Shown here: positions 1-64,000 of the stretch, in pieces
Layout of the letters: the number at the start of each line of letters is the position of its first letter
How positions within the stretch are numbered: position 1 is the first letter of the stretch
Assembly: GCF_053078305.1 (NCBI RefSeq)
Contig: NZ_CP166879.1
Direction: 5' to 3' (one strand)
Length of the DNA stretch: 64,000 nt
Translations under genes and position numbers: made by a program
Notes under the pieces: generated by a model
Databases searched by the model: none
The model's input: only the letters and a program-made list of their open reading frames with translations
Told to the model about the DNA's origin: nothing

Positions 1-1404
1 GTGTCACTTTCGCTTTGGCAGCAGTGTCTTGCCCGATTGCAGGATGAGTTACCAGCCACAGAATTCAGTATGTGGATACGCCCATTGCAGGCGGAACTGA
101 GCGATAACACGCTGGCCCTGTACGCGCCAAACCGTTTTGTCCTCGATTGGGTACGGGACAAGTACCTTAATAATATCAATGGACTGCTAACCAGTTTCTG
201 CGGAGCGGATGCCCCACAGCTGCGTTTTGAAGTCGGCACCAAACCGGTGACGCAAACGCCACAAGCGGCAGTGACGAGCAACGTCGCGGCCCCTGCACAG
301 GTGGCGCAAACGCAGCCGCAACGTGCTGCGCCTTCTACGCGCTCAGGTTGGGATAACGTCCCGGCCCCGGCAGAACCGACCTATCGTTCTAACGTAAACG
401 TCAAACACACGTTTGATAACTTCGTTGAAGGTAAATCTAACCAACTGGCGCGCGCGGCGGCTCGCCAGGTGGCAGATAACCCTGGCGGTGCCTATAACCC
501 GTTGTTCCTTTATGGCGGCACGGGTCTGGGTAAAACTCACCTGCTGCATGCGGTGGGTAACGGCATTATGGCGCGCAAGCCGAATGCCAAAGTGGTTTAT
601 ATGCACTCCGAGCGCTTTGTTCAGGACATGGTTAAAGCCCTGCAAAACAACGCGATCGAAGAGTTTAAACGCTACTACCGTTCCGTAGATGCACTGCTGA
701 TCGACGATATTCAGTTTTTTGCTAATAAAGAACGATCTCAGGAAGAGTTTTTCCACACCTTCAACGCCCTGCTGGAAGGTAATCAACAGATCATTCTCAC
801 CTCGGATCGCTATCCGAAAGAGATCAACGGCGTTGAGGATCGTTTGAAATCCCGCTTCGGCTGGGGGCTGACTGTGGCGATCGAACCGCCAGAGTTAGAA
901 ACCCGCGTGGCGATCCTGATGAAAAAGGCCGACGAAAATGACATTCGTTTGCCAGGCGAAGTGGCGTTCTTTATCGCCAAGCGTCTACGATCTAACGTAC
1001 GTGAGCTGGAAGGCGCGCTGAACCGCGTCATTGCCAACGCCAACTTTACCGGACGGGCGATCACTATCGACTTCGTGCGTGAGGCGCTGCGCGACTTGCT
1101 GGCATTGCAGGAAAAACTGGTCACCATCGACAATATTCAGAAGACGGTGGCGGAGTACTACAAGATCAAAGTCGCGGATCTCCTTTCCAAGCGTCGATCC
1201 CGCTCGGTGGCGCGTCCGCGCCAGATGGCGATGGCGCTGGCGAAAGAACTGACTAACCACAGTCTGCCGGAGATTGGCGATGCGTTTGGTGGCCGTGACC
1301 ACACGACGGTGCTTCATGCCTGCCGTAAGATCGAGCAGCTGCGTGAAGAGAGCCACGATATCAAAGAAGATTTTTCAAATTTAATCAGAACATTGTCATC
1401 GTAA
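1..1404 (+). CDS. dnaA: chromosomal replication initiator DnaA (GTG start)
   Basis: 467-aa ORF with Walker A motif [10 protein letters not shown] and C-terminal DNA-binding region; followed by dnaN-recF-gyrB. Confidence 0.98.
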
Positions 1405-1408
1405 ACCT

Positions 1409-2508
1409 ATGAAATTTACCGTAGAACGTGAGCATTTATTAAAACCGCTACAACAGGTGAGCGGGCCGTTAGGTGGTCGTCCTACGCTACCGATTCTCGG
1501 TAATCTGCTGTTACAGGTTGCTGACGGTACGTTGTCGCTGACCGGTACTGATCTCGAGATGGAAATGGTGGCACGCGTTGCGCTGGTTCAGCCACACGAG
1601 CCAGGGGCGACGACCGTTCCGGCGCGCAAATTCTTTGATATCTGCCGTGGTCTGCCTGAAGGCGCGGAAATTGCCGTGCAGCTGGAAGGTGAGCGGATGC
1701 TGGTGCGCTCCGGGCGTAGCCGTTTTTCGCTGTCTACCCTGCCAGCGGCGGATTTCCCGAACCTCGATGACTGGCAGAGCGAAGTCGAATTTACCCTGCC
1801 GCAGGCGACGATGAAGCGTCTGATTGAAGCGACCCAGTTTTCGATGGCGCATCAGGACGTTCGCTATTACTTAAACGGTATGCTGTTTGAAACCGAAGGT
1901 GAAGAACTGCGCACCGTGGCGACCGACGGCCACCGTCTGGCGGTCTGTTCAATGCCAATTGGTCAATCTTTGCCAAGCCATTCGGTGATCGTGCCGCGTA
2001 AAGGCGTGATTGAACTGATGCGTATGCTCGACGGCGGCGATAATCCGCTGCGTGTGCAGATTGGCAGCAACAATATTCGCGCCCACGTTGGCGACTTTAT
2101 CTTCACCTCTAAACTGGTGGATGGTCGCTTCCCGGATTACCGCCGCGTTCTGCCGAAGAATCCGGACAAACATCTGGAAGCAGGCTGCGATCTCCTCAAG
2201 CAGGCGTTTGCTCGCGCGGCAATTCTCTCTAACGAGAAATTCCGCGGTGTGCGCCTGTATGTCAGCGAAAACCAGCTGAAAATCACCGCCAACAACCCGG
2301 AACAGGAAGAAGCGGAAGAGATCCTCGACGTTACCTATAGCGGTGCGGAGATGGAAATCGGCTTCAACGTCAGCTATGTGCTGGATGTTCTGAACGCGCT
2401 GAAATGCGAAAACGTCCGCATGATGCTGACCGATTCGGTTTCCAGCGTGCAGATTGAAGATGCCGCATCACAGTCGGCTGCCTATGTTGTCATGCCAATG
2501 AGACTGTA

Positions 2509-2509
<1 letters not shown>
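1409..2509 (+). CDS. dnaN: DNA polymerase III beta sliding clamp
   Basis: 366-aa ORF starting [21 protein letters not shown]; stop overlaps recF start. Confidence 0.98.
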
Positions 2510-6025
<3,516 letters not shown>

Positions 6026-6036
6026 TGGCGTTAACC

Positions 6037-6145
6037 ATGCGAGCGTGCCTGATGCGCTACGCTTATCAGGCCTACGAGACTCCTGCAATATATTGAATTT
6101 GCATGTTTTTGTAGGCCGGATAAGGCGTTCACGCCGCATCCGGCA
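6037..6145. repeat. REP/BIME palindromic elements downstream of gyrB
   Basis: two REP-like palindromes, tgcctgatgcgctacgcttatcaggcctac and gtaggccggataaggcgttcacgccgcatccggca. Confidence 0.7.
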
Positions 6146-6161
6146 AGAAGCTATAAGAAAA

Positions 6162-6190
6162 GGGCGGAGATCATCTCCGCCCTTTTTATT
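6162..6190 (+). terminator. rho-independent terminator after gyrB
   Basis: GC stem gggcggagat / atctccgccc followed by a T run. Confidence 0.7.
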
Positions 6191-6264
6191 TCTGCAATCC
6201 GCAATTATCATCCCGCAGTTCTATACTTTTTGGGTCAACACGTAACGCTTTACAGGTGATTATC

Positions 6265-6663
6265 ATGGGGCTTTTTGATGAAGTTGTCGGCGCCTTTCTG
6301 AAAGGCGATGCGGGGAAATATCAGGCGATTTTAAGTTGGGTTGAGGAGCAGGGCGGCATTCAGGTGCTGCTGGAAAAACTGCAAAGTGGCGGCTTAGGGG
6401 CCATTCTCTCAACCTGGCTGAGTAATCAACAGGGCAATCAATCGGTGAGCGGCGAACAACTGGAATCGGCGCTCGGCACAAATGCGGTGTCCGATCTCGG
6501 GCAAAAACTTGGCGTGGATAACAGTACAGCTTCCAGTTTACTGGCAGAACAATTGCCGAAGATTATTGATGCGCTCTCACCGCAAGGTGAAGTGTCACCA
6601 CAAGCCAATAACGATCTGCTTTCCGCAGGCATGGAACTGCTGAAAGGGAAACTCTTCCGCTAA
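6265..6663 (+). CDS. yidB: DUF937-family protein YidB
   Basis: ORF 6256..6663; start placed at MGLFDEV from remembered YidB N-terminus; position after gyrB. Confidence 0.8.
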   Translation: MGLFDEVVGAFLKGDAGKYQAILSWVEEQGGIQVLLEKLQSGGLGAILSTWLSNQQGNQSVSGEQLESALGTNAVSDLGQKLGVDNSTASSLLAEQLPKIIDALSPQGEVSPQANNDLLSAGMELLKGKLFR

Positions 6664-6777
6664 GCAAATGGGGAGCATGCAACCCGCGTTGCATCCCCCT
6701 TTTCCCTCGGGTGTTGTACTGATTTTTGAGCGGAATCGCGTTAGCATGGGTCAGGAACCAATCTACCTGGGGAACTC

Positions 6778-7590
6778 ATGGCTATCAAACTCATTGCTAT
6801 CGATATGGATGGCACCCTTCTGCTGCCCGATCACACCATTTCACCTGCCGTTAAAAATGCGATTGCCGCAGCTCGCGCCCGTGGCGTGAATGTCGTGCTA
6901 ACGACGGGTCGCCCTTATGCAGGTGTTCACAATTACCTGAAAGAGCTGCATATGGAACAGCCGGGTGACTACTGCATTACTTATAACGGCGCGCTGGTAC
7001 AGAAGGCCGCTGATGGTAGCACCGTGGCGCAAACCGCTCTCAGCTATGACGACTACCGTTTCCTGGAAAAACTCTCTCGCGAAGTCGGTTCTCATTTCCA
7101 CGCCCTGGACCGCACCACGCTGTACACCGCCAACCGTGATATCAGCTACTACACGGTGCATGAATCCTTTGTTGCCACTATTCCGCTGGTGTTCTGCGAA
7201 GCGGAGAAAATGGACCCCAATACCCAGTTCCTGAAAGTGATGATGATTGATGAACCTGCCATCCTCGACCAGGCTATCGCGCGTATTCCGCAGGAAGTGA
7301 AAGAGAAATATACCGTGCTGAAAAGTGCGCCGTACTTCCTCGAAATCCTCGATAAACGCGTTAACAAAGGTACGGGGGTGAAATCACTGGCCGACGTGTT
7401 AGGTATTAAACCGGAAGAAATCATGGCGATTGGCGATCAGGAAAACGACATTGCAATGATTGAATATGCAGGCGTCGGTGTGGCAATGGATAATGCTATT
7501 CCTTCGGTGAAAGAAGTGGCGAACTTTGTCACCAAATCCAACCTTGAAGATGGCGTGGCGTTTGCCATTGAAAAGTATGTGCTGAATTAA
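6778..7590 (+). CDS. yidA: HAD-superfamily sugar phosphatase YidA
   Basis: 270-aa ORF with HAD motif I (IAIDMDGTLL) and motif IV (GDQENDIAM). Confidence 0.9.
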   Translation: MAIKLIAIDMDGTLLLPDHTISPAVKNAIAAARARGVNVVLTTGRPYAGVHNYLKELHMEQPGDYCITYNGALVQKAADGSTVAQTALSYDDYRFLEKLSREVGSHFHALDRTTLYTANRDISYYTVHESFVATIPLVFCEAEKMDPNTQFLKVMMIDEPAILDQAIARIPQEVKEKYTVLKSAPYFLEILDKRVNKGTGVKSLADVLGIKPEEIMAIGDQENDIAMIEYAGVGVAMDNAIPSVKEVANFVTKSNLEDGVAFAIEKYVLN

Positions 7591-7602
7591 TCTATGGGCG
7601 GG

Positions 7603-7630
7603 CAAACAGCATAAACGCGTTTGCCCGCTT
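7603..7630. terminator. hairpin between convergent yidA and yidX
   Basis: inverted repeat gggcgggcaaac ... gtttgcccgc. Confidence 0.5.
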
Positions 7631-7635
7631 ACTGA

Positions 7636-8292
7636 TTATTGGTTTATTGCATATACAACCAGAAATTGCAGCGGTGCAGTAATGATGTCCAGAGTAACAG
7701 TCACTGGCAGTAATGCTGCGGAAACACCATCCGGAATGCCTCTGGGTGAATAGTATTCATAAAATCGCACTTTAAATGGATGGTAGAACGCCATCACCTT
7801 TGAGTAATCCATGTTTTTATTTTTCTCATGGATTGTGCCTTTTAGGTTTTCCAGTGACCTGGTACAGTGTTGAACACCACAGGCAAAACCATAATGCGTT
7901 GCCAGTGCCTTTTCTTCTTCGTTATTCCAGTAGTAGTAAAGCGATATTGTGCCGGTAAATTTCTTTTTCCCCGCATTTAAAACAAATCTTGCGTCATCAG
8001 CAACCTGAATATTGTGCCGGTTAAGTGCTGGATCCTTGAGCATCTTAACGATGTCATCGGCACCATCAGTGATAAGGTAGTCCAGCGATTCTCCTACAAA
8101 AACATAGCCTTTTGTTCCATTACTATCTTTTGCCTGCGATAGCCCCGTGATGGTGTCTGACTGCGATTGATACTTTCCTGAAGTACCCTTTGCGGTATGG
8201 GAAACCAGGGCATACGAGATACAGCCCGAAAGCATCAGTGCTAGTGGGAATAAACCGGCAGCCTTAAAAAATCGCTTAAAATTCAAATTCAT
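7636..8292 (-). CDS. yidX: putative lipoprotein YidX
   Basis: ORF 7636..8310; start placed at MNLNFKRF; signal peptide with lipobox LSGC. Confidence 0.8.
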
Positions 8293-8538
8293 GATTAATC
8301 CTTTAAACAAGAGCGCTAAGCCGTTGAAAGCATACTCTTCTTTCCCTCCTGTTTAGCGCCTGCTCTCCCTTTTCAGATTTCTGCCCGATATAAGACCTTT
8401 TCTTATGAGGTGTTTTTTTGTGGACTAATATCTGTTGCAAGGCTATGGGTTCGCCCCGGCACTGGTTTATATCTCCGCCGTCGCGTTGATTGGCGCGCTC
8501 TCTTACATCCTGCTGGTGGACGATGTGAAGCGCGTTGG

Positions 8539-9603
8539 CTAATCCTTCAACTGTGGAATATGTGCCACACCACTGCGCATAATCCACTTTCTTAAAGCCG
8601 GTGCGGTCAGGCATCGGCTTTTTACTATCTTGCCGAAGAGTTTTAAACGCAGTTTGCGGGTGGCGCGCCAGTAAGCGGTATTGAGCTTCTCTGGCTGCTT
8701 CAGTAACACCGAACGCAGAATGTCTGCGCTATCCAGCGCATAGCTAATCCCCTCCAGCGAGCTGGCGCTGATAAATCCCGCCGCTTCACCAATCAGAAAG
8801 GCGTTGTCCTTACCGCAGACAAAATCCTGCCAGCGTGAGGGAAACAGCACTGTGCATTTTTCGCTTTTCACCGCTTTGCCAAACTGGAACTGAAAGGCGC
8901 TCATTTTCTCTTTCAGCGTCGCGAAACGCGTCTGACCGTCTTTCATTGGATAGGCACCGCCAAAGATAAAATAACCGTCTTTGCTGATACTCCATGAGTA
9001 ACAGTCAGTTATCGCATTATCAAAGATGCAGGAGTAGAACGGCACCGGATGTTTCTCTGCGAACCACTGCTGGATTGCGACATATTTACGGATTTGATGA
9101 TCCGGGTAGAGATGTCGCCGCACCATCGAGTTGGCACCATCGGCACCGACCAGATAGCGGGCGGTAATATGCTGCTCCCAGCCGTCTGCGCGAAAAATGA
9201 CATGCCATTTATCATCCTCACGCCAGATTTTCCGGCACAGGCTATCGTGGTAAACCTCAACGCTGACGGGGATCAGCGATTTCATCCACAAGTCGAAAGC
9301 ATGGCGATTAATATTGATATAGCTTCGCTGGTAGTTACGCGTGAGCGATGCGGCGACGTCGACGGTTTTGACGCTGAAAATCTGCGGATTAGCGATCACA
9401 TCGACAGGAAGCGTCAGCCCATCGCGAATAAAAGATCGCTGCGCGTCCGGTGCCAGCAGACCGCCACAAGGTTTGCTGAAACCTTCAGTACCATGCTGGT
9501 GCTTTTTATCCAGCGCGATCACCTGCATTTTGCCTGCTAACTTTCGCGCCAACGCCGACCCTGCCGGGCCGAGGCCAATAATCGCCACGTCGAAATGTTC
9601 CAT
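8539..9603 (-). CDS. cbrA: FAD-binding oxidoreductase CbrA (geranylgeranyl-reductase-like)
   Basis: N-terminal Rossmann motif [18 protein letters not shown] 8539..9624, start placed at MEHFDV. Confidence 0.8.
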
Positions 9604-9703
9604 CTTTTCACTCACATTCATCACGATGGCAAAAGACTATTGTCTGAAAGTGAAGTCCTTGTGAAGTATGATGGCGGGAACCGTTTTGTATCAGGACCGC
9701 GCC

Positions 9704-10918
9704 ATGAAACAGATAACCTTTGCTCCCCGTAATCACCTGCTCACCAATACCAATACCTGGACGCCCGACAGCCAGTGGCTGGTATTTGACGTGCGTCCTT
9801 CTGGGGCGTCGTTTACCGGCGAGACCATTGAGCGTGTGAATATCCATACCGGCGAGGTCGAGGTTATCTATCGCGCGTCACAGGGCGCACACGTCGGCGT
9901 GGTGACCGTTCATCCGAAGTCAGATAAATATGTCTTTATTCACGGCCCTGAAAATCCTGATGAAACATGGCATTACGATTTCCATCATCGACGCGGAGTC
10001 ATTGCTGAAGGCGGCAAGGTGAGCAATCTCGATGCAATGGATATTACTGCACCGTACACCCCAGGAGCGCTGCGCGGCGGCAGCCATGTGCATGTCTTTA
10101 GCCCGAACGGTGAAATGGTGAGCTTTACCTATAACGACCATGTAATGCATGAACGCAGCCCAGCGCTGGATTTGCGAAACGTCGGGGTTGCTGCACCGTT
10201 TGGCCCGGTCAACGTACAAAAGCAGCATCCGCGTGAATACAGCGGTAGCCACTGGTGCGTACTGGTGAGTAAAACAACGCCCACGCCGCAGCCTGGCAGC
10301 GATGAAATCAATCGTGCTTATGAAGAAGGATGGGTAGGAAATCACGCGCTGGCGTTTATTGGCGACACACTTTCGCCAAAGGGCGAGAAAGTGCCGGAGC
10401 TGTTTATCGTTGAGTTACCGCAAGATGAAGCTGGCTGGAAAGCAGCAGGTGATGCACCGTTAAGTGGAACGGAAACAACCCTGCCCGCGCCACCGCGTGG
10501 CGTCGTGCAGCGACGTTTAACCTTTACCCACCATCGGGCTTATCCGGGGTTAGTCAACGTCCCGCGCCACTGGGTGCGCTGTAATCCGCAGGGTACACAA
10601 ATCGCGTTTTTAATGCGAGATGATAACGGCATTGTGCAACTGTGGCTTATCTCGCCACAGGGCGGCGAGCCGCGCCAGTTAACCCATAACAAAACGGATA
10701 TTCAGTCTGCATTTAACTGGCATCCATCAGGAGAATGGTTGGGCTTTGTGCTGGATAATCGAATTGCTTGTGCCCATGCGGAAAGCGGGGAGGTTGAGTA
10801 TTTAACCGAAAACCACGCCAATCCACCTTCTGCGGACGCCGTGGTCTTCTCGCCGGATGGTCAATGGCTGGCGTGGATGGAAGGCGGTCAGCTGTGGATC
10901 ACCGAAACTGATCGCTAA
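9704..10918 (+). CDS. yidR: DUF3748 beta-propeller-like protein YidR
   Basis: ORF 9668..10918; start placed at MKQITFAPRN; conserved position next to yidQ. Confidence 0.78.
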   Translation: MKQITFAPRNHLLTNTNTWTPDSQWLVFDVRPSGASFTGETIERVNIHTGEVEVIYRASQGAHVGVVTVHPKSDKYVFIHGPENPDETWHYDFHHRRGVIAEGGKVSNLDAMDITAPYTPGALRGGSHVHVFSPNGEMVSFTYNDHVMHERSPALDLRNVGVAAPFGPVNVQKQHPREYSGSHWCVLVSKTTPTPQPGSDEINRAYEEGWVGNHALAFIGDTLSPKGEKVPELFIVELPQDEAGWKAAGDAPLSGTETTLPAPPRGVVQRRLTFTHHRAYPGLVNVPRHWVRCNPQGTQIAFLMRDDNGIVQLWLISPQGGEPRQLTHNKTDIQSAFNWHPSGEWLGFVLDNRIACAHAESGEVEYLTENHANPPSADAVVFSPDGQWLAWMEGGQLWITETDR

Positions 10919-10919
10919 A

Positions 10920-11252
10920 TCAGTTATCAGGCATTCTGGCCGGTGGAATAACCGCATTGGTGGCTTGCGCGTTGGCTTCGCTTTTTTCAACGCGTGAGCG
11001 CACCGAGCTGTCTTTGCGGAACACATCCCACGGCAGTAAAAGTGTGTCCATCACAGCGGTAAACGGCATATCGAGAATCGCCAGCGACTTAGTGCCCCAG
11101 TTGGTTTCATCGTCGCCAATCATGCTGGCGCTGGCGCGGGTGCCGGGATACGTTCCTTCTTTCCCCCCGGTATGGGACATCACGCTGGAGCATCCTCCGA
11201 GTAATGTCATTCCGCTGCATATCATGAACGCTAACAACACATTTCTTATCAT
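10920..11252 (-). CDS. yidQ: putative outer-membrane lipoprotein YidQ
   Basis: ORF 10920..11327; start placed at MIRNVLLAFMICSGMTLLGGCSS (signal peptide with lipobox). Confidence 0.75.
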   Translation of the reverse strand: MIRNVLLAFMICSGMTLLGGCSSVMSHTGGKEGTYPGTRASASMIGDDETNWGTKSLAILDMPFTAVMDTLLLPWDVFRKDSSVRSRVEKSEANAQATNAVIPPARMPDN

Positions 11253-11426
11253 AATAAATTCATCTGTTGATCGTGGGTGTTGGCCTGATGAGTTATAGCG
11301 ATCCCTTGCTGAAAATAACATCATCATTACGTCGCACTGTGGCGGCTATCGCACTTTAACGTTTCGTGCTGCCCCCTCAGTCTATGCAATAGACCATAAA
11401 CTGCAAAAAAAAGTCCGCTGATAAGG

Positions 11427-11456
11427 CTTGAAAAGTTCATTTCCAGACCCATTTTT
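11427..11456 (+). promoter_or_regulatory. sigma-32 heat-shock promoter of ibpAB
   Basis: CTTGAAA, 14-nt spacer, CCCATTTTT matches the sigma-32 consensus; the ~100-nt leader before ibpA is where a ROSE-type RNA thermometer would lie (inference). Confidence 0.7.
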
Positions 11457-11557
11457 ACATCGTAGCCGATGAGGACGCGCCTGATGGGTGTTCTGGCTAC
11501 CTGACCTGTCCATTGTGGAAGGTCTTACATTCTCGCTGATTTCAGGAGCTATTGATT

Positions 11558-11971
11558 ATGCGTAACTTTGATTTATCCCCGCTTTACCGTTCTGCTATTG
11601 GATTTGACCGTTTGTTTAACCACTTAGAAAACAACCAGAGCCAGAGTAATGGCGGCTACCCTCCGTATAACGTTGAACTGGTAGACGAAAACCATTACCG
11701 CATTGCTATCGCTGTGGCTGGTTTTGCTGAGAGCGAACTGGAAATTACCGCCCAGGATAATCTGCTGGTGGTGAAAGGTGCTCACGCCGACGAACAAAAA
11801 GAGCGCACCTATCTGTACCAGGGCATCGCTGAACGCAACTTTGAACGCAAATTCCAGTTAGCTGAGAACATTCATGTTCGTGGCGCTAACCTGGTAAATG
11901 GTTTGCTGTATATCGATCTCGAACGCGTGATTCCGGAAGCGAAAAAACCGCGCCGTATCGAAATCAACTAA
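11558..11971 (+). CDS. ibpA: small heat-shock protein IbpA
   Basis: 137 aa from [17 protein letters not shown]; alpha-crystallin domain. Confidence 0.95.
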
Positions 11972-12082
11972 TTCCCTAAGGCCGCCTGGCGCGGCCTGAC
12001 ATCTCCATGCTCGCCGTCAGGGAGCATATGCGAATCTTCGGATTTGCAGGTACTTACTCGCTTCTTAGAAGGAGAAATGACT

Positions 12083-12511
12083 ATGCGTAACTTCGATTTA
12101 TCCCCACTGATGCGTCAATGGATCGGTTTTGACAAACTGGCCAACGCACTGCAAAACGCCGGTGAAAGTCAGAGCTTCCCGCCGTACAACATTGAGAAAA
12201 GCGACGATAACCACTACCGCATTACCCTTGCGCTGGCAGGTTTCCGTCAGGAAGATTTAGAGATTCAACTGGAAGGTACGCGCCTGAGCGTAAAAGGCAC
12301 GCCGGAGCAGCCAAAGGAAGAGAAAAAATGGCTGCATCAAGGGCTTATGAATCAGCCATTTAGCCTGAGCTTTACGCTGGCTGAAAATATGGAAGTCTCT
12401 GGCGCAACCTTCGTAAACGGTTTACTGCATATTGATTTAATTCGTAATGAGCCTGAACCCATCGCAGCGCAGCGTATCGCTATCAGCGAACGTCCCGCGT
12501 TAAATAGCTAA
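12083..12511 (+). CDS. ibpB: small heat-shock protein IbpB
   Basis: 142 aa from [17 protein letters not shown]; paralog of ibpA. Confidence 0.95.
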
Positions 12512-12526
12512 CTAGCTATTCTCTTT

Positions 12527-12555
12527 GCCCCGCCATTCTGGTGGGGCTTTTTTTG
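12527..12555 (+). terminator. rho-independent terminator after ibpB
   Basis: gccccgcc ... ggtggggc stem followed by a T run. Confidence 0.6.
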
Positions 12556-12706
12556 TCTTTCTTCTTCAACAATGCGTTAAATTTCGACTGTTTAAGATAT
12601 TTCGGCACGTTCTTTCCCGTGATAATGTGCGCTATAAGGCAAATCTGCTTCACCGATTCAGCCATAATCCGTAGCAATTAAAATGTTATCTCAAGAGAAA
12701 TGGACG

Positions 12707-14368
12707 ATGAGTGATATAGCATTAACGGTCAGTATTCTGGCTTTGGTGGCAGTCGTCGGTTTGTTTATCGGCAACGTCAAATTTCGCGGCATAGGATTAG
12801 GTATTGGCGGCGTGCTGTTTGGTGGGATCATCGTCGGCCATTTTGTTTCTCAGGCGGGGATGACATTAAGTAGCGATATGCTGCATGTTATTCAGGAATT
12901 TGGCCTGATCCTGTTCGTTTATACTATCGGGATTCAGGTAGGGCCGGGCTTCTTTGCCTCATTGCGCGTCTCCGGATTACGCCTCAACCTGTTTGCTGTT
13001 CTGATCGTCATCATCGGTGGTCTGGTTACCGCCATCCTGCATAAACTGTTTGATATTCCACTGCCGGTAGTGCTGGGGATTTTCTCCGGTGCGGTTACCA
13101 ATACGCCAGCGCTGGGGGCAGGGCAGCAGATCTTGCGCGACCTGGGTACACCAATGGAAATGGTCGATCAGATGGGGATGAGTTACGCGATGGCGTATCC
13201 ATTCGGCATTTGCGGGATTTTGTTCACCATGTGGATGTTGCGGGTTATTTTCCGCGTCAATGTCGAGACAGAAGCCCAGCAGCACGAGTCTTCACGCACC
13301 AATGGCGGCGCGCTGATCAGGACTATCAATATTCGCGTTGAGAACCCTAACCTGCATGATTTAGCCATTAAAGATGTACCGATTCTCAACGGCGACAAAA
13401 TTATCTGCTCGCGTCTGAAACGCGAAGAAACCCTAAAAGTTCCTTCGCCAGATACCATTATCCAACTGGGCGATTTGCTGCATCTGGTGGGTCAGCCAGC
13501 GGATTTACATAATGCGCAACTGGTGATTGGTCAGGAGGTCGATACTTCGCTGTCCACGAAAGGCACTGATTTGCGCGTCGAGCGTGTGGTGGTCACCAAT
13601 GAAAACGTGCTTGGTAAGCGTATTCGCGACCTGCATTTTAAAGAACGCTATGACGTTGTTATCTCGCGCCTGAACCGTGCCGGGGTCGAACTGGTCGCCA
13701 GTGGCGATATCAGCCTGCAGTTCGGCGATATCCTCAACCTGGTGGGGCGTCCGTCCGCAATTGATGCCGTTGCCAATGTGCTGGGGAATGCGCAGCAAAA
13801 ACTGCAACAGGTTCAGATGCTGCCTGTGTTTATTGGCATCGGGCTTGGCGTATTGTTAGGTTCTATTCCCGTCTTTGTGCCGGGATTCCCGGCCGCGTTG
13901 AAACTGGGGCTGGCGGGCGGTCCGCTGATTATGGCGTTGATCCTCGGGCGTATCGGCAGTATCGGCAAGCTGTACTGGTTTATGCCGCCAAGTGCCAACC
14001 TCGCGCTGCGGGAGCTGGGGATCGTGCTGTTCCTCTCGGTCGTTGGTCTGAAATCTGGTGGGGATTTTGTAAATACCCTGGTCAATGGCGAAGGGCTAAG
14101 CTGGATTGGTTATGGTGCCCTGATCACCGCCGTTCCGCTGATTACTGTTGGCATTCTGGCGCGGATGTTAGCCAAAATGAATTACCTGACCATGTGCGGG
14201 ATGCTGGCAGGTTCCATGACCGATCCTCCGGCGCTGGCGTTTGCTAATAATCTTCATCCAACCAGTGGTGCGGCGGCGCTCTCTTACGCCACTGTCTATC
14301 CGTTAGTGATGTTCCTGCGCATTATCACCCCCCAATTACTGGCGGTGCTCTTCTGGAGTATCGGTTAA
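12707..14368 (+). CDS. yidE: AAE-family transporter YidE with TrkA-C domains
   Basis: ORF 12683..14368; start placed at [16 protein letters not shown]; two hydrophobic halves around a soluble middle. Confidence 0.85.
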
Positions 14369-15081
14369 CTCTTTTCCGGGTGGAGTCGCCGTAAATGGTA
14401 CTCCACCTGGTATTCGCTGGCATTTCTGAACATCACTGAATAATTCAAAAACTCCCCGCTCTCGCTATATGACAACGAGGTGATCCGCAGCAGTGGCGTG
14501 TGTTCCGCTACCTTCATTTGCCGCGCCAGCAGTCTATCGGCGAGCACCGGCGTCAGGCTTTCATAATTACCGCCAATCAGAATCCCGCACTCTTGTTCAA
14601 TATATTCAAACTTCGACCCTTCCAGATGTTGCAGCGAAAGGTTACGGAACAGTTTTACCGGCATATAGCTGTCTTCCAGCATCAGCGGTTTCCCTTCCAC
14701 AAAACGAACGCGACGGGAGAAGTAGATCTGCTCGTTGATTTGAATCCGTAACTGGCTGGCAATGGCCGGAGGCGCAGGCATGATTTCAAAAATCAGCACC
14801 TGGCTGGTGACTGTTTTTCCCTGCCGTTTTAACACCTCCACCAGCCCGGTCAGGCTGGCGGTTTGATGCAGCACATCTTTGCGTACCAGGTAAGTGCCGC
14901 TGCCGTGGCGGCGGACCACCAGCCCCCACGCTACCAGCAGGTCAATGGCTTTACGGATGGTCATCCGCGATACCGCAAACTCTTCCGCCAGCTTTTTTTC
15001 ACCGGGAAGAAGGCTGTTTAGCGTGAAATCTGCGGAATTAAGTCGAATTCTTAACCGCTCCGCAATGCTTTTGTAGATCAT
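14365..15081 (-). CDS. yidP: GntR-family transcriptional regulator YidP
   Basis: HTH region [25 protein letters not shown]; start placed at [10 protein letters not shown] inside ORF 14365..15240. Confidence 0.8.
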
Positions 15082-15376
15082 CTCTAGATCTCTTTTTTGC
15101 CTGCAAGCCCGGGTAATGCGCCCACAAGTTCTGCTTAATCGATTGAAAAAACATCTTATTTTTAAAGATGTGTTCGATGCTGTGTACCTGTGCTCACAGA
15201 GGTCTACTTTTTCGCGAAAACGTAGATCTCTACCGCCCAACGAAAAGCATGAAAGCGATCACGAATCCCATTGGGTCGTCATGTTCTGCCGATCGCATCT
15301 TCCTATCCTCGCTCCAGGCCTGCCGCATAACCAATCAGGCTTCCTACTTACAGAATTGAGAAAAGAGGATGTGGAA

Positions 15377-19205
<3,829 letters not shown>

Positions 19206-19371
19206 TTTAATATCCCTCCGGCGAATTATGCTCACAACCTGAACTTAACAGAAAACAATCCGTTCAGGGATACGACGTTTGTATTTTAAGAATCTGACTG
19301 CCTGACCCGACGCATTTTACCTCTCCCTATATTCATGCGTCCGGGACATAAACATAAATAAGGGCTATGAG

Positions 19372-21087
19372 ATGAATTCGTTACAAATCTTGAGTTTTGT
19401 CGGTTTTACGCTGCTGGTGGCGATCATCACCTGGTGGAAGGTTCGCAAAACAGATACCGGATCGCAACAAGGCTATTTTCTTGCCGGACGTTCACTAAAA
19501 GCGCCGGTTATTGCCGCTTCGTTAATGTTAACCAACCTTTCCACGGAACAACTGGTTGGTCTTTCCGGGCAGGCCTACAAAAGCGGCATGTCGGTGATGG
19601 GCTGGGAAGTGACTTCAGCGGTGACGCTGATCTTCCTCGCGCTAATCTTTTTACCGCGCTATCTGAAGCGCGGCATTGCCACCATCCCCGATTTTCTGGA
19701 GGAACGTTATGATAAAACGACGCGTATTATCATCGACTTCTGCTTCCTCATTGCCACCGGCGTCTGCTTTCTGCCGATTGTTCTCTACTCCGGCGCGTTG
19801 GCGCTCAACAGCCTGTTTCACGTCGGGGAATCGCTACAGATTTCTCACGGTGCGGCTATCTGGCTACTGGTAATTTTGCTTGGTCTGGCGGGAATTTTGT
19901 ATGCGGTGATCGGCGGACTGCGCGCAATGGCAGTGGCGGACTCCATCAACGGTATTGGGCTGGTTATCGGCGGGTTGATGGTGCCGGTATTTGGCCTGAT
20001 CGCGATGGGCAAGGGCAGCTTTATGCAGGGCATTGAGCAAATTACCACCGTTCACGCCGAGAAATTAAACTCAGTCGGTGGCCCGACCGATCCCTTGCCG
20101 ATTGGCGCGGCATTTACCGGTTTAATTCTGGTGAACACCTTTTACTGGTGTACAAATCAGGGCATCGTGCAACGCACGCTGGCGTCAAAAAGCCTGGCGG
20201 AAGGGCAAAAGGGGGCGCTGTTAACGGCGGTGCTGAAAATGCTCGACCCGCTGGTACTGGTGCTGCCAGGGTTGATTGCGTTTCATCTGTATCAGGATCT
20301 ACCGAAAGCCGACATGGCCTACCCGACGCTGGTCAATAACGTTCTGCCAGTGCCACTGGTGGGTTTCTTCGGCGCGGTGTTATTTGGTGCGGTGATCAGT
20401 ACCTTCAACGGCTTTCTGAATAGCGCCAGTACGTTATTCAGTATGGGTATTTACCGTCGCATCATTAACCAGAATGCCGAGCCGCAGCAGCTGGTCACCG
20501 TCGGGCGCAAATTTGGTTTCTTTATCGCTATCGTTTCGGTGCTGGTAGCGCCGTGGATCGCCAACGCGCCGCAGGGGCTGTATAGCTGGATGAAACAGCT
20601 CAACGGCATTTACAACGTGCCGCTGGTTACCATCATCATTATGGGCTTTTTCTTCCCGCGCATCCCGGCGCTGGCGGCAAAAGTGGCGATGGGGATTGGC
20701 ATAATCAGCTACATCACCATCAACTATCTGGTGAAGTTCGACTTCCATTTCCTCTATGTGCTGGCCTGTACGTTCTGCATCAACGTGGTCGTGATGCTGG
20801 TGATCGGTTTTATCAAACCGCGCGCCACGCCGTTCACCTTCAAAGATGCGTTTGCGGTGGACATGAAACCGTGGAAAAACGTCAAGATCGCGTCAATTGG
20901 CATCCTGTTCGCGATGATTGGCGTCTATGCCGGGCTGGCTGAATTCGGCGGCTACGGTACGCGCTGGTTAGCGATGATCAGTTATTTCATTGCCGCCGTA
21001 GTGATTGTCTACCTGATTTTTGACAGCTGGCGGCATCGTCACGACCCAGCCGTAACCTTTACTCCCGATGCAAAGGATAGCCTATGA
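19372..21087 (+). CDS. yidK: sodium:solute symporter family transporter YidK
   Basis: 571-aa polytopic membrane ORF; conserved yidLKJ neighbourhood. Confidence 0.85.
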   Translation: MNSLQILSFVGFTLLVAIITWWKVRKTDTGSQQGYFLAGRSLKAPVIAASLMLTNLSTEQLVGLSGQAYKSGMSVMGWEVTSAVTLIFLALIFLPRYLKRGIATIPDFLEERYDKTTRIIIDFCFLIATGVCFLPIVLYSGALALNSLFHVGESLQISHGAAIWLLVILLGLAGILYAVIGGLRAMAVADSINGIGLVIGGLMVPVFGLIAMGKGSFMQGIEQITTVHAEKLNSVGGPTDPLPIGAAFTGLILVNTFYWCTNQGIVQRTLASKSLAEGQKGALLTAVLKMLDPLVLVLPGLIAFHLYQDLPKADMAYPTLVNNVLPVPLVGFFGAVLFGAVISTFNGFLNSASTLFSMGIYRRIINQNAEPQQLVTVGRKFGFFIAIVSVLVAPWIANAPQGLYSWMKQLNGIYNVPLVTIIIMGFFFPRIPALAAKVAMGIGIISYITINYLVKFDFHFLYVLACTFCINVVVMLVIGFIKPRATPFTFKDAFAVDMKPWKNVKIASIGILFAMIGVYAGLAEFGGYGTRWLAMISYFIAAVVIVYLIFDSWRHRHDPAVTFTPDAKDSL

Positions 21088-22577
21088 AACGCCCCAATTT
21101 TCTGTTCATCATGACCGATACCCAGGCCACTAATATGGTCGGTTGCTATAGCGGTAAGCCGCTGAATACGCAAAATATTGATAGTCTGGCGGCGGAAGGT
21201 ATTCGCTTTAACTCCGCCTACACCTGTTCACCGGTTTGTACACCGGCGCGCGCCGGGCTGTTTACCGGTATCTACGCTAACCAGTCCGGCCCGTGGACCA
21301 ACAACGTCGCGCCAGGCAAAAACATTTCCACTATGGGGCGCTACTTTAAGGATGCGGGCTATCACACCTGTTACATCGGCAAATGGCATCTCGACGGTCA
21401 TGACTATTTCGGCACTGGCGAGTGTCCGCCGGAGTGGGACGCTGATTACTGGTTCGATGGGGCGAACTATCTTAGCGAACTGACGGAGAAAGAGATTAGC
21501 CTGTGGCGCAATGGCCTAAACAGCGTTGAGGATTTACAGGCGAACCATATCGACGAAACCTTCACCTGGGCGCACCGCATCAGCAATCGGGCGGTGGATT
21601 TTCTGCAACAGCCCGCGCGCACCGAGGAACCCTTCCTGATGGTGGTTTCGTATGATGAGCCGCATCACCCGTTCACCTGTCCGGTGGAGTATTTAGAGAA
21701 ATACGCTGATTTTTACTACCAACTGGGCGAGAAAGCACAGGATGACCTGGCGAACAAACCAGAACATCACCGCTTATGGGCGCAGGCGATGCCATCGCCA
21801 GTCGGTGATGACGGGCTTTATCACCATCCGCTCTATTTTGCCTGTAATGACTTTGTTGATGACCAAATCGGACGGGTCATCAATGCCTTAACGCCAGAGC
21901 AACGTGAAAATACGTGGGTTATTTATACCTCCGATCACGGCGAAATGATGGGCGCACATAAGCTGATCAGTAAAGGAGCGGCGATGTATGACGACATCAC
22001 CCGTATTCCGCTGATCATCCGTTCGCCGCAAGGGGAGCGGCGACAGGTCAATACGCCAGTCAGTCATATCGATTTACTGCCGACAATGATGGCGCTGGCA
22101 GATATTGAAAAACCAGAGATTCTGCCGGGGGAAAATATCCTTGCCGTGAAAGAGCCACGCGGCGTGATGGTGGAATTTAACCGCTATGAGATTGAGCATG
22201 ACAGCTTTGGCGGTTTTATTCCGGTGCGTTGCTGGGTGACGGATGACTTTAAACTGGTGCTCAACCTCTTCACCAGTGATGAACTTTACGATCGCCGTAA
22301 TGATCCAAATGAAATGCATAACCTGATCGATGATGCCCATTTTGCCGACGTTCGCAGCAAAATGCATGATGCCTTATTGGATTATATGGACAAAATTCGC
22401 GATCCGTTCCGCAGTTACCAATGGAGCCTGCGTCCGTGGCGTAAAGATGCACAGCCGCGCTGGATGGGGGCATTTCGTCCACGCCCACAAGATGGTTATT
22501 CGCCAGTGGTACGCGACTATGACACCGGCCTGCCGACACAAGGGGTGAAGGTGGAAGAGAAAAAACAGAAGTTCTGA
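21084..22577 (+). CDS. yidJ: sulfatase YidJ
   Basis: 497-aa ORF with sulfatase signature CSPVCTPARAGLFTG. Confidence 0.85.
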   Translation: MKRPNFLFIMTDTQATNMVGCYSGKPLNTQNIDSLAAEGIRFNSAYTCSPVCTPARAGLFTGIYANQSGPWTNNVAPGKNISTMGRYFKDAGYHTCYIGKWHLDGHDYFGTGECPPEWDADYWFDGANYLSELTEKEISLWRNGLNSVEDLQANHIDETFTWAHRISNRAVDFLQQPARTEEPFLMVVSYDEPHHPFTCPVEYLEKYADFYYQLGEKAQDDLANKPEHHRLWAQAMPSPVGDDGLYHHPLYFACNDFVDDQIGRVINALTPEQRENTWVIYTSDHGEMMGAHKLISKGAAMYDDITRIPLIIRSPQGERRQVNTPVSHIDLLPTMMALADIEKPEILPGENILAVKEPRGVMVEFNRYEIEHDSFGGFIPVRCWVTDDFKLVLNLFTSDELYDRRNDPNEMHNLIDDAHFADVRSKMHDALLDYMDKIRDPFRSYQWSLRPWRKDAQPRWMGAFRPRPQDGYSPVVRDYDTGLPTQGVKVEEKKQKF

Positions 22578-22623
22578 CGATAATGCCCGCTGATGAACTC
22601 CCGGCGGGCATTATTCAGGCTGC

Positions 22624-23073
22624 TTAAACCAGTGAACCGCCAGTCAGGAAGGAAAAGATAAGGAATATCAGCAAAATGCTGCACACGATGCCGATACCAA
22701 AAAGCAAGGTATGGAAAGCCAGCGTCCCGCCGCCAAAAACCAGCGCGCCGCGAATGCCCCAGCGATTTTCCTTACGCATACCGCCAATAAATGCGCAAAG
22801 TAGCGCAGCAATGGCCAGTGCGATACCGCTTTGATCGAGGATTTTATCGACATCCACGTCCTCTTTTCTCTCCACGGTGGTAATTTTTTCGCCTTTTATT
22901 CCGGCGAGAAGACCTCTTTTAATTTCAGCCGTTTTGTCCGCCACGATGCTTTCAAGCGTTGGCGGTGGTGCGGAAAAAGGGCCGAATGAAAAGTGGATAA
23001 TCCCCATCATTAAAGCGATGGCACCGAACAGCATGCCCAATGAACTGATTTTATTTTGCGCTATGATACCCAT
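22624..23073 (-). CDS. yidI: inner membrane protein YidI
   Basis: 149-aa hydrophobic ORF in conserved position. Confidence 0.7.
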   Translation of the reverse strand: MGIIAQNKISSLGMLFGAIALMMGIIHFSFGPFSAPPPTLESIVADKTAEIKRGLLAGIKGEKITTVERKEDVDVDKILDQSGIALAIAALLCAFIGGMRKENRWGIRGALVFGGGTLAFHTLLFGIGIVCSILLIFLIFSFLTGGSLV

Positions 23074-23181
23074 CTGACCTCCTTGTAGCGGATGGCAAAA
23101 GCATATCAGGAAACGGGCGGACGAAATTCTTAAAAAAAACCGCTAAAGGTAGAGCGTTAGTGAAATTGCAAAGGAGCAACA

Positions 23182-23529
23182 ATGAAAATTTCCCGCCTCG
23201 GAGAAGCGCCTGATTACCGCTTCTCGCTGGCTAATGAGCGTACTTTTCTGGCGTGGATCCGTACTGCACTAGGATTTCTGGCGGCGGGGGTTGGGCTTGA
23301 TCAACTTGCGCCAGATTTCGCCACGCCCGTCATTCGCGAACTGCTGGCGTTGTTGTTGTGTCTGTTTTCCGGCGGGTTAGCGATGTATGGCTACTTGCGC
23401 TGGTTACGCAATGAAAAAGCGATGCGTCTGAAAGAGGACCTGCCCTACACCAACAGCTTATTAATCATCAGCTTAATATTGATGGTCGTAGCAGTGATCG
23501 TTATGGGACTGGTGTTGTATGCCGGATAG
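23182..23529 (+). CDS. yidH: DUF202 inner membrane protein YidH
   Basis: 115-aa ORF; overlaps yidG start. Confidence 0.7.
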   Translation: MKISRLGEAPDYRFSLANERTFLAWIRTALGFLAAGVGLDQLAPDFATPVIRELLALLLCLFSGGLAMYGYLRWLRNEKAMRLKEDLPYTNSLLIISLILMVVAVIVMGLVLYAG

Positions 23530-23881
23530 CCGCAAAGCCAGACGCATTGCCGACCCAGGGCTGCAGCCGGAGCGTACATCACTGGCGTGGTTTCGTACCA
23601 TGCTGGGCTACGGCGCGTTGATGGCGTTGGCTATCAAACACAACTGGCACCAGGCGGGCATGTTATTCTGGATTTCGATTGGCATCCTCGCCATCGTGGC
23701 GCTGATCCTCTGGCACTACACCCGTAATCGCAATTTAATGGATGTCACGAATAGCGATTTTTCCCAATTTCACGTAGTCCGTGACAAATTTTTGATCTCC
23801 CTCGCGGTGTTATCTCTCGCAATACTGTTTGCTGTAACGCATATACATCAACTTATCGTATTTATTGAGAGAGTCGCATGA
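23519..23881 (+). CDS. yidG: inner membrane protein YidG
   Basis: 120-aa ORF translationally coupled to yidH and yidF. Confidence 0.7.
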   Translation: MPDSRKARRIADPGLQPERTSLAWFRTMLGYGALMALAIKHNWHQAGMLFWISIGILAIVALILWHYTRNRNLMDVTNSDFSQFHVVRDKFLISLAVLSLAILFAVTHIHQLIVFIERVA

Positions 23882-24375
23882 CAGGAAGTCAGGTCATTGA
23901 TGCTGAAGAGGACAGGCATAAACTGGTTGTAGAGTATAAGGATACTCTGCAACCTGCCGATTTTTATCACAATTTCAAACAGCGGGGCATCCGCTCCGTA
24001 CAGCTTATTCCCCATCTTGAATTTGATGACCGGGGCGATATGACGGCCGCTTCGGTGACAGCAGAGCTGTGGGGGAAATTTTTAATTGCCCTGTTCGAGT
24101 GTTGGGTGCGGGCAGATATCAGTCGTATCTCGATTGAGCTATTTGACTCCACCCTACAAAAATGGTGTGGCAGCGAAAACCCGCACCCGCGCCGTGACTG
24201 CCAGGCGTGCGACTGGCATCGGCTGTGTCCGCACGCTCGGGAGGAGACGCCAGACAGCATGCTATGTGCGGGCTATCAGGCGTTTTATTCTTACTCCGCA
24301 CCGCATATGCGGGTGATGCGTGATCTGATAAAGCAGCATCGTTCTCCCATGGAGCTGATGACGATGCTGCGATGA
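23878..24375 (+). CDS. yidF: YidF, short radical-SAM-like/sulfatase-maturase-related protein
   Basis: 165-aa Cys-rich ORF; conserved position next to emrD. Confidence 0.7.
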   Translation: MTGSQVIDAEEDRHKLVVEYKDTLQPADFYHNFKQRGIRSVQLIPHLEFDDRGDMTAASVTAELWGKFLIALFECWVRADISRISIELFDSTLQKWCGSENPHPRRDCQACDWHRLCPHAREETPDSMLCAGYQAFYSYSAPHMRVMRDLIKQHRSPMELMTMLR

Positions 24376-24382
24376 TGTGCGC

Positions 24383-25567
24383 TTAAACGGGCTGCCCCTG
24401 ATGCGACATCCGCGTTGCCAGCGGTAGCCAGCACAGCACGATCAACAATCCCATTAAGGTCATCAACAACCCCAGGCTGCCCTGACCGGTTTGCGGCAAC
24501 ATCGCTGATAGCGACGCCAGCACGCCGGAACCAATGTTTTGCAGACCACCGACCAGCGCGCCAGCCGTGCCCGCCAGGAAGGGGAACGGCTCCATCGCGC
24601 CGCTGGTCGCCAGCGGAAACAGCATCCCGGCACCGAAAAAGAACAGCGCGGCGGGAACAAGCAGCGTCCAGACATTCATCACGCCAAACCAGTCGGGGAT
24701 CCACATCAGCAAGCCAGCCAGCAGGCAGCAGATAACCGACTGCCACATCAACGTTGAGAAGCGTTTATTGGGACGTCCGGCAAACCATGCCCCAAAAAAT
24801 GCCGCCGGAATCGGCAGAATAAACAAAATACTGACCGTCATACTGCTCAGCCCTAACACCGCGCCCATCAGCACGCCGGAGCAGGCTTCAAAGGCGGCAA
24901 TCCCGGCCAGACCGCCAATCAGCATCAGCAAATAACAGTTAAAACCGCCGTTACCGAAAAGCGTTTTATAACTGGTAAGCAGGCGCGTGCGCGGTGCATC
25001 GACCGGACGCGTTTCCGGCATCCAGCGGGCCATACTGAAGGTCACGCCAGCACAAAGAACCAACAAAAAGAGATAACAGGCGCGCCAGTTCCACATCGTA
25101 TCCAGCAGACCGCCGATTAGCGGTGCGAGCAACGGACTAACAAGAATCCCCATGTTTAACAGGCTGTTAGCATGGCGCAACTGTGTCCGTTCATATAAAT
25201 CACGCGGCAAAGTACGCGCCATTACGCCGCCAACGCCGGTGCCCATCCCCTGCATCGCGCTGGCGGCAATCAATACCGTCAAACTGGAGGTCGTGACCGC
25301 GACCAGCGTTGCCAGCATAAAAATGGACATTCCGACGAGGATCACCGGTCGGCGACCCACACGGTCGGAAATCGGGCCATAAAACAGCTGTGAGACACCG
25401 TAAGTCAGCAGATAAGCGCCCATTACGCTCTGCACCGCCCCTTCACGGACGTTGAGATCGCGCGCCATATCGGCAATAGCTGGAATATAAATGGTTTGCG
25501 CCATCTGACCGACGGCCACGAGTAATACCAACATCAATAACAAATTGACGTTTCTATGCCTTTTCAT
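24383..25567 (-). CDS. emrD: MFS multidrug efflux pump EmrD
   Basis: 394 aa from MKRHRNVNLLLMLVLLVAVGQMAQ; ORF 24383..25573 with start two codons in. Confidence 0.9.
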   Translation of the reverse strand: MKRHRNVNLLLMLVLLVAVGQMAQTIYIPAIADMARDLNVREGAVQSVMGAYLLTYGVSQLFYGPISDRVGRRPVILVGMSIFMLATLVAVTTSSLTVLIAASAMQGMGTGVGGVMARTLPRDLYERTQLRHANSLLNMGILVSPLLAPLIGGLLDTMWNWRACYLFLLVLCAGVTFSMARWMPETRPVDAPRTRLLTSYKTLFGNGGFNCYLLMLIGGLAGIAAFEACSGVLMGAVLGLSSMTVSILFILPIPAAFFGAWFAGRPNKRFSTLMWQSVICCLLAGLLMWIPDWFGVMNVWTLLVPAALFFFGAGMLFPLATSGAMEPFPFLAGTAGALVGGLQNIGSGVLASLSAMLPQTGQGSLGLLMTLMGLLIVLCWLPLATRMSHQGQPV

Positions 25568-25799
25568 TATCACGGATGCTTTTATAAAAATAATTAGAAT
25601 AAGTCACTACGCATTCCCATAAATGCGGGAGAGGAATCTATCACATTGATGAATGTTAGCCAGATATGTGCCAGGAATGGCGAAAAGAAAAACGGCAGAA
25701 TATGTAAACAAAAGCGGCAATAAATGTTGCCGGAAGGGATGGTAAGTCGGATAAGATGCGTCAGCATCGCATCCGACACCAACCCACAAGCAGAATATA

Positions 25800-25830
25800 A
25801 AAGGGGAGCGGTTTCCCGCTCCCCTTTGGT
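25800..25830 (-). terminator. rho-independent terminator of tisAB
   Basis: perfect palindrome aaaggggagcgg ttt cccgctcccctttt just downstream of the tisB stop on the minus strand. Confidence 0.75.
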
Positions 25831-25846
25831 GCGATTTGAATCTGAA

Positions 25847-25936
25847 TTACTTCAGGTATTTCAGAACAGCATCAAGTAGTTGCAGTGCTGCAACAATGAG
25901 TTTGAGGATAAGAATGGCGATATCCACCAGGCTCAT
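25847..25936 (-). CDS. tisB: type I toxin TisB (29-aa membrane peptide)
   Basis: hand translation of the minus strand gives MSLVDIAILILKLIVAALQLLDAVLKYLK; not in the ORF track because it is under 60 aa. Confidence 0.88.
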   Translation of the reverse strand: MSLVDIAILILKLIVAALQLLDAVLKYLK

Positions 25937-26172
25937 ACGCGTCTCCTGTGGTTCAGGAGCACTGCCAGCTGACGTACCTTTCCGCTGCCTGTTGCCAGCT
26001 GTTGTGCACGCGGTATCTCAAGGAGAAACGTTGTGCTTGTTGACATAACACAGTGTGCTCACGCGGGGTTAAGGCGCTGACGGCACCACCCGTTTCAGCC
26101 AGGACTTAGTGCGCCGGGTAACGATGCGGCCCCCGCATAACACATTGCGTACAGTGATATTATAGAAGTTTA

Positions 26173-26188
26173 CTGTATAAATAAACAG
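26173..26188. promoter_or_regulatory. LexA box (SOS operator) in the tisAB / istR-2 divergent promoter region
   Basis: CTGTATAAATAAACAG matches CTGT-N8-ACAG. Confidence 0.8.
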
Positions 26189-26296
26189 TAATATTTGGAC
26201 AAAACGCAAACTGTGATCGATACTCATCTATGCACTAAATACGTCAAAATTCGTGCCGAAATTGCGCGTTCTGCGCGGAACACGTATACTTTCAGT

Positions 26297-26368
26297 GTTG
26301 ACATAATACAGTGTGCTTTGCGGTTACCAGCCGCAGGCAGCTGACGAAACCTCGCTCCGGCGGGGTTT
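26297..26368 (+). ncRNA. istR: IstR-1 antisense small RNA (antitoxin of tisB)
   Basis: -10-like tatact at 26285..26290, then about 70 nt ending in a hairpin plus U run; its 5' part (gttgacataatacagtgtgct) repeats at 26037..26060 inside the tisAB leader, which makes the two transcripts complementary; ends are approximate. Confidence 0.55.
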
Positions 26369-26500
26369 TTTGTTACCTGCAATTCAGTATAAAACGTGAT
26401 CAACCCCTCAATTTTCCCTTGCTGAAAAATTTTCCATTGTCTCCCCTGTAAAGCTGTGCTTGTATAAATATTGTTAAACACAAAACCAACAAGGTCCCCA

Positions 26501-26599
26501 ATGACTACTTCCATGTTCAACGCAAAGCTACTACCAACTGCGCCATCCGCCGCAGTGGTCGTCGTGCGTGTGGTGGTGGTCGTCGGCAATGCGCCGTAG
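26501..26599 (+). CDS. ivbL: ilvB operon leader peptide
   Basis: 32-aa peptide MTTSMFNAKLLPTAPSAAVVVVRVVVVVGNAP, rich in Val/Leu. Confidence 0.88.
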   Translation: MTTSMFNAKLLPTAPSAAVVVVRVVVVVGNAP

Positions 26600-26622
26600 G
26601 GACTGGAACAACACACGATTCC

Positions 26623-26658
26623 AAAACCCCGCCGGCGCAAACCGGGCGGGGTTTTTCG
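26623..26658 (+). terminator. ilvBN transcription attenuator
   Basis: ccccgccggcgcaaaccgggcgggg hairpin followed by TTTTT between ivbL and ilvB. Confidence 0.8.
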
Positions 26659-26704
26659 TTTAAGCACCTCCCGGAAAGTCGGCCCAGAAAAAAAGGACTG
26701 GAGC

Positions 26705-28393
26705 ATGGCAAGTTCGGGCACAACATCGACGCGTAAGCGCTTTACCGGCGCAGAATTTATCGTTCATTTCCTGGAACAGCAGGGCATTAAGATTGTGACG
26801 GGCATTCCGGGCGGTTCTATCCTGCCTGTTTACGATGCCTTAAGCCAAAGCACGCAAATCCGCCATATTCTGGCTCGCCATGAACAGGGCGCGGGGTTTA
26901 TCGCTCAGGGAATGGCGCGCACCGACGGTAAACCGGCGGTCTGTATGGCCTGTAGCGGGCCGGGTGCGACTAACCTGGTGACCGCCATTGCCGATGCGCG
27001 GCTGGACTCCATCCCGCTGATTTGCATCACTGGTCAGGTTCCCGCCTCGATGATCGGCACCGACGCCTTCCAGGAAGTGGACACCTACGGCATCTCTATC
27101 CCCATCACCAAACACAACTATCTGGTCAGACATATCGAAGAACTCCCGCAGGTCATGAGCGATGCCTTTCGCATTGCGCAATCAGGCCGCCCTGGCCCGG
27201 TGTGGATAGACATTCCTAAGGATGTACAAACGGCGGTTTTTGAGATTGAAGAACAGCCCGCTGTGGCAGAAAAAGCCGCCGCGCCCGCCTTTAGCGAAGA
27301 AAGCATTCGTGAAGCTGCGGCAATGATCAACGCCGCCAAACGCCCGGTGCTTTATCTGGGGGGCGGTGTTATTAACGCGCCCGCGCGGGTGCGTGAACTG
27401 GCGGAGAAAGCGCAGCTGCCTACCACCATGACCTTAATGGCGCTGGGCATGTTGCCAAAAGCGCATCCGCTGTCGCTGGGTATGCTGGGGATGCACGGCG
27501 TGCGCAGCACCAACTATATTTTGCAGGAGGCGGATTTGTTGATTGTGCTCGGTGCGCGTTTTGATGACCGGGCGATTGGCAAAACCGAGCAGTTCTGCCC
27601 GAATGCCAAAATTATTCATGTCGATATCGACCGCGCAGAGCTGGGTAAAATCAAGCAACCGCATGTGGCGATTCAGGCGGATGTTGATGACGTGCTGGCG
27701 CAGTTGATCCCGCTGGTGGAAGCGCAACCGCGTGCAGAGTGGCACCAGTTGGTGGCGGATTTGCAGCGCGAATTTCCGTGTCCAATCCCGAAAGCGTGCG
27801 ATCCATTAAGCCATTACGGCCTGATCAACGCCGTTGCCGCCTGTGTCGATGACAATGCGATTATCACCACCGACGTTGGTCAGCATCAGATGTGGACCGC
27901 GCAAGCCTATCCGCTCAATCGCCCACGCCAGTGGCTGACCTCTGGCGGGCTGGGCACGATGGGCTTTGGCCTGCCTGCGGCGATTGGCGCGGCGTTGGCG
28001 AACCCGGATCGCAAAGTGTTGTGTTTCTCCGGCGACGGCAGCCTGATGATGAATATTCAGGAGATGGCGACCGCCAGTGAAAACCAGCTGGATGTCAAAA
28101 TCATTCTGATGAACAACGAAGCGCTGGGGCTGGTGCATCAGCAACAGAGTCTGTTCTACAAGCAGGGCGTTTTTGCCGCTACCTATCCGGGAAAAATCAA
28201 CTTTATGCAGATTGCCGCCGGATTCGGCCTCGAAACCTGTGATTTGAATAACGAAGCCGATCCGCAGGCTGCATTGCAAGAAATCATCAATCGCCCTGGT
28301 CCGGCGCTGATCCATGTGCGTATTGATGCCGAAGAAAAAGTGTACCCGATGGTGCCGCCAGGTGCGGCGAATACTGAAATGGTGGGGGAATAA
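26705..28393 (+). CDS. ilvB: acetolactate synthase I large subunit
   Basis: 562-aa thiamine-diphosphate enzyme starting MASSGTTSTRKRFTGAEFIVHFLEQQGIK. Confidence 0.97.
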   Translation: MASSGTTSTRKRFTGAEFIVHFLEQQGIKIVTGIPGGSILPVYDALSQSTQIRHILARHEQGAGFIAQGMARTDGKPAVCMACSGPGATNLVTAIADARLDSIPLICITGQVPASMIGTDAFQEVDTYGISIPITKHNYLVRHIEELPQVMSDAFRIAQSGRPGPVWIDIPKDVQTAVFEIEEQPAVAEKAAAPAFSEESIREAAAMINAAKRPVLYLGGGVINAPARVRELAEKAQLPTTMTLMALGMLPKAHPLSLGMLGMHGVRSTNYILQEADLLIVLGARFDDRAIGKTEQFCPNAKIIHVDIDRAELGKIKQPHVAIQADVDDVLAQLIPLVEAQPRAEWHQLVADLQREFPCPIPKACDPLSHYGLINAVAACVDDNAIITTDVGQHQMWTAQAYPLNRPRQWLTSGGLGTMGFGLPAAIGAALANPDRKVLCFSGDGSLMMNIQEMATASENQLDVKIILMNNEALGLVHQQQSLFYKQGVFAATYPGKINFMQIAAGFGLETCDLNNEADPQAALQEIINRPGPALIHVRIDAEEKVYPMVPPGAANTEMVGE

Positions 28394-28396
28394 GCC

Positions 28397-28687
28397 ATGC
28401 AAAACACAACTCATGACAACGTGATTCTGGAACTCACCGTTCGCAACCATCCGGGCGTAATGACCCACGTTTGTGGCCTTTTTGCCCGTCGCGCTTTTAA
28501 CGTTGAGGGCATTCTTTGCTTGCCGATTCAGGACAGCGACAAAAGCCACATTTGGCTACTGGTCAATGACGACCAGCGTCTGGAGCAGATGATAAGCCAG
28601 ATAGACAAGCTGGAAGATGTGGTGAAAGTGCAGCGTAATCAGTCCGATCCGACGATGTTTAACAAGATTGCGGTGTTTTTTCAGTAA
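28397..28687 (+). CDS. ilvN: acetolactate synthase I small (regulatory) subunit
   Basis: 96-aa ACT-domain ORF immediately after ilvB. Confidence 0.95.
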
Positions 28688-28949
28688 GGAGCGACATTAA
28701 ACCGCTCGGGGGGGTACTGATGAGCGATTTTTGATAGATCCGTTCAGATATATAGGGTGAAATTGTGCCAGAGACTATCTCAGGCACAATTTATTAGCCC
28801 TGAATGTTAATTTAAGTCGCTGCACCAGTAATTTGGGGGTTCACAGTTAGGGCTAAAATTTCCAGCGATGGTGTTAAATTCTGATTGCTGTCTATACCAA
28901 TGGTCATGACCAGCATTCTATTAATTAATGGTTCATCGTGAGGTATATT

Positions 28950-40468: not shown

Positions 40469-40921
40469 ATGATCTGGATAATGCTCGCCACGCTGGCGGT
40501 AGTGTTTGTGGTTGGTTTTCGGGTGCTGACATCCGGGGCCAGAAAAGCGATTCGCCGTCTCAGCGATCGGCTGAATATCGATGTCGTACCCGTGGAGTCG
40601 ATGGTCGATCAAATGGGAAAGTCAGCTGGTGACGAATTTTTACGTTATTTGCATCGTCCGGATGAGTCGCACCTGCAAAACGCCGCGCAGGTGTTGCTCA
40701 TCTGGCAAATTGTCATTGTCGATGGTAGCGAACAGAACCTGCTGCAATGGCATCGGATTTTACAAAAAGCCCGCCTTGCCGCGCCGATTACCGATGCTCA
40801 GGTCAGGCTGGCGCTGGGTTTTCTGCGCGAAACTGAACCTGAAATGCAGGATATTAATGCTTTTCAGATGCGCTATAACGCATTCTTTCAGCCTGCCGAG
40901 GGCGTTCACTGGCTGCATTAA
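40469..40921 (+). CDS. yicN: DUF1198 protein YicN
   Basis: start placed at MIWIMLATLAVVFVV (N-terminal transmembrane helix) inside ORF 40442..40921. Confidence 0.72.
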   Translation: MIWIMLATLAVVFVVGFRVLTSGARKAIRRLSDRLNIDVVPVESMVDQMGKSAGDEFLRYLHRPDESHLQNAAQVLLIWQIVIVDGSEQNLLQWHRILQKARLAAPITDAQVRLALGFLRETEPEMQDINAFQMRYNAFFQPAEGVHWLH

Positions 40922-40968
40922 AACCGCTTCGTCTTATCAGCCAACAGACCGTGCCTGACCTGTCGAGT

Positions 40969-40994
40969 GGATAAGGCGTTCACGCCGCGTCCGG
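40969..40994. repeat. REP-like palindromic element
   Basis: ggataaggcgttcacgccgcgtccgg, same family as the copies after gyrB. Confidence 0.55.
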
Positions 40995-41035
40995 TATCGG
41001 AACTGACAGTAGGTGACGCATTATCTACGTTCTAT

Positions 41036-41359
41036 TTACAGCAGCACATCCAGCCCGTGTTTTTGCACAATGCTGAGCAGTTTTAATGAAATGCCATTGG
41101 GGCGTTTAGCGCCACTTTCCCATTTTTGTACAGTTGAAACGCTGGTATTGAGATAGTGAGCGAAGACGGGCTGACTCACTTTTAATTTTTCCCGCAGTGC
41201 TTTTATCTCAACAGGTTGTAAGTCTTGCACGCTGGTCAGGCAGGCTTTGTCAAAAGTACGCATTGTTTCGGCAGAAATAGCATCGACGCTGGACAATCCA
41301 GCCGCTGCGCTGTGAATAGCCTCAAATGCAGGACTTTTAAATTTAGTTTTTGCAGTCAT
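41036..41359 (-). CDS. HTH (XRE/NadS-like) antitoxin of a type II toxin-antitoxin pair
   Basis: 107 aa with HTH LREKLKVSQPVFAHYLNTSVSTVQKWESG; its start overlaps the upstream toxin gene by 17 nt. Confidence 0.72.
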   Translation of the reverse strand: MTAKTKFKSPAFEAIHSAAAGLSSVDAISAETMRTFDKACLTSVQDLQPVEIKALREKLKVSQPVFAHYLNTSVSTVQKWESGAKRPNGISLKLLSIVQKHGLDVLL

Positions 41360-41702
41360 AGCAGATCTCTGTCAGTTCTTTAGTGTTAATCATTGCTGTT
41401 AGCTGGGCTTTCGTCAGGAAGGCATAATGCTTTGCAAGTTCACGAAACCCAGCCAGTTCCTGACTATTGATGTTCGACATATCCTGTTTTGCATATAAAA
41501 ACGTGTAAAACCAATTGCTTCCCCCTTTTGCCAGAATAATTGCACGCTCACGATTTTGGTGAAGGCGCTTTTTAAAAACGCCACCACCAAGTGCATCAGC
41601 TTTACCTTGCTCCGTTTCTAAAATGGCCCGGCACAACTCTTCATCTGTTATTGCATGAGACCTGGCTTCCCTTGCAAACCATTTGGTTTTAAACACGCGC
41701 AT
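41343..41702 (-). CDS. RelE/ParE-superfamily toxin (HigB-like, toxin-first operon)
   Basis: 119-aa basic protein MRVFKTKWFAREA...; small size and overlap with the HTH partner fit a type II toxin-antitoxin module. Confidence 0.7.
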   Translation of the reverse strand: MRVFKTKWFAREARSHAITDEELCRAILETEQGKADALGGGVFKKRLHQNRERAIILAKGGSNWFYTFLYAKQDMSNINSQELAGFRELAKHYAFLTKAQLTAMINTKELTEICYDCKN

Positions 41703-41929
41703 ATCGTTGAGGTCCTGTTATTAAAGTATATCACCAAGTGCAATACTTTATCCCTTATTCCCAACCCAATCGCGAAAATGCATATCAGCTTGCCCTATGA
41801 TTTTTATTTCTTCGAGCAGCCTCGAACTTTTCCCACAACACCGTAAAAGTTGCAAAAACGTTAAATGTGTCACACATTTCAATGTTAAAGTGGTCGGCTT
41901 TTCCCCTGAAACATGCCACGGGTAACACC

Positions 41930-43114
41930 ATGAGTGAATTTATTGCCGAAAACCGCGGCGCGGATGCCATCACCCGACCGAACTGGTCAGCCGTTTTCTC
42001 GGTGGCGTTTTGCGTCGCCTGTCTGATTATCGTTGAGTTTTTGCCCGTCAGTTTGTTGACGCCAATGGCCCAGGATTTAGGCATTTCGGAAGGGGTTGCC
42101 GGGCAATCGGTGACCGTGACCGCCTTTGTGGCAATGTTTGCCAGTTTGTTTATTACCCAGACAATTCAGGCCACTGACCGCCGCTACGTTGTTATTTTGT
42201 TTGCCGTTTTGCTGACGCTCTCCTGTTTGCTGGTTTCCTTTGCTAACTCATTCAGTTTGCTTTTAATCGGTCGTGCCTGTCTGGGGCTGGCGCTGGGCGG
42301 GTTCTGGGCGATGTCGGCGTCGCTGACCATGCGTCTGGTGCCGCCGCGTACGGTGCCGAAGGCGCTGTCGGTGATCTTCGGCGCGGTTTCTATTGCGCTG
42401 GTGATTGCCGCGCCGTTGGGCAGTTTTTTAGGCGAGCTTATCGGTTGGCGCAATGTCTTTAATGCGGCGGCGGTGATGGGCGTGCTGTGTATTTTCTGGA
42501 TTATCAAATCATTGCCTTCACTGCCAGGCGAACCCTCGCATCAGAAACAAAATACTTTCCGCTTATTACAACGTCCGGGTGTGATGGCAGGGATGATCGC
42601 CATCTTCATGTCTTTCGCCGGGCAGTTTGCTTTCTTCACGTATATTCGCCCGGTGTACATGAACCTGGCGGGATTCGGTGTGGATGGCTTAACGCTGGTG
42701 CTGTTAAGTTTTGGTATCGCCAGCTTTATCGGTACGTCGCTTTCGTCGTTCATTCTTAAACGTTCGGTAAAACTGGCCTTAGCAGGCGCGCCGTTAATAC
42801 TGGCTGTGAGTGCGTTGGTGCTGACGTTGTGGGGAAGCGATAAAATCGTTGCTACCGGCGTGGCGATTATCTGGGGGCTAACTTTTGCATTGGTTCCTGT
42901 CGGCTGGTCAACGTGGATCACCCGCTCACTGGCCGATCAGGCAGAAAAAGCCGGGTCTATTCAGGTGGCGGTTATTCAGCTTGCTAATACCTGTGGTGCG
43001 GCAATCGGTGGTTATGCGCTGGATAATATTGGTCTGACTTCGCCGTTGATGTTGTCCGGCACATTGATGTTGCTGACGGCGTTATTGGTCACCGCAAAGG
43101 TGAAAATGAAGTAA
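41930..43114 (+). CDS. nepI: MFS purine ribonucleoside efflux pump NepI
   Basis: start placed at [23 protein letters not shown] inside ORF 41867..43114. Confidence 0.9.
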
Positions 43115-43316
43115 CGTATTTACAGGAGGGGTTACTGCTCTGGCGGGAAAGCTCTCCTGTTCTACCTCCTGATAACCCTTGATCAGGTATTGTTCTTATC
43201 TTGTTGTTATTTCTATTCTTCCACCTGAATTCATCATTTGCTAATCATGAATCATCATTTTCCCTCATGTTAAAGAAAGGTCATTTAATCTGAACGCATA
43301 GCGACAGGGATGACAA

Positions 43317-46300
43317 ATGGCAGGGAAAGCGCATGGGAATGGCGATCGTCGGGGCGATAACACCATATGTGGATTGGGGGATCGTTTACGTCGTCTGACC
43401 GCCGGTATTTGCCTGATAACACAAACTATATTCCCTGTTATGGCCGCTGCCCCTACGCATATTAACCATGCGCATTCGGATACTGCCACGTCCCTGATCC
43501 TGCCGAACGTTAAAACTATTCCATATACCCTGGGGGCATTGGAATCGCCATCAACGGTCGCGGCACGCTTTGGTATCACCGTTGATGAATTACGTCGCCT
43601 GAATCAGTTTCGTACCTTTGCGCGGGGCTTTGACAATGTGCGTCAGGGCGATGAAATAGATGTGCCCCTCATTAACAGTAATAGCCCTGAAGCGCGCAAC
43701 CTGAAAGCAATGCAGATGGAGCGCGACGGCAAAGATCCGCAAATGCAGGTCGCGGAAGTGGCGCAGCAAAGCGGAACACTTTTAGCTCGCGATATGGACA
43801 GCGAACAGGCGGCGAGTATGGCGCGTGGCTGGGTGGCTTCTTCTGCATCTGCGCAGGCAACGGACTGGCTCAGTCGTTGGGGAACTGCCCGGGTATCTCT
43901 TGGTGTGGATGAAGATTTCAGCCTTAAAAGCTCTTCATTCGAATTTCTCCATCCCTGGTACGAAACGCCGGATAACCTGGTCTTCAGCCAGCACACACTT
44001 CACCGTACGGATGATCGCACTCAAACCAACCACGGTATCGGCTGGCGTTATTTCACCCCGAGCTGGATGTCTGGCGTCAATATGTTTATCGATCATGACC
44101 TGACCCGCTATCACACCCGAACCGGGATAGGCGTTGAATACTGGCGCGATTACCTGAAACTGAGCGGCAACGGTTATCTGCGCCTGAGTAACTGGCGTAG
44201 TGCACCGGAACTCGACCATGACTATGAAGCACGTCCAGCGAACGGTTGGGATCTTCGCGCCGAAGGCTGGTTACCGGCCTGGCCGCAGCTGGGCGGCAAG
44301 CTGGTCTATGAACAATATTATGGCGATGAAGTGGCGCTGTTTGGTAAAGACGAGCGACAAAATGATCCTCACGCGATTACCGCAGGTTTGAGTTACACCC
44401 CCGTTCCCTTAATCTCCTTTAGTGCCGAGCAACGGCAGGGCAAACAGGGAGAAAACGACACCCGAATTGGTATGGAGTTGACGTTGCAACCTGGTCATTC
44501 ACTGCAAAAACAGCTCGATCCAGCTGAAGTTGCAGCTCGGCGCAGCCTTGTGGGTAGTCGCTATGACCTGGTCGATCGTAATAACAATATCGTCCTCGAA
44601 TATCGCAAGAAAGAGCTGGTGCGGCTGACGCTGACCGATCCGTTGAAAGGCAAGCCGGGTGAGGTTAAATCGCTGGTTTCTTCCTTACAAACCAAATATG
44701 CGCTGAAAGGTTATGACATTGAAGCCGCCTCCCTGCAATCAGCGGGCGGAAAAGTAGCTGTTTCCGGCAAGGATATTCAGGTCACTATTCCTCCCTACCG
44801 ATTCACGGCAATGCCTGAAACCGACAACACTTACCCGATAGCGGTTACAGCGGAAGATTCGAAAGGAAATTTCTCCCGGCGTGAAGAAAGTATGGTGGTC
44901 GTGGAAAAACCCACATTAAGCCTCGCCGATTCAACGCTTTCTGTCGATCTGCAAATCCTGCTTGCTGATGGAAAATCAACCTCAATGCTGACCTATACCG
45001 CGCGAGATTCCAGCGGCAAGCCAATCCCAGGTATGACGTTAAAAACACAGGTGAAAGGTTTGCAGGATTTCGCCTTAAGCGAATGGAAAGACAACGGTAA
45101 CGGAACCTATACCCAAATAGTTACCGCCGGGAAGACGTCTGGCGCGTTATCGCTGATGCCGCAATTTAACGGCGACGATATCGCTAAGACGCCAGCGCTG
45201 ATTGCTATCGTGGCGAATACGGCATCCCGCGCTGACTCCACGATTGAGACAGACCAGGATAATTACGTCGCGGGTAAGCCGATAGTCGTTAAAGTGACCC
45301 TGAGAGATGATAACGGCAACGGGGTTACCGGACGAAAAGAACTTCTCAAACAAACCGTTAAAGTAGACAACACGAAGGCTGATGCCGTTAGTGCCTGGAC
45401 GGAAGAAAGTGAGGGAATTTACAAAGCAAGCTATACGGCCCATCTCATTGGCGACAAATTAACGGCCCAGCTGACGATGCCCGGCTGGCAAACCAAACAT
45501 TCGGATGCGTTCAGTATTGCGGGTGATAAAGATACCGCCAAAATCGCTGCGATGCAGATCACCGCGAATAACGCAGTTGCCAGACGCGATCACAATACCG
45601 TCGCTGTGACGGTCAGGGATGTGCATCAAAATTTACTGCAGGGACAAAATGTTACCTTCACGGTCGTGAATGGTGCGGCGGTTTTTGCCGATCCGAATGG
45701 CGGTATTGTGACGACAGATAAAGACGGGATAGCCAGCGTTAACCTTGCCAGTGACCAGGCGGTAAACAGTCTTATCAAGGCCGAGATCAATGGCAGTAGT
45801 CAGTCTGTGGAAGTGAGCTTTATCACTGGCGATATCTCGCAGCTGACCTCCACCATCAAGACGGACGATGTGTCATACACTGCGGGTGGCAAGATAAAAG
45901 TGTCCGTCACCCTTATGGATGAGCAGAAAAACCTGGTGAAAGGGATGGCTTCGCTGCTGGCGGGTAGCGGTGTGGTCGAGGTGAGCGGTACAGATAAAAA
46001 TGAAACGGGTAACTGGAGCGAAGAGTCTGACGGCGTTTACACCACCACCCGAACCGCGAAGATTGCTGGCGATCGCCATTACGCCACGCTGAAACTATCG
46101 ACATGGAGTAGCGCGCAGCAATCCGATGCGTATGCCATCCGCGAAAGCGGAGCTGTGCTGGCTTATTCCTCCATCGTTACCGACAAAACGACCTACACCG
46201 CGGGCGGCGTGATAAAAGTTACGGTAACACTCAAGGATAGCTATGAAAACCTGGTCGGGGGGCAACGAGACGCTATCAACCTGGCTATCCAGCTGCCAAA

Positions 46301-49300
46301 TACAAAAGCGGAAAGCATCGCCTGGAATGAAGATCAAAAAGGAATTTATACCGCAACGTATACCGCCTTACTCCCTGGCACCGGTTTAAAAGCACAGCTA
46401 CAGATGTCCGACTGGGCGAGCGCTCTGACTTCAAATGATTACAGTATTAGTGGCGATGCCGCCAGCGCACAAATTGTCGCGATGCAAGTGACAACGGGTA
46501 ACCCGGATGTGCTGGCGAATGGCAGCGATCGACATACGGTGAATGTCCGGGTGGAAGATCAGTTTGGCAATGTGCTGCCGGAGCAGACCGTCACCTTTAC
46601 GGTGACGAAGGGGGCGGCTGTATTTGCCAATGCAGGGCAGAGCGCAGATATCAGGACGGATGCGCATGGTATGGCAGAGGTTGATCTGAGCAGTACCGTA
46701 GCGGATGCCAGCACTGTTGAGGCTAAGGTCAATCAAAGCAGCGATAGTAAAACGGTGAACTTTGTTGCTGATGTCAGCACGGCGCAGATCGCTGATCTGG
46801 TGGTCATTAAGGATGGCTCAGTGGCAGACGGTTCGACGGCGAACACGCTGCGGGTGAGGGTGACGGATGCGTTCGGTAATGCGCTGGACGGGCAGACGGT
46901 CAGCGTGTTGGCGGACAACAGCGCAACGGTCGCTCCGACGGTTATCACCGAGCCGGACGGGACGGTGGAGATCTCTGTTACCAGCCAGACGGCGGGAGTC
47001 AGTGCGGTCACCGCCAGTATCAACAACAGCAGCCTGAGCCGGAACGTGACGTTTGTTGCCGATGTCAGGACGGCGAAGATCGCTGATCTGGTGGTGATGC
47101 AGGACGGCTCAGTGGCAGATGGCACGACGGCGAACACGCTGCGGGCGAGGGTGACCGATGCGTTCGGCAATGCGCTTGCCGGGCAGACGGTCAGCGTGAC
47201 TGCAGGCAACAGCGCAACGGTCGCTTCGACAGTGACCACAAAGCCGGACGGCACGGTGGAGATCAGTGTCACCAGCCAGACGGCGGGAGTCAGTACTGTC
47301 ACCGCCAGCATCAACAGCAGCAGTCAGAGCCGGGATGTGACGTTTGTCGCTGATGTCAGGACGGCGAAGATCGCGGACCTGGTGGTCACCCGGGATAACT
47401 CAGTGGCAGACGCTTCGACGGCGAATACGCTGCAGGTGAAGGTCACCGATGCTAACGGTAATACGCTTGCCGGGCAGACGGTCAGCGTGACTGCAGGCAA
47501 CAGCGCAACGGTCGCTTCGACGGTGACCACAAAGCCGGACGGGACGGTGGAGATCAGTGTCACCAGTCAGACGGCGGGGAGCAGTACTGTCACTGCCAGC
47601 ATCAACAGCAGCAGCCTGAGCCGGAACGTGACGTTTATTGCGGATGTCAGGACGGCGCAGATCGCGGATCTGGTGGTCATTAAGGATGGTTCAGAGGCGG
47701 ACGGTGCGACGGCGAACACGCTGCGGGCGAGGGTGACCGATGCGTTCGGGAATGCGCTTGCCGGGCAGACGGTCAGCGTGTTGGCGGACAACGGCGCAAC
47801 GGTCGCTTCGACGGTCACCACAGGGCCGGACGGCACGGTGGAGATTTCTGTCATCAGCCAGACAGCCGGAATCAGTGCGGTCACTGCCAGCATCAACAGC
47901 AGCAGTCAGAGCCGGGACGTGACATTTATCGCCGATGTCAGGACGGCGCAGATCGCGGAGCTGGTGGTTATTAAGGATGGTTCAGAGGCAGACGGTGCGA
48001 CGGCGAACACGCTGCAGGTGAAGGTCACCGATGCTAACGGCAATGCGCTTGCCGGGCAGACGGTCAGCGTGTTGGCGGACAACGGCGCAACGACTGCCCC
48101 GACGGTTATCACCGAGCCGGACGGTAAGGTGGAGATCTCTGTTACCAGTCAGACGGCGGGAGTCAGTGCAGTCACTGCCAGCATCAACAACAGCACCCTG
48201 AGCCAGAACGTGATGTTTATCGCCGATATCAGGACGGCGCAGATCGCGGAGCTGGTGGTTATTAAGGATGGTTCAGAGGCAGACGGTGCGACGGCGAATA
48301 CGCTGCAGGTGAAGGTCACCGATGCTAACGGCAATGCGCTTGCCGGGCAGACGGTCAGCGTGTTGGCGGATAACGGCGCAACGGTCGCTTCGACGATGAC
48401 CACAAAGCCGGATGGCACGGTGGAAATCAGTGTCACCAGCCAGACGGCGGGCACCAGTTCGGTCACCGCCAGCATCAACAACAGCAGTCAGAGCCGGGAT
48501 GTGACATTTATCGCGGATGTCAGGACGGCGCAGATCGCGGACCTGGAGGTCATTAAGGATGGTTCAGAGGCGGACGGTTCGACGGCGAACGCGCTGCGTG
48601 CGAGGGTGACCGATGCGTTCGGTAATACGCTTGCCGGGCAGACGGTCAGCGTGTTGGCGGACAACGGCGCAACGGTCACTCCGACGGTCATCACAGGGCC
48701 GGACGGCACGGTGGAGATCTCTGTCACCAGTCAGACAGCCGGAATCAGTGCGGTCACTGCCAGCATCAACAGCAGCAGTCAGAGCCGGGACGTGACATTT
48801 ATCGCCGATGTCAGGACGGCGCAGATCGCGGATCTGGTGGTCATTAAGGATGGTTCAGAGGCGGACGGTTCGACGGCGAACACGCTGCGGGCGAGGGTAA
48901 CCGATGCGTTCGGTAATGCGCTTGCCGGGCAGACGGTGAGCGTGTTGGCGGATAACGGCGCAACGGTCGCTCCGACGGTCATCACAGGGCCGGACGGTAC
49001 GGTGGAGATCAGTCTCACCAGCCAGACGGCGGGCACCAGTGTGGTCACTGTCAGCATCAACAACAGTAGCCTGAGCCAGAGCGTGACATTTATTGCCGAT
49101 GTCAGGACGGCGAAGATCGCGGATCTGGTGGTCATTAAGGACGGCTCAGTGGCAGATGGCGCGACGGCGAACACGCTGCGGGTGAGGGTCACCGATGCGT
49201 TCGGTAATACGCTTGCCGGGCAGACGGTCAGCGTGACGGCAGGCAACAGTGCAATGGTCGCTTCGACTGTCATCACAGGGCCGGACGGCACGGTGGAGAT

Positions 49301-52300
49301 CTCAGTCACCAGCCAGACCGCCGGAACCAGTACAGTCACCGCCAGCATCAACAACAGCAGCCAGAGCCGAAACGTGACGTTTACTGCCGATGTCAGGACG
49401 GCGCAGATCGCGGAGCTGGAAGTGACACAGGATAACGCAGTAGCAGACGGCGCAATGGCGAATATGCTGCGGGCGAGGGTGACCGATGCGTTCGGTAATA
49501 CGCTTGCCGGGCAGACGGTCAGCGTGACGGCAGGCAACGGCGCAACGGTCACTCCGACGGTGACCACGCAGCCGGACGGCACGGTGGAGATCTCTGTCAC
49601 CAGTCAGACAGCCGGAATCAGTGCGGTCACTGCCAGCATCAACAGCAGCAGTCAGAGCCAGAGCGTGACGTTTGTCGCCGATATCAGGACGGCGCAGATC
49701 GCGGATCTGGTGGTCATTAAGGATGGTTCAGAGGCGGACGGTTCGACGGCGAACACGCTGCGGGTGAGGGTGACGGATGCGTTCGGTAATGCGCTGGACG
49801 GGCAGACGGTCAGCGTGTTGGCAGGCAACGGCGCAACGGTGTCTCCGACGGTCATCACAGGCCCGGACGGCACGGTGGAGATCTCTGTCACCAGCCAGAC
49901 GGCGGGGATCAGTGCAGTCACTGCAACCATCAACAGCAGCAGCCAGAGCCGGAACGTGACGTTTATCGCCGATGTCAGGACGGCGCAGATCACGGTGCTG
50001 GAAGTGACGCAGGATAACGCAGTAGCAGACGGCGCAATGGCGAATACGTTGCGGGTGAGGGTGACCGATGCGTTCGGCAATGCGCTTGCCGGGCAGACGG
50101 TCAGCGTGTTGACGGACAACGGCGCAACGACTGCCCCGACGGTGATCACAGAGCCGGACGGCACGGTGGAAATCAGTGTCACCAGCCAGACGGCGGGGAT
50201 CAGTACTGTCACTGCTAGCATCAACAACAGCAGCCTGAGCCAGAGCGTGATGTTTATCGCCGATATCAGGACGGCGCAGATCGCGGATCTGGTGGTCATT
50301 AAGGACGGCTCAGAGGCGGACGGGGCGACGGCGAACACGCTGCGGGCGAGGGTGACCGATGCGTTCGGTAATACGCTTGCCGGACAGACGGTCAGCGTGT
50401 TGGCGGACAACGGTGCAACAGTTGCCCCGACGGTGATCACAGAGCCGGACGGCACGGTGGCGATCTCTGTCACCAGCCAGACTGCCGGAATCAGTGCGGT
50501 CACCGCCAGCATCAACAGCAGCAACGCGAGCAGGAACGTGATGTTTATCGCCGATATCAGGACGGCGCAGATCGCGGATCTGGGGGTTATTAAGGACGGC
50601 TCAGTGGCAGACGGTTCGACGGCGAACACGCTGCGGGCGAGGGTCACCGATGCGTTCGGGAATGCGCTTGCCGGGCAGACGGTCAGCGTGTTGGCGGACA
50701 ACAGCGCAACGGTTGCCCCGACGGTGATTACAGAGCCGGACGGTATGGTGGAGATCCCTGTCACCAGCCAGACGGCAGGAATCAGTGTGGTCACCGCCAG
50801 CATCAACAGCAGCAGTCAAAGCCGGGATGTGACGTTTATCGCCGATATCAGGACGGCGCAGATCGCGGACCTGGTGGTCATTAAGGACGGCTCAGTGGCT
50901 GACGGCGCAATGGCGAATATGCTGCGGGCAAGGGTGACCGATGCGTTCGGTAATGCGCTGAATGGACAGACGGTCAGCGTGACGGCAGGCAACGGCGCAA
51001 CGGTCACTCCGACGGTCACCACGCAGCCGGACGGCACGGTGGAGATCCCTGTCACCAGCCAGACGGCAGGCACCACTGCGGTCACTGCCAACATTAACAG
51101 CAGCAGCCAGAGCCGGAACGTCACGTTTATTGCGGATGTCAGGACGGCGAAGATCGCTGATCTGGTAGTCACCCGGGATAACTCAGTGGCAGACGGTGCA
51201 ATGGCGAATACGCTGCAAGTGAAGGTCACCGATGCATTCGGGAATGCGCTGAATGGGCAGACGGTCAGCGTATCGACAGACAACAGCGCAATGGTCACTC
51301 CGACGGTGACCACGCAGCCGGATGGCACGGTGGAGATCAGTGTCACCAGTCAGACGGCGGGGATCAGTACAGTCACTGCCAGCATCAACAGCAGCAGCCA
51401 GAGCCGGGATGTGACGTTTATCGCCGATGTCAGAACGGCGCAGATCGCGAGTCTGGAGGTGACGCAGGATAACGCCGTGGCTGACGGCGCAATGGCGGAT
51501 ATGCTGCGGGCGAGGGTCACCGATGCGTTCGGCAATGCGCTTGGCGGACAGACGGTCAGCGTGACGGCAGGCAACGGCGCAACGGTTGCCCCGACGGTGA
51601 TCACAGAGCCGGACGGCACGGCGGAGATCAGTGTCACCAGCCAGACGGCGGGAGTCAGTGCAGTCACCGCCAGCATCAACAGCAGCAGCCAGAGCCGGGA
51701 TGTGACGTTTATCGCCGATGTCAGGACGGCGAAGATCGCGGATCTGGTGGTCATTAAGGACGGCTCAGTGGCAGACGGCGCAATGGCGAACACGCTGCAG
51801 GTGAAGGTCACCGATGCTAACGGCAATGTGCTTGCCGGGCAGACGGTCAGCGTGTTCGCAGGCAACGGTGCCACGACTGCTCCGACGGTCACCACGCAGC
51901 CGGACGGCACGGTGGAGATCTCTGTCACCAGCCAGACGGCAGGCACCAGTGCGGTCACTGCCAGCATTAACAGCAGCAGCCAGAGCCGGGATGTGACGTT
52001 TATCGCCGATGTCAGAACGGCGAAGATCGCTGATCTGGTGGTCATTAAGGACGGCTCAGTGGCTGACGGCGCAATGGCGAACATGCTGCAGGTAAAGGTT
52101 ACCGATGCTAACGGCAATGTGCTTGCCGGGCAGACGGTCAGCATGATGGCAGGCAACGGTGCAACGGTTGCCCCGACGGTGATTACAGAGCCGGACGGTA
52201 CGGTGGAGATCCCTGTCACCAGCCAGACGGCGGGAGCCAGTGCGGTCACCGCCAGTATCAACAGCAGCAACGCGAGCCGGAACGTGACGTTTGTTGCCGA

Positions 52301-64000: not shown

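Follow-up and report, generated by a model that had tools for sequence, protein, structure and literature searches.

The D-galactonate operon dgoRKADT has been lost from its chromosomal site between yidX and cbrA in the genome studied here, and we consider it very probable that a single 4,750-bp loss-of-function deletion haplotype, one that seems to have spread between lineages, stands in its place; the strain is likely to be galactonate-negative as a result. The stretch of DNA analysed (the window, 64,000 nucleotides in all) appears to open an E. coli chromosome that starts at dnaA and to cover its first 64 kb. Its genes run in the order gyrB, yidB, yidA, yidX, cbrA, and the gyrB coordinates match those in many dnaA-rotated complete genomes. 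According to the MG1655 annotation, K-12 has yidX, dgoR, dgoK, dgoA, dgoD, dgoT and cbrA in that order, so an earlier note on this DNA had the K-12 arrangement right. The same note stated that yidX and cbrA are directly adjacent in the window, and the ORF coordinates, together with the PGAP annotation of relatives, agree: exactly 246 bp (8293..8538) separate the two genes.

As the earlier note had also claimed, the operon is missing here. The alignment to K-12 lacks it, and when the five K-12 Dgo proteins were compared with the 64-kb window by tblastn, nothing was found besides the tail of DgoT and weak matches to the MFS paralogues uhpT and uhpC; the window thus has no operon in which dgoR, dgoK, dgoA, dgoD and dgoT are all present. 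Two short ORFs in the gap, 8410..8595 on the plus strand and 8303..8614 on the minus strand, had been judged not to look like Dgo proteins. Neither has a Pfam match, and to that extent the judgement holds, but it overlooked a 3' remnant of dgoT which lies in the gap in another frame. We considered the gap as a coding or RNA feature in its own right and rejected this, as the named ORFs and the remnant peptide are without a Pfam match and a search of the interval 8100..8800 for Rfam families and for promoter-like or terminator-like sites came back empty.

Both neighbours of the deletion are intact. On the left, yidX is 97.9% identical in nucleotide sequence to its K-12 counterpart and has homologues annotated by PGAP in strain A16 and in O157; in the ORF list its reading frame extends to a TTG at 8310. 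On the right, cbrA matches the Pfam families FAD_binding_3 and DAO. As a consequence of the deletion the two genes are co-directional with only the 246-bp gap and no predicted terminator between them, and read-through from cbrA into yidX may be possible. The coordinates of these and the other features are collected in Table 1.

Table 1. Features of the yidX-cbrA region in the window, and two examples of the mobile dgo module in other replicons.
Feature	Coordinates	Strand	Basis or remark
gyrB	3608..6025		window gene before yidB
yidA	6778..7590		between yidB and yidX
yidX (lipoprotein, class A allele), intact	7636..8292	-	ATG start used by PGAP in homologues
Conserved part of yidX-dgoR intergenic region (yidX upstream region), retained	8293..8364		alignment
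Left half of carrier-specific core; retained, normally hypervariable spacer	8365..8428		alignments
Deletion junction	8428..8429		K-12 locus (L001) 3242/7993 joined
dgoT 3' remnant, pseudogene fragment, 37 codons + stop (114 bp), in frame	8429..8542	+	tblastn
cbrA (FAD-dependent colicin M resistance reductase), intact	8539..9603 (PGAP start); longest ORF 8539..9624	-
Mobile dgoRKADT, plasmid pWP4-S18-ESBL-07_1 (L009)	7700..12740
Mobile dgoRKADT, E. coli SMS-3-5 chromosome (L020)	5400..10440

A BLAST search with 8250..8600 places both breakpoints. Window positions 8250..8428 align to positions 3064..3242 of the K-12 locus and 8429..8600 to 7993..8164, leaving the K-12 segment 3243..7992 missing; the alignment of the junction to K-12 and other E. 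coli that the earlier note had proposed as a check therefore returns a loss of 4,750 bp, with an identical junction in A16 and O157. The segment removed comprises the dgo promoter and its operators, dgoR, dgoK, dgoA, dgoD and 92% of the transporter gene dgoT (codons 1-408). On the left the breakpoint is 141 bp upstream of the dgoR start, right after ...CTAA; on the right it falls within dgoT, at codon 409 of 445. The retained intergenic sequence next to yidX is almost the same in every intact E. coli allele and in the mobile dgo copy described below. The remaining retained spacer is identical in the window, A16, O157 and Escherichia sp. E1V33, and ends ...GTGGACTAA, immediately ahead of the start of the DgoR operator IR1 in K-12 (ATTGTAGTACAA). 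The published sequence of IR1 is 5'-CTAAATTGTAGTACAACAATAT-3' (PMC11705089). IR1 begins at the left breakpoint, and the window retains neither its core nor IR2 nor the promoter that overlaps both operators.

The dgoT remnant corresponds to DgoT residues 409-445, with 94.7% amino-acid identity (tblastn, E=1e-14), and its stop codon overlaps that of cbrA by 4 bp, as in K-12. In A16 and in O157 Al Ain, PGAP annotates it as a CDS that is 'partial, missing N-terminus'. The window has all the marks of the O157:H7-type deletion allele, namely the left breakpoint at K-12 position 3242, the right one at dgoT codon 409, and the linked variants in 8365..8449. Differences among carriers within the remnant are five non-synonymous to two synonymous, suggesting relaxed constraint, as for a pseudogene. 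We also considered whether the remnant might be a new small gene, since a change of GCG to TTG at 8435 could provide a TTG start codon for a peptide of 35 aa, in which one transmembrane helix is predicted; this was rejected in view of the same five-to-two ratio, a TAA directly upstream and the lack of a nearby Shine-Dalgarno sequence. Comparison with the K-12 sequence revealed no microhomology or repeats at the breakpoints. The allele was most probably produced by one illegitimate join, without microhomology as judged against K-12, which fused the yidX-dgoR intergenic region to dgoT codon 409 with the left cut at the outer edge of IR1, giving a loss-of-function deletion allele of dgoRKADT.

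A 91-bp junction probe (8385..8475) was searched in 5,426 complete E. coli genomes and matched 413 of them (about 8%), all at 95.6% identity or better, in a single copy each and always on the chromosome. Approximately 352 of these carriers have the O157-type sequence, which differs from the probe at two positions; they include Sakai, EDL933 and O55:H7 TB182A. The other 61, at 99% identity or better, include O145:H28 RM12581, A16, PS10-3 and ETEC6335. Neither half of the probe matched any genome with an intact dgo operon among the 5,426. Among GTDB species, scanned with one genome each, the junction recurs in Escherichia sp. E1V33, which is a separate species-level lineage (92.6% identity to the window over 9.4 kb). 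Part of this distribution could reflect vertical inheritance within one phylogroup, for example phylogroup E.

Four carriers (the window, A16, O157 and E1V33) have no differences from one another in the 91 bp of the core, 8364..8454, whereas their 1-kb flanks diverge from the window by 3.2% in O157 and 6.7% in E1V33; the Poisson probability of an unchanged core in E1V33 is 0.002. Against K-12 this core shows differences in 21 of 92 columns, and against every intact allele the figure is about 23% of positions. Beyond the core the carriers part company, each with flanking alleles of its own. For cbrA, for instance, the window is closest to K-12 and AVS0971 (97.5-97.6%), and O157 cbrA stands at 96.6%. 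Identity of the window to Sakai is 97.6% over 22 kb; to K-12 it is 97.9-99.0% and to A16 98.3%, and on these figures, which span tens of kilobases, carriers resemble one another no more than they resemble a non-carrier. Because the carrier backgrounds are as different from each other as from non-carriers, we infer that the allele moved between backgrounds by homologous recombination, in the course of which the linked flanks would have eroded to a core of roughly 90-125 bp. The deletion itself evidently arose once and is common to O157:H7, O55:H7, O145:H28, other lineages and E1V33.

Strain A16 (L002; from an otter in Mexico) shows what may be one such transfer. Compared in 200-bp windows, it is 98-100% identical to our sequence over approximately 7436-9134, a segment taking in yidX, the junction and most of cbrA, and apart from four differences in the dgoT remnant the identity there is 100%, against about 98.3% in the adjoining 17 kb. 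This segment looks like a shared imported recombination tract carrying the deletion. We considered using A16 as a proxy for the present genome, but rejected it, as the 99-100% identity between the two is confined to the surroundings of the junction and drops to about 98.3% beyond them.

E. coli also has a second, mobile version of the operon. This module consists of the whole yidX-dgoR spacer and the five genes, without yidX or cbrA, and lies between IS66 and IS200/IS605 remnants on chromosomal islands and plasmids. About 234 records have this version at 99% identity or better, and some strains have two dgo operons. Carriers of the junction (413) and genomes with dgoRKAD (5,022) add up to 9 more than the 5,426 searched, which means that nine or more of the carriers (at least 2.2%) must have dgoRKAD elsewhere. 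With the regulator, three enzymes and the transporter gone, the allele should permit no D-galactonate uptake or catabolism by the known route, and a galactonate-negative phenotype is likely in our strain, unless it has a mobile dgo copy outside the window; the proviso in the earlier note, that the genes might be elsewhere, is a sound one. Our literature search found no paper reporting the phenotype of carriers of this junction.

Such a copy, on an IS-flanked island or plasmid of the kind seen in SMS-3-5 and pWP4-S18-ESBL-07_1, would leave the strain able to use D-galactonate. The number of records of the mobile version and the carriers with dgoRKAD at another place give this idea some substance, but tblastn finds no copy within the 64-kb window and carriers seldom have one, about 404 of the 5,426 genomes being without any dgoRKAD; we regard it as quite improbable here. 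The mobility of dgoRKADT, as a near-exact module of intergenic region and five genes, could also be taken to mean that the short junction is ancestral and that K-12 and most E. coli acquired the operon by insertion, a question of direction which the earlier note had left open. The evidence decides it for loss in this lineage and not gain in K-12, because the dgoT remnant is in frame, the control region is truncated at an operator, and the operon occupies the site elsewhere. An empty site could not retain a gene fragment, let alone the last 37 codons of dgoT in frame, or a dgo control region cut at IR1. The dgoRKAD genes are present in 5,022 of the 5,426 complete E. coli genomes, with dgoRKADT placed at this site; the operon is also intact at the site in E. 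marmotae and in some assemblies labelled E. albertii, and a contig with gyrB-yidA-dgo-yidR puts it at the same site in a more distant enterobacterium. Moreover, the mobile copy is bounded at approximately K-12 positions 3126 and 8122, away from the deletion breakpoints at 3243 and 7992. We give the insertion reading virtually no credence.

Hardly more credible, in our view, is the proposal that an identical deletion recurred in separate lineages at a mechanistic hotspot. The operon has been lost more than once in the genus, as E. albertii GCA_027566115.1 has a different deletion, leaving a 112-bp gap. The four carriers compared here, however, have breakpoints identical to the base along with 21 linked variants in the surrounding 91 bp, variants absent from every intact allele examined; all 413 probe matches are of the closeness given above, and the breakpoints offer no repeat or microhomology to drive recurrence. 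A single deletion, subsequently spread between lineages, is thus the reading that we carry forward.

The core that these carriers share is unusual on both sides of the junction. The left side varies among intact alleles as well, but the carrier form is distinct, with GTGGACTAA in place of an invariant GTGATCTAA and a T7 run in place of TTCTTTTT. As an observation on the spacer generally, compared across the window, L001, L004-L008 and L012, the 70 bp adjoining yidX are almost invariant and the segment of about 45 bp just upstream of IR1 is hypervariable in intact E. coli (K-12 and AVS0971 differ at about 8 of 43 positions); in carriers this segment contains a short inverted repeat, ATAAGA-N5-TCTTAT. 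On the right side, the first 30 nt of the remnant (8429..8458) have nine differences from all intact Escherichia dgoT examined. They fall, relative to K-12, at 8431, 8435-8436, 8440, 8443, 8446 and 8449, and the remaining two, at 8455 and 8458, belong to the window-type allele; intact dgoT reads TACCTGGCGCAGGGTTACGGTTT(C/T)GC in seven diverse E. coli, the mobile copy, E. marmotae and E. albertii. Seven of the nine differences are at synonymous third codon positions (binomial P=0.008), the exception being the change of GCG to TTG (Ala to Leu). The core looks like a deeply diverged, once-functional dgoT allele. The 3-nt periodic pattern most likely predates the deletion, in which case a functional dgoT would have diverged at synonymous sites while its Escherichia-type peptide was kept.

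The search for a donor covered complete E. coli genomes, GTDB species representatives, JGI metagenomes and intact dgoT genes reached through relatives of YidX and DgoK. No intact donor allele of the core was found in the 5,426 E. coli genomes, where the 91-bp probe matches carriers only. The scan of GTDB species representatives, whose pattern required TTG and was thus blind to an intact GCG-type donor, returned only E1V33, itself a carrier. Scans of JGI metagenomes yielded no core-type allele, only two distant dgoT orthologues and one unrelated sequence. Intact dgoT genes reached through YidX relatives (E. marmotae, and L015 and L016, both labelled E. coli) have ordinary E. coli sequence and supply no donor, the intact dgoT of E. 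albertii, reached through a DgoK cluster member, has ordinary E. coli sequence at the core positions, and dgoT genes from other genera, reached through distant DgoK relatives, match at 20-22 of 30 positions, no closer than K-12.

This lack of a donor in E. coli, in the GTDB species representatives and in the JGI metagenomes, with other genera no closer, is what might be expected if the dense differences beside the junction had arisen during or after the deletion, by error-prone repair or by neutral decay of an ancient allele protected from recombination, instead of being inherited from a diverged functional allele. Such an origin would also fit the narrow reach of the differences, which extend about 64 bp to the left of the junction and 30 bp to its right. 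Random mutation of a dead fragment does not, however, concentrate on synonymous third positions as the dgoT-side differences do, and those changes that are clearly later than the deletion, the differences among carriers, are mostly non-synonymous. On balance we think a post-deletion origin unlikely. It is possible, and we put this forward tentatively and at rather less than even chances, that the allele is an old single haplotype from a deeply diverged, unsampled Escherichia-like lineage, which spread horizontally by homologous recombination, with very short surviving flanks, into several lineages of E. coli and into one or more other species of Escherichia. If so, the dgoT remnant would preserve the synonymous-site signature of its unsampled source lineage, the yidX-dgo-cbrA interval would be a small region holding trans-species haplotypes, and selection for the loss of galactonate catabolism in some hosts may have aided the spread.

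The closest counterparts of the window's allele are those of O157:H7 Sakai (NC_002695.2, ECs_4630/ECs_4631) and EDL933, which have the same breakpoints, the same dgoT remnant and the same core. The O157-type allele differs from that of the window in having E. coli-like bases at 8455 and 8458 (GCA CCT), and its cbrA is a different allele in a background that, over the 22 kb compared with Sakai, is no closer than noted above. The K-12 operon for DgoR-repressed D-galactonate catabolism occupies the same site, with the neighbours gyrB-yidB-yidA-yidX on one side and cbrA-yidR-yidQ-ibpAB on the other; relative to it the window is without the promoter, both DgoR operators, the first four dgo genes and all but the end of dgoT. 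In E. albertii GCA_027566115.1 the operon has been lost from the same site, again with cbrA and yidX as neighbours, but that deletion (L011 6889..7000) has other breakpoints, keeps an IR1-like ATTTGTAGTGCGA and leaves no dgoT remnant, and the cbrA 3' end, and with it the CbrA C-terminus, is altered (358 aa). It is independent of the deletion in the window. Other assemblies labelled E. albertii (L028, L029) have an intact dgo operon with no cbrA called between dgoT and yidR.

Pathogenic E. coli are known for lineage-specific catabolic losses, O157:H7 being sorbitol-negative and beta-glucuronidase-negative. The dgo deletion is like these in that a dispensable carbon-source pathway has been inactivated in a subset of lineages, and unlike them in that the identical deletion extends beyond the O157 lineage and beyond E. 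coli. We found no paper explicitly describing the dgo deletion of O157:H7; the only relevant statement located was that some natural isolates are without the structural dgo genes (PMC12288454).

Several other observations in the window deserve mention. The neighbouring yidX gene is hyper-polymorphic, with three deep allele classes in E. coli (compared across the window gene and L004-L008, L011, L012 and L015). Class A is that of K-12, O157 and the window. Class B (cluster P0140, 2,099 members) has 69% nucleotide identity to class A (about 59% in amino acids) and 90% to E. marmotae, and class C has about 80% identity to class A and 90% to E. albertii, while yidA is 96-99% identical in genomes with divergent yidX. 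These classes have the look of trans-species polymorphism, or of introgression that happened repeatedly. Extra hypothetical genes absent from K-12 lie between uhpA and ilvN in the window (30388..30798), in A16 and in Sakai, and these are reflected in a break in the K-12 alignment at 28687-32087. Further along, a segment of about 19 kb (approximately 43100..62100), absent from K-12 at the selC-side position, contains eilA as well as a very large, repetitive gene for an inverse-autotransporter adhesin (annotated air/eaeX or iatC in relatives). Over 30-50 kb no complete genome matches at better than 98.4%, and O157 Sakai has the LEE island there instead.

The deletion allele is not in itself new, having been present in public reference genomes since the first O157:H7 sequences and being already annotated as a pseudogene fragment, and it is a real but ordinary gene-loss polymorphism that will not surprise specialists. 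What is modestly new is the evidence for one deletion haplotype with a foreign-looking core, common to several Escherichia lineages, and the hyper-polymorphism of the adjacent yidX. The case is a tidy one of a deletion allele common to lineages and species, adjoining a hyper-polymorphic lipoprotein gene. In practical terms, the junction can serve as a simple PCR or k-mer marker for O157:H7, O55:H7, O145:H28 and a minority of other strains, and would predict a D-galactonate-negative phenotype in them. The use of D-galactonate is of consequence in the gut, since mutations inactivating dgoR have been selected repeatedly in mouse colonisation experiments (as summarised in PMC12288454), and persistent and sporadic bovine STEC colonisers differ in their oxidation of D-galactonic acid lactone (PMC7354573). 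In view of this selection on dgoR in the gut and of the lactone oxidation in bovine STEC, a common dgo null allele is relevant to models of the niches of these organisms.

Follow-up and report, generated by a model that had tools for sequence, protein, structure and literature searches.

The chromosomal tisAB/istR type I toxin-antitoxin locus in a 64-kb stretch of Escherichia coli DNA

The window, by which we mean the whole 64-kb stretch of DNA that was analysed, carries tisAB/istR, a chromosomal type I toxin-antitoxin locus of Escherichia coli, and this locus is intact and almost certainly works as it does in K-12. Support for the tisB/istR-1 reading comes from comparisons of sequence: tests of family membership, synteny, near-identity to the K-12 locus, and conservation of the RNA pairing across genera. 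The module is already known biology, found here at its usual site and with the commonest form of the protein.

When a 641-nt query covering the locus (25780..26420) was compared with 5426 complete E. coli genomes, 4360 gave a match; every one of these matches was chromosomal and carried the annotation tisB. The top match, E. coli PapRG-06-5 (isolated from a baboon in The Gambia), was 99.8% identical, and K-12 MG1655 was 98.1% identical over the 641 nt. In thousands of E. coli genomes, the RefSeq annotation has tisB at the corresponding position, and the gene order, yidF-emrD-ysdE-tisB-(istR)-ivbL-ilvB, is that of K-12. The locus shares with K-12 tisAB-istR the chromosomal site between its neighbours (emrD-ysdE, tisB-istR, ivbL-ilvB), the LexA box, the promoters, the leader, the IstR-1 tail, and the terminators. 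A preliminary description of this DNA, made from the letters alone, had seen in it the well-known tisB/istR-1 module; matches to Rfam, Pfam, and NCBIfam, together with synteny and the near-identity to K-12, agree with that view.

The toxin side of the locus lies on the minus strand and consists of the following elements:

25800..25827, minus strand: Rho-independent terminator of the tisAB mRNA, AAAGGGGAGCGG-GAAA-CCGCUCCCCUUU with a U-rich tail (terminator scan)
25847..25936, minus strand: tisB coding sequence, 29 aa, MSLVDIAILILKLIVAALQLLDAVLKYLK, the Ser2 allele (open reading frame list and translation)
25942..25959, minus strand: tisB Shine-Dalgarno sequence AGGAGA (25942..25947) within an occluding hairpin, CUCCUG-AACCA-CAGGAG (read from the sequence)
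25933..26046, minus strand: tisA upstream open reading frame, 37 aa, MSTSTTFLLEIPRAQQLATGSGKVRQLAVLLNHRRRV (open reading frame list), its DNA the same as in K-12
26038..26060, minus strand: IstR-1 target in the tisAB 5' leader, at once the ribosome standby site and the leader copy of the repeat discussed below (pattern search and base-by-base pairing)
26159..26164, minus strand: -10 hexamer of the tisAB promoter, TATAAT (read from the sequence)

TisB is a small hydrophobic 29-aa peptide of the TisB family. It scored 37.6 bits against Pfam PF13939 (TisB_toxin; cut-off 25) and 69.9 and 61.5 bits against the NCBIfam equivalogs NF011340 (cut-off 53) and TIGR04459 (cut-off 38), respectively, and its exact sequence is already recorded as TisB of E. 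coli/Shigella. The tisAB terminator, the same as that of K-12, is a perfect 12-bp stem closed by a GAAA loop, with G-C at 8 of the 12 pairs and a predicted energy of -24.4 kcal/mol (z = -6.07 relative to shuffles). Thus, a minus-strand tisB with a perfect terminator hairpin, as the preliminary description had it, is indeed present. The tisA product gave no match in Pfam or NCBIfam; there is reportedly no evidence that tisA is translated, yet it is more than 99% conserved (PMC11264685). The tisA AUG falls within the IstR-1 target. According to the same study, the tisAB -10 TATAAT is 99.8% conserved, and the ribosome-binding site AGGAGA is 100% conserved in E. coli (PMC11264685).

Judging from promoter spacing, and given that the +106 cleavage described in the literature falls inside the RNA duplex, the tisAB start would lie at ~26150..26152, and hence +42 at ~26110 and +106 at ~26046. 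Thermodynamic folding predicted that the 5' end of the +1 mRNA pairs with part of the IstR-1 target. The predicted mean probability of being unpaired at the standby site was 0.40 in the +1 form versus 0.48 in the +42 form, so that folding reproduced the published opening of this site only weakly. In all three forms of the mRNA, the corresponding predicted values were 0.16-0.17 for the tisB Shine-Dalgarno sequence and 0.08-0.10 for the AUG, so that both are predicted to be paired.

The operator and the antitoxin side of the locus comprise the following:

26171..26190, no strand: LexA (SOS) box, TACTGTATAAATAAACAGTA (pattern search)
26196..26224, plus strand: istR-2 promoter, TGGACA, 17 nt, GATACT (promoter scan)
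26232..26371, plus strand: IstR-2, the long form, ~140 nt (Rfam covers 26242..26371; the 5' end at ~26232 is placed by promoter spacing)
26262..26290, plus strand: istR-1 promoter, -35 TTGCGC (26262..26267), 17-nt spacer, -10 TATACT (26285..26290; read from the sequence)
26297..26371, plus strand: IstR-1 antitoxin sRNA, ~75 nt (within the Rfam istR match; the start at ~26297 is placed by promoter spacing)

The LexA box is of the form CTG-N10-CAG, with 2 mismatches to the perfect palindrome TACTG(TA)5CAGTA, which bears out the earlier remark that a consensus LexA box lies upstream of tisB. No other such site occurs in the 64 kb, and 0 were expected from shuffles. The box overlaps the -35/spacer region of the tisAB promoter, stops 6 nt short of the -10 of this promoter, and lies 5 nt upstream of the istR-2 -35. 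It is the same as in K-12, and CTG-N10-CAG was retained in all 17 loci compared. The heterology index (HI) of the tisB box has been given as 1.81, a low value (PMC5668327). We also observed that in E. coli MLI106K4 (stretch L003, 3405..4700) the LexA box is interrupted by an ISL3-family element with an ISKox3 transposase, at a point equivalent to ~26184 of the window; this insertion splits tisB from the antitoxin gene and disrupts the operator that they share.

Rfam model RF01400 (istR) matched 26242..26371 on the plus strand along its full length (model positions 1-130), with a score of 150.1 bits (E = 3.8e-31; gathering score 45). The istR gene is divergent from tisB and adjoins it without overlap. 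IstR-1 had been proposed beforehand to occupy 26297..26368, an interval that the Rfam match contains, and alignment to the K-12 region does not place istR elsewhere. The istR-1 and istR-2 promoters are nested and use one common terminator ending at 26371. The hexamers of both promoters appear in Table 1 of PMC11264685; that study describes IstR-2 as the longer of the two RNAs and as SOS-induced, and reports that it does not repress tisB. The istR-1 promoter is conserved across genera in our comparison of Escherichia and Citrobacter. IstR-1 itself is made up of a 5' pairing tail (26297..26318), a stem-loop (26309..26343), and the terminator CCUCGC-UCCG-GCGGGG followed by U6 (26350..26371). Its predicted fold (-32.8 kcal/mol, z = -4.5) has the first 12 nt unpaired and two hairpins, and alifold over the 17 loci kept both stems.

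Relative to K-12 MG1655, the 641 nt contain 12 base differences:

25786, 25789, 25792, 25793: outside the transcripts, downstream of the tisB terminator
25835: in the tisB 3' untranslated region
25877: synonymous, TisB Leu20
25932: C here and T in K-12, changing TisB residue 2 from AAC (Asn) to AGC (Ser)
26227: three bases after the istR-2 -10
26339-26340: GA in K-12 and AG here, in the first IstR stem
26376, 26390: outside the transcripts, after the IstR terminator

None of these lies in the tisA open reading frame, the leader, the standby/pairing sequence, the LexA box, the promoter hexamers, the IstR-1 tail, or the terminators, and from the tisA open reading frame through the IstR-1 pairing tail the two sequences are base-for-base the same except at 26227. 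The experiments performed in K-12 therefore apply directly to the regulatory RNA elements here.

The single base at 25932 accounts for a TisB that starts MSLVD and not MNLVD as in K-12, a difference that the preliminary description had picked out. It is no oddity: Ser2 is the majority allele, present in ~75% of the complete genomes that carry tisB (an exact 57-mer centred on the Ser codon was found in 3289 of the 4358 genomes carrying the region); a paper from 2024 reports Ser2 TisB in 85% (PMC11264685). Both peptides are abundant in public data. All 15 loci recovered by the scan of Escherichia and Citrobacter genomes described below encode a TisB beginning MS. Since Ser is found in all the Citrobacter sequences and in the other Escherichia sequences, Ser2 is probably ancestral and the Asn of K-12 a derived, minority variant. 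The notion that MSLVD might be the mark of a different species or of a novel toxin variant was rejected, given that this allele is the majority form in E. coli. The first impression is therefore turned around, MSLVD being the normal form and the MNLVD of K-12 the minority one, as was already published in 2024.

The only uncommon feature of the locus is the istR stem allele AG at 26339-26340, for which the exact 58-mer was found in just 30 of 4328 E. coli genomes. Conceivably, this rare allele, combined with a more toxic Ser2 TisB, leaves the locus intact and yet functionally altered, with a toxin/antitoxin balance shifted from that of K-12. In line with such a shift, TisB-N2S is toxic, and at low induction its toxicity somewhat exceeds that of the K-12 protein (PMC11264685). 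Nevertheless, we consider an altered balance very unlikely. A26339 and G26340 are each found singly in other Escherichia lineages; in the predicted stem, the U·G and U-A pairs simply exchange places, so that both pairs remain standard; and the pairing tail, the promoters, and the terminator are unchanged from K-12. Furthermore, survival in ciprofloxacin was the same with TisB-N2S as with the K-12 protein (PMC11264685). Judging from the predicted stem, there is no reason to expect a functional effect of the AG allele.

The reading of the locus as a K-12-like tisAB/istR module also rests on the pairing between its two RNAs. The sequence TGTTGACATAATACAGTGTGCT at 26296..26317 recurs at 26038..26059 (22 nt, 1 mismatch) and, when extended by one base, the repeat spans 26296..26318 and 26038..26060 (23 nt, 2 mismatches). 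In a pattern search, the window had these 2 sites and 100 shuffled versions had none. A 23-nt repeat with two mismatches had been noticed in the preliminary description, and both the repeat and the count hold; its coordinates, 26293..26315 and 26037..26060, were off by 1-3 nt, the first three bases of 26293..26315 being unmatched. At both mismatches the istR copy has T and the leader copy C. Since the mRNA is complementary to the leader copy, both T/C differences become U·G wobbles, and the RNA duplex is contiguous: 26297..26318 pairs without interruption with the mRNA complement of 26039..26060 over 22 positions, 2 of them G·U, or over 23 if the RNA starts at 26296. The arrangement is thus well suited to antisense pairing, as had been suggested. 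In the literature, the IstR-1/tisAB complementarity is given as 21 nt (PMC4147584). The centre of the target lies ~100 nt upstream of the tisB Shine-Dalgarno/AUG region, and its role as a standby site has been described (PMC6690012).

The likeness between the copies runs weakly past the core (26319..26326 versus 26061..26070, with a 2-nt indel, GCGGTTA versus GCGGGGTTA). This extension may let the IstR-1/mRNA duplex continue past a bulge, or may be the trace of an old duplication; in IstR-1, the bases concerned belong to the first stem-loop. A duplexfold of the full IstR-1 with the mRNA gave a 70-nt duplex of -78 kcal/mol, against -52 ± 4 kcal/mol for shuffles, and was discarded since it mixed real pairing with forced loops.

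For comparison across genera, species-representative genomes were scanned at the DNA level with degenerate codons for TisB, which yielded 15 loci, in Escherichia (lineages named E. coli, E. whittamii, and Escherichia sp. E1V33) and in Citrobacter. Fourteen of them were aligned (L007 was incomplete and left out), with an overall identity to the window of 76-94%; the whole comparison comprised 17 loci. Across the aligned loci, CTG-N10-CAG, the -10 hexamers, both copies of the repeat, and the terminator are conserved. With the degenerate TisB codon pattern, no locus was found in Salmonella among these species-representative genomes, and none in the E. coli species representative. A few TisB sequences labelled as Salmonella are present in the protein collection (P0009, 12 contigs).

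The IstR-1 target is nearly invariant in Escherichia and Citrobacter while its flanks diverge (76-86% identical). On the IstR side, the substitutions are C/U transitions opposite G, such that Watson-Crick pairs alternate with wobbles. In Citrobacter sp. Cu233 and wls619 both copies have changed, converting A-U to G-C, and in Citrobacter sp. R56 and Awk4 the leader copy alone has changed, leaving one A·C mismatch. This pattern supports the idea that the pairing is under selection with some tolerance, the A·C mismatch in two Citrobacter loci indicating that perfect pairing is not absolutely required. The same data bear on whether the 22-23 nt repeat could be a leftover of local duplication or a chance match that plays no antisense role, with TisB under the control of LexA alone. 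The copies lie 258 nt from each other in direct orientation, and the weak likeness a few bases past the core, GCGG(GG)TTA, is what a duplication would leave. However, none of the 100 shuffles produced any extra match, which argues against chance, and a mere duplication fits poorly with a core that stays nearly invariant between diverged flanks and with substitutions that preserve pairing, among them the two-sided change from A-U to G-C. In addition, K-12 experiments on identical sequences have demonstrated that the RNAs pair, that this competes with 30S subunits, and that RNase III cleaves (PMC6690012, PMC4147584). We therefore find a repeat devoid of antisense function scarcely credible.

The locus is missing from some strains: 1066 of the 5426 complete E. 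coli genomes (~20%) had no match to the tisB/istR region, and HH97 and MS15236 do not have clean empty sites there. Short-word blastn of tisB-less strains against the window (stretches L004, 2800..3020, and L020, 1191..1460) showed that HH97 keeps colinear fragments of the 3' half of tisB and of tisA/leader, without the LexA box and without istR. MS15236 has a 244-nt ysdE-ivbL spacer with a relic even more decayed than that of HH97, a type matched by ~494 genomes. Because of these colinear fragments, the absence of tisB looks like the outcome of an older locus having decayed or been deleted. That the window holds such a decaying relic, a view for which the 1066 unmatched genomes, the fragments retained in HH97 and MS15236, and the strain with an IS element in its LexA box might be cited, is extremely improbable, because no element here is truncated or interrupted, the open reading frames of tisB and tisA are intact, and the terminators, promoter hexamers, and LexA box are those of K-12. 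Pseudogene status was likewise rejected from the K-12 alignment, in which open reading frames and elements are intact.

Several other features were seen in the surroundings. Between emrD and tisB lies ysdE (25649..25723, plus strand; 24 aa, MNVSQICARNGEKKNGRICKQKRQ), as annotated in K-12, and after it an imperfect palindrome, GTCGGATAAGATGCGTCAGCATCGCATCCGAC, at 25740..25775, which resembles a REP element. On the other side, the leader peptide ivbL, MTTSMFNAKLLPTAPSAAVVVVRVVVVVGNAP, with runs of Val/Leu codons (26503..26601, plus strand), precedes a G+C-rich hairpin with a T run (26629..26655) ahead of ilvB (26705..28393); ivbL, the hairpin, and the T run together are the classic ilvBN attenuator. 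Three other Rfam matches in the window exceeded the gathering score: AsdA, an antisense RNA of dnaA mRNA (511..591, minus strand, 101.9 bits); the ES036/CssrF sRNA (6068..6110, minus strand, 47.4 bits); and a ROSE_2 RNA thermometer (11492..11564, plus strand, 100.4 bits). From the K-12 map, we presume that the ROSE_2 element belongs to the ibpA 5' untranslated region.

The mechanism that we propose for tisAB/istR here (processing, standby, RNase III cleavage, and toxicity) is taken from published experiments on an identical leader and IstR-1 tail. LexA bound at 26171..26190 would repress the tisAB promoter, which reads leftward, and reportedly also the istR-2 promoter, which reads rightward; DNA damage would clear LexA and give rise to a tisAB mRNA of ~355 nt. 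Both the binding of LexA and the induction by DNA damage are known for K-12 (PMC11264685, PMC4147584, PMC5668327). The primary +1 transcript would be untranslatable, with the tisB ribosome-binding site held in a hairpin. Loss of the first 41 nt, giving the +42 form, would free a single-stranded standby site ~100 nt upstream, at which 30S subunits would load, aided by protein S1, and from which they would then slide to the start of tisB. IstR-1, made constitutively from its own promoter, would pair through its 5' tail (26297..26318) with the standby site (26038..26060, mRNA strand), thereby blocking ribosome loading and triggering a cut by RNase III that leaves the inert +106 form. Previous work has described the S1-dependent standby loading on the +42 form, the displacement of 30S and S1 by IstR-1, and the RNase III cleavage that yields +106 (PMC6690012, PMC4147584, PMC5668327). 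Once the mRNA exceeded IstR-1, the 29-aa TisB would enter the inner membrane, collapse the proton motive force, and favour persisters; TisB is reported to depolarise the inner membrane and to promote persisters (PMC4147584).

Other type I systems have some of these traits. In E. coli dinQ/agrB, as in tisB, a LexA-controlled toxin is paired with a divergent, non-overlapping antisense RNA that acts in the leader, and 5' processing is needed; however, the peptide and the RNAs are unrelated, the locus is another one, and the LexA box is weaker (HI 3.92 versus 1.81) (PMC5668327). E. coli zorO/orzO and shoB/ohsC resemble tisB in having divergent, non-overlapping genes with short complementarity in a long 5' untranslated region, and zorO additionally in its 5' processing, standby site, and use of RNase III (PMC4147584, PMC5668327). 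Unlike tisB, these two are not under LexA control of the kind described for it, and they have other sequences and other loci. Like tisB/istR, hok/sok is a type I pair with a small membrane toxin, an antisense RNA, and RNase III cleavage of the duplex, whereas sok, which overlaps the hok/mok leader in cis, blocks translation of the coupled mok frame, with no distant standby site (PMC4147584).

There is a slim chance that the AG allele alters the folding or stability of IstR-1, or that the extra complementarity (GCGGUUA in IstR versus UAACC..CGC in the leader) contributes and that, together with the more toxic Ser2 TisB, this sets a different threshold for TisB-dependent persistence in this lineage. 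As a discovery, the locus has little value, since no chromosomal type I toxin-antitoxin system is better characterised than tisB/istR-1, a textbook case of ribosome standby. The useful product of this work is an exact annotation of the window at this site, comprising tisB, tisA, the standby site, the LexA box, the three promoters, IstR-1, and IstR-2.

Follow-up and report, generated by a model that had tools for sequence, protein, structure and literature searches.

A probable HigBA2-class toxin-antitoxin operon, long resident at the yicN-nepI junction of Escherichia coli and related Enterobacteriaceae

The gene pair and its upstream region

The stretch of E. coli DNA analysed here (64,000 nucleotides, hereafter the window) carries two overlapping genes between yicN and nepI, surrounded by a small set of recognizable or predicted features:

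41343..41702, minus strand: toxin gene, 119 aa, ATG start, PF06296 ("RelE"/HigB2 family)
41036..41359, minus strand: antitoxin gene, 107 aa, ATG start, C-terminal XRE HTH
41343..41359, minus strand: overlap of the toxin 3' end and the antitoxin start, 17 nt (ORF scan and sequence)
41722..41750, minus strand: predicted operator, a 13+13-nt inverted repeat with the core TTGCAC-N3-GTGATA at 41729-41743
41725..41733, minus strand: predicted extended -10, TGATATACT, within the right operator arm, read from the sequence
41713..41716, minus strand: Shine-Dalgarno AGGA, 10 nt upstream of the toxin ATG
40997..41835, no strand: presence/absence segment of 839 bp comprising the toxin-antitoxin operon, its promoter and short flanks (blast breakpoints against MG1655)
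40930..40996, no strand: REP-like palindromic element, an inverted repeat between the yicN stop and the antitoxin stop

A preliminary description of this region had proposed a basic 119-aa RelE/ParE-like ORF followed by a 107-aa HTH ORF with a 17-nt overlap, which the ORF scan, the sequence and Pfam confirm (pI 9.2 for the toxin and 9.6 for the antitoxin, i.e., both basic). Its reading of the two genes as a type II toxin-antitoxin pair, the toxin belonging to the RelE superfamily and the antitoxin being an HTH protein, is likewise borne out by HMM profiles: PF06296 spans the toxin at full length (profile positions 1-120 of 120, E = 8.8e-42) and is its sole Pfam match, at 142.6 bits (cut-off 27), and HTH_3 matches the antitoxin (E = 6.7e-8) at 32.9 bits (cut-off 23), scores which exclude chance ORFs for both genes. 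The toxin ORF lies 5' of the antitoxin ORF on the same strand, and this toxin-first order is kept in all orthologs. The suggested likeness to HigBA-type modules thus stands for gene order, but the class is HigBA2/PF06296 and not that of Rts1 HigB. The 17-nt overlap, which suggests a translational coupling of the antitoxin to the toxin, is identical in all orthologous loci examined. Two relatives back the ATG start of the toxin, codon 3 being ATC or ATT in Salmonella and Klebsiella and so unable to initiate.

Overall, the pair is a real, ordinary and already annotated toxin-antitoxin module, labeled as such by RefSeq in ~1,700 complete E. coli genomes, and the window copy is fully intact. Literature searches by yicN/nepI, RefSeq protein accession and Pfam, DUF or COG names turned up no work on the locus of E. 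coli itself. Among defence-system models (PADLOC), the toxin had no match and the antitoxin generic HTH matches only (E ≥ 6e-6). The pair had also been placed two genes from an adhesin/translocon island; a single gene (nepI) in fact separates it from the 3807-aa adhesin gene starting at 43317, and we saw no tie to this adhesin/T3SS-translocon island, O157:H7 carrying the pair without it.

Upstream of the toxin gene, the core palindrome (family consensus TAGCAC-N3-GTGCTA) is kept in Citrobacter, Salmonella, Klebsiella, Dickeya, Yersinia and Kluyvera amid otherwise diverging intergenic sequence, and the putative operator is identical in the window and in 12 of 15 sampled E. coli carriers (all those with the upstream region recovered). 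At the -10 position, all orthologs keep TATACT or TATA(T/G)T, and the Shine-Dalgarno region reads ACAGGA in five of six genera and CAGGA in Dickeya. A simple sigma-70 scan upstream of the toxin gave no -35/-10 pair, so that the promoter stands as a predicted one. The conserved palindrome overlapping the extended -10 is likely the operator of the pair; no second operator-like site was found near nepI, the only other match in the window being at chance level.

Relatives of the toxin and the antitoxin

The AF2 model of the toxin (pLDDT 91.4, pTM 0.84) points to a RelE/BECR fold. Compared with the PDB through Foldseek, its best 11 matches are all Vibrio cholerae HigB2 (VcHigB2; probability 1.00, target-normalised TM-score 0.49-0.63), with other HigB, RelE and YafQ toxins below. 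Although VcHigB2 is the best structural match, it is only ~20% identical to the toxin, and neither phmmer nor a profile of 35 sequences retrieved anything from the PDB at E ≤ 1. With direct sequence searches this weak, the link between the two toxins rests on their common Pfam family, the fold and a motif alignment. VcHigB2 itself (sequence verified against 5JA9) falls within PF06296 at 34.5 bits for a cut-off of 27, and hhalign pairs K44/R46/R53/Y70/K72 of the toxin with K49/R51/R64/Y82/K84 of VcHigB2 in a weak alignment (E = 1.2e-3, probability 19%). The roles of the catalytic residues of VcHigB2 were established by mutagenesis (PMC5416850). Across a 35-sequence family alignment, conservation is 90% or more at K44, R46, R53 and K72, position 70 is Y or F, and these five positions are the predicted catalytic residues of the toxin.

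The V. cholerae HigB2/HigA2 pair (VCA0468/0469; PDB 5JA8, 5JAA, 8A0X) thus shares with the E. coli pair a PF06296 toxin, a toxin-first order and active-site residues that align one to one, and VcHigA2 joins an N-terminal neutralising segment to a C-terminal XRE HTH, the layout also predicted for the antitoxin. VcHigB2 differs by a beta2-beta3 loop longer by six residues and by the lack of a C-terminal helix-plus-strand extension (it covers profile positions 8-96 of 120), which in the E. coli toxin is built of two helices plus a strand and carries an invariant E112. The V. cholerae genes also lie in a superintegron, whereas the E. coli pair sits at a core-genome junction.

The closest tested pair is ToxP/AntitoxP of Coxiella burnetii QpH1 (CBUA0028/CBUA0027), also toxin-first, with the toxin 31% identical to ToxP over the full length, C-terminal extension included (E = 1e-18), and the antitoxin 55% identical to AntitoxP, again over the full length (E = 1e-36). 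For this pair, toxicity, neutralisation, translation inhibition and binding to its own promoter have been demonstrated (PMC10098735). ToxP/AntitoxP differ in being plasmid-borne with a role in plasmid maintenance, in a longer beta2-beta3 loop, and in a 30-aa N-terminal extension of ToxP as annotated.

Closer to home, the Salmonella Typhimurium relBE3ST genes (STM3777/STM3778, i.e., SL3743/SL3744), which occupy 4000107-4000773 in SL1344, are very likely the direct nepI-adjacent ortholog, judging from length (the same 667-bp span), domain content (RelE-like and Xre-like) and a near-matching mass (11,733-11,766 Da computed for the Salmonella ortholog, 11,754 Da reported for relBE3ST). The nepI-adjacent Salmonella proteins are 70% (toxin) and 80% (antitoxin) identical to those of the window; the locus differs in that yicN is not adjacent, a PTS/aldolase cluster taking its place. 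The relBE3ST toxin inhibits growth on overexpression, the antitoxin was detected by proteomics, and no neutralisation by the cognate RelB3ST was seen in that study's assay (PMC4366850).

More broadly, E. coli K-12 RelBE and Rts1 or E. coli HigBA have in common with the pair the RelE/ParE (BECR) fold and the paradigm of a ribosome-dependent mRNA interferase (PMC11980606), HigBA being also toxin-first. Their toxins fall in other Pfam families, however (PF05016 for K-12 RelE, PF05015 for Rts1 HigB and PF09907 for E. coli HigB/YgjN), and RelB, unlike the antitoxin here, is a ribbon-helix-helix protein whose gene lies upstream of that of its toxin. In Rts1 HigA, it is the globular domain that neutralises (PMC5416850). 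Structures of E. coli HigB are weak Foldseek matches to the toxin (TM-score 0.32), and membership in the PF09907 group of SehAB and E. coli HigBA was rejected, residues Y53, D61, H88 and others of SehA having no counterpart in the toxin, where position 53 is R. Salmonella SehAB was also discarded as a characterised ortholog, SehA being HigB/YgjN-like with different key residues.

The antitoxin is organized into a conserved N-terminal segment (~residues 1-45) and a C-terminal XRE HTH (~residues 46-102), the latter matching VcHigA2 (5JAA, E = 9e-10). The N-terminus is near-invariant across genera, aligns with AntitoxP from residue 5 and is presumed to neutralise the toxin; the AF2 model of the monomer is moderate (pLDDT 68) and too weak for structural claims. 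The HTH also resembles that of MqsA, YiaG and NadS regulators through sub-threshold NCBIfam and Pfam matches, and PF06296 toxins were described as paired with YiaG-like antitoxins by Gerdes (2025; PMC11980606). Membership in any of these families was rejected, since the scores fall below the cut-offs for MqsA (41 vs. 61.8 for TIGR03830, 26.2 vs. 30 for PF15731, with only the C-terminal HTH aligned), NadS (41.3 vs. a curated 60) and YiaG (29 vs. a curated 110). The MqsRA class was likewise set aside: the single cysteine of the antitoxin leaves no N-terminal CxxC zinc domain, and the toxin is not PF15723.

Distribution, conservation and the K-12 allele

Of 5426 complete E. coli genomes, 1716 carry the pair, in each case as a single chromosomal copy, and the remaining 68% lack it. 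The locus is thus strain-variable, as initially proposed, and the statement that K-12 has no genes at this junction proved right for MG1655, in which nothing is encoded between yicN and nepI. In K-12 and other "empty" genomes, a 41-bp filler stands in place of the 839 bp, K-12 retaining the nepI-proximal 92 bp, and among 40 empty genomes sampled, 38 have an empty allele of 1203 bp. This filler could not be read as a remnant of the toxin-antitoxin segment (score of 13 vs. 10.0 ± 1.4 for shuffles, maximum 15). The left breakpoint of the indel coincides with the end of the REP-like element, where Rfam gives a sub-threshold match to naRNA4 (REP-derived; 40965-41029, 33 bits, E = 7e-4). No other structured RNA was found in the region, a miRNA match on a toxin-internal hairpin being spurious.

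Beyond E. coli, the pair adjoins nepI, and usually yicN as well, over the same 667-bp span in E. ruysiae, Citrobacter, Salmonella, Klebsiella, Kluyvera and [Enterobacter] lignolyticus. Altogether, seven genera of Enterobacteriaceae have it divergent to the nepI ortholog, with yicN, where present, next to it; Dickeya and Yersinia carry the same pair in unrelated contexts. At the nucleotide level, the pair is 76-80% identical to the E. coli copy, on a par with nepI (80%) and yicN (76.5%). Between genera, amino-acid identity reaches 80-85% for the antitoxin and 70-72% for the toxin, and the dN/dS ratio is 0.03-0.08 for both genes, these values being rough as dS is saturated. We detected neither mobility genes nor flanking direct repeats at the pair.

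The earlier notion of a pair "inserted" between yicN and nepI is therefore not upheld: with the same site occupied in seven genera, a divergence matching that of the flanking genes and no mobility gene or direct repeats, it is the K-12 state that is derived, 839 bp having been replaced by 41 unrelated bp in an allele now predominant in E. coli. The survey of the junction across genomes shows the pair as an old resident of enteric genera, lost in K-12, as in roughly two thirds of E. coli.

Carriers within E. coli often have a damaged toxin gene. The ancestral start codon of the toxin is lost in 29% of them, with ATG changed to ATA in 491 of about 1716 carriers and ATG kept in 1059, and further lesions include W64* in strain TR01 and W8* with a frameshift in strains RS571 and AJ5. 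The antitoxin is intact in all 15 sampled E. coli carriers, and in [Enterobacter] lignolyticus as well, where the toxin is frameshifted. Lesions falling in the toxin and not in the antitoxin are the pattern expected if an unopposed toxin is harmful, and this frequent attenuation means that toxin function is dispensable. A "77%-identity allele" of strain HS-02 was left out; its sequence abounds in homopolymer-like runs, has 33 gaps in 1 kb and is most likely poorly assembled.

Proposed mechanism and alternative readings

Building on the gene structure, family membership, predicted fold, residue and operator conservation, synteny and population frequencies observed here, we consider the pair, with a probability of about 0.8, to be a chromosomal and autoregulated type II toxin-antitoxin operon of the HigBA2 class (PF06296 toxin and HigA2-like XRE antitoxin), an old resident of the nepI-yicN junction that was vertically inherited in Enterobacteriaceae and lost by one replacement event. 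Toxicity, neutralisation, DNA binding and RNA cleavage would be expected of the E. coli pair by analogy with its homologs. In such a model, the extended -10 promoter would yield a bicistronic mRNA with a short leader and a start near 41718, from which the toxin would be translated first and the antitoxin by coupling through the overlap. The antitoxin would dimerise via its C-terminal HTH and bind the palindrome over the -10, repressing the operon, while its conserved N-terminal segment would wrap the toxin and keep it inactive. Depletion of the antitoxin (by proteolysis in relatives) may then free the toxin, which would enter the ribosomal A site and cleave mRNA under translation via K44/R46/R53/Y70/K72, bringing growth to a stop. 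A single replacement of 839 bp by 41 bp would have removed the pair and produced the allele that predominates in E. coli, K-12 included.

One could instead see in the pair an attenuated relic or domesticated regulator, causing no arrest at native levels, with the antitoxin kept as a transcription factor that acts on its own promoter alone or on nepI as well. The commonness of lesions confined to the toxin (from the ATA start codon to the frameshift of [Enterobacter] lignolyticus), the antitoxin intact in every sampled carrier and more conserved between genera than the toxin, and the divergent arrangement with nepI in seven genera are all in line with this idea. It is nonetheless unlikely, as the window toxin retains its ATG, a full ORF and all catalytic residues, the toxin dN/dS is well below 1 across genera, no operator-like site above chance lies near nepI, K-12 functions without the pair while keeping the nepI-proximal 92 bp, and the toxin of the probable Salmonella ortholog is toxic. 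It is tempting to speculate further that the pair was domesticated and fixed beside nepI, a purine-nucleoside exporter gene, before the split of Escherichia, Salmonella, Klebsiella and Citrobacter, with purifying selection acting via a host regulatory role of the antitoxin or of the toxin-antitoxin ratio (e.g., coupling nepI or purine efflux to translational stress), a scenario we hold to be quite improbable. If true, the recurrent toxin-only attenuation would represent the tuning of a circuit by selection and not a simple decay.

There is very little chance that the toxin acts otherwise than by RNA cleavage, e.g., by inhibiting a host protein. The HigB-like SehA of Salmonella, recently reported as an RNase III inhibitor, does exemplify a RelE-fold toxin without nuclease activity, and the C-terminal extension with its invariant E112 is missing from VcHigB2. 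SehA, however, is from another family, being 40% identical to E. coli HigB/YgjN, and is devoid of the canonical active-site residues, whereas all five HigB2/RelE-type residues are present and conserved in the E. coli toxin, and Coxiella ToxP, which has the same C-terminal extension, inhibits translation. Finally, a recent acquisition into an ancestrally empty junction, which the absence of the pair from most complete E. coli genomes, the occurrence of the family on plasmids of other taxa (183 plasmid records) and the unrelated contexts in Dickeya and Yersinia could evoke, is largely refuted by the identical position in seven genera with a divergence equal to that of the flanking core genes, by the lack of any integrase, transposase or target-site duplication, by an empty site made of unrelated filler and not of a clean junction, by the lack of any plasmid copy in the E. 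coli complete-genome collection (a 99%-identical "plasmid" record of 4.9 Mb being apparently a misfiled chromosome, and the nearest plasmid relative at most 58% identical), and by the sole match in a phage collection being a Salmonella draft contig.

As a toxin-antitoxin module, the pair adds little to a family already defined (PF06296/HigB2), with relatives tested in Vibrio, Coxiella and, very likely, Salmonella (relBE3). The locus does provide a clear case of a chromosomal toxin-antitoxin pair passed on by vertical descent at the same site in several genera, which counters the default view of recent mobile insertions. Since K-12 is derived at this junction, toxin-antitoxin inventories based on K-12, as well as "all-TA deletion" strains, leave out a module found in one in three E. 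coli, O157:H7 and numerous clinical isolates among them. The series of alleles that occurs in nature, from an intact ATG through an ATA start, nonsense and frameshift to full deletion, and with the antitoxin kept in sampled carriers, offers ready material for studies of how toxins are disarmed.

The toxin and its antitoxin

An ORF scan and the raw sequence place two ATG-initiated reading frames between yicN and nepI, with the coordinates and 17-nt overlap of the preliminary description and the larger ORF upstream:

41343..41702, minus strand, toxin gene (119 aa)
41036..41359, minus strand, antitoxin gene (107 aa)
41722-41750, 13+13-nt inverted repeat, predicted operator, 20 nt upstream of the toxin start codon
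41725..41733, predicted extended -10 element, TGATATACT, within the right arm of this inverted repeat

Both products are basic (computed pI 9.2 for the toxin, which had been described as such, and 9.6 for the antitoxin). RefSeq names them "type II toxin-antitoxin system RelE/ParE family toxin" and "helix-turn-helix domain-containing protein". In HMM searches the toxin aligns with Pfam PF06296 ("RelE") along the whole profile (positions 1-120 of 120, E=8.8e-42), with no NCBIfam model specific to it, and the antitoxin has an XRE HTH (HTH_3 above the Pfam cut-off). The closest solved relative of the antitoxin is HigA2 (E=9e-10, residues 46-102), and its residues 1-45 are nearly invariant across orthologs. 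Membership in MqsA, NadS or YiaG was rejected, every match falling under the curated thresholds; zinc-finger cysteines are absent from the sequence.

Plain sequence searches of solved structures with the toxin, as a single protein or as a 35-sequence profile, returned no match. Vibrio cholerae HigB2 (query identical to PDB 5JA9 chain C) is a marginal PF06296 member (34.5 bits, cut-off 27), and a weak profile-sequence alignment (E=1.2e-3) places toxin residues K44, R46, R53, Y70 and K72 opposite HigB2 active-site residues K49, R51, R64, Y82 and K84. Mutating R51, R64, Y82 or K84 lowers HigB2 activity 170- to 3000-fold (PMC5416850). From a diverse alignment, AlphaFold modelled the toxin with high confidence (pLDDT 91.4), and the best 11 Foldseek matches of this model in the PDB are all HigB2 chains (probability 1.00, target-normalised TM-score 0.49-0.63), ranked above other HigB, RelE and YafQ toxins. 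The toxin, like most of PF06296, continues at its C-terminus into two further helices and a strand, including an invariant glutamate (E112); HigB2 has no such extension.

Overall, we estimate a probability of roughly 80% that the window genes form a working toxin-antitoxin pair. As in HigBA2, the toxin would be a ribosome-dependent mRNA interferase, restrained by an HTH antitoxin that would also repress the operon; we hold this exact chemistry, ribosome-dependent mRNA cleavage, with somewhat less confidence. A defence or abortive-infection role, though not supported by the analysis, would be compatible with this model; PADLOC gave no match for the toxin.

Within the toxin gene, a minus-strand hairpin (41556-41590, codons 38-49, 17-nt arms, -19.6 kcal/mol) covers the active-site codons for LGGGVFKKRL. 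In other genera the orthologous sequences fold into just a less stable core of this stem, at -5 to -10 kcal/mol, which makes its extension an E. coli-specific feature; the single Rfam match here, to a miRNA, is spurious.

Occurrence and allelic state in E. coli

The module is strain-variable, as had been proposed: it occurs in 1,716 of 5,426 complete E. coli genomes, always chromosomally and once per genome, while the junction flanks are found in 5,403. The MG1655 annotation is empty between yicN and nepI, in line with the preliminary description, which had K-12 without genes there; 40997-41835 of the window (839 bp) is replaced cleanly by 41 bp, with no detectable derivation of this filler from the 839-bp segment. 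Among 60 evenly spaced E. coli genomes, the module was present in 19 and the site empty in 40 (38 with an identical 1203-bp span), and one gave a partial match. Both states are found on flank haplotypes ~97% and ~98.5% identical to the window. A REP-like palindromic element after yicN (40930-40996) stops exactly where the replacement begins on the left, a hint that the K-12 allele arose by REP-associated recombination. Rfam gave a sub-threshold match to naRNA4, a REP-derived RNA, at 40965-41029 (33 bits, E=7e-4).

Two records deserve comment. The junction of E. coli HS-02 (L003, 3871-4850) gave only 77% identity to the module when the collection was searched, and 80.6% on re-alignment over the whole junction; with 33 gaps and homopolymer-rich translations, it looks more like faulty local assembly than like a divergent allele. 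A plasmid-collection match (H51, NZ_CP141089.1; 99% identity) is a 4.9-Mb E. coli record, evidently a misfiled chromosome.

Ten carriers, sampled at even spacing, all had an intact antitoxin. One of them had a toxin with W8* and a frameshift, and three (O157:H7, O145 and one urinary isolate) had the ancestral toxin start changed from ATG to ATA; for these alleles PGAP takes codon 3, a GTG, as the start, at a distance of 16 nt from the Shine-Dalgarno. Exact 57-mer counts gave 1,059 genomes for the ATG version and 491 for ATA, and strain TR01 carries toxin W64*. In [Enterobacter] lignolyticus SCF1 (L031, 2659-3011), a toxin frameshift near the GGG motif leaves the antitoxin and operator-like sequence, an independent case of toxin-first decay in another genus. 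Lesions confined to the toxin indicate that it is dispensable, and one might regard the locus as an attenuated relic in which the antitoxin is the selected part; the same pattern is expected if free toxin is harmful. The window copy, identical to that of strain 88-3493, has kept the ATG start, both complete reading frames, every catalytic residue and the predicted operator, and we consider a relic improbable, if the most serious rival to a working pair. PGAP also annotates a frameshift in adeQ, the adjacent adenine permease gene, in O157:H7 Z866 (L021) and O145 RM9467-C1 (L027).

Ancestry and tested relatives

The pair, with unchanged protein sizes (119 and 107 aa) and 17-nt overlap, was found divergent to the nepI ortholog in six other taxa. 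It adjoins nepI and yicN in Escherichia ruysiae, Citrobacter koseri, Klebsiella oxytoca and [Enterobacter] lignolyticus (toxin frameshifted), nepI with one additional gene before yicN in Kluyvera, and nepI only in Salmonella. Nucleotide identity between E. coli and Citrobacter or Salmonella is flank-like (76-80% for the TA genes, 80% for nepI, 76.5% for yicN), both TA genes have a dN/dS of 0.03-0.08 (dS saturated), and no mobility gene or target duplication was seen at the pair. The junction survey thus contradicts the insertion proposed in the preliminary description; despite the empty K-12 site, a recent insertion is very hard to credit. Long vertical residence, followed by a single loss allele now dominant in E. 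coli, is the simplest reading. On a broader scale the PF06296-type family is mobile: Dickeya and Yersinia have the pair in different gene contexts, and 183 plasmid records carry the family (identity <=58%), mostly from rhizobia, Coxiella, Legionella and Pseudomonas.

ToxP/AntitoxP of the Coxiella plasmid QpH1, the closest pair tested experimentally, share 31% (toxin) and 55% (antitoxin) full-length identity with the window pair. ToxP is toxic and AntitoxP neutralises it by direct binding; translation is blocked and the pair's own promoter bound (PMC10098735). In an S. Typhimurium inventory, relBE3ST (SL3743/SL3744 = STM3777/STM3778) is a RelE-like plus Xre-like module of 667 bp (PMC4366850), exactly the length of the window pair, and its published antitoxin mass (11,754 Da) compares with 11,733-11,766 Da computed for Salmonella orthologs. 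From domains, span and mass, relBE3ST is probably the nepI-adjacent Salmonella ortholog. Its toxin was growth-inhibitory and its antitoxin gave no rescue in that 2015 study (PMC4366850). SehAB, initially suspected as the Salmonella ortholog, belongs to a different family, and a SehA-like toxin that is not a nuclease is scarcely plausible beside the HigB2-type active-site residues, weak as their alignment is.

The pair is a known kind of element, its toxin family having been reviewed in 2025 (PMC11980606); no publication on this particular locus in E. coli came up in a literature search. Only two points are mildly new: that the pair is ancestral and syntenic, and how toxin disarmament is distributed in the population.

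Upstream regions and the neighbouring island

Upstream regions were aligned for E. coli, Citrobacter, Salmonella, Klebsiella, Dickeya, Yersinia and Kluyvera. A TAGCAC-N3-GTGCTA core and a TATA(C/T/G)T hexamer are conserved, as is the Shine-Dalgarno core CAGGA (ACAGGA in most), and the remaining intergenic sequence has diverged. All three are kept even in Dickeya and Yersinia, despite other neighbour genes. A palindrome conserved over a promoter is what one would expect of an antitoxin operator, here predicted from sequence. A generic promoter scan of the TA upstream region found no promoter.

Upstream of nepI (41836-41929), the 92 nepI-proximal bp are kept in K-12. A perfect 8+8 palindrome, AAATGTGT-n-ACACATTT, lies at 41863-41879 beside a AACGTTTTTGCAAC motif conserved in Citrobacter and partly in Salmonella. 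Either might bind a regulator of nepI; a CRP- or PurR-like one would be a guess on our part.

An island between nepI and nlpA (43317-61029) is missing from this position in K-12 and O157:H7 TR01. It encodes:

an inverse autotransporter of 3807 aa (IAT_beta plus 22 Big_1/Invasin_D3 repeats)
a ToxR-type/TPR regulator of 565 aa
a T3SS tip-complex protein (PF06511)
a SipB-like fragment

The pair and the adhesin gene (3807 aa) have one gene between them, nepI, not two as first described. The presence of the island is independent of that of the TA pair, and the island is similar to the ETT2-associated eilA/eip/air locus of enteroaggregative E. coli.
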